Virus record (IMG/VR): IMGVR_UViG_3300028048_000075
Span: 1 to 64,000 of that record
Source of the DNA: a virus
Taxonomy: Duplodnaviria; Caudoviricetes
Length of the DNA stretch: 64,000 nt
Direction: 5' to 3' (one strand)
In this document: piece by piece, positions 1-64,000 of the stretch
How positions within the stretch are numbered: position 1 is the first letter of the stretch
How the letters are laid out: each line of letters starts with the position of its first letter
Made by a program: the position numbers and the translations under genes
Notes under the pieces: generated by a model
Database searches by the model: none
The model's input: the letters and a program-made list of their open reading frames with translations, nothing else
What the model was told of the DNA's origin: nothing

Positions 1-73
1 AGTGGGAGGGAGGTTGTTAAAAAGAAAATATAAACAGGGTCATAAGACCCTGTTTATTAATATACAAAAAAAA

Positions 74-1102
74 TTAGTCGCTGATAGAAGAACCAACAGA
101 GTCTTTTCTATATTGACGTTTATCTTTTGTAACCTGGAAGTAAGCTCTATTCATCATCTTGAGTTTACCACTCTTATCTTTACCAACAGCGAACATGTAT
201 CCTACATTCTCACCTTTAATAAGATGTTTAACGAGTGATATCAACCATAATGGCATACCACATGCTACAATAGATGCTAAGAATGAACGCATTGATGCTC
301 CTTGATTAGCTCCCATTATGTACGATTGACCGTCGACAAGACAGAAACTAAATGCTGAAGAAATACCACTCAAATTTTTCATAGTATCATTTTCACCAAG
401 AGCAGCAAATGCTTTTTCAAATTCATCTTTTGATTGAATGGTCGTCAAATTAAGATCTTCCATCCATTCGTCGATCTTTCTTTTAAGCTTACGGTAATCG
501 CCCTGTCTAACGATATCCTGATAATCAGGACAACTGAGGATGCCTTCCTGAGATCTTGATGGTTCCCCCCAATCAAGAAGTGCTTCAGTAGCAGCATCTA
601 CTCCACAACAGTCGTCACCTTCAGTACCCATTTCATCTACACCAAGATCAGGAGTTTCATCAGCATCAACTACTTCTCCTCCAGAAGGAACTTCTTCATT
701 AGCAACTGCGCCTGGTTCACCAGCAATAATCGGATTTTCAATTACAGCAGTAGAAACGATATCTGAATCTTCCTCATCACCAAGAGTATCAGCATTAGGA
801 ATTGTTTCTGCTTCATCGATGGTTTCTACTGTACCTTCTTCCATATCTTCTCTAGACAAACCGAACTGTCTGAGAATATATGATTCAGTAGCAGCTACAG
901 GATCCATAGAAATAGTTTCCTGATTGTTACCTGTAGATACACCACCAGCAGATGCTTCTTCGTTATGAGAAGTTTCCGCAGTAGTAGGATCCATATCAAC
1001 TACTTTAGAATCAGCATTAGGCTGATCTACAGCAGTTTCATCATTAACAAGAACATCATCATCCATCACATTTTCGTCTTCGAATGAAAAATCGTAATCC
1101 AT
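74..1102 (-). CDS. Probable virion head protein with long acidic N-terminal propeptide
   Basis: Start moved to MDYDFS at 1102 (AGGAG RBS). About 185 very acidic residues end at PSRSQE/G, resembling the S/A/G-x-E prohead-protease sites of phiKZ-like head proteins. Confidence 0.5.
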   Translation of the reverse strand: MDYDFSFEDENVMDDDVLVNDETAVDQPNADSKVVDMDPTTAETSHNEEASAGGVSTGNNQETISMDPVAATESYILRQFGLSREDMEEGTVETIDEAETIPNADTLGDEEDSDIVSTAVIENPIIAGEPGAVANEEVPSGGEVVDADETPDLGVDEMGTEGDDCCGVDAATEALLDWGEPSRSQEGILSCPDYQDIVRQGDYRKLKRKIDEWMEDLNLTTIQSKDEFEKAFAALGENDTMKNLSGISSAFSFCLVDGQSYIMGANQGASMRSFLASIVACGMPLWLISLVKHLIKGENVGYMFAVGKDKSGKLKMMNRAYFQVTKDKRQYRKDSVGSSISD

Positions 1103-1141
1103 AGAATCTTTTCTCCTATTTTTTATTCCACTCAATTCACA

Positions 1142-2350
1142 TTATTTAAGAGAACTGATGTAAAATACCATATACAGGAATACCACCTGTTTAAATGAGT
1201 TTAATGTAGTTCTTTTTTCAGTATCTATATAATCTGAAGAATACTTCATCATCAAATCATTAAGCTTTTCTTTCAGATCAGATATAAACACATTGTACGT
1301 ATTACTTATACTATAAGCTGAACTACAACGTTTTATAAAATCAATCGAATGTAATGTAGTTACTCCTTGTTGTAAAGAAATAATCCAATATGAAACAATA
1401 TCTTTTATAATTATAGACATCGTTTCTCCATCCGACGATTTTCGTATGTTATTAATGATTAATGTAGCTTTAGTAACAGAAACTTTATTACATTTTTTAC
1501 ATGCAATTTCTACTAAGTCTCTGCGAATTTCGGAATCCTGAATAAAGCTTATCATTACTTTTTTAACAACATTTTCTATTGTATTACTAACAGATGTAAC
1601 ATCTGCTAAATAAGTCTTACCTTCACCATTAGTTTTTTCAATATCTTCAGTGGTAGTTTTTTTATTTTCTTTACGATTTTTATCAAATTCTCCAAAAACA
1701 TATTTTAATACACTTTTGAAACGTTTGATCAATTTAGAAACCCACTGATAGACATCATTATCACGTATATTATTGAAATCGACATTCAAAGAATTGTTAT
1801 TCGTTTCAACATAATCATCGATCAGAATATAAATGTTATTATATTTAGCAATATCAAATCGATTATTTAAATGTGAAATAGTATATTCCATAATATCAAC
1901 ATTAGGAACATGGACAAATATCTGTCTCTGACAGATACTATAAATTCTCAATCCAAGATACAATCTAACGAATTTATATGCACAAATTCTTGTTCCATAA
2001 AGCTTTTCCATCTCAGCTTGATGTTTTTGATAAAAACATGACAGAAGCATTAATATATTGTATATTGGCTCTATTTCATCATTATAACCAGATAAGCTTT
2101 TACAATTACTGATAATATCAACAATTTGGTCTCGTTCTATATCCAAAGCATCAAAAAAGGAATTTTCTATAGCTTTAGTATAATAAAGTCGTTCTCCAAC
2201 ATTTTTAGTAGAAAGTACATCAGAGCGTTTATTAATAAAATCGCTAATATGATTAGCAATTTTTGGAAAATTCTGTATAAATTTCTCTCCAAACTGCTCT
2301 TCTACACTTTCATACAGAAAATGATGGTCTTTAATATCTTGTCTTTTCAT
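1142..2350 (-). CDS. Hypothetical protein (402 aa)
   Basis: Long ORF immediately preceded by an AACA-N6-TA motif; no RBS. Confidence 0.75.
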   Translation of the reverse strand: MKRQDIKDHHFLYESVEEQFGEKFIQNFPKIANHISDFINKRSDVLSTKNVGERLYYTKAIENSFFDALDIERDQIVDIISNCKSLSGYNDEIEPIYNILMLLSCFYQKHQAEMEKLYGTRICAYKFVRLYLGLRIYSICQRQIFVHVPNVDIMEYTISHLNNRFDIAKYNNIYILIDDYVETNNNSLNVDFNNIRDNDVYQWVSKLIKRFKSVLKYVFGEFDKNRKENKKTTTEDIEKTNGEGKTYLADVTSVSNTIENVVKKVMISFIQDSEIRRDLVEIACKKCNKVSVTKATLIINNIRKSSDGETMSIIIKDIVSYWIISLQQGVTTLHSIDFIKRCSSAYSISNTYNVFISDLKEKLNDLMMKYSSDYIDTEKRTTLNSFKQVVFLYMVFYISSLK

Positions 2351-2351
2351 A

Positions 2352-2363
2352 TATAAGAATGTT
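2352..2363 (-). promoter_or_regulatory. Late-type promoter motif AACA-N6-TA
   Basis: Minus strand AACATTCTTATA; the motif recurs upstream of at least 10 genes. Confidence 0.6.
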
Positions 2364-2376
2364 TTTAGAAAATATT

Positions 2377-2400
2377 AGAGAGATCCGTTTGGATCTCTCT
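2377..2400. terminator. Intergenic hairpin, probable intrinsic terminator
   Basis: agagagatcc-gttt-ggatctctct inverted repeat. Confidence 0.55.
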
Positions 2401-2408
2401 AAAGTGTA

Positions 2409-2726
2409 TTATTTTACAAATTCCCAATCGGAATTCTTCTTTACAGTAACTATTTCGTCAAGATTAAACGATTTCATGACGTTTGTATTAACATTAATCA
2501 TAGTAACATAAATTCCTTTCAATGTTACCAGATATTTACGGAATTCGAATCCTTGTTTTACATAATCGTCATTCATAGAAACCTTACACAATCTATTACC
2601 ATTGTAAAGCATAATATCGTGTTTATGCAAAACAATTGTCTTAGGTATTTTAGAATCACCAATTACTGATGATCCATTTGTGTTTTCAATAAACTTGAAT
2701 GTGTAAAAGTCTTTACTGTTTACCAT
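2409..2726 (-). CDS. Hypothetical protein (105 aa)
   Basis: ORF overlapping the upstream gene in an operon-like arrangement. Confidence 0.65.
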   Translation of the reverse strand: MVNSKDFYTFKFIENTNGSSVIGDSKIPKTIVLHKHDIMLYNGNRLCKVSMNDDYVKQGFEFRKYLVTLKGIYVTMINVNTNVMKSFNLDEIVTVKKNSDWEFVK

Positions 2727-3144
2727 TTCTATTCTTATCCTCCATTTTCTTTTTCTTAGGAATTTTTATATTCTTTTTGTTAGATAATACGTATCTAAGT
2801 TCAACCATATCATAATATTTACCACCATATTCGAATTCATACATTATCTTATGAGACACTCGTTTATAATCCGTATATGTGTGATTTTTATCTTTAATCC
2901 AACTTTTCACGGTATTAATACCTATAGTTTCCAACCAATCTTTGTCAAAATCTTCTTCATCAGATTCTTGGAATACTCTTATGAGAATCTCATTTATTTC
3001 AACATACCAGATTGTATTAACAGTTATAATTTCGTCATACTCGAATGCTTCCGAAATTATATTAACGTGTAAATCTTTCGAAAATGCTAAGTGTGTTGAA
3101 GAAAATAGGATCAACATTATTGCAAATAGAAGTTTTCGTTTCAT
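2713..3144 (-). CDS. Hypothetical protein with N-terminal signal peptide
   Basis: MKRKLLFAIMLILFSSTHLAFS has basic and hydrophobic regions and an AxS-like cleavage site; GACA-N6-TA motif at 3170-3181. Confidence 0.65.
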   Translation of the reverse strand: MKRKLLFAIMLILFSSTHLAFSKDLHVNIISEAFEYDEIITVNTIWYVEINEILIRVFQESDEEDFDKDWLETIGINTVKSWIKDKNHTYTDYKRVSHKIMYEFEYGGKYYDMVELRYVLSNKKNIKIPKKKKMEDKNRNGKQ

Positions 3145-3204
3145 AATTAATACCTATAAAAAATAAATATATCTTTTTGTCTTAGAAGAAGATAATAAAA
3201 AAAA

Positions 3205-3242
3205 AGAAGGAGCTTGTATATCAGCTCCCTCCTTTTTTTTTT
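3205..3242. terminator. Bidirectional intrinsic terminator
   Basis: GC hairpin ggagct...agctcc flanked by A-tract and T-tract. Confidence 0.65.
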
Positions 3243-3259
3243 ACCCAGTCGGTTTAGCC

Positions 3260-3745
3260 TTATTTCAGAAGTTCACAGAACTTAAAGAACTTGTTCAAGT
3301 CACAACGAATAGTCACCAACCATTCGTCGGTTGCTGGGTCTTCCTTAAATTCAGTTGGAGCATTGCTGCATGCACTGAGAAAAGCAAACAAACCATTGTA
3401 TAGTTTGAACTGTTCTTTCGAAGCCCCAAAGAAACTGAATAGGATGAAACTGTCATCTTTAGATTGATCCCATTTCTGGAAATCTGAATCTTCTTTCAAT
3501 GATTCCTGGAATGAACTGAACAGCACTTTTATAAGATCATCATCGTATACACTTGCATAGAAGTGAAATACAGGATTTTCTTTGTACATGAAATCACTCT
3601 TTTCAGGAATTGAAAGAGTAATCTTTTCTTCTCTGTAAGAATCCGATTTATCAAGAGTTTTGTGGAGAGCTCCACAAAGCATCTTAACATCGTCTTCATT
3701 TCCAAGAATTTCAATTTGGAATCTTTTGCCGTTTTCCATGATCAT
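3260..3745 (-). CDS. Hypothetical early protein (161 aa)
   Basis: AAAGGAG RBS, own early-type promoter and terminator. Confidence 0.75.
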   Translation of the reverse strand: MIMENGKRFQIEILGNEDDVKMLCGALHKTLDKSDSYREEKITLSIPEKSDFMYKENPVFHFYASVYDDDLIKVLFSSFQESLKEDSDFQKWDQSKDDSFILFSFFGASKEQFKLYNGLFAFLSACSNAPTEFKEDPATDEWLVTIRCDLNKFFKFCELLK

Positions 3746-3787
3746 ATTAATACTCCTTTCGAATAGGTTTGGATTTTATTTTCCTAT

Positions 3788-3810
3788 TCATTAATATAAT
3801 ATATAAATAA
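3788..3810 (-). promoter_or_regulatory. Early-type promoter motif TTTATATATTATATTAATGA
   Basis: Near-identical copies at 4414, 5862, 13985, 15110, 15277, 25781, 26490, 61855 (minus) and 30634, 34262, 34964 (plus), always upstream of genes. Resembles phiKZ-type early promoters (TATATTAC). Confidence 0.75.
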
Positions 3811-3867
3811 AAAATAAATAAAGGGGGGAGCTTAACGCTCCCCCATTTTTAGAATACGATGTAGCGA

Positions 3868-4359
3868 TTAATCGGACTTTTTCTCATCAACATCAAAGAG
3901 GTAGTCCATGAGACCATCGAATCCGTCGTTTGTTTTCAAGCATTCGAACAAATCCATAATATCTTTTTCCAAATTGTCGATGAACTTGAACTTCTCTTCT
4001 GGAGACTTCTTTTTCAAAATCTCACGAGCTCGTTCAGCATGCAATCTATAAAATCTGTTTGACTTACAGATTTTCTTCAAGACACTTTCCTCTTTACCTT
4101 CGTTCTCCTCGGATTCAGAAGACTCTCCAGTTTCTTCCTCAACTGTATCAGCAGGTCTGTACTTTGTACGTATCTTGGTCGAGATCTCACCAGAATCAGA
4201 CAATACGATTCCGACAACCGGGTTAAATGCGTCTTCATATTCTTGTTTCTGATAAAGGGTGATTGGATTTACATCCATTTCACCATAAGCTTCACCGCTC
4301 TTTTCACATTCCCTCAACATGTCTTTGAGGATTTCCTTGCTAATCTTTATTGCTAACAT
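3868..4359 (-). CDS. Hypothetical early protein (163 aa)
   Basis: AAAGGAG RBS, early promoter at 4414-4436, terminator at about 3822-3845. Confidence 0.75.
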   Translation of the reverse strand: MLAIKISKEILKDMLRECEKSGEAYGEMDVNPITLYQKQEYEDAFNPVVGIVLSDSGEISTKIRTKYRPADTVEEETGESSESEENEGKEESVLKKICKSNRFYRLHAERAREILKKKSPEEKFKFIDNLEKDIMDLFECLKTNDGFDGLMDYLFDVDEKKSD

Positions 4360-4413
4360 AACAACTCCTTTGCGGTTTTTACCGCTATTAAAATAATCTT
4401 GAGTACAACGTGC

Positions 4414-4436
4414 TCATTAATATAATATATAAATAA
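4414..4436 (-). promoter_or_regulatory. Early-type promoter motif
   Basis: tcattaatataatatataaataa, identical to 3788-3810. Confidence 0.75.
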
Positions 4437-4487
4437 AAAAAAAATAGCGGGAGATAATTCTCTCCCGCTAAAAATCGAATCACACGA

Positions 4488-5801
4488 CTAAACTATTTCG
4501 TACTGGTTGATAAATTGTATTTCAGAAATCGCACGACGTCCTTTCTGATAACAATATTCTCCAACGACATCTCCATCATCATCAAGAACAACGAAATACT
4601 TTTCTTTCAATGCTTCAATAACCTTTGGTTCTTCACCGATACAATGACTATCATAGTAATTTGATTCGTAATACGTAGGATACTTTATTTTTGGATCGTA
4701 TGGGAACTCGAGAATACAATCAGTAAATAACTTTTCGTCTCCGTTCTTAATTTTGAACACCTGTGACTTTAAGAGTCTGCCAGTCGGACTGTATTCATGA
4801 TTGATTCTGTATGTATTCTCCAAATTGACACCATCGATAAAGTTATAGCGCTTCTTTGTTACAGAATCGAAATACTTACGACCGTATATGGTTTTGTATG
4901 TAAAGACTCTGTATGCATTATCTACCAAAACCTCACCTCTATACAAGCTAACGCTCGTTAAAAGATCGTCTTGATAATGATAAAACCATTCGATATAATT
5001 TTGACTCGTATACTTGTTCAGTTTACGAGCATTTTCTCTTTGATCTTGTGTTTTGCACAAATCATTACAGAATGCTCTATACGATATCCTTTTCAGCAGT
5101 TTTGGTCTATAGCTGTGTTCGAATTCATGGAAATTGAGTTCAGGTACTTTTGTCTGAATGTACTTTTCATCGTTTTTCCATTCCTGTTTATAGAAATCGT
5201 ATCCTTCGTACTCCCATACGTTGTATTTGATACTCTTAGAAAACGGTATTGTTGCCGTTTCTACAGAACCATCTTTTTGCGGCATGTTTACAGAAAGATT
5301 TCCATCATCAAACTTTTTGATGTTAATACAGTTTATGATATCAATGTTATCCAGATAATCATAAACTTCCGAACCAACAAGGAACAACGTTTTATCCAGA
5401 TTCTTGACTTTTGGACCAGGGATGTAGAATTCTTCGAAGACTAAACGCTGTCTCTTTTTATCATAGCATCTATAGCGCAAAACGTTTTTGTACTTAATTG
5501 TATCAAATCCATCTATAGACATTCTCCATTCGCCACGTTCTTCAAAAGAATATTCATAATCGAACATTGGATTTAGTTTTGGATCCTCGAAGTAATGCCA
5601 GTATAAATTTTTAGGATAATCCTTGTTACTGGTCATCGATTTATCTAACAAAACTTTCTTTCCAGAAATGAATTTGTTAGTAAAATCTTTCCAGTATGAA
5701 TAGTTTACTTCGTACACATCAGGTTCATTGTTACGTTTATAGCCATTAACATTTTGGTTAAAACGTAATTCCTTTACCAATCGTTTCTTAGTTTCTTTCA
5801 T
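4488..5801 (-). CDS. Hypothetical early protein (437 aa, Tyr/Lys-rich)
   Basis: GAGG RBS, early promoter at 5862-5884, terminator at about 4446-4470. Confidence 0.75.
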   Translation of the reverse strand: MKETKKRLVKELRFNQNVNGYKRNNEPDVYEVNYSYWKDFTNKFISGKKVLLDKSMTSNKDYPKNLYWHYFEDPKLNPMFDYEYSFEERGEWRMSIDGFDTIKYKNVLRYRCYDKKRQRLVFEEFYIPGPKVKNLDKTLFLVGSEVYDYLDNIDIINCINIKKFDDGNLSVNMPQKDGSVETATIPFSKSIKYNVWEYEGYDFYKQEWKNDEKYIQTKVPELNFHEFEHSYRPKLLKRISYRAFCNDLCKTQDQRENARKLNKYTSQNYIEWFYHYQDDLLTSVSLYRGEVLVDNAYRVFTYKTIYGRKYFDSVTKKRYNFIDGVNLENTYRINHEYSPTGRLLKSQVFKIKNGDEKLFTDCILEFPYDPKIKYPTYYESNYYDSHCIGEEPKVIEALKEKYFVVLDDDGDVVGEYCYQKGRRAISEIQFINQYEIV

Positions 5802-5924
5802 AATCTTTTACCTCGCTTGTTATGAAATTAACAATGTCATTGTTAACCTTTATCGACATTGTCATAAGTATAATATATAAACAAAACCGGTGGGCACTTA
5901 GCCCACCGGTAATAAATCGATTAA

Positions 5925-7481
5925 TTATAGGTGTAATACACGATCATGAATATCGGCCATACGACCTTCATTCATTGCATTGGCATTGCTTAGATATCCA
6001 CAAACACGACGAACTACAGTCATTTCATGAATATCACGGTTACCACACTGCGGACATTCCCATACAAGTTTATTATTCTCATTTCGAATCATTTTGATTT
6101 CTCCTGAGAATCCACACTTATGACAGTTATCGATTTTGCTGTTAAGTTCGGCATACCAACAATGTTCATAAATGTATTTCATAACAGACAAAATAGCTTC
6201 CTGGTTATTAATCAAGTTAGGCATTTCGATATATGAAATAGCTCCAGCATTTGTCCATTTCTGGAAATGTGCTTCGTTACTTAACTTTGTAAATGCATCA
6301 ACATGTTCTTTGACGTTCGTATGATAGCTATTAAGAACATAATCTTTATCAGTTACATTCTTAACGATTCCATGACGAGATCTCAAAGCTTTTGCAAACT
6401 TATATGTGGTTGATTCCTCAGGTGTGCCATACAAACTGAAACCATAATTCTCACCAGGAATTTTATTCCATTCATCACACCGTTCTTTCATATAACGAAC
6501 TACACTTTCAGCGAATTCCATATTTTCTGGATCGGTATGAGGTTTATCTGTAAGAGCCATCAAAGTCTCCCATAAACCTACAAAACCTAATGACGCTGTA
6601 GAATAGCCTCCAGAAAGCGTTTTATCAATGGTTTCACCTGGTTTTAGACGTGCAATAGCCCCATATTGCCACAAAATTGGAGCAACATCTGACTTCGTGC
6701 CTTTCAAATAGTTAATCCTGATTAGGAGTACTTTATGCACCATTTCAAGACGTTCATCAAGCAATTTCCAGAATTCTTTCATAGCTTCTTCATTATTCAA
6801 CAAGTTTTCTCCGTCTTTGTAATACTTGTCTCTAATTGTAAGAGCTACATCTGGAAGATTAACAGTACAGACCTGTTTATTATACCTTCCCCAGAACTTA
6901 GGTTTATTTTCATTTTCAGGATCTTTCCATACAGAAAGGAATGCGCGGCAACCCATCGGTGCATAACAATTTCCTTCTTTATATTCTTTCATTATCTTTT
7001 CAGAAATATAATCAGGAACCATACGTTTTGCCGTGCATTCTGCACACAATTTCATAAAATTCCAATAAGGTTTTGTTTCATCACAATTGGTTTCATCAAT
7101 TGTAACAACTATTTTAGGAAATGCTGGAGCTATCCATGCTCCCGATTTATTCTTTACACCCTTAATTCTCTGTCTTAAAATTTCTGATGCAACGAGAGCC
7201 AAGTCATCACGTTCTTGTCCTTCTGGTGCTTCATTAAGATAAATAAATAACGTTGAAAATGGGGTCTGGCCATTCGCAGTCATCAATGTGTTTATCTGAT
7301 ATTGAATCATTTGAACACCTTTCTTTACTTCTTCGGCAACCATTTCTTCAATAATTTTATCAAACGCTTCTTTAGGAATATTTAAATTGTATTTTTCGAT
7401 TCTTTCTTTTTCTTGTTCAATAAACTTCTGACGAGAAACATCAACGAATTTTGAAATATGATAAACATTTGTCGACTGACC
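5925..7481 (-). CDS. nrdD: Anaerobic ribonucleoside-triphosphate reductase, exon 2
   Basis: The frame continues upstream of the ORF-track start as GQSTNVYHISKFVDVSR. Contains APMGCRAFL, YGTPEES, CxxC..CxxC and the glycyl-radical motif RRVCGYL. Confidence 0.95.
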   Translation of the reverse strand, partial: GQSTNVYHISKFVDVSRQKFIEQEKERIEKYNLNIPKEAFDKIIEEMVAEEVKKGVQMIQYQINTLMTANGQTPFSTLFIYLNEAPEGQERDDLALVASEILRQRIKGVKNKSGAWIAPAFPKIVVTIDETNCDETKPYWNFMKLCAECTAKRMVPDYISEKIMKEYKEGNCYAPMGCRAFLSVWKDPENENKPKFWGRYNKQVCTVNLPDVALTIRDKYYKDGENLLNNEEAMKEFWKLLDERLEMVHKVLLIRINYLKGTKSDVAPILWQYGAIARLKPGETIDKTLSGGYSTASLGFVGLWETLMALTDKPHTDPENMEFAESVVRYMKERCDEWNKIPGENYGFSLYGTPEESTTYKFAKALRSRHGIVKNVTDKDYVLNSYHTNVKEHVDAFTKLSNEAHFQKWTNAGAISYIEMPNLINNQEAILSVMKYIYEHCWYAELNSKIDNCHKCGFSGEIKMIRNENNKLVWECPQCGNRDIHEMTVVRRVCGYLSNANAMNEGRMADIHDRVLHL

Positions 7482-8370
7482 CTATATGTATAGATATTTC
7501 TACCTTGATTAACATACTGGAACATATATTAAGATTGATTAGATCTTCCTTCTCTTTGGAATGGTTCTCATCCCCATTCTACTCTACTCGGTTACTTTTC
7601 GATATAAAATCATTCAATATCGAATATCCTTTCGATGTCCTCTACACGTTTAATGATTAAATTTATACCTTTGGCTTTATAAAACCTGGATGTTCCATTC
7701 TTAATGACTATATGTTTTACAGTTTTCATAGAAATTCCGTACATATCCGAAATCTCTCGTCTAGTCATAAGAAAACAACTTCCGTTATTTAAATCGTCAA
7801 CAATATAAAGATGTTGATTTCCATAATGATAACGTTTATCACGTTTTACGGAATTCTCAGCAATCGAAATCTGTTGGAGATTATCAATTCTGTTATTTAA
7901 AGGATTATTATCTATGTGATCGATACACATTGATGGATCTAACGGACCTTTAAAAGTTTCATATATCAATCGATGTAATGGTATATGTTTCATTTTGTGT
8001 ACACCATCTTCAACGATAGAAATAGCAGCTATTAAATATCCATATCTATCTATTTTTACTTTTCGTAATCTAAAAATACCATCCTCTTTTCCATGAGCTC
8101 CAGGTATCTTAGTTGATAAAAATTGACCCATCGTTGTTACATAATATCCTTTATATTTTGTTTCTTTCATCTCGTTTTTCATATTGTTTTATCGATTCAA
8201 ATATTAAATTTAATCACATTTAGCACGGTATTACCATATCCATATTATTGGACTTAGGCTCTCTTACCACCTTAATCTTTCGATTTAGTTGACCGTTAGC
8301 AAGTATTAAAATACTCACACCCATTGAGAAATGGTTAAGAAGGTTTATACTCGGCAGTGGAATTTTATCT
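7482..8370 (-). mobile_element. Group I self-splicing intron in nrdD (889 nt)
   Basis: Exon 1 ends ACUCGGU, pairing with IGS GCCGAGU (U.G at the splice site); the intron ends in G (CAUAUAG). P3 CCUUCUU/GAGAAGG, P4 ACGGU/ACCGU, P7 GAGGACAU/AUGUUCC. Splicing restores SSQLG-GQS and gives a 739-aa NrdD. Confidence 0.93.
7610..8182 (-). CDS. Intron-encoded HNH homing endonuclease
   Basis: HRLIYETF...IDHIDNNPLNNRIDNL HNH motif; the ORF end overlaps intron P7. Confidence 0.9.
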   Translation of the reverse strand: MKNEMKETKYKGYYVTTMGQFLSTKIPGAHGKEDGIFRLRKVKIDRYGYLIAAISIVEDGVHKMKHIPLHRLIYETFKGPLDPSMCIDHIDNNPLNNRIDNLQQISIAENSVKRDKRYHYGNQHLYIVDDLNNGSCFLMTRREISDMYGISMKTVKHIVIKNGTSRFYKAKGINLIIKRVEDIERIFDIE

Positions 8371-9033
8371 ACCGAGTTGCGAACTAGCTACTTGAGCCAT
8401 AATTTGTGTAGCTACGTTACAAGCAGTTGTGAATGATTTTGGTTTATCGATTTTTGTACCGGAAATAACTGTACCATTTTGCAGCATATCGTCCATATTG
8501 ATAAGACAACAATTGTACAATTTCATTGAAGCGTAATCCATATCGTGTATATGAATGATTCCTGCTTCATGAGCTGCAATTAATTCTTTAGGGAATAAAC
8601 GTTCCCTAGCATACCATTTAGAAACTTCTCCTGCCATATAATCTCTCTGAGTTGGCAGAATTGTTGGGTTTTTATTAGCATTCTCCTGTTGAATTTCTTC
8701 ATTATTACAATTGAGAATAGAACCGATTTTGTCAAGAAATGTCGAACTCTCTCTATCCAACTGATGTTGATATCTATACACGATATAGTTCTTAGCAAGT
8801 TTGTGTGCTCCCAAAGAAGCAATACCTTCTTCAACCATATCCTGTATTTCTTCAACAGTATGAGTTCTACTAGCTGAATTAATAACTTCAGTAATATTGC
8901 TAGCAATCATTTCAATTTGACCGTCAGTAATCTGATCTTTAACAGATACTGACCCATTTGCTCTTGTAATAGCAGAAACGATCTTTCCTTCGTCGTATTC
9001 TACTTCAACACCGTTTCTTTTAATGATATTCAT
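8371..9033 (-). CDS. nrdD: Anaerobic ribonucleoside-triphosphate reductase, exon 1 (ATP cone)
   Basis: Start MNIIKRNG at 9033 with AAAGGAG RBS; ATP cone, ENANK, IHIHDMDY, YNCCLI, QVASSQ. Confidence 0.95.
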
Positions 9034-9265
9034 TATCGAAACTCCTTTATATAGAAAGAATAAATAACAGTTTTCTAAGTACCAAATCGTCATCTAGAAG
9101 TGGTACATTAATTTGTTTCTCTCATTGTAAAAAGGGATCATTTTATTCCATACTTAAAAAATTAAATCTTATTGTTAACTATAGAATAAAAAAATAAAAG
9201 ATTTCGGGTATTATCCCGAAATCTTTTATAATGTTCTTTTAAATAGTTTTAATATGAACCGTCGG

Positions 9266-9466
9266 TCATTCTTTTTTCTTTTTAAGATAAATGATTATTC
9301 TGCATATGATATACACAAGAACAGCACAGATTGTAGCCCAGAGAATTACATCACGCTTAAAGCTACTAATTGTGTTCAAAACATTCAATGTTGCAAGTAC
9401 AGAAATTATGCTACTAACAACAGCCACAATCACATAATCGAGATATTTTATTATGAGATTTTTCAT
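9266..9466 (-). CDS. Small two-TM membrane protein (66 aa)
   Basis: GGAGG RBS, two hydrophobic segments, basic C-terminus. Confidence 0.65.
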   Translation of the reverse strand: MKNLIIKYLDYVIVAVVSSIISVLATLNVLNTISSFKRDVILWATICAVLVYIICRIIIYLKKKKE

Positions 9467-9491
9467 GTAACAATCCTCCTAAGATTGTAAT

Positions 9492-9935
9492 TTAATCGAC
9501 CAAGAAATCGTACAAATAGATTTCTACAATATTTCCATCCATCAAATTCGACGAGTTTACATTCCATGGGATCTTTCTATCCTTTGGATTTCCTCTGGTT
9601 TCGATAACAAACTTAACGTATTTCTTTTCATTGTGCTTAGCAAAAGACAAGTTAAATGCTTGCACATAATCCATTATACATTTATCGTTGATATTGGACG
9701 ATTGATAAAAACCTATATAGTTTTTACTCCAAATGTCTTTAATGAATTTCTTATAAGTATCTGGGAAATTCTTTAATCTTCCACGAATCGCTATTCCAGA
9801 CCCATAAGAATTATATAGTTTGGTTACCATTACTTCGAAATTAGAATTTTTATCCAAATCCCAATCACCAAATAACAAACCAGCTTTTCTACCTAATTCC
9901 TCAGCCTGTTTAATTTCTGTCTGAAACGTTGTCAT
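9492..9935 (-). CDS. Hypothetical protein (147 aa)
   Basis: ORF directly downstream of the DNA polymerase subunit. Confidence 0.7.
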   Translation of the reverse strand: MTTFQTEIKQAEELGRKAGLLFGDWDLDKNSNFEVMVTKLYNSYGSGIAIRGRLKNFPDTYKKFIKDIWSKNYIGFYQSSNINDKCIMDYVQAFNLSFAKHNEKKYVKFVIETRGNPKDRKIPWNVNSSNLMDGNIVEIYLYDFLVD

Positions 9936-9952
9936 TTTTGAACTTTGACTCC

Positions 9953-11731
9953 TTACAATTTCGAATCGTATATTTTGGATTCCAAATCTGAAAGTATTTT
10001 AGTCACATTTGGTAATCCATATATCTGACTAGCCAAAGTTATTATAGAAACATCTTTTGTTTGAAGTGCTTCATTAAAGCTCTGGCCACTCATTATATAT
10101 CTATTGTTTTCATCAACAAGATTAACGATTCGATATTTCTGATTCTCTTTTCCAATCTTTCCCTGATTGATTATTGATGGATACAGAGATTTAGCATCAA
10201 AGTCAACAACGCTTCTAAAAATCTTAGTACGTTTCCCATTTAATGTTACAGGTTTAACTTCAAGAAGATTTGTGTCCTGTACAAGAGCTCCTTTTATCGA
10301 TTCTTCAACACCGTAATTTATTGTGTTACCAATAACTTTACCGTGTTTGCAGAAATACATATAGTATTGATTACGAATAACAATACTTACATTAACGCCG
10401 TTCCAAATATCAGAATTATCAGAAAGCATAATGAAGTTTGTCAAATCGTTATCTTTAGCTTCAATAAGATAGATCAACAAAGTATCTCTACACGAATATT
10501 TCAAAAATCGTTTGAAATCACGGAATGGTGCATTACGAATGTTTAATCCAAATTCATGAAGATCAACTTTATTTGCATGAACTACTTTTTCCGCAATAGC
10601 ATCAAGTTTATATGAACGTTCTAGAGAACGTTTTCTAAGATTTGAATATAACGACATTTGGTCCATAAATAGTGTGTATCCTGGACACAATGTTTTATCC
10701 CACAATCTAGAAAAGTCCTTCTTTTTATCTTTGTCATTGCTACTAACTTTTTCTCGTCTCTGACCATCTTCTATAAACGTAAATTGCTTATATTGATCAG
10801 GGATGTCTGGATGACACCATTCTTTGTTAAGATCCAAACCATAATGTTTCATTCTGCCCATTATGTATTTTTTATCGTAATTGTCGTTCCAAGCTAATGC
10901 GAAGTCAGGTTTATCAGTATGTACTAAATTCATAAATCTACGAATCATCATTACTTCAGAATCATAGAATTCGAAATTTAGTTTAATTTCTGGATGATCA
11001 ATAAAATCTTCTGCTATATATTCTGAGATATATTCATTAAGATTATTTTTAACCCATTGAATATCTTTTATCTCGTCAATTTCCAATACCAAACAATAGA
11101 AGTGTTTGTATTTGTTATTGTAATATGTTATTACATTTATTGGTGCTTCGGGATTATTCTGATCAACTCTATGACGATAATGATAGATGTAAGTTTCAAT
11201 ATCGTAAAAGCTAACATTCAACACTTTCGGAGGTTTTGAACCGTTCTCTAGCATAAATTTCGTTTTATAATATTCATCTATTGTTGTAGATGCATTGTAA
11301 ATATACGGACTCTTGTAAATCTTTTCGTTGATAAAATTCCTAAACTCTTGTCTAGCTTGATTACCCTGTTGCCAATCGCTGTAGTATTTATTTGCATTAG
11401 CTTTCAAACGTTTGTATTCGTCTGCTATTCCTAGCCATTTACAAATTTCCAATTCACGTTTAGAATATTCTACAACGTGAGTTTCAACAAGACTCTTATC
11501 CATGTTGATACAGTTATACGGAGGGCAATTATTTTTATCGATTACTGTATAGAACTCAATAGTAGGTCTTTCAATAATCTTTATTTCTGAAGTATTCGTT
11601 TCATCATCTTTGATTACCATTAATAGACAATCGTCAGATAATTTTTTCATTGAAAATTCGCCAGGTCCAGCATTAGGATCCCTGGCCCATCTCGGCTTTA
11701 AATATAATGTTTGTAATAAATACTTACCCAT
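9953..11731 (-). CDS. Family B DNA polymerase, N-terminal subunit (3'-5' exonuclease plus motif A) of a split enzyme
   Basis: ExoI FYDIETY, ExoII AWNDNYD, ExoIII YSCRD and motif A DFDAKSLYPSI. The protein ends about 70 aa later without motifs B/C. Confidence 0.85.
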   Translation of the reverse strand: MGKYLLQTLYLKPRWARDPNAGPGEFSMKKLSDDCLLMVIKDDETNTSEIKIIERPTIEFYTVIDKNNCPPYNCINMDKSLVETHVVEYSKRELEICKWLGIADEYKRLKANANKYYSDWQQGNQARQEFRNFINEKIYKSPYIYNASTTIDEYYKTKFMLENGSKPPKVLNVSFYDIETYIYHYRHRVDQNNPEAPINVITYYNNKYKHFYCLVLEIDEIKDIQWVKNNLNEYISEYIAEDFIDHPEIKLNFEFYDSEVMMIRRFMNLVHTDKPDFALAWNDNYDKKYIMGRMKHYGLDLNKEWCHPDIPDQYKQFTFIEDGQRREKVSSNDKDKKKDFSRLWDKTLCPGYTLFMDQMSLYSNLRKRSLERSYKLDAIAEKVVHANKVDLHEFGLNIRNAPFRDFKRFLKYSCRDTLLIYLIEAKDNDLTNFIMLSDNSDIWNGVNVSIVIRNQYYMYFCKHGKVIGNTINYGVEESIKGALVQDTNLLEVKPVTLNGKRTKIFRSVVDFDAKSLYPSIINQGKIGKENQKYRIVNLVDENNRYIMSGQSFNEALQTKDVSIITLASQIYGLPNVTKILSDLESKIYDSKL

Positions 11732-11734
11732 AAA

Positions 11735-12643
11735 TCAATAACCCCCGAGATCATAATATTTATATTTAAAATATTCGTATACACTGTTGTTTAACTCGAT
11801 ATCAAAATAGAGTGTAGCAACATTTCCTTGATCGCTTTCATAGCATTTAGTGATTACACCATTAATGATTTTCTTTTGCATGAAATCATTATGGTAAATC
11901 ATTAACTCACCATTATTCGCACCTTTCAATACAACTGCGTTAACTGAACGATTAGAATTATAAATGTTTTCCCACTCTTTAGGATCAAGAATAACGTACG
12001 AGTTACAATTCTCGTTATGATTCATAATAAGACTAGCAACTTTATTGTTTCTAGAACCAAATGGAAGAATATACAAATTATAAAGATAATCCAATTTATC
12101 GGAATTATGAATAAACAAAGTATTCCTATATCTTGGATCTGTTAAATCAAACACAATGTCCAAATAAAACATGTATATCGGTCCAACATAACTCTTTTGC
12201 TGAACTCTTATATCAGTAATCTTGTTTTCTTTAATGGCTTTTAATACCATTTTAGGAAAAATGTAATATGAATCTACAGAAAAATCATATTTCATATTTG
12301 CATAATACTCGATATTTCGTTGCTGTTGTGATAGATCATGATTTATAAAATCGCATGAAGAAACGATTATTGGTACAGATACTCTATCATCTCCACATTT
12401 GAAACAATCAACATCTTCAGGATATATTCTAAAATTGTCATTAGTGATAGTAGAGAAAATTTTGTAAAAATCGTATCTATCTCCATTTACTGGGTCATGA
12501 CTTATAATAACTTCATATTCACCGTTTATTCTAACGAACTGTAACAAACACGGTGAGTTCAAATTGAACTTACTTATAGCTGAACAACACCGCTTAAGTT
12601 TCTCCATAAATTTCTTAAAGTCTTTTATACTTTCATAAGGCAT
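11735..12643 (-). CDS. Hypothetical protein co-transcribed with DNA polymerase
   Basis: GGAGG RBS; 3-nt gap to the polymerase subunit. Confidence 0.75.
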   Translation of the reverse strand: MPYESIKDFKKFMEKLKRCCSAISKFNLNSPCLLQFVRINGEYEVIISHDPVNGDRYDFYKIFSTITNDNFRIYPEDVDCFKCGDDRVSVPIIVSSCDFINHDLSQQQRNIEYYANMKYDFSVDSYYIFPKMVLKAIKENKITDIRVQQKSYVGPIYMFYLDIVFDLTDPRYRNTLFIHNSDKLDYLYNLYILPFGSRNNKVASLIMNHNENCNSYVILDPKEWENIYNSNRSVNAVVLKGANNGELMIYHNDFMQKKIINGVITKCYESDQGNVATLYFDIELNNSVYEYFKYKYYDLGGY

Positions 12644-12685
12644 AATATCCTCCTACAAACTTCATTATAATTATATATAATTGAA

Positions 12686-13684
12686 ATGAGGTTACATATG
12701 AATGCTGTTTCGATGATGTTTAATTCCCACAAAGTAAAATACGGTCTCATGAAAGAAGAATTAGATGTATGTATTCAAACACCAAACGAAAAGATATTTT
12801 ATTTCTTCATCGATTTTAATTATATTTTGAGAAAATATTTACATTTTATCGAGTTTAATGAAAATCCTGATATGGAAATAAGTGACGAAATGAGTAAAGA
12901 ATTCTTGGTAGAATTTCTTAATCTTATTGCACATTACAAGAATTTCTTCTATAAACATTATGACTCAACGAGTTTCTTTTATATAGGCATTAATGCAAAT
13001 AAAAAGAAAAACGAAAGTCTTAATAAAATGATTCATAAATTCACAAAACTTACAACGTTAATACCGAGAATTTATATATATTATTATGATAATGACGATT
13101 ATAATTTATACCTCAAATATAATCTTGTAAGAACGATTGTTGCTTCTAAAAGAAATACAAATAAGGTTCCTATTATAGTCGATATGTGTAAAAATTATAT
13201 GTGTGAGTTATTCTACAAGATTACCACAAATTATTTCTTGTTTAGATACGATCAATATAAGATATACATGTACAGCTTTGAAGATTTCCGTGAAGAATAT
13301 ATGAAAGATGTAGACGATGTTTATATCAATAGTGTGATTTCGTTATTGCCAGTATATGAAATACTAAACGAAATAAAGATTAATAGAAAAGTTCGTATAG
13401 ATGATATAATTCTAAAATTTATTAAGAATCATATCGAAGAAGATTTTAATAGACCTGAAACACAATTATTGGTATTAAAGCTTTTTACTAAAATGAAAAA
13501 GCTAGAATCAAAACTGAATAAACTTATTTCTGATCTCAATAGCAATACATACAAAAGCATTATGCAAGTAGTTATGAAAAACTGGAAAAACACTATTAAA
13601 GATTCCAGAATATACAACATCAATGAACTATTAAACACCGATGAAAACAATAGAATAAACATCGAAGTTCTGATGAAATATTAA
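12686..13684 (+). CDS. Hypothetical protein, possibly a degenerate PIN/FEN-like fold
   Basis: N-terminal FYFFIDFNYILR resembles the first PIN strand/helix (weak). The start may be the ATG at 12698. Confidence 0.5.
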   Translation: MRLHMNAVSMMFNSHKVKYGLMKEELDVCIQTPNEKIFYFFIDFNYILRKYLHFIEFNENPDMEISDEMSKEFLVEFLNLIAHYKNFFYKHYDSTSFFYIGINANKKKNESLNKMIHKFTKLTTLIPRIYIYYYDNDDYNLYLKYNLVRTIVASKRNTNKVPIIVDMCKNYMCELFYKITTNYFLFRYDQYKIYMYSFEDFREEYMKDVDDVYINSVISLLPVYEILNEIKINRKVRIDDIILKFIKNHIEEDFNRPETQLLVLKLFTKMKKLESKLNKLISDLNSNTYKSIMQVVMKNWKNTIKDSRIYNINELLNTDENNRINIEVLMKY

Positions 13685-13750
13685 AAAAAAATAACCTCTG
13701 CTGGATTGCAGAGGTTATTATACTTTTTTAATTAATGACCACTATAACAC

Positions 13751-13854
13751 AATAATGTGTTATACATTCACGTGAATGTGTGGCCACGAGAGAATTCGTG
13801 ATTCACTAATATTGGGTATACGGCGAATCAGTTCATCTCTCGTGATAAGAATGG
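13751..13854 (+). repeat. 104-nt dispersed direct repeat, copy A
   Basis: 90/104 identical to 40262-40365; includes the 16-bp palindrome ACATTCACGTGAATGT. Confidence 0.9.
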
Positions 13855-13915
13855 GTTTACCAATTGGTGACCCATTCTTATCTGGAACCGATATATAAAA
13901 TCTAAATAGATCCAT
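13760..13915 (-). CDS. Small early protein (51 aa, MDLFRF...WPHIHVNV)
   Basis: GGAGG RBS and early promoter at 13985. Codon-type divergence from the second copy at 40262 supports coding. Confidence 0.7.
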   Translation of the reverse strand: MDLFRFYISVPDKNGSPIGKPILITRDELIRRIPNISESRILSWPHIHVNV

Positions 13916-14079
13916 ATATATCATCCTCCACTTAAAATTAAGTGTAAGAGTAAGATACGTTGGATATATACGTTCTATACTCTCCATTAATATAATATAT
14001 AAGTGGTAACTAGGATCTAACAGAAAAAAAAAAGAAGGGCCGAAGCCCTTCTTTTATATTTTTTTTTTATTGGATTAAA

Positions 14080-14562
14080 TTACTTATTCTTTTTGGAAAC
14101 AACAACCTTTTTCTTTGTAGCTGGCTTTGAAGGATTTGGATTGTAATGTGGACCATCAATGAAGAGAGTAACTATAAGATTCTCTTCTTGTGCAGATCCG
14201 TTATAATCGTAAATTACTCCGCGCTTCTTCAGGTTTTCCATAAGATCACAAGTCGTATAATCCTTTACGCTTTTCCAAGTGTAATCGAAATCGAGCTTAG
14301 CAAAAGCTTGCTTTTCGATTTTTAACCAAACATCTTCTTTGACTTCAATAGTATTTTCACAGATTTTTCCAATAGACCATGGAGCACCATGAAGATAGTA
14401 TTCGAAATCAAAAGTCTTTAACGCATTTGCCACTTCTTTGCAAGCAGTTTCAATGTTCCATTTCTTAGAAAGATCTTCCTGCATCTTTCTGTACTCAACG
14501 TGCTTTTTAGCCAGCTCTTTCAATGTCATCATATTTATACATCCTTCCCATTCTTTGGTCAT
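14080..14562 (-). CDS. Hypothetical protein with basic C-terminal tail
   Basis: ORF followed by a terminator at about 14033-14055; the start may be the MM at about 14532. Confidence 0.7.
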   Translation of the reverse strand: MTKEWEGCINMMTLKELAKKHVEYRKMQEDLSKKWNIETACKEVANALKTFDFEYYLHGAPWSIGKICENTIEVKEDVWLKIEKQAFAKLDFDYTWKSVKDYTTCDLMENLKKRGVIYDYNGSAQEENLIVTLFIDGPHYNPNPSKPATKKKVVVSKKNK

Positions 14563-14645
14563 GGGTGACCTTCATTTTGTTTTTACACTATTGTGTGTAG
14601 CGTATTTTAGAAAATTAAAGAAGGGTACAAAACCCTTCCTTCAAT

Positions 14646-15071
14646 TCAGTTTTCTTCAGAAGAAGCGCTTATTGAAACACGAGCTTTTTCTGTAGTTTCA
14701 GTTTCTGCTTCTTCAGGTTTCTTTTCGGATTCTGCAACAGCAGCAGGCTTTTTCTTGTTCGCATAATACTTGTCATAGTATTCACGAAATTCCGCTGCAC
14801 CGAACCTGACAGTTTGAGCAAATGTGTCAGCAATTGCTGCAATCATCGTAATTGCATCAGCGCCTTTGCACTTTTCATTAGGATCAACTTTAGGTTTCTC
14901 CTTCTTTTCTTCTTCTTTCTTTTCTTCAGGTTTTGGTGTTGACTGCATCGAAATCTTTTCGATAGCAACTTTTACACATTCCTGAAAACCAGGTTCATTG
15001 AACTTTTCCATTTCCTCTTTGGTAAATTCCAAAGAACCAATAACATTACCATTTCTGTCTTTTAGAACCAT
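14646..15071 (-). CDS. Hypothetical early protein (Lys/Glu-rich)
   Basis: AAGGAG RBS; early promoter at about 15110-15132. Confidence 0.75.
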   Translation of the reverse strand: MVLKDRNGNVIGSLEFTKEEMEKFNEPGFQECVKVAIEKISMQSTPKPEEKKEEEKKEKPKVDPNEKCKGADAITMIAAIADTFAQTVRFGAAEFREYYDKYYANKKKPAAVAESEKKPEEAETETTEKARVSISASSEEN

Positions 15072-15178
15072 AAAATCTCCTTAAGGACTATAATATAGTT
15101 TGAGTCCTTACAAAAGTATAATATATAAATAAAAAAAAAGGAAGGAGGGAGCATTACACTCCCTCCTTCCAACCTAGA

Positions 15179-15265
15179 CTACCATAATCTGATCTTTTCT
15201 AGGTACTTCCATTTGTAGTACCTATAACGAAGATCATTGAATAATTTTCTTATTCTCTTAATCAT
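15179..15265 (-). CDS. Unannotated 28-aa cationic peptide MIKRIRKLFNDLRYRYYKWKYLEKIRLW
   Basis: GGGAGGTGG RBS, early promoter at 15277-15297, own 12-bp terminator at 15140-15170. Confidence 0.6.
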   Translation of the reverse strand: MIKRIRKLFNDLRYRYYKWKYLEKIRLW

Positions 15266-15294
15266 GGTCCACCTCCCATTATTATAATATATAA

Positions 15295-17274
15295 TTAAAT
15301 ACCCTTTTTGGACAGAATATACGTTAGGAGGCCATTTTCTTCAGTTTTAGTAACATTTGTGTATTTTTCACCATTGGTTATAACTTTATGTGTAACATTT
15401 GGACAATAACCAAATATTAACTTGCTATCTTGTTTAGAATCAAAATCGCTTGTATAACTTGCATAAATCTTCGGATTTGTGTAAGATTCAAATTTGAGTT
15501 TTACAGGAACGTTAGTTACAACATCAAATGATGGTGAATTCATTGAACCAGTTATTGTCAACGGATTCATACTCAAATGTTTATTCTTATCTGCGATATT
15601 CAATTTAAACTTAGAATTATTTGAAGAAGGAATTGTATACATAGAACCAGAAATAGATCCATAACAATTGAGATCCATATCATCTCTAGTAAAGTATGCT
15701 TTTACTCCAGATAATGTCAAAGTCTCAATAGTATCTATATTTACAGTTCGCATTCTGAAATTGGAATCGGTAAATGATGGTTTATAACCACTAATACTCA
15801 AAGTTTCAATATCAAAAGCAGATTTAGTATCGTATAATACTCCAGCATCATTTTCTAATGTCGGATTTTCAATACTCATCTCCTTTCCAACAAATTCACA
15901 GTCAATAAAATTGATCTTTGATATATAATCATTACGGGTAATAATGAACTTTTCGAAATTCCATATTCCTCCAGATAAAGAGATATACGGAACTTCAATA
16001 TCTACAGTTCCTGCATTAATGTCTGTATTTACTATAGAAAGATTCATCGCACCTTTAAAAGTAACATTTTGACCATATATTTTACAATCATTGTAATTTA
16101 AACGATTTATACTTGACGTTTCGTCATATGATAACAATGTTACTCCATCATGTATCGTACAATCAGAAATAAACACTTTATCAACATCGCAAGAAGCAAG
16201 TTTAACTACATTAAACTTAAATCCTCTAACTCCAACAACATTAGTATCGAAGATGTTTAAACTTCTAGTAAGTCCAGAGTTTTCATCTGGTAAGAAATAA
16301 ACCACCGATGAATCATCTGCCATAATAGAAGTAGGAGTTACATTATAATTGATTTTGTGTAAACTTACTGATCCTACACGACCTACAGTTATAAATGATC
16401 CTTTACTAACTTCAGTAACAGTTCTATTTACAGAACCGATATTAAAATTGGTTACACGATCAACTTTAAATACATTGCCATAAGTCGTTTCTTCGCTAAT
16501 CATCATTTCTCCGATGTTAGCTTTCTTAACACCAAGTAATGTCATCCTCGGAATATTTTCGTTAGATTCCATTCTTTCTTGACCATACAGTTCATAGCAA
16601 CAGCACATAAACTTAGAATCGGAAAAATCTTCAGCTTTCATGTTTCCTGCGCTAATTACCATACTGATAGGAGCGTATTGTCTTATAGAATTCACCATCA
16701 TCTTTTTTGTAATAACAATGTTAACAACATGCTCTTCTTCGGATTTATTAGCAACATCGAATAAACATTCTAGTCCAGAAAATTCATTAACATAGATAGT
16801 TGCTGTAGAATCAGGATAAATTCTTCCTTTCTTTATGTAAATCTTAGACAATTGTCCAAAATCATCTCTACCTATTCTAAGACCGGAATCGTTTATATCG
16901 ATATAAATATCTTTTGTACAAGATGCTATAGCTTTAAATACTTTAGACTCAAACAAGACTCTGTAATCAATAATTGAACAGTTATAAATTCTTACCTGCT
17001 TCATATCCTGTCTAGAATTGCAGTAATTGACAATTTCATTATTGAATTTGTCTATAGAAGTTTCATTTTCATTACAAGTAACTTTAATAGTTTGTGCAGG
17101 ATCTACAGTGTAATGCTTCAAAGTCATTTGTAAATAAGTTGTTTCTACTACACACTGTTCATCGTGACTATTGAAATTCGTCCCATGTTTATAGAAAAGT
17201 ATAATGATTTCCTTACTTTTCGTTGTTATGAGATAATATCTAAAGTTATCCGGTAAGGTTTTATGTAAATCCAT
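15295..17274 (-). CDS. Hypothetical protein (659 aa), beta-rich, possibly a beta-helix
   Basis: Long ORF with repeating short hydrophobic beta strands and N/D/C/S turns. Confidence 0.7.
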   Translation of the reverse strand: MDLHKTLPDNFRYYLITTKSKEIIILFYKHGTNFNSHDEQCVVETTYLQMTLKHYTVDPAQTIKVTCNENETSIDKFNNEIVNYCNSRQDMKQVRIYNCSIIDYRVLFESKVFKAIASCTKDIYIDINDSGLRIGRDDFGQLSKIYIKKGRIYPDSTATIYVNEFSGLECLFDVANKSEEEHVVNIVITKKMMVNSIRQYAPISMVISAGNMKAEDFSDSKFMCCCYELYGQERMESNENIPRMTLLGVKKANIGEMMISEETTYGNVFKVDRVTNFNIGSVNRTVTEVSKGSFITVGRVGSVSLHKINYNVTPTSIMADDSSVVYFLPDENSGLTRSLNIFDTNVVGVRGFKFNVVKLASCDVDKVFISDCTIHDGVTLLSYDETSSINRLNYNDCKIYGQNVTFKGAMNLSIVNTDINAGTVDIEVPYISLSGGIWNFEKFIITRNDYISKINFIDCEFVGKEMSIENPTLENDAGVLYDTKSAFDIETLSISGYKPSFTDSNFRMRTVNIDTIETLTLSGVKAYFTRDDMDLNCYGSISGSMYTIPSSNNSKFKLNIADKNKHLSMNPLTITGSMNSPSFDVVTNVPVKLKFESYTNPKIYASYTSDFDSKQDSKLIFGYCPNVTHKVITNGEKYTNVTKTEENGLLTYILSKKGI

Positions 17275-17277
17275 TAC

Positions 17278-17784
17278 TTATTTTTTCCCTAGGTTTTTCC
17301 TAAACCTATCAATCATTGCCAAATCGTTGTTATTAAGACCCAATGTATTAGGATCAATATTGGCTAATTCTTCATGACCTCGTTTATCACCTTTTTCTTT
17401 ATCTGTAGCTTTAGAAAGTTCAGGATTCTTAACCATAATAGTAGCGAGCATCTGCTTCATCATTACTTCAGTATTCTGAGCATTATCGCTATTCTGTTTC
17501 ATATTGTCACGTTTCAATTCAAGTTCTTTTATAGTTTTCTTAATACCTGAACGTTCTTTAATAGTAGAAACTTGATTACCACGAATATCATTAAGAACTT
17601 TACCAAGTTCAGCAATATCTCTATGAGGTGAAGAAGAATTAAACATACTCTTACCTTCCATCCTCTCAAGATTCTTCTCAAGACTACTATGAACTTCTTT
17701 ATACAAATCTTCGTTTTTCTTGTATTGATCATCCAAAAGATCTAATTCTGGCTGAAAGTATTCCTGATAGTTATTATCTGCCAT
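17278..17784 (-). CDS. Hypothetical coiled-coil protein (168 aa)
   Basis: GGAG RBS; GACA-N6-TA motif at 17808-17819. Confidence 0.75.
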   Translation of the reverse strand: MADNNYQEYFQPELDLLDDQYKKNEDLYKEVHSSLEKNLERMEGKSMFNSSSPHRDIAELGKVLNDIRGNQVSTIKERSGIKKTIKELELKRDNMKQNSDNAQNTEVMMKQMLATIMVKNPELSKATDKEKGDKRGHEELANIDPNTLGLNNNDLAMIDRFRKNLGKK

Positions 17785-17851
17785 AATATTTCTCCATGTT
17801 ATCGTTATATCGATTTGTCGAGACTTATTTATAATTTGGACACAACAGTAT

Positions 17852-19054
17852 ATGTTTGCATTAAATAATCAGCAATTAGAGGCTGTTAAAGCCTGTGTAG
17901 AATGGTATTTTACAAAAACTACCACGCAACAAGTATTCTTTTTGTCTGGATATTCAGGTACAGGAAAAAGTACTGTAGTTAATATTATCATCAAAATGCT
18001 TGGATTACCTTTACAGAATGTAATTTTCTGTACTCTCACAGGTAAAGCTGCTTTAGTTTTACGTATGAAAGGAAATCCAGCAAATACTATACATAAGACA
18101 TTTTATACCACATATAAAACTAGAACTTCTTTTGGTTTTTCTCTTAAAAAACATATTCCATCCAACATTTATTTAATCGTAATAGATGAAATATCAATGG
18201 TTACACAAAAAATGTTACAGGATATAATGACGTTTGGTGTACCTATTCTTTGTTGTGGAGATGCTGGACAGTTACCAGCTGTTGGAGGAAACAACTATCT
18301 TATGACCGAAGGTGGAATATACGTCGATTATCAATTGACTCAAGTTATGCGTCAAGATGATACTTCAGGTATATTAGACTTAGGTAATATGACTAGAAAT
18401 AATATTCTTCCAGAATATGGAGAATATAAAGCTAGTAAAGTCTGCAGACTTGAAGAAGTTATGAATAAAATGTGTGAATATGATATCGTTCTTTGTTATT
18501 CTAATGCTATGAGACGTAGATTAAATGCTTATATGAGAGCGATGATGGGATATACTTCGGTTTTACCTATCAAAGGCGAAAAAATAGTGTGTCTAATGAA
18601 TAACTATAACTACATGATCGAATACCAAGACATTCCTATTTATATTATCAATGGAATGTTTGGAATATTAAAAGAAGATGCTAAAACTGTCGATTATAAA
18701 GAAATGGAATTAGCAGAATTATCATTCGTGCCGGATTTCTTAAATAAAGACAGTGAATCTTTAGTATTGAAACCAAAATGCTTTAAAGGTGTATTTGAGC
18801 AATATACTAAAGATCCATCAAAAGAAGCATTTATTAGTGAACTATACGATGATAAAATAGAAGATGACGCATTACAAGATGTGTGTATGATAGATTTTGG
18901 ATATGCTGCTAGTGTACATAAATATCAAGGTTCTGAAGCAGATAACGTATTATTAGTAGTAGAAGACAAAATACCATCAAACATCTTCTTCAGATGGCTC
19001 TATACTGGAATTACAAGAGCCAAAAAATCGATAACTGTAGCTACAGTAAATTAA
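17852..19054 (+). CDS. SF1B Dda/RecD-like DNA helicase
   Basis: Walker A GYSGTGKST, IVIDEISM, GDAGQLPAV, LTQVMRQ, YAASVHKYQGSE, LYTGITRAK. Confidence 0.92.
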   Translation: MFALNNQQLEAVKACVEWYFTKTTTQQVFFLSGYSGTGKSTVVNIIIKMLGLPLQNVIFCTLTGKAALVLRMKGNPANTIHKTFYTTYKTRTSFGFSLKKHIPSNIYLIVIDEISMVTQKMLQDIMTFGVPILCCGDAGQLPAVGGNNYLMTEGGIYVDYQLTQVMRQDDTSGILDLGNMTRNNILPEYGEYKASKVCRLEEVMNKMCEYDIVLCYSNAMRRRLNAYMRAMMGYTSVLPIKGEKIVCLMNNYNYMIEYQDIPIYIINGMFGILKEDAKTVDYKEMELAELSFVPDFLNKDSESLVLKPKCFKGVFEQYTKDPSKEAFISELYDDKIEDDALQDVCMIDFGYAASVHKYQGSEADNVLLVVEDKIPSNIFFRWLYTGITRAKKSITVATVN

Positions 19055-19084
19055 ATACGTGGGAGTATAACTCCCACGTATTAT

Positions 19085-20449
19085 TTATTTTGGTTGAGAA
19101 CCTTCTGGTATATAAGTGCTATCATAACCTTCATGTTTATTAACAAGTGTTAAACCAACATGACCGTAGCAATTATAAACTTTAGCAGCATTTTGTACTC
19201 TTGAATAAACAAACTCTGCACTCTTAATATTATACAAACCAGAATATAGTTTTTGAGATTCAGAAGTATCAAACGTCATTTTAATTATTTTATTTGGTGT
19301 AAAATTCTCAACATTAACCGATTGCATAACAAAACTTATCGGTACACCTTCAGAAATATCGTTCATATATGAACTCATGTTAAATGGGTTATTTAACATG
19401 TCATAATCAAGAATTTTTCTATTACCAACATCAATTCTAGAAGGTCTAGGTTTATTAACAGTTTGTAATGGTGAAACAAATTCTGTATTTCCTTCATGAC
19501 CAAACATAGAATTTATAACTGTGCTATAATTACTATAAATGAATTGATTACCGGATGTTATACCTTCAAGAGATTCATAATCTTCTTTTTTGATTTCTCC
19601 TGAACGCTCATATCCAATATAACCACCAGCTTCATTTATAAGAACATCTTCTTTAGCATTCGGAATCTCTTTTCTTTCATTCATGCGAATTTGAACAGTT
19701 TTTACTTCGCCTTTTCTATAAACATGGTTCAATTCCATTTTATTCAGAATATACAATAACCCATTATCATAAAATAATAATAATGACTTTGCATAAATTC
19801 CGTATTTATATTGAACGTTTTTTATAGCATCTTTTATGTCAGCTGGTTCTACTATAAGATCTGTATATCCTAAGGTATTATCTGGAGGATCCATGAGAAC
19901 CTTTTCAACAAATGGATTTTGTTCACATATAGCCATTACAGCATTTCCTGTTGTGGCAGGTTTTTCTTCGGAACCAAATACATAATTATGAATATATGTT
20001 TTCATCTTTAAATCTTTTTTCAAGAAAAGATAAAAAGTAACGTCATACATAGCATCACCACCAACAGAATCAGGTCTTGTATAAGAATCCTTATCTTCTA
20101 GTCCACTAGATGACTGTTTGCCACTGTTCATTATACTTGGTAAAGAATCTTTATCATAATAACATGCAAAATCCAATTCTGCAATAATTTTTCTTTCACT
20201 CATAGATGTTCTATTAATACCGTAGAACATAATTTGTTTCATATTTAAAACAATTTCTTTATCGAATATTCTCAAATTATTTAAGTGTTTATCTTTAATT
20301 TTGCAAGTTAACGTATATTTTGGAATGAAATCCGTAAAATAATTACAGGTTTTACGGAATTCTACTATACTATATGGTCTAAACGAGATATTTCTCGCAG
20401 GTACCGAAAACATCATATCAAAAACGTATTCATAAACATAACTAGCCAT
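19085..20449 (-). CDS. Probable virion structural protein (baseplate hub-like)
   Basis: 454 aa; QYKYGIY..LLFYD and C-terminal YSGLYNIKS patterns are reminiscent of hub proteins (inference). Confidence 0.4.
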   Translation of the reverse strand: MASYVYEYVFDMMFSVPARNISFRPYSIVEFRKTCNYFTDFIPKYTLTCKIKDKHLNNLRIFDKEIVLNMKQIMFYGINRTSMSERKIIAELDFACYYDKDSLPSIMNSGKQSSSGLEDKDSYTRPDSVGGDAMYDVTFYLFLKKDLKMKTYIHNYVFGSEEKPATTGNAVMAICEQNPFVEKVLMDPPDNTLGYTDLIVEPADIKDAIKNVQYKYGIYAKSLLLFYDNGLLYILNKMELNHVYRKGEVKTVQIRMNERKEIPNAKEDVLINEAGGYIGYERSGEIKKEDYESLEGITSGNQFIYSNYSTVINSMFGHEGNTEFVSPLQTVNKPRPSRIDVGNRKILDYDMLNNPFNMSSYMNDISEGVPISFVMQSVNVENFTPNKIIKMTFDTSESQKLYSGLYNIKSAEFVYSRVQNAAKVYNCYGHVGLTLVNKHEGYDSTYIPEGSQPK

Positions 20450-20493
20450 TGTTTATCTCCGTATATAGTAATTTCCTAAAAAATAAATAAAAA

Positions 20494-20525
20494 AGAGAGA
20501 TGGTGTGGGCATCACACCATCTCTT
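20494..20525 (-). terminator. Intrinsic terminator
   Basis: Minus strand AGAGATGGTGTG-atgcc-CACACCATCTCT followed by a T-tract. Confidence 0.75.
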
Positions 20526-20569
20526 GATAAGGAGAATAATTCTGAGAATTTTTACAAAATCTAGAACCT

Positions 20570-20692
20570 CGGCACTAAGAGGAGTTGAACCTACATCCTA
20601 CAAATGTTGTTACATAGACTAATGACGATCTCAAGATCTTCATGGAATCTATAAACACTCATTTGTCGTGCTCCATGCTACACTATAGTGCC
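20570..20692 (-). ncRNA. tRNA-like RNA with greatly extended anticodon arm (123 nt)
   Basis: Acceptor GGCACTA/TAGTGCC+G, D-arm GTGT-AGCATGGA-GCAC, T-loop TTCAACT. The anticodon arm is replaced by a ~70-nt irregular hairpin. Confidence 0.7.
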
Positions 20693-20700
20693 AAATAAAA

Positions 20701-20770
20701 CCGAGCTTATGAACAATCCCGGAACTGGGTGGGAGGGGAATAGGTTTCTCGAGATCGTTCACTTGCTCGG
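20701..20770 (-). ncRNA. Long hairpin RNA with C-rich loop
   Basis: CCGAGC/GCTCGG plus a 13-bp stem GTGAACGATCTCG/CGGGATTGTTCAT whose G.U pairs work only on the minus strand; loop CCTATTCCCCTCCCACCCAG. Confidence 0.55.
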
Positions 20771-20776
20771 ATAATT

Positions 20777-21199
20777 TCAATCATAAATACCATCGGAATC
20801 TAATGAAAATTCGCATTCTCCAAAAGCCGAATATTCTTCGAATCCTTTATATTCATTTGTACCAGCATCTTCATAAGTGAAGACGTCAGTTCCAAACGCA
20901 ATTTCAAGAGTATCTTCTCTTAATTGGTAATAATCTGCTGGAAGTTCTTCAACACCAGTCATATTACCATAATCGATATTCATAATGCTGCTGCGATTGA
21001 GACTGTTTGCATCGATTACAATCAATTCAGCATTTTCAATCTCATCTCTATACTGAGCATACCTGTCGTACAAAGGATCTTTACCTGCGACACCAAGGTC
21101 TGGATTTAATCCTTTAATTCGACTAATCAAATCGTCGGAAATTACATCTTGTATATCGATGTTTGTTCCTCCGAAATCCATTGGTTCTTCTTGTACCAT
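20777..21199 (-). CDS. Hypothetical acidic protein (140 aa)
   Basis: AGGAG RBS. Confidence 0.7.
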   Translation of the reverse strand: MVQEEPMDFGGTNIDIQDVISDDLISRIKGLNPDLGVAGKDPLYDRYAQYRDEIENAELIVIDANSLNRSSIMNIDYGNMTGVEELPADYYQLREDTLEIAFGTDVFTYEDAGTNEYKGFEEYSAFGECEFSLDSDGIYD

Positions 21200-21240
21200 A
21201 TTCAGTTCTCCTATCGTAATGTCAGAGTAATATTATATAT

Positions 21241-21714
21241 TTAAAAAACTTTTAGTACGTGCAAAGAATTTGATACATGTTTAACATTATCGAACAAATT
21301 TTTATGCATATCATATAATTCGTTTTCAAGGTAATGCCCAATGTGTTCAAATGTAATATATAGCCAATCAGTAATATCTTTTGCATATTCCATATCGGTT
21401 ATAGCTGTTTTTCCATACGATGTTTTTACGATTACACTCTCTGAACCAAACTCAGTGTCCAAATATTCCTTATACATGTCTTTATCAAAATGTATAATCG
21501 GAAACGAAAAATCAGTCGTTTTATTTAATTCGGATATAATACGATCATATATCCATTTATAAGTTTTTCGTACAATTGGAGTAATATCTAATGCGATCTT
21601 ATCAGTATCCGAATAAACTGGTATAAACAACGGATACTGTAAATTCTCATGATCTAAGAATTTCTTAAATCCGGTCGCCTCGTCACTTACTGCCAATAAT
21701 CCTGTAACATCCAT
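21241..21714 (-). CDS. Hypothetical protein (157 aa)
   Basis: GGAGG RBS; in an operon after SbcD. Confidence 0.7.
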   Translation of the reverse strand: MDVTGLLAVSDEATGFKKFLDHENLQYPLFIPVYSDTDKIALDITPIVRKTYKWIYDRIISELNKTTDFSFPIIHFDKDMYKEYLDTEFGSESVIVKTSYGKTAITDMEYAKDITDWLYITFEHIGHYLENELYDMHKNLFDNVKHVSNSLHVLKVF

Positions 21715-21723
21715 AAAAACCTC

Positions 21724-22818
21724 CTAATCAGATGCATTTAGCACATTATTGATGTCTTCTTTACTAATATCGACATGATAATCATCCTTAGCAATTTTCT
21801 GAGTAATCTCCATAAATGATAGATTCTTATATTTGCTAAGTTTATCATGTAATACAGCTTGTTTTTCTTTTATATCGTCAGCAATCTTTTCAATTTTCTT
21901 TTCTGAAGTATCTGCAATACGTTTAATAGAACAGTTCTTATGGGTTTGTACAAAACCTTTTATAGTATTGTATTTAGAATCATCAGATTGATCTATAATG
22001 ATTCTTAAGAAATCGTTATTTTCTTGATATCCTCTTAAATTATTTAAGAGCAATTCTACATCATCTGGCATTTTCGATTCGTATACATCTGTGAACTTCG
22101 GAGCAGATTTATTTTCTATAAATTCATAGCTACATTTATTATTTTCTAGTTTTAGGTGTATGAAACCCTTTGCTTCCATTTCACCAAAATTCAATCTAGA
22201 AAACGAACCGGTATAAATAAATTTATTATACTCACTATGAGTATGTATATGACCAAAAACAGTATAATATTTACATATTTTAGCCATTTCTTTTGCATTC
22301 CATACATAAGGTTTTACCATTATTTCATCAGAAGTTTTTCCTGAAAATCCTACATGAGAACTCATACCATGACCAAATACAAAATCGTATTTGTCAGAAA
22401 TATAATCCTCATAATAACTTTCGTTTCTTACGTATTCTTCTGGCAAAATCAAAAGTTTTAAACCTAAAACATTCAGTTTAGTTACAGTATTGACAATAAA
22501 GAATTTATCAGACACATAATGACTCAACGCATTTATCTGATGTCTGTCATGTGCTTCAGTTCCTTCTATAATAATTATTGTAGCACCTGTACTACGACAA
22601 TCATCGATGAACTTATTCATGTAAATGTTGGCATTAGAATTAGTAAAAACCCTCGTGTCATATGAATCACCACATATGACTATCAATTCAGGTTTAACTT
22701 TATTAGCATATCCTATAAAGTATTTCTTCAAAGCATTATACATTTCTTCTTCATTATTTATTTTTCCGAAATGTATATCAGCTATACACAATATATTCAT
22801 AGACCTACTCTCAATCAC
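21724..22818 (-). CDS. sbcD: SbcD/Mre11-like metallophosphoesterase nuclease
   Basis: ADIHFG, CGDSYD, EGTEAHD, FGHG, GHIH, YTGSFSRLNFGE motifs. Confidence 0.88.
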   Translation of the reverse strand: MIESRSMNILCIADIHFGKINNEEEMYNALKKYFIGYANKVKPELIVICGDSYDTRVFTNSNANIYMNKFIDDCRSTGATIIIIEGTEAHDRHQINALSHYVSDKFFIVNTVTKLNVLGLKLLILPEEYVRNESYYEDYISDKYDFVFGHGMSSHVGFSGKTSDEIMVKPYVWNAKEMAKICKYYTVFGHIHTHSEYNKFIYTGSFSRLNFGEMEAKGFIHLKLENNKCSYEFIENKSAPKFTDVYESKMPDDVELLLNNLRGYQENNDFLRIIIDQSDDSKYNTIKGFVQTHKNCSIKRIADTSEKKIEKIADDIKEKQAVLHDKLSKYKNLSFMEITQKIAKDDYHVDISKEDINNVLNASD

Positions 22819-23347
22819 AGAATATGTAATTCTCTTCTTTTTTAAGATATTTTTTCACATCTATAACACGTTGATTTCTTGAACCTCTGAACTTAAGACT
22901 AACGTCTCTTTCTGACAAAATAAACTTTCCGTCAACTATAACATCAATCATTTCAAGAATATTCTTAGGAATAATATTCTTTTCAACAATATCTTCTATA
23001 GTATAAGACGTCCATAACCAGATAGTCTTATTAGGAACATCACGTTTAACAAATTCGATCATATTCATTACATCAGATCTATTGCGAGGATCGAGAGGTT
23101 CACCACCAAGAATAGAAAAACCACTTATAGTATCTTGTTTAAGATCTCGAATAATATGCCCCATAGTTTCTTTAGTAAACTTTTCACCAAAATTAAAATC
23201 CCAAGCTTCTTTATTGTGACATCCTTCACACATTACACGACATCCAGAAACATAAATTGCAATTCTTATTCCTGGACCATCAGCAACATCAAAAATCTTT
23301 ATATTACCATAATTTATTTTCCAATCAATATCGTAATTCTCATGCAT
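22811..23347 (-). CDS. nrdG: Anaerobic RNR activating radical-SAM enzyme
   Basis: DGPGIR, CxxxCxxC (CRVMCEGC), GGEPL, DVIVDGKF, FRGSRNQR. Confidence 0.95.
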   Translation of the reverse strand: MHENYDIDWKINYGNIKIFDVADGPGIRIAIYVSGCRVMCEGCHNKEAWDFNFGEKFTKETMGHIIRDLKQDTISGFSILGGEPLDPRNRSDVMNMIEFVKRDVPNKTIWLWTSYTIEDIVEKNIIPKNILEMIDVIVDGKFILSERDVSLKFRGSRNQRVIDVKKYLKKEENYIFCD

Positions 23348-23445
23348 AAATTATCCTCCAAAAATATACGAATATATTATTTTATACTTTAAGAAGTAGA
23401 AATAAATATTAAAGTGGAGGATTATTCCTCCACTTAAAATACCAA

Positions 23446-23682
23446 TCAATTCGCAAAATGTACACTGGAACAACTCAATTGTGCTTGTACAACACCTGTA
23501 CCATGTCTGGTACCATAAAACGCGTTACCGCGGAGAGTTTTTAGTTTTCTTGCATCTTTAGCAGCCATTTCCTTAAGCTTTTTCTCAGCAAGTTGCTTTT
23601 CCTTAACACGTGCAATAGCATAAGCTTCACGTTCTTCCATAGTCATTTTTGAATAGTCAACAATAATTACATCATTACTCAT
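23446..23682 (-). CDS. Hypothetical protein (78 aa)
   Basis: AAAGGA RBS; terminator at about 23413-23435. Confidence 0.65.
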   Translation of the reverse strand: MSNDVIIVDYSKMTMEEREAYAIARVKEKQLAEKKLKEMAAKDARKLKTLRGNAFYGTRHGTGVVQAQLSCSSVHFAN

Positions 23683-23762
23683 AATAAATTCCTTTTTAGT
23701 TAATTTATATTATAATGTGTCACGGGAAACAATTTTATATACAAGATTTAGGAGAAACAACA

Positions 23763-24449
23763 ATGAAACTTGATATAAACAAATATTATGCTTTGTATAC
23801 AACATCAAATCATATTGAAAATCGATTAGTAAAGATTCTTGGTTACATTGGATATGATAGAGCATCTGAATATAGATCTATGGTAGAAAATGTAGCTATT
23901 AATGAAAAATTTATTTCTACATCTGGAGATACAATAGCGTATCTTAAAAATCAGACATATTACGATTGTGCAGTTGTTGAAAATTCAAATGGTCAATATG
24001 TAATGACTGGTGAACGTATTATTGTCTGGGATGATATTATTGATCTTGAAAGAACCCAGAAACTTAACGATTCTTTTGTTTATAAACTTGAATTCAATTT
24101 TAAGAACCTTGCACCATCTGATTCATTTACAAAAGATGATATCATCGAAACTATCAAGAATGCTATTACCACCAAATATAATTCTGCTACTTCAGAAAAA
24201 GTGTTTGTAGAACTAACTGAAGTTCTTGACAATTCTCTAAATTCAGATGCTAGCAAGATACAACAAATGGAAGAAATCATTGATAAATCTCACGATTCAT
24301 TGAATGCTTTAGTATCATTACAAGATTCTGCATATGCACTAGCAGCATCTTTCATGGATAACAATATCAATGGTAGAGTTACAGATCTTTCCAATCGTTT
24401 ACAAAGTGTTGAAAATTCCATTAACACTATCTTGAGTTCATTAAAATAA
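23763..24449 (+). CDS. Hypothetical late protein with C-terminal coiled coil
   Basis: Start moved to MKLDINK (AGGAG RBS); AACA-N6-TA at 23728-23739. Confidence 0.75.
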   Translation: MKLDINKYYALYTTSNHIENRLVKILGYIGYDRASEYRSMVENVAINEKFISTSGDTIAYLKNQTYYDCAVVENSNGQYVMTGERIIVWDDIIDLERTQKLNDSFVYKLEFNFKNLAPSDSFTKDDIIETIKNAITTKYNSATSEKVFVELTEVLDNSLNSDASKIQQMEEIIDKSHDSLNALVSLQDSAYALAASFMDNNINGRVTDLSNRLQSVENSINTILSSLK

Positions 24450-24484
24450 AAAAAAAGAAAGGGGTCGTGATGACCCCCTTTCTT

Positions 24485-24733
24485 TTAATACTCGTCAATA
24501 ACTGCAAGCATCTGCTTGCAGTAGTTGTCGATCTGATCTTGATCTGTACATCCCATCATTTGAGATGCTATTTCGTGTATGCGCTTCTCACAAGAAGCGC
24601 CTTTACGATTAATACGATCGATCTCAGCTTTTGTCTGAACCCCGATCTTCTTCAATTCTCTCTTTGTCTCAATACGAGACAAATTAATTTTTGCTATCAT
24701 TGATCCAAGATGAAGTTTATCTTCTAATGTCAT
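24485..24733 (-). CDS. Hypothetical protein (82 aa)
   Basis: GAGGTG RBS. Confidence 0.65.
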   Translation of the reverse strand: MTLEDKLHLGSMIAKINLSRIETKRELKKIGVQTKAEIDRINRKGASCEKRIHEIASQMMGCTDQDQIDNYCKQMLAVIDEY

Positions 24734-24766
24734 ATTAACACCTCGCGACTCCTTTCTTTTCTAAAC

Positions 24767-25750
24767 TTAAGCTACATCAGAATCTTTCAGACATACAACA
24801 TTTGGTACCTCTTCTGTTTCTGGAATTCCGACATCAATGTCTGTTGGTATAGGATTATTCTTAGCTCTTATCTTAGCTACAAATCCTATAGCTGTTCCAA
24901 GTAATGCCATCCAATGTGTTTGAAGATATGACACTATTACCGATCCAGCATCACGAAGACGTTTGATCTTTTCTTCATGTGCTTCGATTGATTCTGTTAC
25001 CAAACATTCAGAAACAATTCTTGATGTCAGATAATCGGAAGTGAATGCACCAGCTTTCTCGATTCTTCTGAATCTATTAGCTGTCATCACATTTGGAAAC
25101 AACAAATAATGATTTGTTCTTGTCATATAGAACATATCTGTTGGTTCTATTGTATCCTGAACAGCAAAATGATTCAAATATACGATTCCACCTTCATTAT
25201 GTATTTCGATGAAGACCCTTTCAGCACTACCTTTGTATTTTCCAAGATTGTGCATTCTCAAATATTTACAGAGATATTGATCAACATCATCATTTGGTTT
25301 CTTGATTGTTTTGATATTTCTATTTTCATCAAGATACACAACATCTGTCAACCACGAATCTGCTGGAATCATACTATCCAGATACGGTAATGTATAAATT
25401 CCATTTTCAATCTTTACGCTTTCTGACAACTGAATAATAATTTCATTTCGTTTACCAGCTTCCATGAAGTTCTCAAGAAGTGTTTGAGGACCTGTTGGAC
25501 TAATATTGTTTATATCAGCAACTCCTGCTAACGAAAGTCTGAACTTTTCTGCAAGATTAACGGACTCAAAGAAGATATCTCCTTCTTCAAAGGAAATTGT
25601 TATCCTTTTTTCGATAGGAACATCTTTCCATTTTCCATCACCATAAAAATATCTGATAACGTGTTTATCAGAATATTCGTTTTCGATCCTTTCAACATTT
25701 CCTGTATGTGGATCATACTTATACAATGGTTTATCACTAAGAATTTTCAT
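24767..25750 (-). CDS. Hypothetical early protein with C-terminal hydrophobic segment
   Basis: AAGGAGG RBS; early promoter at 25781-25803. Confidence 0.75.
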   Translation of the reverse strand: MKILSDKPLYKYDPHTGNVERIENEYSDKHVIRYFYGDGKWKDVPIEKRITISFEEGDIFFESVNLAEKFRLSLAGVADINNISPTGPQTLLENFMEAGKRNEIIIQLSESVKIENGIYTLPYLDSMIPADSWLTDVVYLDENRNIKTIKKPNDDVDQYLCKYLRMHNLGKYKGSAERVFIEIHNEGGIVYLNHFAVQDTIEPTDMFYMTRTNHYLLFPNVMTANRFRRIEKAGAFTSDYLTSRIVSECLVTESIEAHEEKIKRLRDAGSVIVSYLQTHWMALLGTAIGFVAKIRAKNNPIPTDIDVGIPETEEVPNVVCLKDSDVA

Positions 25751-25837
25751 AAAACCTCCTTAAAATTTATTTAAATTCTTTCATTAATATAATATATAAA
25801 TAAAAAAGAACCTAGGGGAATACCCTAGGTCTTATTA

Positions 25838-26131
25838 TTAACTAACATATTTCATCATGAAATCAGTAGGTTTATCATAAGATTCTTTTATTGGAAAACC
25901 AAAATAAGAAGGATGATCGAGATCTTCTTCGAATTCTTCTGTATTAGAGTTATCTTTTGCTTTTGTAAATAGAGTACCTAGAGTATATACACTTATATCA
26001 TTTTTCTTAGTTTCGATAATAGCATATCGCAAAGTATAATACCCATCATCAGAAGTTTCATATCCTATAAGTTTACCCTTCGCAACTATAAGAAACTCCG
26101 ATGAATTAACGAAATCTTTTACACCAACCAT
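25838..26131 (-). CDS. Hypothetical protein (97 aa)
   Basis: AAGGAG RBS; GACA-N6-TA at 26156-26167. Confidence 0.7.
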   Translation of the reverse strand: MVGVKDFVNSSEFLIVAKGKLIGYETSDDGYYTLRYAIIETKKNDISVYTLGTLFTKAKDNSNTEEFEEDLDHPSYFGFPIKESYDKPTDFMMKYVS

Positions 26132-26241
26132 ATTTTAAATCTCCTTACTTTACTATATAGTTTTGTCGAAAAAATAAAGAACTGGGAGCACGAAGCCCCC
26201 AGTTCTTAAACGCGGTTAGTTAGGTAGGCAAGCTAGAAGGA

Positions 26242-26427
26242 TTACTTCTTTGCTTTAGCCTTCTTACCCTTGAAAAATCCAAGGACAAAAGAACCTACGA
26301 GACCAGCTGCAGCAGAACCGTAGGCGACTGCCTTACCTGCTGCTGTGCTCGGAACGTATGCATCCTTCAAGGTGGATGTTACCTTCTTAAATTTACCTGT
26401 CTTTGGTGTTGCTGCCGTATCACTCAT
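26242..26427 (-). CDS. Small early membrane-anchored protein (61 aa)
   Basis: Start MSDTAATPK with AGGAGGTG RBS; Ala/Gly-rich TM segment followed by a Lys tail. Confidence 0.7.
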   Translation of the reverse strand: MSDTAATPKTGKFKKVTSTLKDAYVPSTAAGKAVAYGSAAAGLVGSFVLGFFKGKKAKAKK

Positions 26428-26568
26428 GGTGACACCTCCTGTGTGTATTTTAACTAGTATGCGCGCATACCTTTCGGTAGTCTTACTAGTCATAATTATA
26501 ATATGTAAATGAAAAAATTGCGGTATTTTCTATTTACAGAGTTACATATTTTTGTTATATGTTTATAA

Positions 26569-27990
26569 TTATTTAGAAGTATCTTCCGGAATTATAAACA
26601 CAAAATCTTTATCAAAATGCTTTTCAGCATAAGCATCATTATTAAACATTTCGATTAAACCATCAAAATCACTATAAACCTTTTCAACAATCTTAACGTA
26701 ATTGAATTTATTGGCTTTTATTACAGCAGCTTCTTTAAGTTTTGCTTTAGCTTTTGAATCTCTTGGGAATTTTGATCCATCTTTTATTTCAATTACTAAA
26801 TTATATTTAGGAATATAGAAATCTGGCATATAGAAACGATTTTTCTGAGTATAAGGATCATAATAATTCAAATATAGTTTACTAGGACAATTTATAACGT
26901 CCATAGACCCATATCCTAGCTTATCCACACAATGCATAATAAAGTCATGCTCATATTCACCAACATAACTAATTTTTACACCATCTTCGAAAGTATATAT
27001 GCCCGAAATACTTCTATTTTTAAGCATTTCTTCTTGTCTAGCTGGGTCTGTAAGAAGATTATCTGTACCATAAACACGTTTCATATTTTTAGAATATTTT
27101 TCACGTGCTTTTTTAATACATTCTGGTGATCTACAGATTCTTCTATATTTATGAGTTTTATCATTCCATTCTCTAGGGTTTTTATTACAGATTGGACAGA
27201 TATAAGGACCAGGATTACGTTTTTCATAAAGATATCTGTAAACATCTTGATCACCGATCAAATCTTTATGAAATTTTTCAGCATGATGATACAATTGCAT
27301 AAATTCGTGGAATCTCTGACCACAATCTAAACATTTAAAACGTCTTCTACCACCAACACGTTTCTTATTGTTGTATGTGTATTTACCAGTACGTTTTATT
27401 TGTTCGACATTTCCTGTAGAGTATAAAGATTCATTACTAGTCTCACTATCATAAGACCCTATCTCATGAAATCCATACGAAATGTACATATTTTTGGCTA
27501 CAGTATTCTTATCAAACACTCTTACACGTAATGTATTGAGATGCATATCATTTGCCAAAATATCTGCAAACTCAAGCATTTGCTTACCATATCCATTTCC
27601 TCTAGATATTTCAGATACTGATAATTCGTGTATGATCATAACGTCATTATCTTTACTTAAAATAATAAATCCGAGAATATCGTTCGAGTCTGTTAAATAT
27701 AACCATATATTCCCAGATTTTACAAGATCCATACACACGTTTACCCATTCATTATCAGATTTAGCAGTTTCAAATTTCTCAAAACGTAATTCTGAATTTA
27801 TGAACTCTTTATAGATATCTACAAACCTTGAAAAATTGAATGTTTTCGTAGTCTTTTTAAAATCCCAGTCATAGACAACAAATTTGTTTTGTTCAAAACG
27901 AACTTTATACATATTATTAACTATATCTTTATCTGATGTCGCAACATTAACTTTCTTTTCTAAAATCAACATCTTAGCCATAATATTCAC
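26569..27990 (-). CDS. GNAT acetyltransferase fused to Zn fingers and a TnsA-like PD-(D/E)xK nuclease
   Basis: SRGNGYGKQML..KNTVAKNMYISYGF (GNAT); CLDC..HHAEKFH (C2H2); CPIC..CRSPEC; FYMPDFYIPKYNLVIEIK (nuclease). Confidence 0.8.
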   Translation of the reverse strand: MNIMAKMLILEKKVNVATSDKDIVNNMYKVRFEQNKFVVYDWDFKKTTKTFNFSRFVDIYKEFINSELRFEKFETAKSDNEWVNVCMDLVKSGNIWLYLTDSNDILGFIILSKDNDVMIIHELSVSEISRGNGYGKQMLEFADILANDMHLNTLRVRVFDKNTVAKNMYISYGFHEIGSYDSETSNESLYSTGNVEQIKRTGKYTYNNKKRVGGRRRFKCLDCGQRFHEFMQLYHHAEKFHKDLIGDQDVYRYLYEKRNPGPYICPICNKNPREWNDKTHKYRRICRSPECIKKAREKYSKNMKRVYGTDNLLTDPARQEEMLKNRSISGIYTFEDGVKISYVGEYEHDFIMHCVDKLGYGSMDVINCPSKLYLNYYDPYTQKNRFYMPDFYIPKYNLVIEIKDGSKFPRDSKAKAKLKEAAVIKANKFNYVKIVEKVYSDFDGLIEMFNNDAYAEKHFDKDFVFIIPEDTSK

Positions 27991-28061
27991 CTTGTTTAAG
28001 TATATAAGATTGTTTTTCTGAGCTAAATTATATAGAACGGGAATTACCCCGTTCTATTATA

Positions 28062-28799
28062 TTAAAAATCCTCGTAATCACTAGTATCTACGGTTTGCTG
28101 AACATTATTTGAATGTACATCGGCACCAGCATTATCATTAGCTGCCCAGTAATCAATACCATCGTCTCCGTCCATATCATATTCGAGGTAATTGATTCCG
28201 GTTACTTCTGACATTCGCTGCATATACATTTTACGATAATGTTTTTGGATTTTTTCATTATCTACAACAATTTGTTCACCGTTATTATCGACGACATATG
28301 TTTTAGCACACATATTTACGCCGCCACCAAACACCTTGTGTAAATCAGAGCTTTTAACAACTGCTGGGTTTGCATCAAGATAAGCTTTACTTTGTTCAAG
28401 TAACTCATCTGTCATACCCATCAACATTCCACGTTCTCTAGCAACATTATTGAAATGAGCCATAGATTGATGTTCCAAACGTAGAATGTTAGGATCCATA
28501 CCAGAACGGTATATTTCCATTTCTTTATTCTGCATCTCTTGATGGATTTTTTGTGTAGTAAATTCTTTAGTTGGATCAATTCCTCTACGTTTAAGAATAG
28601 ATAATTCTCTAAGACGCACTTCCCAAGCAACAATATCCATCTGCTCAGTAGTAAGTTCATCCATTGCTCCAGTATTCAATTTCAATAAGTCTTCACCACT
28701 CATTGAATGAACTTTTTGAGCAAATGCTCTATAAGACGATTTCTCTTCATCAGTTAACAATTTTGTCGAAGCATATCTATCACCATAATTATCATTCAT
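28062..28799 (-). CDS. Hypothetical protein (245 aa)
   Basis: GAGG RBS; in an operon. Confidence 0.75.
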   Translation of the reverse strand: MNDNYGDRYASTKLLTDEEKSSYRAFAQKVHSMSGEDLLKLNTGAMDELTTEQMDIVAWEVRLRELSILKRRGIDPTKEFTTQKIHQEMQNKEMEIYRSGMDPNILRLEHQSMAHFNNVARERGMLMGMTDELLEQSKAYLDANPAVVKSSDLHKVFGGGVNMCAKTYVVDNNGEQIVVDNEKIQKHYRKMYMQRMSEVTGINYLEYDMDGDDGIDYWAANDNAGADVHSNNVQQTVDTSDYEDF

Positions 28800-28810
28800 G
28801 TTAATACCTC

Positions 28811-29221
28811 TTAGTCAAATTGTGGTTCTATAATACGTATAGAGCCATTTATGCCAGAATATTCCATTTGTACGGCATATTTAAGTTTTTCAAGACTTAT
28901 TTTCATTTTGATAAGTCTATTATCAACGTCTAATTCATAATCTATAGAACAGTTTTGGCCCATTTGTTCTCTCATGTCTTCTTCAAAATCTTCAATAGCC
29001 ATCGCTGTATCAGAAGTATCATTGAAAACTAATTTGCCAAGATGTTGTTTTAATCCTAATGTTGGAAAATAAGCTAATTCTCCTTTAGGAATAGACAATC
29101 TAGTAAACAAATTATTCAAAACTATAGTTTCTTGAATGTCACGATTAGTATCTTTATTGCGAAATAATTTTCCATCGACACCATTTCGAAATGTCGGATT
29201 AATTATTACTTTATCTGCCAT
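28811..29221 (-). CDS. Probable baseplate wedge (gp25-like) protein
   Basis: Start moved to MADKVII; LFTRLSIPKGELAYFPTLGL resembles the gp25 signature. Confidence 0.55.
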   Translation of the reverse strand: MADKVIINPTFRNGVDGKLFRNKDTNRDIQETIVLNNLFTRLSIPKGELAYFPTLGLKQHLGKLVFNDTSDTAMAIEDFEEDMREQMGQNCSIDYELDVDNRLIKMKISLEKLKYAVQMEYSGINGSIRIIEPQFD

Positions 29222-29552
29222 GATTTTACCCAATTCAGAAATATATTTTTTTGTGCTCATTTTAAAATATAGAGTTTTATATAAAATATAGTATCTGTAT
29301 AAATGCAGTAATATAAGAAGACATTTCGTTAAAATTTTTTTTACTTCCGTATTATTACTCAAAAATGAAGACCGTCAGGTCTCCATTTAATCTCACTTCC
29401 GCAGATTAATCGAGAAGGTTACATAGTTACGTAATAATTAACTACAGGGGGTATTTTTAAAGGTAATTTTTACTATTTTTCTTTATTTTTTATATTCTTA
29501 ATTTCTTTAAATTTTTGACATTATAGTATATTTATGACTATGGAGTTATCTT

Positions 29553-30575
29553 ATGATTAATAAAATTTCAGACTCTAAATACTTTCAATTAGCTAATAAG
29601 AAGTATGGATATGATAAAATGTTTGAAAAAGTAGACTTCAATGATTATATAATTCCTTATAATCTTATTGAAGATAGATTATATGCTTTCAAAGGATATA
29701 AATATCCATTAGTACAGCAAGTAATTGATGCTGTAAGTAATAAAATTCTTATTCCATCCGATTTTAGTGTTTCAACTAACGTTAAATGTAAAACTGGTAA
29801 TCTTTATACCAATTTTAAACTTCCAAGACAAATGTTTAATTTAACAGGTTATGTCAATAAACCTATTATTTATTCAGATTTGAGTACTAAAGGTAAATAT
29901 ATGACTACTCCTCAAGGAGTCGTTACATACTATGATATTCCTGACATTATTCTCTATCACATGCTTTCTGGTGGATATATCCAATACAAATTGGTAACTG
30001 ATCCAAGTATTTCTCAAAGTAAAGAGTTTATATTTAAAATAGCTCAATTGTATACACATATTGTAGGAAAAATCATTGATAATTTGTTCCCAATTATTAG
30101 TACAACTAAAATTGGATCAAGTAAATTAACAATGCTTACTATGTGTTACTGTATGCAGTCAATGTTCTTCTTGACAAAAGAAGAAGCATTATCTCTTGCT
30201 TTCAAAAGTAAATTTGTTGAATTCCCAGAAGAAGTTGCAAGTGAATCATTGTATTATCAATCAGATTTGGATTTTATGAAATTTGATGATCCTACTATTC
30301 AATATCCAATTGACAATTTTACTAATATCATTTGTAAAGAATTTACATTCATTGATCCTAAAGCTTTCAATTCAAATATGCTTTCTCTTGCTTTCAAACG
30401 TAGATTGCAAGATAATTCTATTTTTGCACTTGAAACTGCTCCAGCATTTATCCATATGATAGTTATGGCTAATGCTTCAATAGGTTTGTATACTGATAAA
30501 ATGGTTCAACAATACATTCAATTATGTAAATTTGATATTGCTAAAGAAATAACATTGCTTGCAAAAGGTAGATGA
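29553..30575 (+). CDS. Hypothetical late protein (340 aa)
   Basis: GGAG RBS; GACA-N6-TA at 29517-29528. Confidence 0.75.
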   Translation: MINKISDSKYFQLANKKYGYDKMFEKVDFNDYIIPYNLIEDRLYAFKGYKYPLVQQVIDAVSNKILIPSDFSVSTNVKCKTGNLYTNFKLPRQMFNLTGYVNKPIIYSDLSTKGKYMTTPQGVVTYYDIPDIILYHMLSGGYIQYKLVTDPSISQSKEFIFKIAQLYTHIVGKIIDNLFPIISTTKIGSSKLTMLTMCYCMQSMFFLTKEEALSLAFKSKFVEFPEEVASESLYYQSDLDFMKFDDPTIQYPIDNFTNIICKEFTFIDPKAFNSNMLSLAFKRRLQDNSIFALETAPAFIHMIVMANASIGLYTDKMVQQYIQLCKFDIAKEITLLAKGR

Positions 30576-30649
30576 TTATAAAAATAAATATGCGGCCATA
30601 AAAAGCCGCATATTTATTAATATCGCAATATTTTCATTTATATATTATA

Positions 30650-30840
30650 ATACTGAAGAAGGTGATTTACACCAGTTAAGATCCAAGAGCCAAAAGCAGG
30701 TTGTTGGCTAATATCCCACCCTTCATTATATATGTACGGATCTTAATTGACGATACAGATTTTCAAGTCTGTATTCACAGTCTTCCATAATACTCCTTAC
30801 GAGGCAGAGAGGTTGGTTGTTATCCTCTCTGCCTCTTTTT
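30650..30840 (+). ncRNA. Candidate ~190-nt early small RNA
   Basis: Early promoter at 30634, 12-bp stem CAGTTAAGATCC/GGATCTTAATTG, internal hairpins, strong terminator at 30801-30840; no RBS-led plus-strand ORF. Confidence 0.5.
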
Positions 30841-30872
30841 ATATTTTTATTTTTTTCCTTACTAAAGTATAT

Positions 30873-31061
30873 ATGAGAGAAATTAGACAGTTTGGTAAAA
30901 GAAGTAAATCCGACAGATTGCCAGAAAAAATCAAATTGAAAGACGTTTTTGGTATATGTAATGACGGTTATCTTTCTAATAAAGCTAAGAATTTCATTAA
31001 ACAAACCACATCAGTTGATGTAGATTCTAAAGATGAAGGAGATATTGAAGATGAAAGTTGA
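30873..31061 (+). CDS. Small hypothetical protein (62 aa)
   Basis: The ORF-track frame is more plausibly started at ATG 30873, after the terminator. Confidence 0.5.
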   Translation: MREIRQFGKRSKSDRLPEKIKLKDVFGICNDGYLSNKAKNFIKQTTSVDVDSKDEGDIEDES

Positions 31062-31809
31062 GAATGTTCATATTACGGGTTTTAAAGCCGCTCTTAGAGG
31101 AATGAGAAATCCTTATGATTCTTGGGATAAATCAGATAGTGTAGAAGTCGATAATCGTGTAATTAGAAAATCGTGGCAGTTATTTGAAGATTTTATTGAT
31201 ACTGATGATTTTAAACCGATTATTGCTGAAGGTTATCCTTGTCTTGAAATAACTCTTGACGATAATATAATTATTGGAGAAAAAGATCTTAAACTTTGTA
31301 AACAGTTAATTTCTGGAGGACCAGTTCATTCTAAATTCCTTAGATACATTGATGTAACTATGGATATTACTGCTCCTATGGACTTCTGGAAAGAATACGA
31401 CACCTATAAAGTTGCTACAGTATCTAACAGTTGCTCAACAATGCATACTATTACTAAAAAAGATCTTTATCAAACTAATTTTAGTTTGGCTGGACTGAGA
31501 CCAAAAGACATAGCTCATCTACAACAGGACATCGGTTACATTAATGAAGTTATCCATGATGACAGCTTGAGTGATCTTGGAAAAACAAGAATTATCAGTA
31601 AACTTCTTCCACAAGGATTTGAACAAAAACGTACAGTTAAGATAAATTATGCTACTCTCGAAGGTCTATTCAAATGGAGAGTAAATCATAAACTTCTTGA
31701 ATGGCGTTGGCTGTGTAGTGAAGTACTTTTTAAATTCCCGTATTTCAAAGAATTTTTTATCCGTGAAGATAAAAATGAAACTAACTTATTAGATGATGAA
31801 CGAAGGTAA
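31051..31809 (+). CDS. ThyX-like (flavin-dependent thymidylate synthase-related) protein
   Basis: MRNPYDSW, HSKFLRYI, ITAPMDFWKEYDTYK, LLPQGF, RVNHKLLEW pattern of phage ThyX-like proteins; AAGGAG RBS. Confidence 0.65.
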   Translation: MKVENVHITGFKAALRGMRNPYDSWDKSDSVEVDNRVIRKSWQLFEDFIDTDDFKPIIAEGYPCLEITLDDNIIIGEKDLKLCKQLISGGPVHSKFLRYIDVTMDITAPMDFWKEYDTYKVATVSNSCSTMHTITKKDLYQTNFSLAGLRPKDIAHLQQDIGYINEVIHDDSLSDLGKTRIISKLLPQGFEQKRTVKINYATLEGLFKWRVNHKLLEWRWLCSEVLFKFPYFKEFFIREDKNETNLLDDERR

Positions 31810-31812
31810 TTT

Positions 31813-32184
31813 ATGAATAAAATAACCACTAGATTAACTGCCGAAATTTCTAATAAAGAGTTTTCAGAAATATTCGATAAGATAAAAAATGAACAAAATG
31901 TAGATAAATTGAAATCTATTTTTGTTAATGAACTTCCGATAGTATTGAACGAACGTTTGAAATATAATCGAAACCTAAATAAATTTGGGTTTTTGAAAAA
32001 TATTATTATCATTAAATATGATTTTAATGACGAAACAAAAGATTTATTTTCAATATTATTTTTATTTACAGAATTTTATGAATTCAAAGATAATAAATGT
32101 GTTTATTGCTATAGTGATCTATATCCGGACACTCAAAAATATAAAGAGATAACAAAGGAAAAGATAACATATGTTTTACAATAA
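31813..32184 (+). CDS. Hypothetical protein (123 aa)
   Basis: ORF in an operon. Confidence 0.6.
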   Translation: MNKITTRLTAEISNKEFSEIFDKIKNEQNVDKLKSIFVNELPIVLNERLKYNRNLNKFGFLKNIIIIKYDFNDETKDLFSILFLFTEFYEFKDNKCVYCYSDLYPDTQKYKEITKEKITYVLQ

Positions 32185-32251
32185 CTGAAGATAACTCTTC
32201 GATTAATTTTTTAAATAAAGAACTACAATTTTTTATAGAAGGAGATAAGAT

Positions 32252-32812
32252 ATGGCTGAAAAAATAATCATTAACCATGCCGAAGAAAATGAAGAAGAAA
32301 AGACTTACGAAGAAAACAAAAAGCGTTGGACAAACTCTAGAAAGTTTCATAAACGCAGATTTAAGAAACCGTTTGAAGTTGAAGTGACTTTGGTTGAAGG
32401 TGCAACTACTCTTCAGATGCCAGAACGTAAAACTTCCGGATCTGCAGGATACGATTTGAAAGCTTTTGGGGATTTTGTAGTTCCAGTAGGAAAATCAGCT
32501 TTGATTTCTACAGGTGTAAAAATGAAAATTCCATATGGAAATCTCGGTTTCATTACACCAAGATCAAGTATGGGCAAAATACTTGTAACAATACCCAATA
32601 GTCCAGGAACTATCGATTCTGACTACAGAGATGAAATTAAAGTCATTCTCTTCAATCAGGGAACAGAAGCATTGAAAATCGAAAGTGGAGATAGAATTGC
32701 TCAGATCATTTTTATGCCTATTCGTATTGGTAATCTTGTGTTAGTTCCAGAACTTTCACCAGATGCATCTAATGATCGTACTGGCGGTTTTGGTTCCACT
32801 GGCGTAAACTAA
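32252..32812 (+). CDS. dut: Trimeric dUTPase
   Basis: All five motifs: AGYDL, PRSS, GTIDSDYRDEI, GDRIAQ, RTGGFGSTG. Confidence 0.95.
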   Translation: MAEKIIINHAEENEEEKTYEENKKRWTNSRKFHKRRFKKPFEVEVTLVEGATTLQMPERKTSGSAGYDLKAFGDFVVPVGKSALISTGVKMKIPYGNLGFITPRSSMGKILVTIPNSPGTIDSDYRDEIKVILFNQGTEALKIESGDRIAQIIFMPIRIGNLVLVPELSPDASNDRTGGFGSTGVN

Positions 32813-32880
32813 ACAATAAAGGAGGCTAATCATTAGCCTCCTTTTTTATATTAGAACTTAAGTATATAGGAGATATTGTA

Positions 32881-33837
32881 ATGAATACAGAATTAAAATC
32901 TATGTTACGACAACGTTTTGCGTTAGGTATACTGTGCGCAGCACTTGTGCCAGCATGTATTTTATTTGGTTTGATTGGTGCTCGTTTGGGTACTAATGCT
33001 GATAATTGGTATATGTCTATTTCAGACACATATTATGCCAATTCAAAGATGTGTATGATTGGTCTATTGTTTGCAACAGGAATTTTCTTTTTTACGTATA
33101 AAGGATACGATTGGAAAGACAGACTCTGTTCAATTGTTCAGGCTTTCTGTTGTATGGGAATCATCGCATTTCCTTGTAAAGGTCCTGATGCTGACGCTAG
33201 AGTTGGCCTATTTAGTGCAGTTGCAAGAGAATCTAATAAAATTCATCTTTTCTTAGCGACTCTACTATTTGTAACATTTGCTATTAACGTCCTTTGTTTA
33301 TTTACTCTTGGCAAAGGTGAACCTACAAGTCAGAAAAAACGTAGAAATCGTATTTATCGTATTTGTGGTATTGTTATTGTAGCATTTATTGTTGTTCAGG
33401 CGCTTTGTGTTACAGTTCTTAAGGGACGTATTCCATCTTGGTTGCCAACCACTCTCATTAACGAATTCTTTATGCTCGAAGCTTTTGCATTTGCATATAT
33501 CGTAAAATCTGAAGCTATTAAGAGTTTTAATGATGGTTATGAGAAAGTAAAGGTTGTTACTAAGACAGAATATGTTGAGGTTGAAAAACCTGTTCCTGTT
33601 CCTGTTCCTGTTCCAGATGACGACAAAATAAGTGACGTTGTTATCGAAGAACCGACAGAACCAGAAGAGCCAACTATCGAGGAACCGAAGGAAGAAGAAA
33701 AACCTGAAGAAACTCCTACTGAACCTGAAAAACCTGTAGAGCCTGAAAATGTTCCAGAAAGTGTTATTGGATTCTTCCAGAAAATCGGTATCAGTATTGA
33801 CGAAGCTCTTGGTAAACTTTTCAGAAAAAGAAAGTGA
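32881..33837 (+). CDS. Multi-pass membrane protein with Pro/Glu-rich C-terminal tail
   Basis: About 6 TM segments, SISDTYY motif, then a PVPVPVPVP and EEP/PEE low-complexity linker. Confidence 0.75.
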   Translation: MNTELKSMLRQRFALGILCAALVPACILFGLIGARLGTNADNWYMSISDTYYANSKMCMIGLLFATGIFFFTYKGYDWKDRLCSIVQAFCCMGIIAFPCKGPDADARVGLFSAVARESNKIHLFLATLLFVTFAINVLCLFTLGKGEPTSQKKRRNRIYRICGIVIVAFIVVQALCVTVLKGRIPSWLPTTLINEFFMLEAFAFAYIVKSEAIKSFNDGYEKVKVVTKTEYVEVEKPVPVPVPVPDDDKISDVVIEEPTEPEEPTIEEPKEEEKPEETPTEPEKPVEPENVPESVIGFFQKIGISIDEALGKLFRKRK

Positions 33838-33944
33838 TAGTATGAATTGTGAACTTCTTATCATCTTATCAGGCATTTTGGTCTGTTTGACAGTTTTGAC
33901 TTTACAATAAAAAAATCTCCGGAGCAATCCGGAGATTTAATATT

Positions 33945-34238
33945 TTAATCCCATTTATGAGGACCAGATGGAGATCTAATCCCTCTGGATTTTAAGTATC
34001 GATGTGCATGTTGTGCACGTCTTTTACACATAGCTCGATTCCGTTCCGCACATTCTTTCTCAACTTTCCATTGAGGTTTTACATAACGGTAATCGATACC
34101 TCTACTGTTTCTAGCAGAATCGCGCAATTGTTGGTTATGAACATTTTCATCATAAACTGCTTCTTTATATTCCCAATATGCACGATCTCTATCACTACTA
34201 CTCATCAAATCTGTAGATGCCATAGATATATCCTCCAA
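33945..34238 (-). CDS. Hypothetical protein
   Basis: Probable start MASTDL at about 34223 after GGAGG. Confidence 0.6.
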   Translation of the reverse strand: MEDISMASTDLMSSSDRDRAYWEYKEAVYDENVHNQQLRDSARNSRGIDYRYVKPQWKVEKECAERNRAMCKRRAQHAHRYLKSRGIRSPSGPHKWD

Positions 34239-34309
34239 AAGTAAATTTATATTATTTTTTATACTTATATATTATTATTAATGAATACACTATAAATGGA
34301 GGAAAATTA

Positions 34310-34633
34310 ATGGCTAATAAAAATATTCTTAAAATGCCAGATGAGTATTTTCAGAATGTTAACAACGATGAAGATCTTTTGACTAGTGAAGAAGAAAATG
34401 CTAGGAGAGAAGTGGCGGACTATATGGAAAACCATTACATGGAAGAGTGTAGAGATGACTATAACAAGAATTCTTCAACTTCTAAGAAAGAAGAAGAAAA
34501 GAATGATCCGTTTATGACAGGTCTTGCTGTAGTCTGTTCCGCTGCACTGATTTCATCAATTGTTGGAGGAATTTCAACTTTCTTTACAAATAGGAAAGTT
34601 AATAAATTTCTCAAAGAACAGAAAAACAAGTAA
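34310..34633 (+). CDS. Early protein with C-terminal TM helix
   Basis: GGAGG RBS; early promoter at about 34262-34284. Confidence 0.7.
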   Translation: MANKNILKMPDEYFQNVNNDEDLLTSEEENARREVADYMENHYMEECRDDYNKNSSTSKKEEEKNDPFMTGLAVVCSAALISSIVGGISTFFTNRKVNKFLKEQKNK

Positions 34634-34718
34634 AGCAAATTGAGAAAAAAGAGGGGATTTGATAATCCCTTCTTTTTTTTTATGACTATTTAATATAACA
34701 AAAAGAGGTGTATAAGTT

Positions 34719-34928
34719 ATGAAAAATCCATTTAAATCTGACGTTGTTAAAATGGTTATTATGCTTTTAACATGTGTTTCATTAATTGTAATCATAGTTT
34801 TACATAGTTTTGGAATAATTACTGAATTCGTTAAAGATGTTTCTATGCTATGTGTAATTTTGATATTGTTTTGCTTTTTGATATATGGAATAAAAGAATT
34901 TCATGATTTTAAAGACAAAAATGAATGA
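34719..34928 (+). CDS. Small two-TM membrane protein (69 aa)
   Basis: GAGGTG RBS, two hydrophobic helices, charged tail. Confidence 0.65.
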   Translation: MKNPFKSDVVKMVIMLLTCVSLIVIIVLHSFGIITEFVKDVSMLCVILILFCFLIYGIKEFHDFKDKNE

Positions 34929-35022
34929 TTTTTATAAGAAGGAGTTTTGCACTCCTTCTTTTTTATTTATATATTATAAAAATGCAAATTACAACAAAAT
35001 ATCAATAAAGGGGTGTTATATT

Positions 35023-37428
35023 ATGTCTGAAGCTAAAGCTGTCATTTATGATGATGATAATATTAAAACTTTGGATTCTATTAGTGCTATACGATTACGT
35101 CCAGCAATGTATGTTGATGGAATTGGAGAGTCTGGTTTATATAAGATCGATTGCGAAGCTGTTCAAAACATTTTTGATGAATATTTGGTTGGAAGATGTA
35201 CATCTTGTAACGTTGAATATAACTCATCTACAGGATATATGAGAGTTGAAGATGATGGCGCTGGAATACCTATTGGTAAAATAGTCGATATTTTCACTAA
35301 AGCTCATACTGGTGGAAAGTTTGATAGAGAAGCATATGAGATAAGTTCAGGCCAGAATGGTGTTGGCAGTAAGGCGATAAATGCTCTTAGTAAAAGTCTT
35401 AGAGTTGAAGTTTGGAGAACAGAATATGTCGATAGGAGTGATAATAAAGTTCTTCCTAAGCATGCTGTTTTACAATTTGAAAAAGGTCGTCTTAAAGATG
35501 AATTCTACGAAGATGTTCCAAATTCCACAAAACATGGTACGCTTCTTGAATATTATTCTGATGATGAAATAATGAAAACTAACGTTAGAAACGTTAGAAG
35601 ATTTGCAGATTATTTGAATATGAATTCTTATTTGCTTCCAGGAATTCATATTTCATATACCGTCGATGGTAAAGAAAATGTTTTCTATCATGAAGGTGGT
35701 ATATCGGAATTATTCACAAATCGTTTTATAAAAGAAAAACATGTCAAAACTATGTTCGACCATATAGAAGTTCATGGAAATGAACGAATGTTTAGTTTTG
35801 ATATAGTATTTTCATATAATCCTATAAATACTGGAGATTCAAATATTGTATCTGCTGTAAATGGAAATAACACTCCATTACATGGAGTACATGTTTCTTC
35901 ATTTAGAGCTGGTGCAGCATTAGCACTTACAGATTATTTGAAAGAAAACAGTGATTTGATACCGAAATCTTTGAAAAACGTCAATATTTCCGGAACTATT
36001 GTTGGTGACAATATAGTTGCTGTTGTTTCTGTAAAGCACAGAGAACCATTGTATAGTGGTCAAACTAAAGAAGCATTTAAATCTGATGATGTTCAAGAAC
36101 CAATTAAGCAAACTACACGTAAAGTATTTGCGAAATGGTTGAGAGATAATCCTCAGGGCGCTAAGAAATTAGTTAGCATGATTATTGATTATGCTAAGTA
36201 TGAAGAAGAGAGAAAGAAACTTAAGAAAAATCTTATTGAATCTAAGGTAGCTAAAAGTGCTTTTGCTGCTAATGGTGTAGATCCTACGAAATATACTACT
36301 TGTAGAAGTAATAATCCTGAAGAAAGAGAACTCTTTATAGTAGAAGGAGACTCTGCTGGTGGTAACGTAGTACTTGCACAAGATCGTGAATTCCAAGCAC
36401 TTTATAAACTTACTGGTAAGATTCTTAACGTTATTAAATCAAACACAAGTAACTTGAGTAAAGTTATTATGGAATTGGTGAAAATTCTTGGTATGGGATT
36501 ACCTACTAATGGAAATCCTCCTAATTATAAGAATTTACAATACCATAAAATAATCATATTGACTGATGCTGATGATGATGGTGCACACATCGCTACACTT
36601 CTATTGGCATTCTTTTATAGATTCTATCCAAAACTTATTGAGGATGGAAATGTATTTATTGCTAATCCTCCGATTAAGAAACTCACAATGTCTAATGGAA
36701 AATACTTCTATATTCATACTGAAGCAGATTACAGTAGACTTATGAGAGAATTCATTTCTGAATCATTTGAGTTAATCAGTGCTAAGAATGGATACGTCAT
36801 GTCAAAAGGTTTCTTTGAGGAATACATTTATCACATTCAGGGATATGATAACCTTATTGAAAACCATGCACATGCATTAGCGATCGACAATGATCTTCTT
36901 GAGCATATTATAATTAATATCAATATTCTCACTCAGTGTAGTGATAATAGAGAAGATAAGTTTAACAAAGCTTTTTATAAGAACACAGGGTTCTATGTAC
37001 GTAAAATGGTTGGTCAACCTTATTACACATTTGATAAAGGAACTTATCATGCTAACGTACGTATAGATAAGAATTTTATAGATCATCATTTTTATGAGAT
37101 TGCTGACAAGCTTAATGAAATCATGTATTACGGTTTATCTTTAAGGGGAAAACGCTCCGGAAAAGTTTACCGTGGTACAATATATTCTCTCATGAAAGTT
37201 ATGAATGGAATACTTGGACCTAAAGTCGATATCAAGCGATTTAAAGGTCTTGGTGAAATGAGTTGTAGAGATCTTACAGAAACTACGATTAATCCTACAA
37301 AGAGATTGCTTACTCAAGTGAGAATGTCTGATGCAGAAAAAGCCGACAGAGCTATGCAAATCTTCATGAACGACACTTACATAAAGTATAAGCGATTATT
37401 CTATGCTGGAAGGATCGATTTTGACTAA
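35023..37428 (+). CDS. gyrB: Type IIA topoisomerase (gyrase-like) B subunit
   Basis: IRLRPAMYV, EDDGAGIP, HTGGKF, GVGSKAINALS, VEGDSAGG, TDADDDGAHI, RFKGLGEM; start moved to MSEAK. Confidence 0.93.
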   Translation: MSEAKAVIYDDDNIKTLDSISAIRLRPAMYVDGIGESGLYKIDCEAVQNIFDEYLVGRCTSCNVEYNSSTGYMRVEDDGAGIPIGKIVDIFTKAHTGGKFDREAYEISSGQNGVGSKAINALSKSLRVEVWRTEYVDRSDNKVLPKHAVLQFEKGRLKDEFYEDVPNSTKHGTLLEYYSDDEIMKTNVRNVRRFADYLNMNSYLLPGIHISYTVDGKENVFYHEGGISELFTNRFIKEKHVKTMFDHIEVHGNERMFSFDIVFSYNPINTGDSNIVSAVNGNNTPLHGVHVSSFRAGAALALTDYLKENSDLIPKSLKNVNISGTIVGDNIVAVVSVKHREPLYSGQTKEAFKSDDVQEPIKQTTRKVFAKWLRDNPQGAKKLVSMIIDYAKYEEERKKLKKNLIESKVAKSAFAANGVDPTKYTTCRSNNPEERELFIVEGDSAGGNVVLAQDREFQALYKLTGKILNVIKSNTSNLSKVIMELVKILGMGLPTNGNPPNYKNLQYHKIIILTDADDDGAHIATLLLAFFYRFYPKLIEDGNVFIANPPIKKLTMSNGKYFYIHTEADYSRLMREFISESFELISAKNGYVMSKGFFEEYIYHIQGYDNLIENHAHALAIDNDLLEHIIININILTQCSDNREDKFNKAFYKNTGFYVRKMVGQPYYTFDKGTYHANVRIDKNFIDHHFYEIADKLNEIMYYGLSLRGKRSGKVYRGTIYSLMKVMNGILGPKVDIKRFKGLGEMSCRDLTETTINPTKRLLTQVRMSDAEKADRAMQIFMNDTYIKYKRLFYAGRIDFD

Positions 37429-37453
37429 ACCCAAATTTGTGAGAAATTATTGT

Positions 37454-37465
37454 AACATATAAATA
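37454..37465 (+). promoter_or_regulatory. Late-type AACA-N6-TA motif heading the RNA island
   Basis: AACATATAAATA inside the loop of the hairpin after gyrB. Confidence 0.45.
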
Positions 37466-37909
37466 TAATTTCTCACAAAGGGTTCGTTTTTGTACACCAG
37501 ATGTTCGAAGGGTTTTACTTTAGAGCATTTTGTTAAGAACATTTGGTCATTTTCGATTTTACAACTCTTTTTGAATTTTTGTAGAGTTTAATTCAGGATT
37601 CCGGAATAGACATCTATTACCCTTTGCATGGTAGGCGGATGCGTCGGCTGAGTCTCGAGACCGTAGGTTGATGGTCGGGATCCTGTTAAAATTAGCACAT
37701 ATCCGGTAATCGAGCAATTATCGAGTGTGCGGGGGTTTGGAACTTGCTCCTCTAGACCTGACAGCGGGGCGTCGACACAATTATCTAGTCGATGCTCCGC
37801 TATTTATTTTTTAAGCCTATCCACTTTCATGGTTTATGTTTTACCGGAAGTGGAGATTTTATAACTAGATTTTCTCCGTCATCTAGTCAAAACTATAGAT
37901 TTTTTTTTC

Positions 37910-38009
37910 GTCGGTTTGGTTTAGTGGCAGAACGCCTTGTATACTTGAATAGTTACTACACTCCTGTTTCAAGTTTGAGGAAACATATGTTCGATTCATA
38001 TAACTGACA
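37910..38009 (+). ncRNA. tRNA-like RNA with extended anticodon arm (100 nt)
   Basis: Acceptor GTCGGTT/AACTGAC+A, D-arm GTTT-AGTGGCA-GAAC, T-arm ATATG-TTCGATT-CATAT. A 36-nt hairpin insert replaces the 7-nt anticodon loop. Confidence 0.75.
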
Positions 38010-38203
38010 AAGTGAGCCCAAAATATAAAAAAGAGATTCGAGTCCATCCAATAAAACGATCTCCTGCTGAAGACAGCACAATTTTGGGTTTCACGTTTTG
38101 TAAACTTTTTGAAAGGTTGTTTACATTATCATTCGAATGGACTGGATATCTGTCCAGTCCATTTATTTTTTAAAATACAAAGTATATAATAATATATTTG
38201 TAA

Positions 38204-38276
38204 GGGATATTAGCTCAGTAGGTAGAGCAACGGACTGTTAATCCGTGTGTCGATGGTTCGATCCCATCATATCCCG
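38204..38276 (+). tRNA. tRNA-Asn (GTT)
   Basis: Canonical cloverleaf, anticodon arm ACGGA-CTGTTAA-TCCGT; no encoded CCA. Confidence 0.95.
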
Positions 38277-38279
38277 AGA

Positions 38280-38451
38280 CCGTATTGCGGAGTTGGCATA
38301 TACCAAGTGGATTGGAATTTTGTGCACTAGAAAAATTCTTATGTTTAATATCAGGTAATACTAGGTAATTCGTGCTGATAACTAAACGTAAAATAAAATC
38401 CCGCCAATGGCGATGAATACGGAACCCCGGATCGAAACTTTGGTGCGATAA
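38280..38451 (+). ncRNA. Multi-branched structured RNA between tRNAs
   Basis: Stems CCGTATT/AATACGG, TTGG/CCAA, GGATT/AATCC, GAATTTT/AAAATTC, TTATGTTTA/TAAACGTAA, TATCAG/CTGATA, CGCC/GGCG. Confidence 0.45.
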
Positions 38452-38499
38452 CGAATGACAGGGCCCTTTAGTCATTCGAAGTCAGTTTCGATTATTTTT

Positions 38500-38572
38500 G
38501 GACTTTTAGCTCAGACGGTAGAGCAACGCCCTTTTAAGGCGTGGGTCGCGGGTTCAAATCCCGCAAAGTTCA
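38500..38572 (+). tRNA. tRNA-Lys (TTT)
   Basis: Canonical cloverleaf, ACGCC-CTTTTAA-GGCGT; no encoded CCA. Confidence 0.95.
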
Positions 38573-38640
38573 TTGACCACGATAGAGATAGTGTAGAGTT
38601 TAAAACTTTTCCGAACCATTATCTTAGTAGTGGTCTTTAT

Positions 38641-38713
38641 TCGGATGTCGACAAGTGGTAAGTCAGTGGTTCTTGGTGCCACTATTCCGTAGGTTCGAAT
38701 CCTACCATCCGAT
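38641..38713 (+). tRNA. tRNA-Gln (TTG), with C33
   Basis: TCGGATG/CATCCGA acceptor, GTGGT-TCTTGGT-GCCAC anticodon arm, GTAGG-TTCGAAT-CCTAC T-arm. Confidence 0.85.
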
Positions 38714-38785
38714 ATTTGTACTAATGTGGATTCACATTGCTTTCCGGCTACATTTTGGTACAACCATGAAATTTTCCTCTTTTGG

Positions 38786-38820
38786 GTACACAGGAGTTTT
38801 CTCCTGTGTATCTTTTTTTC
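38786..38820 (+). terminator. Intrinsic terminator closing the RNA island
   Basis: tacacaggag-tttt-ctcctgtgta followed by a T-tract. Confidence 0.75.
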
Positions 38821-38866
38821 GTTCACAATTTTTGACATTTGAATATAACTGAAGAAGGAAAACAAT

Positions 38867-39526
38867 ATGAATAAAAAGAAAAGCTTATTCACTATTGTTA
38901 CATGTAACATGAAACCAAGACAAATGGGAAAAGAACTTAGAAAAATATTTGCACAAAGGTCTCATGAGTCAGATCTTTCATTCATGCAAAAGAATTCTAA
39001 AGAACACAAAAATTTAAGAGGGAATCAATATATTCTCCAAATAGATAATGGACGTAGTGTAGAGAGTTATTTCTTTACAGTATATAGTAGTCAGAATGGT
39101 TTCTATTTAATGGACAATAAGGAACTTAAAAAATTTCATACTGAACAGAATTGTCTTAAATATAAATTAGCAAAAACTTATCTTAGAAACCATAAATCAT
39201 CAGAATCGATACGTTATACATGTATCAAATCTAATGAACGATTGGTTTCTGGTGATATTTTTGATGTGCTAAATAACGGATATACTTATGGCAAGAGGGT
39301 AAATATAATGGCCAATACTACAGAAACTCTTAAAGAAAAACCATATAATAGGATTATCCAATTGTATGATACACTTAAACAATCTAGAGAAGTTGGAGTA
39401 TATGCCAGTTCTTTAGGAGCATTTGGTGAAGAAAATCCACATATAATTGGTGGATATATACTAAATGAGAAAAAAGAAGAATTAGACCCAAGTGAGGATA
39501 ATGACGATGGAACCAGCGAAGATTAG
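38867..39526 (+). CDS. Hypothetical late protein (219 aa)
   Basis: AAGGA RBS; GACA-N6-TA at 38834-38845. Confidence 0.7.
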   Translation: MNKKKSLFTIVTCNMKPRQMGKELRKIFAQRSHESDLSFMQKNSKEHKNLRGNQYILQIDNGRSVESYFFTVYSSQNGFYLMDNKELKKFHTEQNCLKYKLAKTYLRNHKSSESIRYTCIKSNERLVSGDIFDVLNNGYTYGKRVNIMANTTETLKEKPYNRIIQLYDTLKQSREVGVYASSLGAFGEENPHIIGGYILNEKKEELDPSEDNDDGTSED

Positions 39527-40244
39527 AGCAATTCGTAAAAAATACGAAAACGAGATGATCGAATTTTACGATGATATCGATCCTACAGGATATAATTCTG
39601 AAAATTTTAAAGAAATGATGAAAAACATGAATGACAGAGATTTCATCAATATGTGTAAGACTATTATCACTAAAGATGATGTAAATTTCAGTCTCGATAT
39701 AGATCAGTTGGAAAAAGGACCTGGTGAAATCACTTTGGAAAAGATAAAGAATGTTGCAGAAAAACACAATATACCTTTGGTAGAATATGTATTTATGCCG
39801 TTCCGTAATCCAGATGGTGAACCAATGTGTACATTAACAAGAGTTCCTATACTCTATACACAAGTACGTCGCTTCTTCCAACAGATGCTACAACACAAAA
39901 ACTCCATTTCTAACAGTAACTCAAAAACTAATCCTTTGACAGGTCAGGTAGTTAATGAAGATAAAACTGCTTCTACTACTAATATTCAGACATATGCGTT
40001 GACAATTACTAACCGTAATGCTGCATTGAAAGAATATTTGGGTCCAAGATCTGATGATCCTGTAGCAAAGAAAGACATGCTATCACAGATTGAAAACACC
40101 GGTTCATTCAGACTTGCAGATACAGTTACTCAAACCCATAATAAACAAGCAATTAATACTGCAGAAGTATTTGCAAAAGCTGCTGGAGTATCTATGAAAT
40201 TTGCTGGTGACGATTATGGTATAGATACAGAACTATTGAATTAA
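39507..40244 (+). CDS. Phage multisubunit RNA polymerase beta subunit, C-terminal fragment (probably virion RNAP)
   Basis: QQMLQHKNS..NPLTGQV..TYAL..ALKEYLGPRSDD..IENTG aligns by eye with the C-terminus of RNAP beta. Confidence 0.7.
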   Translation: MEPAKIRAIRKKYENEMIEFYDDIDPTGYNSENFKEMMKNMNDRDFINMCKTIITKDDVNFSLDIDQLEKGPGEITLEKIKNVAEKHNIPLVEYVFMPFRNPDGEPMCTLTRVPILYTQVRRFFQQMLQHKNSISNSNSKTNPLTGQVVNEDKTASTTNIQTYALTITNRNAALKEYLGPRSDDPVAKKDMLSQIENTGSFRLADTVTQTHNKQAINTAEVFAKAAGVSMKFAGDDYGIDTELLN

Positions 40245-40261
40245 AAACGATTACCAAACAT

Positions 40262-40365
40262 AATAATGTGTTATACATTCACGTGAATGTGTGGCCATGA
40301 GAGAATCTGTGATTCAGTGATGGTTGGCATGCGCCGAATCAGTTCATCTCGCGTAACAAGAATGG
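40262..40365 (-). pseudogene. 5'-truncated paralog of the 51-aa early gene (repeat copy B)
   Basis: Encodes ILVTRDELIRRMPTITESQILSWPHIHVNV* (25/30 aa identical). An in-frame TGA lies 9 codons upstream and there is no start codon. Confidence 0.75.
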
Positions 40366-40397
40366 TGAAGGTGGCTAAATGCCACCTTCATTTTATA

Positions 40398-42059
40398 TTA
40401 TTTTTCTTTAAGACATTGTAGTGCAATCCTTTGAACAGGTTCAAGAATTTCTTTCTCTGTTTTACCCATTTTCTTATTTTCTGCACGAGCATTTACAAGT
40501 TCAAGATAATATTTTCTCCAGAAACCTTTATTTTCTTTCTGATCTTTAATTATTGTTTGATCAGCATGCTCTATCATTTCGAAAGTCTTTTTAAGTTCTT
40601 CTCGCTGCTTAGTTGTTAGAGTTTTATTATTCTCAAGTTCATAAAGCATTGCATTGTATAATGATGCGTTTCTTTCTGCAGCGGCACCATGCCTATCATT
40701 TATACTAATACGTCGTATATTTTTATAACGGGAATAGATGTTCATAAGTCTAAATATACCAAGTTTATTAAAACCGACATTCTCATATTTTTGCCAGTCT
40801 TCGATATATTCTACTTCTGGTCTAAGATTATCCATATAGGTTTCTGCGCCATAGCCATATGAAGAAGCAAAAATATCGGCAAAATATTCCCATCTTTGTA
40901 AAAACGTTGCATTTCTAATATTTTTCATATTATAATCAGTTAATGAAATCGTGTATGCTAAATTAGTAGCCATAGCAACCATATTAGCATTAATAGAATA
41001 TATTATACGTTTGAAGAATGACCGGCTATCTTTGTATTCTTTTTGCTCATTTGATAATCCACGTAATTTCAAGTTTTCGAGTTTTGCTTTATCTTCATTC
41101 GACGTTTTCTCGATAAGTTCTTTTCTAAATCCTGAACCTTCAAATTTACCAAGGTCGTTAGATAGTAGTTTAAATACTGTAACACAACCTTCATCATCAG
41201 TTAAATCTGCTCCATTTTCATTGTTATTTTTTTCTTCGATCATGTCTTCCATCTTTTTAGTAGAAGAATTATTAATCTTTTTGAAAACGTTTTTAAACAA
41301 TCGGAGTCTCAATGCTGATGAAATATTAGATATGATTTTTAAAGGAGAAAACAATACTGCAAAAAATAATGATATTCCTCCAGAAAATGTGCCAGGTTTT
41401 AAAGGTTCATATCGATCCATTTGTTCATCAATAAGACTTGCAAAATACATATCTGCTACTTGTTTATACGTTCCCATTACACCAATCTGAAAGCAATGAC
41501 CGAGTTCATGAAGAACTGTTCCGACGATTATATCTACGTCACGTTCTCTAAATAATCCGACAGTTAATCTTATTCCGAGGAATTTTCCTTTTGGATCTAC
41601 GTATCTATATCCGGTTTTGGTTATAGCAATATCTTCCAATTCTTTAATTTTGCTAAAAGAAAGATATTCTTTTACAGTTCCATCGGGTTGTTTTCTTTTT
41701 ACAAGAAACTCTGAACCACTTATCATCGTGTATGCGTCAGCATTTATGCTATTACTTGGTTCCAAATGAATTTCGAGATATTCACAATTTAATTCCTGTT
41801 TAATGTCATTTGCCATCAACTGACATTTCTTCCAAAGTTTATCGATGGTAGATTTGTCAAGTTTCTTTCCATTAGCATTTTCGATCATTAAATCTGCTTT
41901 TATAGAAGCAACGTGTTTTTTGATAATAAGTGGTAAAGGAGATTCTCTACCAAAATATACTTCATTACTTCTACTCAAACCTGGGAAAAAATTATAAGGT
42001 TCCATTTTTTCTTCAGAATGAATATTGTAATTTTCGTTAAAATCGTTTAAAGTACGCAT
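40398..42059 (-). CDS. Probable virion head protein with zincin HExxH motif
   Basis: VLHELGHCF and downstream EYFADIFASSYGYG; N-terminal SRSNE site; AACA-N6-TA at 42081-42092. Confidence 0.65.
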   Translation of the reverse strand: MRTLNDFNENYNIHSEEKMEPYNFFPGLSRSNEVYFGRESPLPLIIKKHVASIKADLMIENANGKKLDKSTIDKLWKKCQLMANDIKQELNCEYLEIHLEPSNSINADAYTMISGSEFLVKRKQPDGTVKEYLSFSKIKELEDIAITKTGYRYVDPKGKFLGIRLTVGLFRERDVDIIVGTVLHELGHCFQIGVMGTYKQVADMYFASLIDEQMDRYEPLKPGTFSGGISLFFAVLFSPLKIISNISSALRLRLFKNVFKKINNSSTKKMEDMIEEKNNNENGADLTDDEGCVTVFKLLSNDLGKFEGSGFRKELIEKTSNEDKAKLENLKLRGLSNEQKEYKDSRSFFKRIIYSINANMVAMATNLAYTISLTDYNMKNIRNATFLQRWEYFADIFASSYGYGAETYMDNLRPEVEYIEDWQKYENVGFNKLGIFRLMNIYSRYKNIRRISINDRHGAAAERNASLYNAMLYELENNKTLTTKQREELKKTFEMIEHADQTIIKDQKENKGFWRKYYLELVNARAENKKMGKTEKEILEPVQRIALQCLKEK

Positions 42060-42208
42060 AAAAACCTCAATAATTCATTATATTTTAATGTTTTTGCCTC
42101 TAATTTATTAAAAAACGCGTAATATTGAAATATAGCTTACTACGTGTATTGTGCGCTTAATTTATTTATAATTATATATTCTATCTATAGAAAATAGGAG
42201 GTCCCATT

Positions 42209-42676
42209 ATGGCTGACGAAAATGTGAAAGAATCACAGGTCACTGATGCTATTCCTGAAGGAATGATTGTTGAAGATGGTGTAGTTATTCAGGACGCACC
42301 AGTAAGAACTAAGCGTAAGGTAGAAATGCCAGAATCGTCAGATAGAGAAACTAACGAAATACTTAGACATGCTAGACGTCCTAGAGGTGTCGCCAGAGTT
42401 GATTCCAATGGAGATTGGGTTGGTGATGAACCGGACAATAGCATCTTTAAAAGCAAAGATTTTCTTGATGCGTTTGGTAAAGATGCTGAAACGTTTATGA
42501 ATCAGAGAAGAGGCCCAAAGAATATCAATGTAATCCACGTTGATTCAAGACCTGCTGATACAGGTAATCCAAATGTTTTGAAGAATATTTCTAAACCGGC
42601 TGTTCCTACAAATATTAAAGAAGCTCCAGCTATGCCAGTTATTGGAAATGTTCCTAGAGGGCCCGAAGATTTTTAA
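42209..42676 (+). CDS. Hypothetical protein (155 aa)
   Basis: GGAGG RBS. Confidence 0.75.
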   Translation: MADENVKESQVTDAIPEGMIVEDGVVIQDAPVRTKRKVEMPESSDRETNEILRHARRPRGVARVDSNGDWVGDEPDNSIFKSKDFLDAFGKDAETFMNQRRGPKNINVIHVDSRPADTGNPNVLKNISKPAVPTNIKEAPAMPVIGNVPRGPEDF

Positions 42677-42707
42677 TTATATATGTTATTAATAACAGGA
42701 GGAAACC

Positions 42708-45248
42708 ATGGCCAGGAATTTTGATGACGACGAATACGAAGACATCAAAGCTATGTACAAACCCGGAAACATTAGTGATATATTCGAATCTGATGACGAT
42801 GATTATGAAATCGACGAATCTTCAGACAATGAAGAAGATACCGATGATGATTACGAAACAGATTTCGATAGTGCAGAAGAAACTGCATCCATTAATGAAA
42901 TTGTGAATCCAGAAGACAAAGTCGTTGAAGAATCTGACGATGAAGAAGATTTTAATCCGACTGAAGAAATTCTTAATGAATCTGAAAACGAAAGCACAGA
43001 ATCATTAGAAGAAACAACTGAAAATGAAAAGCCTGTAGAAAGCGGAGAATTTAATCCGCTCGTTAATCAGCCAGAAGTTGTAGAAACTAAGGTTGAGGAA
43101 AAAGAAGAAGAGTCTGAAGAAGAAAAAGATGAATCTGAAAAGACTTTGAAAGAAATTGTAGAAGCAAACGCTTCAATTGAAATCAAATCAGTTTTGGACG
43201 ATGTTGAAAAAGATCTTGAAGAAGAAAAACCTGAAGAATCCGAACAAACTGCTCCAGTTGAAGAACCTAAAGAAGAAGTAAAGGAAGAAAAACCTGAAGA
43301 ATCGGAACCTATGGAAGTCGATGTGGAATTGACCAATGCTATCATTAAATCGGAAAATGATACACAACGTGAAGCAGAAGTCAAAAGATTTCTAGTAGAA
43401 AACTTCAGAACTACTCTTAAACATTATTATCAGACTTACAAAGAAAATGATCTTGTAAGTTATATTAACCAGTACATAAACCAAGACGAATATCGTGAGA
43501 AATTCAAAGAAGCGTATATTACAACTTACGCAAGGTATTCATCCGCAATAGACTTTGGCGAATTAAACGCAAGTCAGGCACTTTGGGTTGTTGCTGCAGG
43601 TAGATTTGCTGATGAAATTGAATTTGACAAATCTTGGGGTAACATTAAGTCTGAAGTTGTGAATGAAAAAGCAGTTCTCGATCCTTCTAAGGTTATCGAA
43701 GATGAAACTATTCGTACAACCAGAGAATATCAGAGAATGCAAAATGATCGCATGTCTCAGTATAAAATCGACAGAACTGTATTTAATATTACAGATTCTG
43801 AAGATGAAGAAAACTGTTCGATATTTGCTGATAAACGTACTTTGATGAAGGATTTCTATGACTCAGAGTTCTTCAATATTCATTCTGAAATAATGGCAAG
43901 TGACAGATTTGCTGATATGAGTAAGATTGAATCAAAAATCATCATTAATGAGGAAACTTCTTATATTCCGATTATCGATTATAGTACAGGTATTCGTGTT
44001 GTTTGTATCGATACAAATGATACAGATCAGTACAGATTGAATCCGATGATGATAAGTCGTAACGTTCCGTTCAGCTACAAAAATGCGATCTATAATATCG
44101 GATTAAAAGTTCGTATTCTCTATAGTGATGATTGTAAGAATCGTCCTATGGCAGTCATATGTGCTTTGAAGAAACTCATCGCTTACAAATATATTAAACC
44201 CAGATATAAGATTAAGTTGAATCGCAATTATGTTATTGCGTATACAACTGAAACTCGTTGGGTTGAATTGTTTGAAAAAGGTGACCCAGATTCACATAAG
44301 CCGGAAAGTTCACCATATTATACGTCCAAACCTGCTACGATGGCAATCGGTGTAATCATTCTTGACCTTAAGAGTGAAAAAGACAAGAGAGCTATTCGAA
44401 GACATCAGATTGAACGTGATATTGGTAGGTATGAACCAGCTTCAGCAGATAATTACAATATTGAATTCGTATTGTCTGCAAGAATCGTTAAAAACGATCT
44501 TCGTTTAAGGAATCCAGCACTTCCAAAGAATGAGAGATATGTTGAATATGTAATCACTCAGTATACTGAAGCAAATCCTGTAGTAATTCTCGATGGACTT
44601 CAGGTAATTATTGCTTGTATTATTAAAGAGCACAAGAATATGTACGCTCCAGGTACTCCATATTCAATCAGTTTTGAATATGACAGAGATTCTCTGTTAT
44701 CGCCTGCAGTTATTGCAATTCTTGATACTCGTGATGGTCTTGAACCCTCTTATGGAACACGACCTAACAATATCAACATCGAATCTCAGTTCATACTTCC
44801 ACCATCAAGACTCAAGGTTTCTGGAGTATTTGATTTCGAACGTGGAAGAATTGATAAGAGATTCTTCAACCCAGTAGGTATTCAAAGAAAGTATCCTAGG
44901 GAGCTTTGGAATAACTACGATCTCGCAACTAAAGAAGGACGTATTCAGTTCATTAGAAGTCGCGGATTCGAAGAGTTCTTCCATATGCGTCCACTTATGT
45001 TTGACGTAATGCCATATGCACTTAACATGCTGGAAAGCTCAGACATGATTCAGGATATTCAGAAAGTATCTATCGATATGCTTGCTGATAGAAATAGTTC
45101 TGATAGTGAGAACATTCTCTTTAAGCAAAATGAACTCAACTATAAGAAATCCGTACAAGGAACTTCTTATGGTAAATTCCAGATGTTCTTGGTCGATGTG
45201 CTTAACTATTTCATAGACGATATGAAGAATAGGAACCAAGAAAAATAA
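42708..45248 (+). CDS. Hypothetical protein (846 aa) with ~220-aa acidic disordered N-terminus
   Basis: AGGAGG RBS; Glu/Asp-rich region including repeated EEKPEESE. Confidence 0.8.
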   Translation: MARNFDDDEYEDIKAMYKPGNISDIFESDDDDYEIDESSDNEEDTDDDYETDFDSAEETASINEIVNPEDKVVEESDDEEDFNPTEEILNESENESTESLEETTENEKPVESGEFNPLVNQPEVVETKVEEKEEESEEEKDESEKTLKEIVEANASIEIKSVLDDVEKDLEEEKPEESEQTAPVEEPKEEVKEEKPEESEPMEVDVELTNAIIKSENDTQREAEVKRFLVENFRTTLKHYYQTYKENDLVSYINQYINQDEYREKFKEAYITTYARYSSAIDFGELNASQALWVVAAGRFADEIEFDKSWGNIKSEVVNEKAVLDPSKVIEDETIRTTREYQRMQNDRMSQYKIDRTVFNITDSEDEENCSIFADKRTLMKDFYDSEFFNIHSEIMASDRFADMSKIESKIIINEETSYIPIIDYSTGIRVVCIDTNDTDQYRLNPMMISRNVPFSYKNAIYNIGLKVRILYSDDCKNRPMAVICALKKLIAYKYIKPRYKIKLNRNYVIAYTTETRWVELFEKGDPDSHKPESSPYYTSKPATMAIGVIILDLKSEKDKRAIRRHQIERDIGRYEPASADNYNIEFVLSARIVKNDLRLRNPALPKNERYVEYVITQYTEANPVVILDGLQVIIACIIKEHKNMYAPGTPYSISFEYDRDSLLSPAVIAILDTRDGLEPSYGTRPNNINIESQFILPPSRLKVSGVFDFERGRIDKRFFNPVGIQRKYPRELWNNYDLATKEGRIQFIRSRGFEEFFHMRPLMFDVMPYALNMLESSDMIQDIQKVSIDMLADRNSSDSENILFKQNELNYKKSVQGTSYGKFQMFLVDVLNYFIDDMKNRNQEK

Positions 45249-45268
45249 AAGAAGGAGAAATAAAGACC

Positions 45269-46486
45269 ATGGCGATCAATGAAAATGAAGAAGGACACAA
45301 TGTTTTTGATCCATCAAAGCGCATTAGAGCCGCTTTAGGACCAGAATTCACATCCAACCTGCAAGCTGAAGCAGCAAATAGGCTTGCAGCTGCCATGGCT
45401 TCTACTGGTGTAATTAGAAGCCCTGGTGAACTTACTTTAAATGAAGAGGAGAATAACATGAATTTCAAAGGTATGATCGGAAAAATTACTCACACAAACC
45501 CACGTGATCCTAACAATGCTGAACAGGACGTCGTATATGCAAATGAAAGGGCCGCACAGTCTATGATTGAACCTAATCCTATGGAAAAGCTTCAGCCAGA
45601 AGAACGTGCAAAGGTTCGTGGTCAGGCACTCATTAACAGTGAAAAGATCGTTAATGATATGTTTGAAAAGAAGCCTTTGATTGAAAAGCTTGTACGTTCT
45701 ACTACAGGTTTTGGTATTCATGATACTGCTGCGGATAATGCTACACATGCTATTGCTGTTGGTGTAAGAAACATTGCTGCTGCTGCAACTACAGATGCTG
45801 TAGAAACAACATTCCGTATGAAAGATCTCAAGAAGTCTGCTATTGCTACAGGTGTTTCATCTGCTATCGATTTGGCAGTTACAACTTGGGCATCAGGAAA
45901 TGGATCTCGTATTAACAAAATTTTCGATCCAGATGTTATTACATCTACAGAAGCTGCAAATATCTCTAAGACTATTGCTAAAGAAAAGCTCAAGTATGGT
46001 GCACAGCATGCACTTGCTGCTATCATTGCTCCTGCTATTCTTAAGGGTGGTATCGATAAGGTATTCGGTAGCAAGATCGAAAAGAATAATACAGCTAAAG
46101 TTCTGACAAGTTTCGGTGCACTTTCTGAAGCTGGAAAACTTACTCTCTCAATCGTCAGAAAGATTTCCGAAAAGAAGAATGCTAAGAAAGCTGCAGAAAA
46201 TTCTATCTCTGTATCCGATTCCCTCAATACTCCAGTCGAAGCTTACAACGATGTAGCAAAGCTTGCTATTAATCGTATCATCAATGAAACTATGGACGAT
46301 ACTATTCTTGGTACAGTTGCAGGTTCATTGATTGGTTATCGCTCTGTAGAATATATCGAAACTCCTAACCAGGATGTAGAAACCGCTAACAAGATTAACG
46401 AATATCTTGCATCCGTTGAGCAGAAGAAGTCTGACGAATCTGCTAAGACAACAGCTAAGCCATCTTCTACTAAGAAGAGTGCGTAA
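45269..46486 (+). CDS. Hypothetical Ala-rich helical protein (405 aa)
   Basis: AAGGAG RBS. Confidence 0.8.
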   Translation: MAINENEEGHNVFDPSKRIRAALGPEFTSNLQAEAANRLAAAMASTGVIRSPGELTLNEEENNMNFKGMIGKITHTNPRDPNNAEQDVVYANERAAQSMIEPNPMEKLQPEERAKVRGQALINSEKIVNDMFEKKPLIEKLVRSTTGFGIHDTAADNATHAIAVGVRNIAAAATTDAVETTFRMKDLKKSAIATGVSSAIDLAVTTWASGNGSRINKIFDPDVITSTEAANISKTIAKEKLKYGAQHALAAIIAPAILKGGIDKVFGSKIEKNNTAKVLTSFGALSEAGKLTLSIVRKISEKKNAKKAAENSISVSDSLNTPVEAYNDVAKLAINRIINETMDDTILGTVAGSLIGYRSVEYIETPNQDVETANKINEYLASVEQKKSDESAKTTAKPSSTKKSA

Positions 46487-46527
46487 TTTTGAGTTATATA
46501 TTCTGAGAATAGGAGTTAGATAGAACT

Positions 46528-47448
46528 ATGGCAGTTAAGACAGTAATTGGCGAAGATGCAATTGGAACTGAAGCATTTCAGAATGATTATCAGTTTGAAC
46601 CCTCTACAGCAGATTTCGTTGAAAATGATTCAGCGGAATCACAGCAGCAGGCTGCACCAAATGTGGAAGATCCATATGTAGCTGAGAGAAAAAGAAAGAT
46701 TAAGTCCGATGTGTTTACATTGCTTGGAACAGCAATTATCAATGCTGCTCCTTTGCTGATTGATGCAATTAAACACCACAAAGATCCAGTGCCTCATAAG
46801 GTAGACAAAGGCCAGGTAGCAAAGCTTGGAGTATCATTGGTCGTACCAGCAATTCAGGCATTCGATACAATTGTATTGGGATCTAAAATTCAGAATACTA
46901 TTGAAGAAAAGACACCATTTAAGCTGTCTGATGTTAGAAATGTTGTAAATGTCGTTCAGGCATATCCTTCAACAAAGACTACTTTGACAAACTACATGAT
47001 GAATGTGTCAAGGCAGGCTAATGGTAAGCAGCAGATTGCTCAGAATCCTGCAATAAAGACTGCAGCATATACCGCATGTGTAAATGTTGTTGCTCCTTAT
47101 GTTATTGACAAGTTCTGTGACAACAACCTTACCTTTGTTGAAAAATGCTCATCAGTTATTCCGATTAAGATCTTCGGTGGATTGTTTAAGAAATTTATGT
47201 CCACTGATGCGAAGTTGCAGCAGGCATATAACGTAGGAACGAGCTTGATCCAGGTAGCTTCTTATGGAAATAAGAACCTCAGTTCAGCAGTTCGTTCTAA
47301 TAACGGTCGTCCAAGCGGTGCAGCAAATTCATTCGGAACATTCTTGGATATTGCTCAGGACCTTGTAGGTATGAACAGAGGCAATGTCTCAAGATACAAC
47401 GATGGATATGATGGATGGAATCGGGGATCAAGTTTTAACAGTCTCTGA
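46528..47448 (+). CDS. Hypothetical helical protein (306 aa)
   Basis: AGGAG RBS; hairpin terminator at 47465-47498. Confidence 0.8.
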   Translation: MAVKTVIGEDAIGTEAFQNDYQFEPSTADFVENDSAESQQQAAPNVEDPYVAERKRKIKSDVFTLLGTAIINAAPLLIDAIKHHKDPVPHKVDKGQVAKLGVSLVVPAIQAFDTIVLGSKIQNTIEEKTPFKLSDVRNVVNVVQAYPSTKTTLTNYMMNVSRQANGKQQIAQNPAIKTAAYTACVNVVAPYVIDKFCDNNLTFVEKCSSVIPIKIFGGLFKKFMSTDAKLQQAYNVGTSLIQVASYGNKNLSSAVRSNNGRPSGAANSFGTFLDIAQDLVGMNRGNVSRYNDGYDGWNRGSSFNSL

Positions 47449-47518
47449 TAACTGACACATAATAAAATACAGAGGTAATCGAAAGATTCCTCTGTATTTT
47501 TTAATTTTTGAGGAAATT

Positions 47519-49024
47519 ATGGGAACTAAAGTACTAAGATACCAGAATCAGGAATTGATACATTACGATCAGGTACTCAAAGGTGAAGCTATAACACTTT
47601 TCAATAAGAAAGGTGTAGAATTCAAAAAGAAACACTTTGTTCCTCAAGAGGGCGGTATTTATTCTGCCAAAATGGGAGCATTAGTAGAAGATAATGCTGA
47701 TGTTAGTGAATATTCTTGTTCTCCTTCATGTAGATACCTCGTTGGTAGAATATGGGAAGGACACGAATGTCCTATATGCCATGAAATAGTCAAGAATAAC
47801 TATACCGTTAATTTTGACAAAAATGGCTGGATTAACATAGGTTCGCATAAAATTATGCAACCTGCAGCATTTGCAAAGGTTAGAGATCTCATTGGAGATA
47901 AAAATCTTGAAGACATGATTGACTTTAATGACAATATTGATCTTCAAGGTAATATTACTATTGGATCTGCAGAGTTTAATAAAAAGAAACCATTCTCCAA
48001 AATTGGTATGAGTGAGTTTTATAAGAGATTTGAAGAAATCTGTTTATTCTACGGAAAACAGAAACACAAGATGGCTGATGCAGAGTTTTTGATTAATTTC
48101 AAAAATAGAATTTGGACTTCTAAAATTAATGTACTTTCTCAGGAATTAAGACCAGCATTTATTAATTCTACTGAGAAAACATTCAGGTTCGATTCTATAA
48201 ACCTCGCTTATTCAACCATTATCAACAATGCTTCTCTTATTTCTAAAGCTGAAATTACTCAGCAATACATGAATATTAACAAATACTTGTTTACTATTCA
48301 GATGGAACTCTTTAAGCTTTATGGTCTTATTCTCCAAAAGCTTGATGGTAAAAAGAAACTTCCTAGACGTAAAATTCAAGGAACAAAAGTTTCTTGGTCA
48401 TCACGAATGGTTATTACAGCTATTACTGGACCAAACTACGGTATCGATCATGTAGCAATTTCGTATAAAGCATTTCTTGAACTCTACATTTATGAAATAA
48501 TGAATTGCTTTAAAAGAGGTGTTGCTACAGATTACTTTACCGACAAAACGTTTTATGAAATTGCCGAATGGTTAGATGTTGAAAAATATTCTAACAGAGT
48601 CCATCCAGCGATTTATAAAGTAATGAAATGGATCATTGCTAATAATACCGATGGATTGTACTGTCTGGTAAATAGACCTCCGACAATGGATCTTGGTTCA
48701 CTACAGATGCTTCGTGTAGTAGACGTTCTTCCTAATGCTAATGAATATCACATGGAAGTTCCATTAACATCTTTGGTAGCATGGAATGCTGACTTCGATG
48801 GTGATACACTTTCACTCTATAGTATTAAGGAAAAATGTATAGCAGATGCATTCAATGCAGGTTTCAATCCAAGAAATCTGATTGTTGATAAAGTTTCTGG
48901 ATATAAAGTTTATAACAGTGCATTCGGTCTACCTAAAGACTTGGCAATGTTCTTGTTCGGATTTGTTCCAGAATCTAGCAAAAATTTCTCAAAACCCAAA
49001 GAAAAGGAGTTAGTCAATGCCTAA
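47519..49024 (+). CDS. Phage multisubunit RNA polymerase beta' subunit, N-terminal half (probably non-virion RNAP)
   Basis: Zn finger CSPSC..CPIC, GWINI, SSRMVI, NRPPT and catalytic NADFDGD. Confidence 0.9.
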   Translation: MGTKVLRYQNQELIHYDQVLKGEAITLFNKKGVEFKKKHFVPQEGGIYSAKMGALVEDNADVSEYSCSPSCRYLVGRIWEGHECPICHEIVKNNYTVNFDKNGWINIGSHKIMQPAAFAKVRDLIGDKNLEDMIDFNDNIDLQGNITIGSAEFNKKKPFSKIGMSEFYKRFEEICLFYGKQKHKMADAEFLINFKNRIWTSKINVLSQELRPAFINSTEKTFRFDSINLAYSTIINNASLISKAEITQQYMNINKYLFTIQMELFKLYGLILQKLDGKKKLPRRKIQGTKVSWSSRMVITAITGPNYGIDHVAISYKAFLELYIYEIMNCFKRGVATDYFTDKTFYEIAEWLDVEKYSNRVHPAIYKVMKWIIANNTDGLYCLVNRPPTMDLGSLQMLRVVDVLPNANEYHMEVPLTSLVAWNADFDGDTLSLYSIKEKCIADAFNAGFNPRNLIVDKVSGYKVYNSAFGLPKDLAMFLFGFVPESSKNFSKPKEKELVNA

Positions 49025-49697
49025 AAACTTTACATTCGATGATAAACTTGTGTTAAAAACTATTAACGATGATTTCAATTTTGAACTTTGTGGGGGCACA
49101 ATGTCTCGTTACAGAAGAAAGATTCGTCCAGCAGCATATGCAAAAGATGCAATGGAAAGTCTTGCCACATCGTTCAGATTCGAGCTCGCTAATACTGCTC
49201 GCATTATTAATGAAGATATCGAAAGGTATACAAATCACTTCAAAGTGAAAGGTAATCCGAAAGAAATTCTCAGTATGATTGATGCCGACATTTCAGAGTG
49301 GAAAGAAACTGATAATGTGCATTATTATGGACGTGGATATCTAATAGATAACGTCACAGTAATTGCATCAAATCTTCGTTTGATTATCAAGGAATGTGAT
49401 AAGATTAATGAGTTTACTCAGATGGCTTATCGTGTTTCCGAACAGAAAGACCACAGATTCAACGACATTACAGCCAAAGATATTCTTGTGGATAACGAAG
49501 CGGTGTTTGGCAACATGTTTAAAGAGATTGAAAAACAGGTTCCAGAAAATATCGATGTTTACAGTCAGGAATATGGCAAAATCGTCTGCAAGAAAGTAAA
49601 AGCTTTCAAAGCAATGGCTATTTCCACGATTAACAAATACTTTGGAAAGAACTCCAAATTGGCTGATCTTGGAATTTTCGATATTGCTATTTCGTAA
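49017..49697 (+). CDS. Hypothetical protein (226 aa) overlapping the RNAP gene
   Basis: AAGGAG RBS; overlap suggests translational coupling. Confidence 0.75.
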   Translation: MPKNFTFDDKLVLKTINDDFNFELCGGTMSRYRRKIRPAAYAKDAMESLATSFRFELANTARIINEDIERYTNHFKVKGNPKEILSMIDADISEWKETDNVHYYGRGYLIDNVTVIASNLRLIIKECDKINEFTQMAYRVSEQKDHRFNDITAKDILVDNEAVFGNMFKEIEKQVPENIDVYSQEYGKIVCKKVKAFKAMAISTINKYFGKNSKLADLGIFDIAIS

Positions 49698-49771
49698 TCA
49701 ATAAATGTATTAAAGAAGGTGATGGTTATAATTATATAACCATCACCATTTTATTTTTTAGGAGGAAATGA

Positions 49772-51037
49772 ATGGTTTCGTCAGATAGAGATGAATTTAA
49801 TACTAACCATCCGGTGTATATGAGACTATATTATCTTCAGCACCTTTATAAAGTCGCTGAAAAACTTCAAAACTCAAAAGATGTTTTTCCATCAGAGTTA
49901 CACATTTGTAATTTTATTGAGCCAGTCAATTATGACGAAAAAATGGAGTCTGATTTTGAAGTCGAGCTTACGAAAGTAAATACATCTAAGCTTGACCAAA
50001 ATCTTTTATACATGCTTCATGAACTTGACGTTTTTATGGGCTTGTATCTAAAACTTTTAAAACCAACAAAACTCATAACGAAATTCTATAAAAAATACGT
50101 TATTGATCTTCTTGAAATCGATAAACGTGTACAGAAAAAGACTGTAACTGATCGTATAACTTTGGATGATCTTTTGGGAGTTATTGGTAAAGCTTATATT
50201 TCGTATACTAAGTCTCCAAATTTCTATAAAGATATGAAAAAAATTCTTGATCATCTTTTAAAGGAATCGTTGTTCCCGACATTGTGTGAAAGTCCATCAA
50301 AAAACATTCCGCTTGGAAAATATATTTTTGACGAAATATATCCAGCGGCAAAGAAATTGTATGGCGATTACACATATAACGAAATGGTGAATAGTTCATA
50401 TAGCAAACTTAGAAAGAGAATTGTTTTCAAAAATAACGATTTGCTTTATTGTTTGCTTATAGAAGGTTTAAAAATCGCCTTTGTACACAAATTTAAGTAC
50501 GTAATCATGACTTTATTGTCAAATACGGACAAATACAAAGCATTTAAACCATTTGTTGTTTCAAATCATGCTATAGTTACGAATAAGATTAGGGTATTGT
50601 ATAACAACACTACTACTATCAAAAAATATATTTCTGAACATGACAAGGTTACGAAAGAACTCACAAACACACCAGTAGATCAAACTAAGAAATTTGGTGA
50701 AATCATATCCGATTATTGTGAAAAAATGAAAGGTATTTATCACATTAAGGATAGTGATGGTATTCCATATTCTAAACATTTCGAAAATATTTGTAAGTTC
50801 AAAACGTTTGATGGAAAAGAACAGAATATGATACCAGAATACCGATTCTCTGCTTTATCTGCTATGCACAATTTGCGTAATACTTTTTCTGAGGAATTAT
50901 CAACTGAAGAAAACAAATTGGCTAACTGTTATAATTATAACATTTGTGATATAGTAGATGATCTATTTGAATCAAAAGTTTCATCTACGTGTTATTTCGA
51001 TCTTTCATTGTATATAAGAAGTAGGAGGAAAAACTAA
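49772..51037 (+). CDS. Hypothetical protein (421 aa)
   Basis: AGGAGG RBS. Confidence 0.75.
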   Translation: MVSSDRDEFNTNHPVYMRLYYLQHLYKVAEKLQNSKDVFPSELHICNFIEPVNYDEKMESDFEVELTKVNTSKLDQNLLYMLHELDVFMGLYLKLLKPTKLITKFYKKYVIDLLEIDKRVQKKTVTDRITLDDLLGVIGKAYISYTKSPNFYKDMKKILDHLLKESLFPTLCESPSKNIPLGKYIFDEIYPAAKKLYGDYTYNEMVNSSYSKLRKRIVFKNNDLLYCLLIEGLKIAFVHKFKYVIMTLLSNTDKYKAFKPFVVSNHAIVTNKIRVLYNNTTTIKKYISEHDKVTKELTNTPVDQTKKFGEIISDYCEKMKGIYHIKDSDGIPYSKHFENICKFKTFDGKEQNMIPEYRFSALSAMHNLRNTFSEELSTEENKLANCYNYNICDIVDDLFESKVSSTCYFDLSLYIRSRRKN

Positions 51038-51039
51038 TA

Positions 51040-52476
51040 ATGAAATCAAGTGTTATCATAAATTATTCGGATATTATCAATGCTGTCGGAAAGCTGAGTG
51101 CGACTATTAATGAAGACAAACGTGATCTCGTCGAGTTCGATAGTAGTGGTAGAGATTTTTCTAGCCAATATGCTAAAAATGGTGAAAAAACTGCATTTGC
51201 AACGAAATTGTGTAAAACGATCAAATTCAATGTTGAATCAATCGTGAAATCGAATTATAGACATTTTATTAAAGAATATAAAGACGTTCTTAATTCTGTA
51301 TCAAAGTCCTATTGGGAAAGAATCAGATATGAGAATGTAAACTTCTTTTATTCTGATATTAAGACAGAAATCTATGAAACTTCGATTTCAATGTTTGTCA
51401 AAAACGTATTTAAGCATTTAGACATACAACAGATTTCTGCTCCAGAATCATGGTATTATAAAGTTTATAAAAACTTGAAAAATATCCCTGATAGAATTTA
51501 TATCAGGCATACTTTTAATGAAGCCCCACAGAAAAAGAAAAGTGTAGTGTTTACATTACATGAAATGTTAGGGCATCATTCACCAAATGCTTGTACAATG
51601 TCACTTGAACAAGATGTCGATACTGTTAATTATCCACCAATAGTCTTTATCGGAAAGATTACAAACTATCTTTTCTATTTGGAATTGGTTGATCTTGTTC
51701 GTGATTATTTCATTTATGGTAAACACAAAGCTTATTATAAAGATATCCCCGATTTGTTCAATATTCTTATACGAAATGAAACTTATATGGAAGGTTTTGC
51801 TGTAGAATACAACAAATTTGCTAACCGTGTGTCAGACCTTCTAAAGCCAGTTTATATCGAACGCAACGATTTCCGTTCAGAAATGGCAAAAGATCCGATT
51901 TGCTACAGTATTGCAACAAATGTGGCTAAGATTATTCTTAAGCAGAACAGTGTAGAAACTGATATGATTTCTTGTATGCATGTCGATCACATTTGTAAAT
52001 TGATACAAGAAGTAAAGAATATGTCTTCACCTAATATGGATCCTCGTTGTGATACATATCTTGAAGGCACCGATGATCTTGACAGATTGAATACATTCAG
52101 AATTTTGGATCTTTTCAAAGAAAAGACCAAAGCTTTCGAAGCTTATGCTGACGAAGACGAGGGGTCCAAGGATCTTGATTTGTCTCATAATCCTAAAGTC
52201 ATTGAATACATCACTAGTGATAAAAATGATCTGGATGATCCCCACCTTATCGTATTTGCGGATACAATTAAGGAAGCGATTTGGAAATATATCGAAAGTT
52301 ATACTAAAGATGTAAAGAGGATTGCACTTTGGTTGGACGATAAGATTATTTCCAAGATTTCTTACGGTTTTAGATACGATTCTGAAGAGGAATTTAGAAA
52401 CTATGTGAAGTATTTGAGTATACATGAAACAGGTTTCGATAAGTTCTCAAATCCAGCAATTGCTAAGTTATTTTAG
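51040..52476 (+). CDS. Hypothetical protein (478 aa)
   Basis: AGGAGG RBS. Confidence 0.75.
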   Translation: MKSSVIINYSDIINAVGKLSATINEDKRDLVEFDSSGRDFSSQYAKNGEKTAFATKLCKTIKFNVESIVKSNYRHFIKEYKDVLNSVSKSYWERIRYENVNFFYSDIKTEIYETSISMFVKNVFKHLDIQQISAPESWYYKVYKNLKNIPDRIYIRHTFNEAPQKKKSVVFTLHEMLGHHSPNACTMSLEQDVDTVNYPPIVFIGKITNYLFYLELVDLVRDYFIYGKHKAYYKDIPDLFNILIRNETYMEGFAVEYNKFANRVSDLLKPVYIERNDFRSEMAKDPICYSIATNVAKIILKQNSVETDMISCMHVDHICKLIQEVKNMSSPNMDPRCDTYLEGTDDLDRLNTFRILDLFKEKTKAFEAYADEDEGSKDLDLSHNPKVIEYITSDKNDLDDPHLIVFADTIKEAIWKYIESYTKDVKRIALWLDDKIISKISYGFRYDSEEEFRNYVKYLSIHETGFDKFSNPAIAKLF

Positions 52477-52543
52477 GTAAAATAAGCCTATAAAATTAGT
52501 AAAAGTGGCCCATTGTGGCCACTTTTTATTTTTTGTCCGAAAA

Positions 52544-52555
52544 AACAATACTATA
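52544..52555 (+). promoter_or_regulatory. Late-type promoter motif AACA-N6-TA
   Basis: AACAATACTATA upstream of the large structural operon. Confidence 0.65.
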
Positions 52556-52583
52556 TACTTTTTACTATATTATGGGGTCCCTC

Positions 52584-55500
52584 ATGAGCGTAAATATTAC
52601 CGAAAATAACTACAAAGTGGTTAGAAACAACGACCCGTCTTTTCAGGCGATGAGTAGAGTCGCTGATGCAAATAATATTTATGACGTATATCAGGAGTAC
52701 ATCAAATCTGGAACCAATCGTAATGATTTCACATCCCAGTTGAAATTGTTCGATAATAACAAAGGTATTTTGAATGATGGTAAATATGTTGACATGAGTA
52801 ATTTCTTTATGGAATCTCAGGTCAGTACCTTAACAGGTACCATGAATACCGAAACGATACCTTATTTTAAATTTAAGACTAATGCAGTTCTTAGATGTAA
52901 AGACCAGAAGAATATCAATAAGACTTACATAACTAGAACAAAAACAGAATCTATTTATCAACTAAATGTTGTTACAAACAATCTGTCTGGTGAAACTGTT
53001 AGGGTTCTTCCAGATAATAAAACGAATGTTGAAGCTTCTTATAGTTCATATCCGTTACAGCGTGTTGATAGACTCGGTATATTCGAGATGGATTCTTTAT
53101 TCGTCTATATAGACGGAAAAAAGATTCCAGATAATGAAGTTTTTGTTTACACTAATAAGTCTTTTACAGATGTTTTTATTCCTGAAAAATACATACCAGG
53201 TAATATCCATGATGATAAATCTGTTATCGATACTTCTATTCATATCGATTATAGACAACCTGGTTCGGAACGATTTTATGATAGGATTTATGCGAATGAT
53301 GGTGAAACTACACTAACATTCGATTTGAAAGATTCGAAATACGAATACAGAATAAATCTTGCAAAAGAATATTCTGATAAGAATTTGTTGGTATTTAAAA
53401 ATGGTGTATTGGTGCGTCCAGTGTCTTCATCTTTGTCTGAAGATAACGTACTCACATTAGAATTCGATAAACCACTGTATAAAGCAGATATCGAGATTTA
53501 TATTCTTAATGATGTAGTATACAGACATGAAACGCCAGATGAAACCATGATGAATGTACTAGGTTCTAGTGTACATTTCTACATTCCAGACAATTATTTT
53601 GCTGATGTAAGATCTGGTCCTATACCTAAACCAGCGATTTCTTTTTTCTATAAAGGCGAAAGAGTAAACGATTCTAAGATTGTGCAAACATCTAGATTCA
53701 GTTTTGAATTTGTTATTGATCCTAATCAATACACAAGAGTTAATGTGGTTTACGGTATGAATCCTCTTAAAGAAGAGGTATATTATACTAAGAATCTCGA
53801 TAACGAATATGTTCGATTGGGCTATATCAAAACTTTTGATCCTAATGTAATTTATTATGTTAAAAAACCTTCTGCTAAATTTGAAGAAGATCAAATCGAC
53901 TTCATTGTAGAAGACATTGGTGCTAGAGTTGATGAAACTGGTTACACCATGTATGGAGATGATTATTATCTTCTCAATATGATTGGAGTTAAACGTTGTG
54001 TAGATAAGATGAAGGGTTCTTTATCTTATTCAATATTCGACGATCCAACATATAACTTAGGATTTAAAGAAATACTTTCTAAAAATGGAACACTTTTTGA
54101 TATACCTTCTGCTATAGAAAGATTTGATAATATTTCTAAGAATACTAGAACTCCTAAAGAACGTGTTATGGAGCTTATCAGAGAAAGACCTCCGTTAATT
54201 CGTAAATTACTCGAGCAGTTTAAACACAAGAGTAAAAAGATTCTGGTAATTGGAAATAAAAATGATGTTAACGTTTCTTCAGTATTTAAACTGGAGAATT
54301 CTAACGATACAGCATTTTACAAAATATACATAAACCATCTTGTTGTTGATGACAAATATTTGACAACAGTAAGAGAAAACGATCATGATGTCATAACAAT
54401 CAGCAAAGATGCTTTGAAAGAAGGTTCAAATGCTATAGAAATATTCCAATTCGATCTTTCTTATAAAGCTAAAATGTATTATCGTGATAATGTTAAGACT
54501 GGTGGATTCACTTATTATCTTAACGCTAATGGTGAGAAAATCTATCGTAAAACATATAATCTAGATGATCTTCCTTTTGAAAAAGGATTGTTGAATGACG
54601 ATATTGCTGCTATTGAAAAAGTAGCTAAAGGATGGTATGACAAACGTAATGAAGAATATTATTACGTTTATCCTGGACCTGAAAATTATGGTTGGAGAAC
54701 TACAAAATACTTTAAAGTTGTGTCTAAAACCGAATCAGAATTGACGATTGATGTTAAGCTTTTTGAAGAAGCTGATGATACAACTGGCGGTTATTTCTAT
54801 CTTTTAGCAAAGCAATATAATATTGCTGAAGATATAGTATTTACTAATGAAGATGGTTCGTATATGTCTGAAAACGACTTGTTGATACCAGTCTATTCAA
54901 GCATTACGAATTATAAGTACAATGATGCTGGAGAAAGAGTAATTGACTGTGTGGATAAGTATATTCCATACATTAATAACTCAGAACCTATTATCAGTAT
55001 AAACTCAAGAGAGCAAATCTTTGGTAAAGACTATACATTCTATAACCCAGAAACAAATAAAGAACTTACTTGTAGCTACGTTATTTTGAAACAGCAGCCT
55101 GCAGAAGGTTCTGATATTATTATCCAGTTTAACTCAAATAAAACCAATATTCTTATTGTAGGTTATGACGATTTGAATATTGATAATAGATATGGATTGG
55201 TATATCTTTCAGAATTACCATATCCTATATCTCCAGAATATATGAACATTTTCGTTAATGGTGAAAAGATGAGTGCTTGGGATATGGATATTCTATCTGA
55301 CAAACTCGTTAGATTCTATAACATCTATAGACCTATTCGTTCAATACTTATCACTACGAACTGTGAGTATAAAGACTCTGAAATGCGAGATTTCATAGAT
55401 CTTTACAAACCATCTAAGTTTGAAAAGATTCTTGAAGAAATATTCTGGAACTGTGATCCATCTAAGATTGTTGATGCTTTCCGTCCTAGTGTCGATATGG

Positions 55501-56381
55501 TATATAAGGTAAATCCTTATTATTCTGAATTTGTCGGCAAAGATGAAGAAAACTATGACAATCCGTATTATGCGGAATATATCGATAAGATTAAGCACGA
55601 CAGAAACAAATATGACGAACATTCTGTATTTACATCAATCTTCCCTTATCCACAAGTAGGAGAAGAAGATTATGATTTGAAAGTTGAAGCATATGCTAAT
55701 GCAGAAAAATTCTTCAGTGTATATAAAACCAATCACGGCTTTGTAGAGGATGTCGATTCAGTTAAACAAGCTGAAAATCCATATTCACCTGAAGATGAGC
55801 ATAACTTTATTACTGATACTCTCGAAATCATGTATCTTAACTGGTTGGCTAAGAGTGGAAAGACTAGAACTTACGGTTTCAAAGATTTGAATATCGATCC
55901 ATTGGTATTGGTATACTTCTCAGTATTTGAGAATATCATTATCAATAATCGTATTGATATCGTGGTTGATAGTTCTAGGTTCTATGACGGTCTTTATCCT
56001 GATGTAAGTAATCCAATCTTCGAATACAATGAAGATACTGGAGAAAACAAGTTAGTCTATCCTGGTGCAGATCAGAATGTTAGACGCAGAATGTTTTATG
56101 AGATGCTTATACAGTTCTTGGAATCAAGACAAGAGGATGAACCTACTTGGTATGATAGTGAAACCGGTGAAGATAAAATGATACGAGCTATGTGTGATAA
56201 CAAGTTGGCAAATATTCTTTATCCGATGGACTTTCCTCTAAATCCAGATAAGAATGGTATAAGAGAAACTGGAACTAATGTCGATATTGTTAATTATACA
56301 ACAATCGATGAAGAAAATCAAACTTTACAGGATGCGATACGTGCTGCTGAAGCATTTGGTGTTGCTCCGCCTTCTCATTAA
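52584..56381 (+). CDS. Large virion structural protein (baseplate/tail-type)
   Basis: About 1265 aa with repeated beta-sandwich motifs (VYIDGKKI, VFKNGVLV, IFVNGEKM); late motif upstream. Confidence 0.6.
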   Translation: MSVNITENNYKVVRNNDPSFQAMSRVADANNIYDVYQEYIKSGTNRNDFTSQLKLFDNNKGILNDGKYVDMSNFFMESQVSTLTGTMNTETIPYFKFKTNAVLRCKDQKNINKTYITRTKTESIYQLNVVTNNLSGETVRVLPDNKTNVEASYSSYPLQRVDRLGIFEMDSLFVYIDGKKIPDNEVFVYTNKSFTDVFIPEKYIPGNIHDDKSVIDTSIHIDYRQPGSERFYDRIYANDGETTLTFDLKDSKYEYRINLAKEYSDKNLLVFKNGVLVRPVSSSLSEDNVLTLEFDKPLYKADIEIYILNDVVYRHETPDETMMNVLGSSVHFYIPDNYFADVRSGPIPKPAISFFYKGERVNDSKIVQTSRFSFEFVIDPNQYTRVNVVYGMNPLKEEVYYTKNLDNEYVRLGYIKTFDPNVIYYVKKPSAKFEEDQIDFIVEDIGARVDETGYTMYGDDYYLLNMIGVKRCVDKMKGSLSYSIFDDPTYNLGFKEILSKNGTLFDIPSAIERFDNISKNTRTPKERVMELIRERPPLIRKLLEQFKHKSKKILVIGNKNDVNVSSVFKLENSNDTAFYKIYINHLVVDDKYLTTVRENDHDVITISKDALKEGSNAIEIFQFDLSYKAKMYYRDNVKTGGFTYYLNANGEKIYRKTYNLDDLPFEKGLLNDDIAAIEKVAKGWYDKRNEEYYYVYPGPENYGWRTTKYFKVVSKTESELTIDVKLFEEADDTTGGYFYLLAKQYNIAEDIVFTNEDGSYMSENDLLIPVYSSITNYKYNDAGERVIDCVDKYIPYINNSEPIISINSREQIFGKDYTFYNPETNKELTCSYVILKQQPAEGSDIIIQFNSNKTNILIVGYDDLNIDNRYGLVYLSELPYPISPEYMNIFVNGEKMSAWDMDILSDKLVRFYNIYRPIRSILITTNCEYKDSEMRDFIDLYKPSKFEKILEEIFWNCDPSKIVDAFRPSVDMVYKVNPYYSEFVGKDEENYDNPYYAEYIDKIKHDRNKYDEHSVFTSIFPYPQVGEEDYDLKVEAYANAEKFFSVYKTNHGFVEDVDSVKQAENPYSPEDEHNFITDTLEIMYLNWLAKSGKTRTYGFKDLNIDPLVLVYFSVFENIIINNRIDIVVDSSRFYDGLYPDVSNPIFEYNEDTGENKLVYPGADQNVRRRMFYEMLIQFLESRQEDEPTWYDSETGEDKMIRAMCDNKLANILYPMDFPLNPDKNGIRETGTNVDIVNYTTIDEENQTLQDAIRAAEAFGVAPPSH

Positions 56382-56412
56382 GAGAAATAAAAAAACTTAT
56401 AGGAGATAAACA

Positions 56413-58320
56413 ATGGGTGATGCGAGTCCTGAACGTCAGGCGTATTCCGAAGTTGGAACCGAGGGATACAAGGGACGATTTGTTGCAAATATTTCAAATA
56501 TCAGATTGTTTAAAAGCAATCCATACATTATGAATCTCAGTGAATCTGAGAAAGAAACACTTAATGCCAAACTTCTTACTCCTTATCAAGGTGAAATGTT
56601 CTATGACGATGATTATAACATTTATGTAGTCAAAGTCGGAAAAGATCCTATTACTGGAGTAACCACTTATACTTATATTTCTAAGACCAAAGATACAAAT
56701 TCTAAGTTAAATTACTATGAATCTAAAGGCGTTCTTAATCAGCTTATTAGCGCTTATAACAATGGTCAGGTTTATAAGTTCTACTACAATGTGGGAACCA
56801 AAACGATGTATCCTAATTCATCTCTGGTATTCCCATCAAATTACAATTCTTATACTGTTAGAAAACAGGAATTGAATGATGAAGCGAAGTATGTGTATCT
56901 GGCAGGAAATATTGTTGATGGTAACCTGATGGATGTTCATATTGCTATGAAAACCGTTATCGATTCTGTTAATAACACTTCTTATACCCGTATGGGAGCA
57001 GCTAAGATATTCGATAATGCTAGCCCTGATTCCCAATGGGATATCATACAGAATGGTCAATTCTATGTGGTAGACTTCTTCGATGTTAATGGAGAACTTA
57101 TCGATACTAAGCTTTTCCAAGCAGTTCAGGCTGTAACTACTTCTGTACAGACACCATCAGCAACTGTAGAAAGACTTGGTATTACGGTATTCAAGAACGG
57201 AATCGAAGCAAATGTTTCTAATGGTGTTTACGGTATTTATGCTGGAGAAGACTTGTCTAAAACTACAAGTTTTGCAATTGTAGCATACTATTCTGATGGT
57301 ACAAACAAGCTTATTACCGATAAACTTGATACAGGATATCTTTCTCGTGATGGTTGGGATGTAAATACTAGTGGTGCAGCAGTTGGAGACCAATTCCCTG
57401 TAACATTCACTTATTATCCTAATATCGATGAAAATGGTGTTCCTATTGGTCAGAAAATTCCAGAAACCATCATTTTCCAGGTAATGGAAAACACATATAC
57501 TAACCTTTATAAGGTTATTCCTGTTATGTGGTCTGATAATGCATCTGATCTTAACGTCGTTAATGGCTCTGCAGCAGTTTACAAACTCAAGGTTTATGCT
57601 ATGAGTCAGGATGGATTGCTAACCAATGTAACAAGAATGTTCTATAACACTAAAAAGAAGGTCGATGGCGTAGATTTGGTCGATTTCGAAGATTGTCCAG
57701 TTACGTACGATCCTTATCAGCAGTGTTGTATCTTTACATTCACTTCAAATCTTGCTGGTCAGAGAACAACATTCGAATTCACCCTTAGATCAAATGGTCA
57801 GGAAAAGAATCTTAGATTTGCTGCTGACTTTGGTGCTAATGATGCTGATTCTCAGTACATCTATGTATCTGCAAATGGTTCTGATGGAACTGATTATGGA
57901 TATGGTACAGATGGTCTCCTCTCTTCATTGGCTTCTACATATGGAACAAAAGAAGGAACCATATTCAACAAGATCACATACAAGAAACTTGCTTCTGAAC
58001 TCTTTATGGAGATGTTTAATAACACTACAAATGTTCGTGAAGTATACAAGAGAAGAATCAATGGTGTCGATGTATATCCTACAAAAATGCAAATCTATGC
58101 AGTTAAAGATGCTACTATTACTCCTCTTACAGCACTTACACAGATTCCAAATGCAGTAAATACTGTAACAGCATATCCATATAAAGAATCTGCAGTTAAT
58201 GCTATTCTTCAGAATGGTGTTTCTAATGATTTCATGCTGGTGAAGTTCATAACTGAACTCAATGGTGATCAGAACCTGATCAACTTCGATGTATTCAGAC
58301 TTAAAGTTCTTAATCAGTAA
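56413..58320 (+). CDS. Probable virion structural protein (635 aa)
   Basis: Beta-rich with an Ig-like AYYSDGT..IT motif; same operon. Confidence 0.55.
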   Translation: MGDASPERQAYSEVGTEGYKGRFVANISNIRLFKSNPYIMNLSESEKETLNAKLLTPYQGEMFYDDDYNIYVVKVGKDPITGVTTYTYISKTKDTNSKLNYYESKGVLNQLISAYNNGQVYKFYYNVGTKTMYPNSSLVFPSNYNSYTVRKQELNDEAKYVYLAGNIVDGNLMDVHIAMKTVIDSVNNTSYTRMGAAKIFDNASPDSQWDIIQNGQFYVVDFFDVNGELIDTKLFQAVQAVTTSVQTPSATVERLGITVFKNGIEANVSNGVYGIYAGEDLSKTTSFAIVAYYSDGTNKLITDKLDTGYLSRDGWDVNTSGAAVGDQFPVTFTYYPNIDENGVPIGQKIPETIIFQVMENTYTNLYKVIPVMWSDNASDLNVVNGSAAVYKLKVYAMSQDGLLTNVTRMFYNTKKKVDGVDLVDFEDCPVTYDPYQQCCIFTFTSNLAGQRTTFEFTLRSNGQEKNLRFAADFGANDADSQYIYVSANGSDGTDYGYGTDGLLSSLASTYGTKEGTIFNKITYKKLASELFMEMFNNTTNVREVYKRRINGVDVYPTKMQIYAVKDATITPLTALTQIPNAVNTVTAYPYKESAVNAILQNGVSNDFMLVKFITELNGDQNLINFDVFRLKVLNQ

Positions 58321-58337
58321 ACTGTGAGGGTTGGCTT

Positions 58338-60524
58338 ATGTCTTCAGAATTGCAGTTCGAATCTGTAATCGATAGGACTCAAGCGTCTAAAAATCCTGTA
58401 AACTATTATGATAGGACTGTTGTATTTGAGTTCAATACAAATGAGGTAAAGCCTATTGCTGTAACACTCGATTATTTGTATGCTAGAACCGATCACTTTC
58501 CTATCTATAGTATACAGAATTATGATAAAGCTATCGATAACAGAGTTTCTCCACCAGTAACAATGGCATATCCTACGTACATTACATCCGTCGATGTGCC
58601 AAAGAATCAAGGACACAATGTCTTTATGTTCCTCGATACTATACGTGAATTGATTTTCAAATATGGATTGAAGAACGAATTTTATAAGAACAAATATGGA
58701 AAATGGATAGATGTAAGTGCTATTCGTCCACATTTTAGCGTAAAACGATATGACGATAACATATTCAGTAGATTTTATACTGGATTGATCGATGATCGTT
58801 TTATGGACACTTCTATTTACACAAAGGTTTGTGATTCACCTACTTTTGAATGTATCAATCCTAACGATTATTTTGTGACTATGTGTCAAATTAAAGACGT
58901 CAATCGTATACCTGAAGCTATTTATATAGTGAAAGATCTTTACGATAAAAGTGGTTACACATATGACATCGGTAAGGGTGATGGAACCTTTGAATATAAA
59001 GATTGTGAAATTGAAGTTTTCACTAATGGTGAAACAGATCCTGTAGGTTCATTGAGATCTACAGTTTATCCAAGATTCACATATAAACTTGCTAACGCTG
59101 ATACAAGAGAAGTTGCTCATGGGTCATTTATAGATAACAACAGTCATCTATTTAATGATCTTCTTTTGACATTTACCGATTCTGAAGGTAATAGTTATGA
59201 GAACTTGGATAACTTGTTTATAACTGTCAATGGAATGGTTGTTGGATATAAACCTGGACCATTACCAAATCAGATATATCTTCCAGACGTAATTAAGTAT
59301 GCTTCAATGCAGATTAAAGGTGTTAAAGAAGATACAACTCTTGAATCAAAACTCGTTATCGAGAAGAATGGACTTGGTCAAAACGTATTAAATTATGATT
59401 TGGATTCAGAGTCTGCAGGTTACTGTTATGATTTCGATATTCAAATTAAACGTTGGAAAGGTGTAAACATTTCTTCTATAATAGAACCATTGGATACAGG
59501 AAAGATTTTCAAAACCGAAGATACTGATCCTAATAAGTCTTATTGGTTGACAAGAAAACTTGTTTTTAACAGAAGAATTGATAAAGATAAAACCATTCTT
59601 CTTTGTGGAAACACAATTGTCGATAAAGATTCTTGGTATGTAGATGAGAATGGCGCAATTATTCTTAAGAATATTGAAGCTGAATTCGATTATATTTACT
59701 CAGAAGTTTATAGAAACGTTCAGCAGTATCTCGAAAGTATTGTTGGACATTCTATTTCTGGTGCTCCAGATATTAAGGATTTTCTTAAAGACAATATGGA
59801 TAGTGCAGAATCTATCGATAGAGCATATGAAGCATATCATGCTGCTCTTGAAGAATGGAAGAATACAAATGGATCAGATACATATCACTATTACGCTAAA
59901 TCGCCATTTGCGGTTACTGTTGAGCAATTTAAGTATAGACAGTATGGTGTAATTGTTTTTGAATCTGCAGATGAAGAGAGCTATGATATACAGGCTCTAG
60001 AAAATCATAGGGATATAATTCTTAATAGACCACTTAGAAATAAGTTTATCAATAGAAATTGGACTCCTGATGATACAGTAGTTATGAATGGTGTAGTGCA
60101 CAGATTCGTAAATGAATACGAAGATGTGTTTATAGCCCCTGATGTGTGGTATAGACACGGTGTTTCAGACATTTTTGACGGTACAAATGCGTATAAACTC
60201 GCTATTGTTCGACATGATCGTAAATCTGACGCATATCACAGGCTTAATTATACAGAATTGCTTAAAGGACCGTTGGAAGGTGTAATTTATTACATTCGTG
60301 ATGATGAAAGAGATACATATCATCCATTCAGTGATCTTAAAGCATTCGATAAACACTACGCTGTTGTTGATGTAATTCCTGGTGAAACAATCGATAAAAA
60401 GAAACGATACTTCACTAAGGTCGGTGACGAATATGTTGAGATCCCCAGTACACTCAACGCATTTGAAGCTGGCGAAACTTACTACGTTTGTTACTTCAAT
60501 AAAGATTATTTCATCAAGAAATAA
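58338..60524 (+). CDS. Probable virion structural protein (728 aa)
   Basis: FITVNGMVV and VVMNGVV motifs; C-terminal YY/YF repeats; terminator at 60532-60553. Confidence 0.55.
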   Translation: MSSELQFESVIDRTQASKNPVNYYDRTVVFEFNTNEVKPIAVTLDYLYARTDHFPIYSIQNYDKAIDNRVSPPVTMAYPTYITSVDVPKNQGHNVFMFLDTIRELIFKYGLKNEFYKNKYGKWIDVSAIRPHFSVKRYDDNIFSRFYTGLIDDRFMDTSIYTKVCDSPTFECINPNDYFVTMCQIKDVNRIPEAIYIVKDLYDKSGYTYDIGKGDGTFEYKDCEIEVFTNGETDPVGSLRSTVYPRFTYKLANADTREVAHGSFIDNNSHLFNDLLLTFTDSEGNSYENLDNLFITVNGMVVGYKPGPLPNQIYLPDVIKYASMQIKGVKEDTTLESKLVIEKNGLGQNVLNYDLDSESAGYCYDFDIQIKRWKGVNISSIIEPLDTGKIFKTEDTDPNKSYWLTRKLVFNRRIDKDKTILLCGNTIVDKDSWYVDENGAIILKNIEAEFDYIYSEVYRNVQQYLESIVGHSISGAPDIKDFLKDNMDSAESIDRAYEAYHAALEEWKNTNGSDTYHYYAKSPFAVTVEQFKYRQYGVIVFESADEESYDIQALENHRDIILNRPLRNKFINRNWTPDDTVVMNGVVHRFVNEYEDVFIAPDVWYRHGVSDIFDGTNAYKLAIVRHDRKSDAYHRLNYTELLKGPLEGVIYYIRDDERDTYHPFSDLKAFDKHYAVVDVIPGETIDKKKRYFTKVGDEYVEIPSTLNAFEAGETYYVCYFNKDYFIKK

Positions 60525-60559
60525 AAAAAAAAGAAGGGCTAAATGCCCTTCTTTTTATA

Positions 60560-61048
60560 TTAGTTTTTAAGAACTTCTGGTTTTACAGAATAGTTGTTTA
60601 TGTGAAGATCTTTGATCATATTGGAAATATTATTAGCTTTCATCACAAGACGATCGGACTTCTTAAGATATCTTTTCTTAGCTTTATCAAACTTGACAAA
60701 CATTGTATAAGTATCCATAGGAAGTTCAACATTCAGCAATTCTTTTGCACGAATGATATACATATCGATATCATTCTTGAATTCATTATAAACGTATTCG
60801 TTTATTTCTGCACGAATGTGACGATTATAATGCTTGTATTTATTTGTAGTTACACCATTTTGACGTATATACATCAAGCTCCATTCAGGTTTGTCGTCAT
60901 CAAGTCTATCCACAATGAATTTACGAATCTTTTTCGTAAGACTCAATTCCATATTAGCGACTTTTACAAGTTCGCTAAGAGTTTTTGTGTGTCTCTCGAC
61001 TTTACCATAGCAATAATCTGCCTTTACCCTAAGTTTAATGATATTCAT
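60560..61048 (-). CDS. Hypothetical basic protein (162 aa)
   Basis: GGGGG RBS-like sequence; in an operon. Confidence 0.65.
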   Translation of the reverse strand: MNIIKLRVKADYCYGKVERHTKTLSELVKVANMELSLTKKIRKFIVDRLDDDKPEWSLMYIRQNGVTTNKYKHYNRHIRAEINEYVYNEFKNDIDMYIIRAKELLNVELPMDTYTMFVKFDKAKKRYLKKSDRLVMKANNISNMIKDLHINNYSVKPEVLKN

Positions 61049-61062
61049 TTTGAAATATCCCC

Positions 61063-61833
61063 CTATAAAATTGATTGGATTAATGGAAATACGAAATGAA
61101 TGTAATTGTCATCTTTAACAAGAGTTACATCGCCCGTTTCCTGATAAAGATTCGGAGTATAAACTAACGAATCGTTTATATTGTATTTGTACTCTCCTTT
61201 ATGGAGTACATCAGCATAAATAGTTTGATCTTCAGACGTTATATATTTCATTCGGAGTTTACTTAAACGTCTTAAACATTCATATCTCTTTTCATCAGAA
61301 TATTCGTTACAAACACAACAAACATCCTTAAGAATTTTCTTAACAAACGGATAATCAGAAATATAAGGATCCTCAGATTTACTCTGTATTTTGATTTTCT
61401 TTGTTATTCTGTCAAAGAGAATATAGGTATCGTTGTCTATATAAAATAGACTAGTGTATGATATTTTATCTTTATTTCTAAAATAGAAATCGTCTATTCC
61501 GTTGATTGGTGCAATTTGATTGCAAATAATTATACTATCAGTCGTTGTTGCTAAAAAGTTATTAGGTCTAATTTTATTTCTTTCAAGCCATTCATTATAT
61601 ATTTCGATGGTTCTTTTACCAATGGCTTTTCTTATTTTCATACCTTCAGTTTCAAAGATCTTATTGATTTCTTCGACATATTGATCTTTGCTTAATGATA
61701 ATAAATATCCATACTTTTCTGGATCAATTTCATTCAAAATAGTAGGATAAGCCTTTCTTATATTGTATTCAACGATATTAGAATTAATTATATGAGATCT
61801 AATGTTGTTGTTGATTACTTTATAAACTTCCAT
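61063..61833 (-). CDS. Small PolB palm-like protein (degenerate motifs A and C)
   Basis: IVEYNIRKAYPTIL resembles motif A and LATTTDSIII resembles motif C; early-type promoter at 61855. Confidence 0.5.
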   Translation of the reverse strand: MEVYKVINNNIRSHIINSNIVEYNIRKAYPTILNEIDPEKYGYLLSLSKDQYVEEINKIFETEGMKIRKAIGKRTIEIYNEWLERNKIRPNNFLATTTDSIIICNQIAPINGIDDFYFRNKDKISYTSLFYIDNDTYILFDRITKKIKIQSKSEDPYISDYPFVKKILKDVCCVCNEYSDEKRYECLRRLSKLRMKYITSEDQTIYADVLHKGEYKYNINDSLVYTPNLYQETGDVTLVKDDNYIHFVFPLIQSIL

Positions 61834-61932
61834 GACATGTGCCCCCGGACTGAGAGTATAATATATAAACTATAATATTTTAAAGTATATTAGTATATAC
61901 GCGAATTATTACTTATATATAGGAGAATACGA

Positions 61933-63036
61933 ATGAAAGATCATTTTATTATTGAAAACCCAATGTGTAATACAATACCTAGCATGGAATTCGATTTTTA
62001 TGCTAGATTTTATGAAAATAATACTGATTGGAGAACTATTATCGATTATTCCATGGGTATCGATTTGTGTTTTACTGAAGATACTCTAGAACGTTTTATC
62101 GAAAGAATCCTTACAGCTAATACTGCTAATAGACTTCCAGAATCTAAAGCTCCACTGGATGCTTTCTTTACTATTTTTAGACTTCCAGTTTCTGAAATTA
62201 AGAACGTTATGAATAAATATTCTGATATTATCGTAAAGAAGAATCTCCCTGATACAATGTCAAAATATTACGTTCTTGCAGTATTGGAAACATTGAAAAG
62301 GATTCTCGAAATCACAGAAGCAAATGAAGAAACTTATAAAGATAAATTCGTCATTGTTGACATATATGATTCTATTGTTGGTTCAGCTTATGTGGGAATA
62401 GAACTTCCTACTGGAACTATAGCTTTTAGAGCACATTCTCTTGGAGAAAAGATCTCTAGAGAAGATGTCCAGATTTCTTTTGCAGAAAAACTCCCTGTAG
62501 CTTACACATCATTCGGACTTAATCCTAACATTTGTTGTTTCAGCGATTATATCTTCTTCCCAACTCCAGGTGCATTCCTAGCTGTCAATAATACTGGAAT
62601 GACTTTAAGTCTTGTTGGTACAGAATTCTCAGCAGAAAAAATCAGAGATTATTCATATAAAAGAATTACACTCAAATTTAACTTTGTGCCAGTTAACGAA
62701 AAGATTTATAAGAATGGCAATGAATACGAAACATTTAAGAATTTCATAGAATATGTAGAAAATGGTTCTATGAATGATCCTATGAAACATCTGCTTAAAC
62801 TTGATTTTAAGCTGGCTTCTATAGAAATCACAGTACGTGGTACAGAAGAAAAAGAAACCGCAGATACATTCAGCAAAGTATTGATCGAAACTTTGTCAAG
62901 AGAGTTTGAAACTAATCTTAATGAAGCTATTGAAAGTGGCGTTCTTTATGATAGTGATACAAAAGAAGATTCGAAAGTCATTGTATTTGATACCAATAAG
63001 ATGAAAGAAGTTCATCTAAGGCCTATTTATAACTAA
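61933..63036 (+). CDS. Hypothetical protein (367 aa), possibly virion
   Basis: AGGAG RBS; N-terminal PSME/F site. Confidence 0.7.
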   Translation: MKDHFIIENPMCNTIPSMEFDFYARFYENNTDWRTIIDYSMGIDLCFTEDTLERFIERILTANTANRLPESKAPLDAFFTIFRLPVSEIKNVMNKYSDIIVKKNLPDTMSKYYVLAVLETLKRILEITEANEETYKDKFVIVDIYDSIVGSAYVGIELPTGTIAFRAHSLGEKISREDVQISFAEKLPVAYTSFGLNPNICCFSDYIFFPTPGAFLAVNNTGMTLSLVGTEFSAEKIRDYSYKRITLKFNFVPVNEKIYKNGNEYETFKNFIEYVENGSMNDPMKHLLKLDFKLASIEITVRGTEEKETADTFSKVLIETLSREFETNLNEAIESGVLYDSDTKEDSKVIVFDTNKMKEVHLRPIYN

Positions 63037-63037
63037 T

Positions 63038-63799
63038 ATGGACGAGTTAGATGCAAGAGCTGAAAAGCTCGAAAAAGAAATAAAGGATTTAGTAGATCCT
63101 AATAAAAAAGAAGTTGTTGTAAACGTCGATGACGATTTACTTGATGAAGAACCATATGATGATCGTTATTTCATTAATGATGGAAATAAAGTCGAAATTA
63201 TTAAATATATTGAGACTCTTATTAGAGGTTCTTTTGAATATTCTTGGTTTATCGATATGCTTAAGAAAACACTTGATGTTAAATCTTGTGTTTTCTTTAA
63301 AGGTTTTTCAGTAACAAATGGGATGAAATTACAATTTCATCATCATCCTTTCACATTATTTGATTACACAGAAGCTGTAGTTAATAAGCTTAAAGCTGAT
63401 ACTGAAGATGGGTTTGTTTATGAAAATGATGTTGCTAGAGAGGTAGCTAGATTGCACTATAAGTTTATGGTAGGTTTAGTTCCTCTCGATCCAACTTCAC
63501 ATCAACAAGTACATGATGGTGTATTGGAAATACCTCCTGAACTTGTTATTGGTAACTATGAAAAATTCTTCGAAGAATATAATCAATGGATACCAGAAGG
63601 AACTAAGATGAAGTATACTGAATGGTTAACTACAAACCATAATACTGAACTTGAAGTTCCTAAGAATTTTAAATACAAACCAACGATAATCAATGCTTCT
63701 AATAAACAACTCATCAATAATGATAACCTGAATGCGTTATTGATAAGTGACAAACTTTCGCAAGTTTCTAATGAAAACATTGCTAAACTTTTAGGATAA
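63038..63799 (+). CDS. HNH-like His-rich protein
   Basis: QFHHHPFTLFD ... GLVPLDPTSHQQVHDG resembles a betabetaalpha-metal motif. Confidence 0.55.
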   Translation: MDELDARAEKLEKEIKDLVDPNKKEVVVNVDDDLLDEEPYDDRYFINDGNKVEIIKYIETLIRGSFEYSWFIDMLKKTLDVKSCVFFKGFSVTNGMKLQFHHHPFTLFDYTEAVVNKLKADTEDGFVYENDVAREVARLHYKFMVGLVPLDPTSHQQVHDGVLEIPPELVIGNYEKFFEEYNQWIPEGTKMKYTEWLTTNHNTELEVPKNFKYKPTIINASNKQLINNDNLNALLISDKLSQVSNENIAKLLG

Positions 63800-63809
63800 G
63801 GAGCGAGTC

Positions 63810-64000
63810 TTGGAAACCCCTGAATATAAATTAGATCCTCATAGATCCGATATAGTGATTCTTTTAAAATTGCTAGGATACAATGATAACGACATAAATG
63901 ACTTGGATGTTGCCCTAAATTTCAATAAAGAAACTGATGGTCCTACATCTAGAAGAACAATCAAGGTTAATCCATTTTATAAGGCATTGCCATATGGTAT
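63810..64000 (+). CDS. Partial hypothetical protein running off the window
   Basis: AAGGAG RBS, TTG start, open to the end of the window. Confidence 0.6.
   Translation, partial: METPEYKLDPHRSDIVILLKLLGYNDNDINDLDVALNFNKETDGPTSRRTIKVNPFYKALPYG

Follow-up and report, generated by a model that had tools for sequence, protein, structure and literature searches.

Locus and feature annotation

The window, 64,000 nucleotides in length, comprises positions 1-64,000 of the uncultured phage record IMGVR_UViG_3300028048_000075 (full record, 129.6 kb). Judged by GyrB, for which AR9/PBS1-like phages are the nearest cultured kin, the phage that carries the array described here is an AR9-like jumbo phage that has not been cultured; a 279-kb contig carries an identical GyrB. 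Other metagenome assemblies yielded seven distinct related sequences, from eight loci, which fell into two close groups, A and B, and a distant group C; GyrB identity was 98-100% for groups A/B over the C-terminal part and 80% overall for group C. The features of the island, which precedes a tRNA array, are listed in Table 1. Between gyrB and the ORF219 homologue lies a variable slot, in which other relatives hold different small ORFs.

The GC content reached 0.515 at 37600-37799, against ~0.30-0.33 in the surroundings. No ORF longer than 71 aa was found within the island, and 1-nt indels among strains disrupt the small ones; because the ORFs are so short and are broken in this manner, the island is, on sequence comparison, non-coding, with no reading frame that outlasts the comparison of strains, and a protein-coding region was rejected. 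Apart from the tRNAs, no internal paralogy was found inside the island.

In a single-sequence fold of 721 nt, the + strand gave a minimum free energy (MFE) of -206 kcal/mol (z -6.5) and the - strand one of -167.6 kcal/mol, an advantage for the + strand of ~38 kcal/mol. Individual elements had z values of -2.1 to -3.8, with the exception of the tRNA-like element (z -0.3). Substitutions in stems among strains were of the types C-G to U.G and G.U to A-U. In a preliminary description of the same DNA, this region had been characterized as an ORF-free, locally GC-richer run of helices, with many G.U pairs that work on the + strand only, bracketed by an AACA-N6-TA motif at 37454 and a terminator near 38786. 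These observations were all reproduced: the six helices listed were found in their places, the motif and the terminator (at 38784-38813) are real, and invariant G.U pairs occur in H4 and in hairpin B of domain M.

The many inverted repeats, together with a 38-nt block that is unique in the record and nearly invariant in eight sequences, are also what would be seen in an element that acts as DNA, for example an origin, a packaging site or an array of protein-binding inverted repeats. Many of the pairs, however, are G.T, and the opposite strand would have A.C mismatches in their place (H4 has two such pairs that are invariant, and half of the eight pairs in hairpin B are of this kind), substitutions pass through G.T intermediates, the + strand folds far better, and the unit is bracketed by promoter and terminator motifs. 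A DNA-level role is considered highly improbable.

Table 1. Features of the island and of the adjoining tRNA array, in coordinates of the window
Feature	Position	Strand	Description
Late promoter motif, AR9 type	37454-37465	+	AACA-N6-TA, AACATATAAATA; predicted start A37465
ncRNA-1	37465-37812	+	~350-nt structured RNA; predicted late start to T1 U tract
H1	37496-37506 / 37537-37547	+	5' hairpin, ACCAGATGTTC/GAACATTTGGT; from folds
H2	37563-37588	+	Small AU-rich hairpin, AACTCT/AGAGTT; weakly supported by RNAalifold of groups A/B
M	37594-37685	+	Multibranch domain; 11-bp closing stem CAGGATTCCGG/TCGGGATCCTG and two compound hairpins
H3	37695-37730	+	Outer stem GCACAT/GTGTGC, inner stem CGGTAAT/ATTATCG; conserved loop YGAGCA
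H4	37733-37759	+	9-bp hairpin; two invariant G.U pairs
T1	37763-37812 (helix 37763-37801)	+	Intrinsic terminator; 14-bp GC-rich stem AGCGGGGCGTCGAC/GTCGATGCTCCGCT, 11-nt loop, tail ATTTATTTTTT
H5	37820-37854	+	9-bp hairpin TCCACTTTC/GGAAGTGGA; conserved U-rich loop (AUGGUUU..GUUUUACC)
38-nt block	37855-37892	+	Invariant block GATTTTATAACTAGATTTTCTCCGTCATCTAGTCAAAA; contains H6
H6	37865-37870 / 37881-37886	+	Hairpin inside the 38-nt block
tRNA-shaped RNA	37910-38009	+	7-bp acceptor stem, D arm, T arm, 4-nt variable loop
Three-way-junction RNA	38012-38094	+	Closing stem (GTGAG)CCCAAAAT/ATTTTGGG(TTTCAC); 13 bp, one bulge
AU-rich hairpin	38099-38125	+	TGTAAAC/GTTTACA; from the fold; evolves at about the neutral rate
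T2	38135-38171	+	Intrinsic terminator, from scan; stem reported as 13 pairs, short apical loop, tail TATTTTTT
AT-rich element	38179-38192	+	AAAGTATATAATAA; TATAAT at 38185-38190, 12 nt before tRNA-Asn
tRNA-Asn	38204-38276	+	Beyond the island
Structured spacer	38277-38498	+	Beyond the island
tRNA-Lys	38499-38573	+	Beyond the island
Hairpin	38574-38640	+	Beyond the island
tRNA-Gln	38641-38713	+	Beyond the island
T3	38784-38813	+	Terminator, from scan

Late promoter motif and ncRNA-1

The late consensus of AR9, used by its non-virion RNA polymerase, is AACA-(6N)-TA/G, the last base being the start, and the only tRNA gene of that phage is a late gene (PMC5312081). The sequence at 37454-37465 matches a late promoter of this type, and a start at A37465 is predicted from the AR9 consensus. 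Of 105 crude genes, 23 have the pattern [AG]ACA-N6-TA in the 70 nt that precede them, as compared with 4.6 expected (a fivefold enrichment). In groups A/B the motif at the head of the island lies within the loop of a hairpin (37436-37450 / 37465-37479); together with its flanks (TATAACATATAAATATAA) it is kept in all three groups, while the adjoining sequence is not.

The RNA that would begin there, ncRNA-1, is present in eight sequences, seven of them distinct from the window, and we infer its ends from the promoter and terminator motifs. Its layout is that of a hairpin at the 5' end, then the multibranch domain, H3 and H4 in tandem and an intrinsic terminator, and its conserved core, as judged from the compared sequences, is formed by the multibranch domain with H3 and H4. 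In H1, pairing is maintained on the + strand only through the changes C-G to U.G (L033) and G.U to A-U (L041), and a different hairpin occupies its position in group C. The segment with H2 (37548-37593) is fast-evolving, with 3-7 changes per 46 nt, near the neutral level. The 5' third of the RNA, with H1 and H2, could not be aligned between groups.

For domain M the MFE structure was the same as the centroid (z -2.1). Its compound hairpins lie at 37611-37641 and 37642-37673, and half of the pairs of hairpin B (4 of 8) are G.U. In groups A/B the domain forms a three-way junction and in group C a four-way one, and a GCGGAU..GUCGGC block is common to both; the closing stem and hairpin A carried changes on both sides in a model-fitted alignment. 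In a curated alignment of the eight sequences, the 7-bp inner stem of H3 was paired in all eight, with five of the seven pairs doubly changed between groups A/B and group C, and the outer stem was paired in 46 of 48 cells. H4 was 100% paired, three of its pairs being changed on both sides; a conserved GUGCGGGG junction lies 5' of it and GACA lies on its 3' side. The H4 loop UGCUC is complementary to GAGCA of the H3 loop, both motifs are invariant except for CGCUC in L037, and by their sequences the two loops can pair with each other.

T1, T2 and T3 each have the anatomy of an intrinsic terminator, a GC-rich hairpin followed by a U tract; that AR9-type polymerases stop at such hairpins is assumed here. 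The T1 hairpin had a folding energy of -25.6 kcal/mol in the window. In group C a wholly different stem, AUAACCCCUCG/CGAGGGGUUAU (-19 to -27.7 kcal/mol), stands at the same position and is likewise followed by a U tail. The terminator scan was limited to loops of 8 nt, and T1, with its 11-nt loop, was therefore missed by it. The preliminary description had overlooked the U tract that makes the 14-bp helix an intrinsic terminator, as well as the second terminator at 38135-38171 and the tRNA shape of 37910-38009.

The ~300-nt fold ahead of T1 might also act in cis instead of being an independent product, as a sensing leader or attenuator that decides between a stop at T1 and read-through to the genes for the tRNA-like RNA and the tRNAs; the tRNA array would in this way come under late-phase control. 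A single late promoter heads the whole array, with none of either phage class found before unit 2 or tRNA-Asn, the terminator is retained at the same place in all groups, and AR9's only tRNA gene is late (PMC5312081). Moreover, a conserved G run, GCGGGG, at the H3/H4 junction has, in both groups, the sequence of the terminator's G-rich strand and could compete for the C-rich strand. The competing helix would be just 4-6 pairs long, however, and in groups A/B it must displace a 14-bp stem of which the 5' strand is nearer; no known riboswitch or T-box was matched, even weakly, and the pairing of H3 and H4 is stable throughout the sequences, which show no sign that an alternative fold is selected for. 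Control by such a leader is regarded as unlikely.

Spacer, tRNA-shaped RNA and three-way-junction RNA

H5 was 100% paired in the eight sequences, with three pairs doubly changed and an A-U to G.U change in L040 and L041. The 38-nt block that follows showed one substitution and 1-nt loop indels among the relatives, was otherwise invariant, and is near-identical in group C. Its 3' end lies ~17 nt before the tRNA-like element in the window and ~17 nt before tRNA-Asn in group C. The block is present as a single copy in the 129.6-kb record and was not found elsewhere in IMG/VR. A pseudoknot in which GGAGA, at the base of H5, would pair with UCUCC of the H6 loop was rejected, since it is not kept in group C.

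At tRNA spacing, the element at 37910-38009 has an acceptor stem, a GG-bearing D arm and a T arm conforming to UUCRANY (T loop UUCGAUU). In place of the 7-nt anticodon loop there are 36 nt that fold as an extended arm; there is no 5-bp anticodon stem topped by a 7-nt loop that contains U33 and exposes an anticodon, and the element, as it stands, cannot on this sequence decode. With introns allowed, ARAGORN called it Leu(CAA) i(32,27), and likewise in L032, L040 and L041. The same mode failed on L033, where the junction is changed; plain ARAGORN made no call at 37910-38009, and the Rfam tRNA model RF00005 did not match there up to E 10. An intron-bearing tRNA-Leu was rejected, given that the proposed loop UUCAAGU is the 3' strand of an inner helix, the shape is that of class I and no group I match was found. 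ARAGORN in tmRNA mode found no tmRNA. The tRNA-shaped RNA is absent from group C.

The three-way-junction RNA, found in groups A/B only, carries the arms GAGAT/ATCTC, with a 21-nt loop, and CUGCUG/CAGCA (z -3.8). Changes among strains all fall in loops or the junction, except for one innermost hairpin pair in L041. The basal pair of T2 is A-U, U-A or G.U among strains. The AT-rich element beyond T2 (38179-38192) is invariant in groups A/B, has a similar counterpart after the second terminator of group C, and may, by its sequence, be a promoter. An early consensus derived in this genome is TTTATATATTATAWTAATG, an extended AT-rich motif with ~22 copies; the segment 38179-38200 showed several mismatches to it on either strand and did not match the late consensus either. 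No early or late promoter of the phage classes was found ahead of unit 2 or tRNA-Asn, and a scan for Sigma-70-type promoters returned only weak 9-of-12 matches.

Covariation and selection among relatives

Group C keeps the architecture of unit 1 through many compensatory changes and is entirely without unit 2, the 38-nt block running straight to tRNA-Asn. Since group C lacks 37900-38200, the long-range pairs of the 721-nt single-sequence fold have no comparative backing, and they were rejected, their partner segment being missing there.

In H4, H5 and H6 taken together, the 24 pairs were 100% paired and six were doubly changed. None of 500 shuffles attained the covariation score, and none the cell count; the number of doubly changed pairs was attained by 63 of 500, and slid controls gave 0-1 such pairs. 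For M, H3 and H4, in an alignment (A6) fitted to the model's own structure, 94.6% of cells were paired and 30 pairs were doubly changed, as compared with 11.4 +/- 2.4 after shuffling. Pairs are thus kept through compensatory changes across the three lineages on which the covariation rests, as in a structured non-coding RNA gene.

The 4-fold sites of the adjacent gyrB, which differ by 0.07-0.14, were used as a neutral yardstick that is rough because divergence varies along this mosaic region (ORF219 has one change in ~60 4-fold sites). The interspersed segments (H2 region, T1 loop, hairpin and T2) differ by 0.10-0.15. Fewer changes than expected from the gyrB 4-fold sites were found in M (0-4 per 92 nt; ~13 expected), and likewise in the three-way-junction RNA (1-4 per 86 nt; ~12 expected) and in the 38-nt block of groups A/B (none in 38-39 nt; ~5 expected).

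These rates bear on the possibility that the elements are decayed remnants, either vestiges of dead tRNA genes or neutral hairpins of the spacer that have no function of their own. The variability of the gyrB-ORF219 slot, with its different small ORFs in other relatives, the near-neutral evolution of the H2 region, of the hairpin at 38099-38125 and of T2, and the inability of the tRNA-shaped element to decode would all be in keeping with decay. Against this, the conservation of M, H3, H4, the 38-nt block and the three-way junction far exceeds that of the neighbouring 4-fold sites and interspersed segments, stems stay paired through two-sided changes at 80% GyrB identity, and M, H3 and H4 have no tRNA features. 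Decay is disfavoured for the core elements and, as an account of the island, very hard to credit.

Database and pattern searches

In a search with the Rfam 15 models, as the preliminary description had suggested, only the three tRNAs passed the gathering score. At E values up to 10, the region 37300-39000 gave just noise far under the cut-off, and so did the group C island in L038. The Rfam models found no RNase P, tmRNA, SRP or 6S RNA, in line with the lack of such signatures reported before, and likewise no group I or group II intron and no small ribozyme. Matches of the island by blastn to 50,697 phage records were to tRNAs only. Relatives at 60-77% GyrB identity (IMG/VR and JGI metagenomes) have small ORFs or unrelated spacer after gyrB, with no likeness to the island. 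No new member was found with exact or degenerate patterns of the multibranch domain and of the 38-nt block across IMG/VR, nor with a pattern of the H3-H4 core across GTDB genomes; the tRNA-Lys gene, used as an anchor pattern across IMG/VR, matched only G001 and likewise gave no new family member. Covariance models R1 and R2, run over all fetched loci and the whole G001 and G002 records, hit only groups A-C. By these searches, ncRNA-1 is a new, uncatalogued RNA family, confined to one small clade.

Organization of the array

The evidence leans towards a modular island, a row of at least two separate + strand RNA units heading the tRNA array, and we hold this reading, which is drawn from sequence, to be somewhat more likely than not. 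The proposal of a novel structured non-coding RNA on the + strand in the preliminary description is upheld, in that the sequence is conserved, stems change in a compensatory way and no Rfam family matches, and the collection of homologues that it called for showed the structure to be kept in related phages, including those at 80% GyrB identity. Its suggestion that one large RNA of ~700 nt might span the island was rejected because there are two internal intrinsic terminators and group C lacks 37900-38200; T1 is kept with a replaced stem in distant relatives, and group C is without unit 2. Its alternative, a polycistron of small RNAs freed by tRNA processing, would fit the second half of the island because the order there is tRNA-like element, three-way-junction RNA and terminator. 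The interpretation given in that description is, overall, partly supported.

Under the modular organization, unit 1 would be a stand-alone gene for a ~350-nt RNA, probably started at A37465 by the non-virion RNA polymerase of the phage and probably ended by T1. Unit 2, at 37910-38171, would start after a spacer (37820-37892) made up of H5 and the 38-nt block, and comprise the tRNA-shaped RNA, the three-way-junction RNA, the AU-rich hairpin and T2. RNase P and 3' tRNA-processing enzymes would cut at the tRNA-shaped element, freeing the flanking stable small RNAs in the manner of T4 species I and II. Most likely, these would work as trans-acting, protein-binding stable RNAs, made late in infection alongside the phage tRNAs. 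The sequences themselves show the motifs, the conserved stretches, the compensatory changes and the presence of units in some groups but not in others; from these we infer transcription, RNA ends, processing and any function.

If T1 and T2 were leaky, the array could be one late precursor. On such a reading, a ~1.35-kb transcript (37465-38813) would be processed throughout, with T1 and T2 serving mainly as 3' protective hairpins of the products of tRNA processing; it would extend the polycistron alternative of the preliminary description to all of the array. This is consistent with there being only one recognisable phage promoter, at the head of the array, with the strong terminator at its tail and with its punctuation by tRNAs and tRNA-like elements, and T4 makes stable RNAs, species I and II, from the region of its tRNA genes (PMC2330249). 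T1 and T2, however, have full intrinsic terminator anatomy, U tract included, the AT-rich TATAAT element after T2 is conserved between groups, and no tRNA-like handle lies between ncRNA-1 and H5 with the 38-nt block. A single processed precursor seems unlikely, and separate units remain the preferred organization.

As to function, a more speculative possibility is that ncRNA-1 and the tRNA-shaped RNA form a toolkit directed at host tRNA-directed defences or the translation apparatus, for example as decoys of anticodon nucleases, or that ncRNA-1 is a new sensing leader that gates the late supply of tRNAs. The neighbouring tRNAs, Asn, Lys and Gln, belong to classes attacked by anticodon nucleases. 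We consider these possibilities quite unlikely; if true, either would represent a new functional class of phage RNA.

Comparison with known systems

The known introns of bacterial and phage tRNA genes are group I ribozymes and exceed 200 nt in length. The ARAGORN model of 37910-38009 resembles an intron-bearing tRNA gene in having a 27-nt insert in the anticodon loop, but it differs in giving no group I match, in that strains vary most in the junction region, and in a class I shape unfit for a bacterial tRNA-Leu.

YrlA and other bacterial Y RNAs are tRNA mimics to which Ro60/Rsr binds and, like the tRNA-shaped RNA, combine a tRNA-like module of acceptor, D arm and T arm with an elongated helix that replaces the anticodon arm. 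The ends of the YrlA RNA are on its anticodon side, its acceptor being capped, whereas those of the tRNA-shaped RNA would be at the acceptor, as in a real tRNA. The tRNA-shaped RNA had no Rfam match, and no TROVE/Ro60 gene (PF05731) was found in G000 (the 129.6-kb record, 46% complete) or in the relative G001 (94% complete). A TROVE (Ro60/Rsr) protein does occur in some jumbo phages (PMC7824862).

The RNAs of the island share with GOLLD and ROOL that they are phage-borne and structured and adjoin tRNA genes. Both GOLLD and ROOL are ornate RNAs of large size that frequently neighbour tRNA genes in phage and prophage genomes. They measure 500-800 nt, as compared with ~350 nt for the modular ncRNA-1, which had no Rfam match up to E 10.

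ncRNA-1 is a new RNA family of a known kind, the stable RNAs of phage tRNA clusters, of which T4 species I and II are examples and of which the jobs are still obscure fifty years after those two. Its weight is limited by the restriction of the family to a small clade of uncultured gut phages, known from sequence alone. Within that scope it is a clearly bounded example from a phage that probably relies on polymerases of its own for transcription, and it offers as handles a promoter motif, a terminator, a two-hairpin core with complementary loops and natural variants that show the key pairs. T4 species I and II (rnaC and rnaD) are ~120-140 nt long and are released by tRNA-processing enzymes; like the island RNAs, they are non-tRNA non-coding RNAs among phage tRNA genes. 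They were mapped in the T4 tRNA region as 'RNA species I and II' (PMC2330249). The T4 RNAs are shorter than ncRNA-1 and show no sequence likeness to it (blastn, 50,697 phage records). Unlike them, ncRNA-1 has its own promoter motif and terminator, and its host phage, unlike T4, probably has its own multisubunit polymerases.

Phage, locus and promoter motifs

The source record (129.6 kb, the window being its first 64 kb) is rated 46% complete, and an identical GyrB is also encoded on a 279-kb contig. The nearest cultured kin by GyrB (~30% identity) are the Bacillus phages AR9, PBS1 and BpSp and the Yersinia phage phiR1-37, phiKZ-related jumbo phages that use their own multisubunit polymerases for transcription. 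An early-promoter-like consensus, TTTATATATTATAWTAATG, was present in about 22 copies in the whole record and is similar to the early consensus of AR9, AAATATATATTAT-(6N)-G. The motif [AG]ACA-N6-TA preceded 23 of 105 crudely called genes by at most 70 nt (4.6 expected), usually 24-49 nt ahead of the start codon and with G as frequent as A at the first position; as a sequence it matches the AR9 late consensus AACA-(6N)-TA/G, in which the final base is the transcription start (PMC5312081).

Features of the locus and of the RNA array (plus strand for the array)
Feature	Position	Basis or remark
GyrB-like gene	34903-37428	Pfam
Gene-free gap, 1.44 kb	37429-38866	between GyrB-like gene and 219-aa ORF (ORF219)
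Unit 1 (ncRNA-1), predicted extent	37465-37812	
Multibranch domain	37594-37685	unit 1
14-bp helix of terminator T1	37763-37801	unit 1
Hairpin H5	37820-37854	
38-nt block	37855-37892	contains hairpin H6, 37865-37886
Unit 2	37910-38171	
tRNA-shaped RNA	37910-38009	ARAGORN cloverleaf, introns allowed
Three-way junction	38012-38094	
Hairpin	38099-38125	
Second terminator, T2	38135-38171	overlooked in the preliminary description
tRNA-Asn/tRNA-Lys spacer	38277-38498	220 nt
tRNA-Lys/tRNA-Gln hairpin	38574-38640	67 nt
C/U-rich run	38757-38780	CATGAAATTTTCCTCTTTTGGG
Terminator T3	38784-38813	
Late-type motif	38834-38845	GACATTTGAATA
Second tRNA-shaped RNA	20565-20697	minus strand

All six helices of the preliminary description were found where it had placed them, as was the local GC richness (peak 0.515). 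Folding favoured the plus strand, as had been proposed (-206 kcal/mol, z -6.5, vs -167.6 kcal/mol for the minus strand); by element, z was -2.1 for the multibranch domain, -2.4 for H3-H4, -2.3 for H5-H6, -3.8 for the three-way junction and just -0.3 for the tRNA-shaped element. The longest ORF in the island is 71 aa, and 1-nt indels among strains cross such ORFs. Two of the checks that had been suggested, an Rfam search and homologue collection, were run: at E up to 10, Rfam matched tRNA-Asn, tRNA-Lys and tRNA-Gln and nothing else, and ARAGORN detected no tmRNA; homologues were obtained from the three groups described below.

Relatives and extent of the family

Phage records shared nothing with the island beyond tRNAs. 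Among GyrB kin of 60-77% identity (IMG/VR, JGI metagenomes), small ORFs or unrelated spacer filled the interval from gyrB to the ORF219 homologue, a slot that is therefore variable. Closer kin were drawn from the protein collection and fall into group A (the window and loci L032 and L040), group B (L033/L034, L041) and group C (L035, L037, L038/L039). In groups A/B the C-terminal part of GyrB is 98-100% identical and the islands 94-99%; GyrB of group C is 80% identical. Group B GyrB (P0007/P0083) is 98% identical to that of the window at residues 480-841 and just 76% over the full protein, so that a recombination breakpoint lies inside gyrB; the downstream ORF219 region is again much less diverged than gyrB.

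The group C gap opens 3' of an additional small ORF and comprises, in order, the promoter motif, an RNA of ~330 nt with a terminator behind it, a hairpin, the invariant block, tRNA-Asn, a spacer that leads to the second terminator, tRNA-Met and tRNA-Lys, with no counterpart of 37900-38200. L035 (7830-8450) and L037 (6591-7211) carry an insertion inside the array, 3' of the second terminator: a gene of 206 aa whose Pfam match is to formate/nitrite transporters. It is missing from L038.

Covariance model R1 of the unit 1 core, trained on groups A/B alone, recovered the copies of group C (E 3e-6 to 1e-3) and gave no other matches. Model R2, trained on 8 sequences, found no copy in the 264-kb relative G001 (94% complete, GyrB 60%), in G002 or in the remaining fetched loci, and a degenerate core pattern had zero matches in IMG/VR or GTDB genomes. 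As far as can be seen from these searches, the RNA family is limited to one clade of uncultured phages; two record names read "gut metagenome".

Unit 1

The promoter motif TATAACATATAAATATAA is kept in groups A, B and C, with differing flanks. Hairpins H1 and H2 form the 5' third in both sets (A/B and C), yet cannot be aligned between them; within groups A/B, H1 shows C-G replaced by U.G and G.U by A-U. The multibranch domain is nearly invariant in groups A/B (0-4 changes/92 nt); divergence is 0.07-0.14 at 4-fold sites of the adjacent gyrB and 0.10-0.15 in the H2 segment, T1 loop and T2, which are interspersed. In group C its long closing stem encloses three hairpins, not two, and the block GCGGAU..GUCGGC is shared with groups A/B.

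In the R1-based alignment, which was fitted to the structure and is hence biased in its favour, 94.6% of cells were paired and 30 pairs were altered on both sides, vs 11.4 +/- 2.4 after shuffling and 1-8 for slid controls. In its curated register, the 7-bp inner stem of H3 is paired in 8/8 sequences, with 5 pairs altered on both sides and the loop YGAGCA retained. H4, H5 and H6 were scored on a plain MAFFT alignment: all 24 pairs were 100% paired and 6 were altered on both sides (3 pairs covary in H5), with 0-1 doubly changed pairs in slid controls. Of 500 shuffles, none matched the covariation score or the number of doubly changed cells, and 63 reached the number of doubly changed pairs. The H3 loop GAGCA is complementary to the H4 loop UGCUC, both being invariant except for CGCUC in L037; a loop-loop contact or alternative helix is possible, and such invariant columns offer no covariation test.

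The preliminary description had correctly located the 14-bp helix, but overlooked that ATTTATTTTTT directly 3' marks it as a predicted intrinsic terminator, T1. In group C, T1 is retained as a strong hairpin and U tail with an entirely different stem sequence. Unit 1 might possibly act as an attenuator. Taken together, the late promoter motif and the core, both conserved, the terminator that has been maintained and the occurrence in group C without unit 2 give unit 1 the marks of an independent gene.

Spacer and unit 2

The 38-nt block after H5 shows zero changes in groups A/B and close to zero in group C. Single-copy in the record and absent from IMG/VR, it fits neither the early nor the late promoter consensus. 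Its end lies ~17 nt from the next RNA, the tRNA-shaped RNA in the window and tRNA-Asn in group C.

Unit 2 is present in groups A/B only. In the tRNA-shaped RNA the acceptor stem is 7 bp long, D and T arms are present, the T loop reads UUCGAUU and the variable loop has 4 nt; 36 nt occupy the place of the 7-nt anticodon loop. ARAGORN labels it "Leu(CAA)" with an intron of 27 nt, a label rejected as not credible because the RNA is of class I shape, UUCAAGU, the proposed loop, belongs to the inner helix as one of its strands, strains vary most at the junction (the call is lost in L033) and no bacterial or phage splicing route is known for a 27-nt insert of this kind. The three-way junction has 1-4 changes/86 nt, all off the stems except one (innermost hairpin pair, L041). 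The following hairpin and T2 change at a roughly neutral rate, the base of T2 being A-U, U-A or G.U among strains.

The second tRNA-shaped RNA of the window is unrelated in sequence; it has a perfect acceptor stem, D arm and T arm, and a ~70-nt rod replaces the anticodon arm (MFE -39.9 kcal/mol, z -3.2). An element of G001 between tRNA-Leu and tRNA-Lys (L012, 3174-3322) combines an acceptor-like stem of 7 bp (GGTATAG/CTATACC) with a T arm (GTGAG TTCGATC CTCAC), an irregular rod of ~100 nt lying between them; expanded-arm tRNA look-alikes thus recur in related jumbo phages.

Remainder of the array

The tRNA-Asn/tRNA-Lys spacer is likewise structured. One of its hairpins, TATCAG/CTGATA, reads TGTCGG/CCGATA in L032 and TGTCGG/CCGACA in L033, giving two pairs altered on both sides and a G.U intermediate. 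The tRNA-Lys/tRNA-Gln hairpin is missing in L027, where the tRNAs are just a few bases apart, and L028-L031 lack tRNA-Gln. The C/U-rich run immediately ahead of T3 and the late-type motif 33 nt 5' of the ORF219 start are kept in every relative, including those of 68-71% ORF219 identity.

Interpretation

The single large ncRNA, one of two options in the preliminary description, was not upheld: judged from sequence, the island is a modular RNA-gene array, in which unit 1 occurs without unit 2 in group C. No promoter of the early or late phage class was found ahead of unit 2 or tRNA-Asn, so that read-through of the array from the sole late promoter stays a serious alternative; the only tRNA gene of AR9 is a late gene (PMC5312081). 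Our best guess is that ncRNA-1 would be a stable RNA, trans-acting and protein-binding, produced late in infection. Its kind is already known from the stable RNAs of phage tRNA clusters, and the RNA family itself appears to be new. Unit 2 has the look of a tRNA-punctuated precursor, for which the processing of T4 RNA species I and II offers a likeness. Its layout resembles that of the T4 tRNA region containing these two species (PMC2330249).

What the first reader, a model, noticed from the sequence alone, without database searches (positions are those of the whole stretch)
37910..38009. tRNA-like RNA #2: independent example of the elongated-anticodon architecture
Seen: GTCGGTT-TG-GTTT AGTGGCA GAAC-G-CCTTG-[tat ACTTGAATAG ttactacactc CTGTTTCAAGT t]-TGAGG-AAAC-ATATG TTCGATT CATAT-AACTGAC-A. 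It has a perfect T-arm, a canonical D-loop and a 7-bp acceptor with G4.U69, but 36 nt instead of 7 in the anticodon loop, folding into a further ~10-bp helix. Its sequence is unrelated to RNA #1, yet the design is the same. Two such loci 17 kb apart argue for a selected RNA class rather than decay. Together they are the best candidate here for an undescribed system; novelty was not verified by search.
Basis: partly seen in the sequence, partly recalled or inferred. Interest (0 to 1): 0.85.

Follow-up and report, generated by a model that had tools for sequence, protein, structure and literature searches.

The report
Non-decoding tRNA look-alike in rumen jumbo phage
A large phage from the cow rumen carries a gene shaped exactly like a tRNA except that the codon-reading loop is replaced by a closed hairpin, and relatives keep such look-alikes with quite different hairpins, so it looks like a selected tRNA mimic whose job is still unknown.

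Summary
Window 37910-38008(+) is a tRNA-shaped gene with a 7-bp acceptor, D arm, T arm and all tertiary-contact nucleotides in register. A descriptor requiring these gave 0 hits in 10 shuffles of 812 kb. Where the 7-nt anticodon loop belongs there are 36 nt.

It matches no Rfam family and is not a tmRNA. It is not a credible intron either:
- No single excision leaves a 7-nt loop with U33.
- Contigs from two RNA libraries carry it unspliced.
- Near-complete relatives encode no RNA ligase.

The host genome is a rumen jumbo phage of the AR9/phiR1-37 type. Relatives carry such RNAs at the same two sites, but the arm varies freely. Two strains with about 95% identical flanks have a 56-nt rod and an 8-bp GAAA-capped hairpin. 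At RNA#1's site relatives have a normal tRNA-Asn or a 7-bp/tetraloop arm. Five of 14 strictly tRNA-shaped genes are non-decoding.

The shared design is therefore a closed anticodon end, not elongation. RNA#2's own extra helix is thermodynamically unremarkable.

Best reading: a non-decoding tRNA mimic, present in RNA libraries, that acts through its tRNA body. The function is unproven. Earlier notes of this scan hold the same search words in at least 120 other genomes; the eight shown describe sealed-anticodon mimics. I found no paper describing them. Closest known: T4 species 1 RNA and YrlA.

The parts
37910..38009 (+). RNA#2, a tRNA-shaped non-decoding RNA. Acceptor 37910-16/38002-08; D arm 37919-33; anticodon stem 37935-39/37976-80; 36-nt insert 37940-75; T arm 37985-38001; discriminator 38009. 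No CCA is encoded.
   Evidence: descriptor, 0 hits in shuffles; ARAGORN calls it only in intron mode; contigs from RNA libraries cover it unspliced; one ends at 38008
37940..37975 (+). Insert replacing the 7-nt anticodon loop. A 7-bp perfect inverted repeat plus 3 pairs across a bulge, with an 11-nt apical loop.
   Evidence: z -1.0 to -1.5, so weak; no antisense target of 10 nt or more in the 129.6-kb record
20571..20692 (-). RNA#1, a second tRNA-shaped RNA. It has a perfect 7-bp acceptor, a 4-bp D arm, a T arm with one mismatch, and a 67-nt rod of about 25 bp capped by a 4-nt loop in place of the anticodon arm.
   Evidence: MFE is the cloverleaf, z -2.86; rod z -3.78
37820..37854 (+). Conserved hairpin 55 nt upstream of RNA#2. 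The core (ATGGT, U-rich loop, ACCG) is fixed and the outer stem changes sequence but keeps pairing in relatives. Possibly part of the same transcription or processing unit.
   Evidence: (one match in the window, 0 expected)
38135..38164 (+). Intrinsic terminator closing the unit that contains RNA#2.
   Evidence: the contig from RNA library X4 ends at 38166
20496..20524 (-). Intrinsic terminator 47 nt downstream of RNA#1.
38204..38713 (+). Three ordinary tRNA genes, Asn(GTT), Lys(TTT) and Gln(TTG), given as context. None encodes CCA.

Best explanation
RNA#2 is a non-decoding tRNA mimic of an AR9/phiR1-37-type jumbo phage from the rumen, and it is present in RNA libraries. It is probably transcribed on the + strand with the gyrB-proximal non-coding island and ends before the terminator at 38135-38164. 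Because it keeps a 7-bp acceptor stacked on a 5-bp T arm and a complete D/T elbow, host RNase P and 3'-end and CCA enzymes are expected to trim it to a stable L-shaped RNA of about 100 nt (inferred). Its anticodon end is closed into a helix, so it cannot read a codon or fit the ribosomal decoding site. The working part is the tRNA body, not the rod. The mechanism I think most likely, by inference only, is competition for a protein that recognises the acceptor and elbow of tRNA. Candidates are a host tRNA-targeting defence or toxin enzyme, or a tRNA-processing enzyme, to which the mimic would offer an uncleavable, non-translatable look-alike. Shown: the structure, its recurrence in relatives, its presence unspliced in RNA libraries, and the free exchange of the arm. 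Inferred: processing, stability and the protein target.
For: Every tRNA tertiary nucleotide is in register, and the descriptor gives 0 hits in 10 shuffles. Five of 14 strictly tRNA-shaped genes in five related genomes have a closed or missing anticodon arm on an otherwise perfect body, two of them with GAAA caps. G003 has a 7-bp/TACA version at RNA#1's site. L001 and L046 have about 95% identical flanks and the same scaffold, but the arm is a 56-nt rod in one and an 8-bp GAAA hairpin in the other. Analogous RNAs lie at the syntenic site in L001, L002, L046 and L051/L052. Contigs from RNA libraries of two studies cover RNA#2 unspliced; one ends at 38008, the last acceptor base, and the other ends at the terminator. 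No difference within the 99 nt of RNA#2 was among the 40 listed for three variant strains (8 more were not shown), while the flanks differ. Terminators follow both RNAs on their own strand. A cultured relative, phiR1-37, has an unannotated GUAA-sealed tRNA look-alike with encoded CCA 13 nt after its tRNA-Asn. Precedents: YrlA's tRNA-like domain is cut by RNase P and receives CCA (PMC4201824), and it was proposed as a competitive inhibitor of an anticodon nuclease (PMC7790460).
Against: No function is shown and no partner protein is conserved next to these RNAs. PTH2, Pth, Ro60, a CCA enzyme and RNA ligases are absent from the near-complete relatives. Scaffolds are not conserved in sequence between phages, so covariation within one orthologous family could not be measured. 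RNA#2's fold has no thermodynamic support. The RNA data are assembled contigs, so they show neither ends nor amounts, and DNA carry-over is possible. Anticodon nucleases that read the anticodon loop itself would not be competed by a mimic that lacks it. My descriptor demands an intact body, so the 5-of-14 count is biased towards intact bodies.
Confidence: 0.4

Rival explanations
1. Processing handle. The tRNA-shaped unit exists only so that RNase P and the 3' tRNA-end enzymes cut the long transcript at defined places. This would free or define the ends of the neighbouring structured RNAs (the upstream hairpin and the GC-rich element; the three-way junction at 38010-38100) and of the gyrB message. 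The excised body itself would have no role.
For: RNA#2 is flanked within 2 nt by a strongly structured element (38010-38100, z -4.1) and preceded by a conserved hairpin. A contig from an RNA library stops exactly at 38008, with no cover of 38012-38164 in that run. The arm sequence is irrelevant in relatives, as expected if only the RNase P determinants matter. T4 matures its species 1 and 2 RNAs from the tRNA cluster precursor (own knowledge; layout).
Against: An ordinary tRNA would serve equally well as a handle. This does not explain why the anticodon loop is repeatedly sealed with tetraloops or rods. RNA#1 has no comparable structured neighbour. A contig end is only a weak hint.
Confidence: 0.2
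2. Decaying tRNA gene. This is a former tRNA inactivated by an insertion in the anticodon loop, in a genome where tRNA genes turn over quickly, and it is caught before the rest has degraded.
For: At RNA#1's site relative G001 has a normal tRNA-Asn. tRNA content differs widely between relatives. No sequence homologue of RNA#2 exists in relatives or in 50,697 phage records. RNA#2's extra helix is within chance.
Against: The body has no defect at any stem or tertiary position. The same pattern, an intact body with a closed arm, recurs at seven or more loci, with neat GNRA caps and a 25-bp rod at z -3.8. RNA#2 shows no listed difference in three strains whose flanks vary. RNA#1 and G001:203444 are reciprocal best scaffolds, though only just above background (71% against about 65-68%), and their stem differences are compensatory at 1-72, 12-23, 51-63 and 52-62. 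That homology is tentative.
Confidence: 0.2
3. tRNA-scaffolded small RNA. The rod or its apical loop is the active part, for example an antisense or protein-binding hairpin, and the tRNA body is only a chassis giving stability and precise ends.
For: The arm is exchanged wholesale between near-identical strains, as expected for a fast-evolving effector module. RNA#2's 11-nt loop contains an anti-Shine-Dalgarno-like CUCC, as another first-stage note on this stretch points out.
Against: No complementary target of 10 nt or more was found in the 129.6-kb record, and only chance-level 12-14-nt matches in five genomes. Some members have no arm at all, or only a tetraloop-capped 3-8-bp stem, which leaves nothing to display.
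Confidence: 0.1
4. Intron-containing tRNA. A 27-29-nt intervening sequence is removed to give a decoding tRNA. ARAGORN's intron mode proposes tRNA-Leu(CAA).
Against: That call needs an intron at 31/32, a U.U pair closing the stem and 2 nt between the D and anticodon stems. A 4-nt variable loop is also wrong for bacterial tRNA-Leu (own knowledge). With the 5-bp stem kept, no contiguous excision leaves a 7-nt loop with U33 (read), and the same holds for RNA#1. There is no bulge-helix-bulge and no Rfam intron or ribozyme hit. Contigs from two RNA libraries carry the unspliced form and no joint. No Rnl1, Rnl2 or RtcB is encoded in relatives that are 94% and 99% complete. Relatives have tetraloop-sealed arms with no anticodon anywhere.
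Confidence: 0.04

Closest known systems
Phage T4 species 1 RNA (rnaC), a stable RNA of the T4 tRNA cluster
   Same: A phage-encoded stable RNA sitting with the tRNA genes. It has an acceptor-like terminal stem and a perfect T arm (CCGGG/UUCGAAU/CCCGG), with long hairpins where the other arms would be. Its function is still unknown (own knowledge).
   Different: There is no sequence similarity. T4 rnaC has two U.U mismatches in its terminal stem, no canonical D arm and two long hairpins. RNA#2 is a complete canonical tRNA body altered only in the anticodon loop.
YrlA, the bacterial and phage Y RNA with a tRNA-like domain (Rfam Y RNA-like; PMC4201824)
   Same: A tRNA body (acceptor, D and T arms) joined to a long helix at the position of the anticodon arm. 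It is a substrate of RNase P and the CCA enzyme in M. smegmatis. It has been proposed as a competitive inhibitor of an anticodon nuclease (PMC7790460).
   Different: The topology is permuted: YrlA's ends lie at the far end of the rod and its acceptor is looped. It binds Ro60/Rsr through a conserved motif. No Rfam hit was found here and there is no TROVE/Ro60 gene in five related phage records.
Canonical tRNA (Rfam RF00005) and phage tRNA clusters
   Same: The acceptor, D arm, T arm, variable loop and all tertiary nucleotides are the same. It lies 195 nt upstream of three real tRNAs and, like them, lacks an encoded CCA.
   Different: It has 36 nt instead of a 7-nt anticodon loop. It is not reported by RF00005 even at E<=10, nor by default ARAGORN.
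Sealed-anticodon tRNA mimics noted earlier by this scan in other phages (AI notes, unpublished)
   Same: An intact tRNA body with the anticodon loop closed by a tetraloop or helix, in large phages. One note records that relatives keep the body but not the cap.
   Different: Those notes often place the mimic beside a phage PTH2 gene. No PTH2 or Pth gene exists in this clade. Here the arm can be very long (29-95 nt) and is swapped between strains.
Engineered tRNA scaffold for RNA expression, and tRNA-linked RNAs such as mascRNA or gammaherpesvirus tRNA-miRNA units (own knowledge)
   Same: An RNA hairpin placed in or next to a tRNA body, so that cellular tRNA enzymes define its ends and stabilise it.
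   Different: Those are engineered or eukaryotic and viral cases. No active cargo is evident here.

Membership tests
Canonical tRNA (RF00005) | 7-bp acceptor, D arm with A14/G18G19, and T arm with G53-C61 and a T54-A58 loop | tested here: met
Canonical tRNA (RF00005) | 5-bp anticodon stem closing a 7-nt loop with U33 and an anticodon | tested here: not met
   The loop is 36 nt. No excision restores U33.
Canonical tRNA (RF00005) | Score at or above the Rfam gathering threshold (29 bits), or a default ARAGORN call | tested here: not met
   No match even at E<=10 on a 1.3-kb search. ARAGORN in default mode is silent.
Intron-containing tRNA | Intron at 37/38 or in a bulge-helix-bulge, or a group I core, with a canonical tRNA product | tested here: not met
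   ARAGORN places it at 31/32 with a U.U closing pair. No Rfam intron hit.
Intron-containing tRNA | Spliced form present in RNA | tested here: inconclusive
   Only unspliced contigs appear in two RNA libraries and no joint is seen. Contigs drop rare forms.
tmRNA | tRNA-like domain with G3.U70, plus a tag reading frame and pseudoknots | tested here: not met
   The ARAGORN tmRNA search finds nothing. No Rfam hit. Pair 3-70 is C-G.
YrlA / Y RNA | Ends in the Ro60-binding stem, and a Ro60 (TROVE) gene nearby | tested here: not met
   The ends are at the acceptor. There is no TROVE match in five records and no Rfam hit.
T4 species 1 RNA (rnaC) | Sequence or structure homology to T4 rnaC | tested here: not met
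   A blastn search of RNA#2 against 50,697 phage records gives only chance hits. The folds differ. It shares only the kind: a tRNA-cluster stable RNA with a T arm.
Sealed-anticodon tRNA mimic (class noted by this scan) | Intact tRNA body with a closed, non-decoding anticodon end, recurring in relatives | tested here: met
Sealed-anticodon tRNA mimic (class noted by this scan) | Adjacency to a phage peptidyl-tRNA hydrolase (PTH2) gene | tested here: not met
   No PTH2 or Pth in G000-G004.
Any of the above | Discrete processed RNA with CCA, modification or aminoacylation | not testable with these tools
   Only assembled contigs of RNA libraries were available.

The most novel reading that the evidence does not exclude
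The anticodon arm is an exchangeable cassette on a fixed tRNA chassis. Phage strains swap or regrow the rod (56-nt rod against a GAAA-capped hairpin in 95%-identical backgrounds) because the rod is under an arms race. It might act as bait for a host enzyme that measures or cuts the anticodon arm or double-stranded RNA. That would make these RNAs a naturally diversifying family of RNA decoys against tRNA-directed immunity.
Probability: 0.1. Interest if true: 0.85.

Novelty: new variant of a known kind. Interest (0 to 1): 0.6.

Why it matters
tRNA-targeting nucleases and toxins are a major arm of bacterial anti-phage defence. The known phage counter-measures are spare tRNAs and RNA repair. A phage RNA that keeps the whole tRNA body but is deliberately made unable to decode would be a different strategy, namely mimicry. 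It would also extend the 50-year-old puzzle of T4's species 1 RNA to a broad set of jumbo phages. The class is missed by standard tRNA finders and by Rfam, so it goes unannotated even in a cultured phage (phiR1-37). That phage offers a direct experimental system.

Tried and rejected
Searches and look-ups that found nothing:
- Rfam at gathering and at E<=10 reported only the three tRNAs.
- ARAGORN in default and tmRNA modes reported nothing at the site. With an unbounded intron range on the whole window it was also silent. With a bounded range it forces tRNA-Leu(CAA), which I reject for the reasons given under the intron rival.
- An exact 30-nt search for the 3' half in IMG/VR gave 0 hits.
- blastn of RNA#2 against 50,697 phage records gave only chance hits at E>=1.
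- blastn of both islands against four related genomes matched only the real tRNAs.
- Antisense-target searches for the rods and loops gave chance-level 12-14-mers only.
- Protein partners: the flanking genes are GyrB, a split RNAP beta piece, an SbcD-like nuclease, an NrdG-like radical SAM protein, a Dda/RecD-like helicase and proteins of unknown function. None is tRNA-related.
- Family searches for a CCA-adding enzyme, Rnl1, Rnl2-type ligase, RtcB, TROVE/Ro60, PTH2 and Pth were all negative in G000, G001 and G003; the last three were also negative in G002 and G004. The Rnl1 search also found nothing in the control genomes, so it is uninformative.
- Literature searches found no description of phage tRNA bodies with sealed or elongated anticodon arms.

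Other items rejected or left unused:
- The 71-codon ORF at 37792-38007 overlapping RNA#2 is rejected as coding. Two strains carry a 1-nt insertion at 37806 inside it, and there is no ribosome-binding site before its ATG.
- Descriptor hits at 58224-58374 and 94686-94923 are chance; the first spans a gene boundary.
- MAFFT mis-registered the upstream hairpin, so its covariation was read by eye only.
- Missing cover of 38012-38164 in RNA library X12 is not used as evidence.

Full report
**What is there**

- The acceptor is 7 bp, with a G.U at 4-69.
- U8 is present.
- The D arm has a 4-bp stem and a 7-nt loop carrying A14 and G18 G19.
- G26 is followed by a 5-bp anticodon stem, and the variable loop is 4 nt and ends in C48.
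- The T arm is a perfect 5 bp with G53-C61 and a TTCGATT loop.
- The discriminator is A.

All nucleotides that make the tertiary contacts of a tRNA are in register: U8-A14, G15:C48, G18/G19 with the T loop, G26:A44, and T54-A58. The one departure is that 36 nt (37940-37975) stand where 7 belong.

Default ARAGORN and Rfam see only the three ordinary tRNAs 195-800 nt downstream. RF00005 does not report the site even at E<=10.

I wrote a descriptor that demands the acceptor, a D arm with A14 and GG, and a T arm with G53-C61 and a T-loop. It recovers RNA#2 and gives no hit in ten shuffles of five related phage genomes, 812 kb in all. The tRNA shape is therefore far beyond chance.

The extra helix inside the insert is weaker evidence. 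It is a perfect 7-bp inverted repeat plus three pairs across a bulge. The arm's energy is ordinary for its composition (z -0.98, 27 of 200 shuffles fold as well). The whole molecule's MFE is not the cloverleaf.

**RNA#1**

The companion lies on the minus strand at 20692-20571. It has a perfect acceptor, a 4-bp D arm and a T arm with one mismatch. In place of the anticodon arm it has a 67-nt rod of about 25 bp ending in a 4-nt loop. Here the MFE is the cloverleaf (z -2.86) and the rod alone has z -3.78. The two RNAs share no more sequence than any two tRNAs do. Each is followed on its own strand by a strong intrinsic terminator.

**Where it comes from**

The window is the first 64 kb of a 129.6-kb IMG/VR virus record that is 46% complete. 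The neighbours are GyrB and a piece of a split multisubunit RNA polymerase beta subunit. The nearest cultured homologues of that polymerase piece are Bacillus phage Goe21 (Takahashivirus, the AR9 group), Yersinia phage phiR1-37 and Staphylococcus jumbo phages.

Near-identical DNA occurs in bovine-gut and other animal-gut runs from 15 studies.

**Relatives**

Two conserved proteins led to related contigs. Two of these are near-complete genomes: G001 (264 kb, 94% complete) and G003 (276 kb, 99% complete).

*RNA#2's site, between gyrB and the polymerase piece.* Each relative that keeps the non-coding island has a tRNA-shaped RNA with a long or odd middle:
- L001 = G001:243480-243589 is 110 nt, and its MFE is a cloverleaf with a 56-nt arm (z -3.1).
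- L002 is about 125 nt, with a five-way junction.
- L051 and L052 are 101 nt.

L046 is a close strain of L001. Its flanks and scaffold are about 95% identical to L001's, yet the 56-nt arm is replaced by an unrelated 8-bp stem capped by GAAA.

*RNA#1's site, between the 140-aa and 454-aa genes.* G001 has a normal tRNA-Asn there. G003 has a 74-nt tRNA shape whose anticodon arm is a 7-bp stem with a 4-nt loop.

*Genome-wide.* The strict descriptor finds 14 tRNA-shaped genes in the five genomes. Five of them cannot decode:
- RNA#2.
- RNA#1.
- A 60-nt form with no arm at all (G001:203444-203503).
- Two GAAA-capped forms in G003.

G001 also has a 147-nt form inside its tRNA cluster.

The cultured phage phiR1-37 has an unannotated look-alike 13 nt after its tRNA-Asn. 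Its arm is a 5-bp stem capped by GUAA, and its 3' end carries an encoded CCA.

None of these RNAs is alignable to RNA#2 by sequence.

**What this says**

The recurring design is an intact tRNA body with a closed anticodon end. The length and sequence of the closing helix are free. Elongation is one variant, not the defining feature.

Neat GNRA caps and a 25-bp rod are not what random decay produces. However, my descriptor selects for intact bodies, so the 5-of-14 ratio is biased.

RNA#1 and G001:203444 are each other's best scaffold match, though only just above background (71% against about 65-68%). Their stem differences are compensatory at 1-72, 12-23, 51-63 and 52-62. Their homology is tentative.

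**RNA evidence**

I laid two RNA libraries and two DNA runs on 37400-38900.
- Both RNA libraries yield contigs that carry RNA#2 unspliced, and no joint across the insert is seen.
- One contig (X12) ends at 38008, the last base of the acceptor stem.
- The other (X4) runs on to 38166, the end of the predicted terminator.
- Three variant strains show about 48 substitutions and several indels over the 1.5 kb. None of the 40 listed differences falls within the 99 nt of RNA#2; 8 more were not shown.

These are contigs. They show presence in RNA libraries, not ends, strand or abundance, and DNA carry-over cannot be excluded.

**Not an intron**

ARAGORN calls tRNA-Leu(CAA) with a 27-nt intron when introns are allowed. 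That solution is not credible, for these reasons:
- It needs an intron at 31/32, a U.U closing pair and two nucleotides between the D and anticodon stems.
- It gives a class I Leu tRNA, which is not a bacterial form (own knowledge).
- With the 5-bp stem kept, the second loop position after any single excision is A or C, never U. The same is true for RNA#1.
- There is no bulge-helix-bulge, and the insert is far too short for a group I intron.
- No Rfam intron or ribozyme matches.
- The near-complete relatives encode no Rnl2-type ligase or RtcB. The Rnl1 search also found nothing in the control genomes, so it is uninformative.

**Mechanism**

The 12-bp acceptor/T stack and the D/T elbow are what RNase P, 3'-end enzymes and the CCA enzyme recognise (established knowledge). 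YrlA shows that a tRNA-like body with a rod is processed this way (PMC4201824). I therefore expect a stable, CCA-tailed RNA of about 100 nt. The phage encodes no CCA enzyme, and its true tRNAs also lack an encoded CCA, so host enzymes must serve.

With the anticodon end closed, the RNA cannot decode. My best guess is that it competes for a tRNA-binding protein, as was proposed for YrlA and an anticodon nuclease (PMC7790460).

A pure processing-handle role and slow decay remain serious rivals. A cargo role for the rod is unlikely, for two reasons. I found no targets. Some members also have no rod.

No tRNA-related protein gene is linked to these RNAs. PTH2, which earlier notes of this scan found next to similar mimics, is absent here, as is Ro60.

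**Novelty**

I found no paper describing free-standing phage tRNA bodies with sealed or elongated anticodon arms. A 2023 catalogue of viral structured RNAs mentions only tRNA or tRNA-like candidates in general terms (PMC10690425).

The closest known things are T4 species 1 RNA and YrlA. Earlier unchecked AI notes of this scan hold the same search words in at least 120 other genomes, and the eight shown describe sealed-anticodon mimics. So the class recurs, and this locus is not unique.

What this locus adds:
- the very long rods;
- the swap of the arm between near-identical strains;
- presence in rumen RNA libraries;
- a cultured relative that carries one.

Noticed in passing
window 37820-37854 (+); L001 9160-9200; L046 3139-3180; L002 8925-8965; L051 about 1728-1752: A conserved hairpin lies 30-60 nt upstream of the tRNA-shaped RNA at the gyrB site. 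The core (ATGGT, U-rich loop, ACCG) is fixed while the outer stem changes sequence and keeps pairing. The motif occurs once in the window, with 0 expected by chance.
   Followed up: partly
window 38010-38100 (+): A three-way junction with z -4.1 starts 2 nt after RNA#2's discriminator. It contains a T-loop-like UUCGAGUCC. RNA library X12 has no contig over it, while X4 does.
   Followed up: partly
G001:203444-203503 (+) (in locus L019): A 60-nt tRNA shape with acceptor, D arm and T arm but only 11 nt where the anticodon arm and variable loop belong. Rfam tRNA scores it 46.7 bits. It is the best scaffold match to RNA#1.
   Followed up: partly
G001:217673-217819 (+) (in locus L019): A 147-nt RNA inside the tRNA cluster. 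It has a perfect acceptor and T arm, no clear D stem, and a rod of about 100 nt.
   Followed up: partly
G003:233470-233543, 243277-243351, 243469-243536, 248143-248224 (+): Four more odd tRNA shapes occur in a 99%-complete relative. One has a 7-bp stem with a TACA loop; one has a 6-nt anticodon loop (ARAGORN '???'); two have GAAA-capped arms.
   Followed up: partly
Yersinia phage phiR1-37, AJ972879.2 71624-71698 (locus L056 325-399): An unannotated tRNA look-alike lies 13 nt after the annotated tRNA-Asn. Its anticodon arm is a 5-bp stem capped by GUAA and it has an encoded CCA end. Rfam scores it 27.1 bits, below the threshold.
   Followed up: partly
window about 20528-20537 (-); also L001 about 9393-9403, L002 about 8880-8890, G001 about 208135-208145: An anti-Shine-Dalgarno-like run (TTCTCCTTA or TTCCTCCTTA) recurs on the sense strand between tRNA(-like) genes and their terminators.
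   Followed up: no
window 37792-38007 (+): A 71-codon ORF overlaps RNA#2. Two natural strains carry a 1-nt insertion at 37806 inside it, so it is very unlikely to be a gene.
   Followed up: yes
window 37430-37610 versus 37610-37900: Strain differences cluster in the first 180 nt after gyrB. The GC-rich structured stretch at 37610-37780 shows none of the listed differences in three strains.
   Followed up: no
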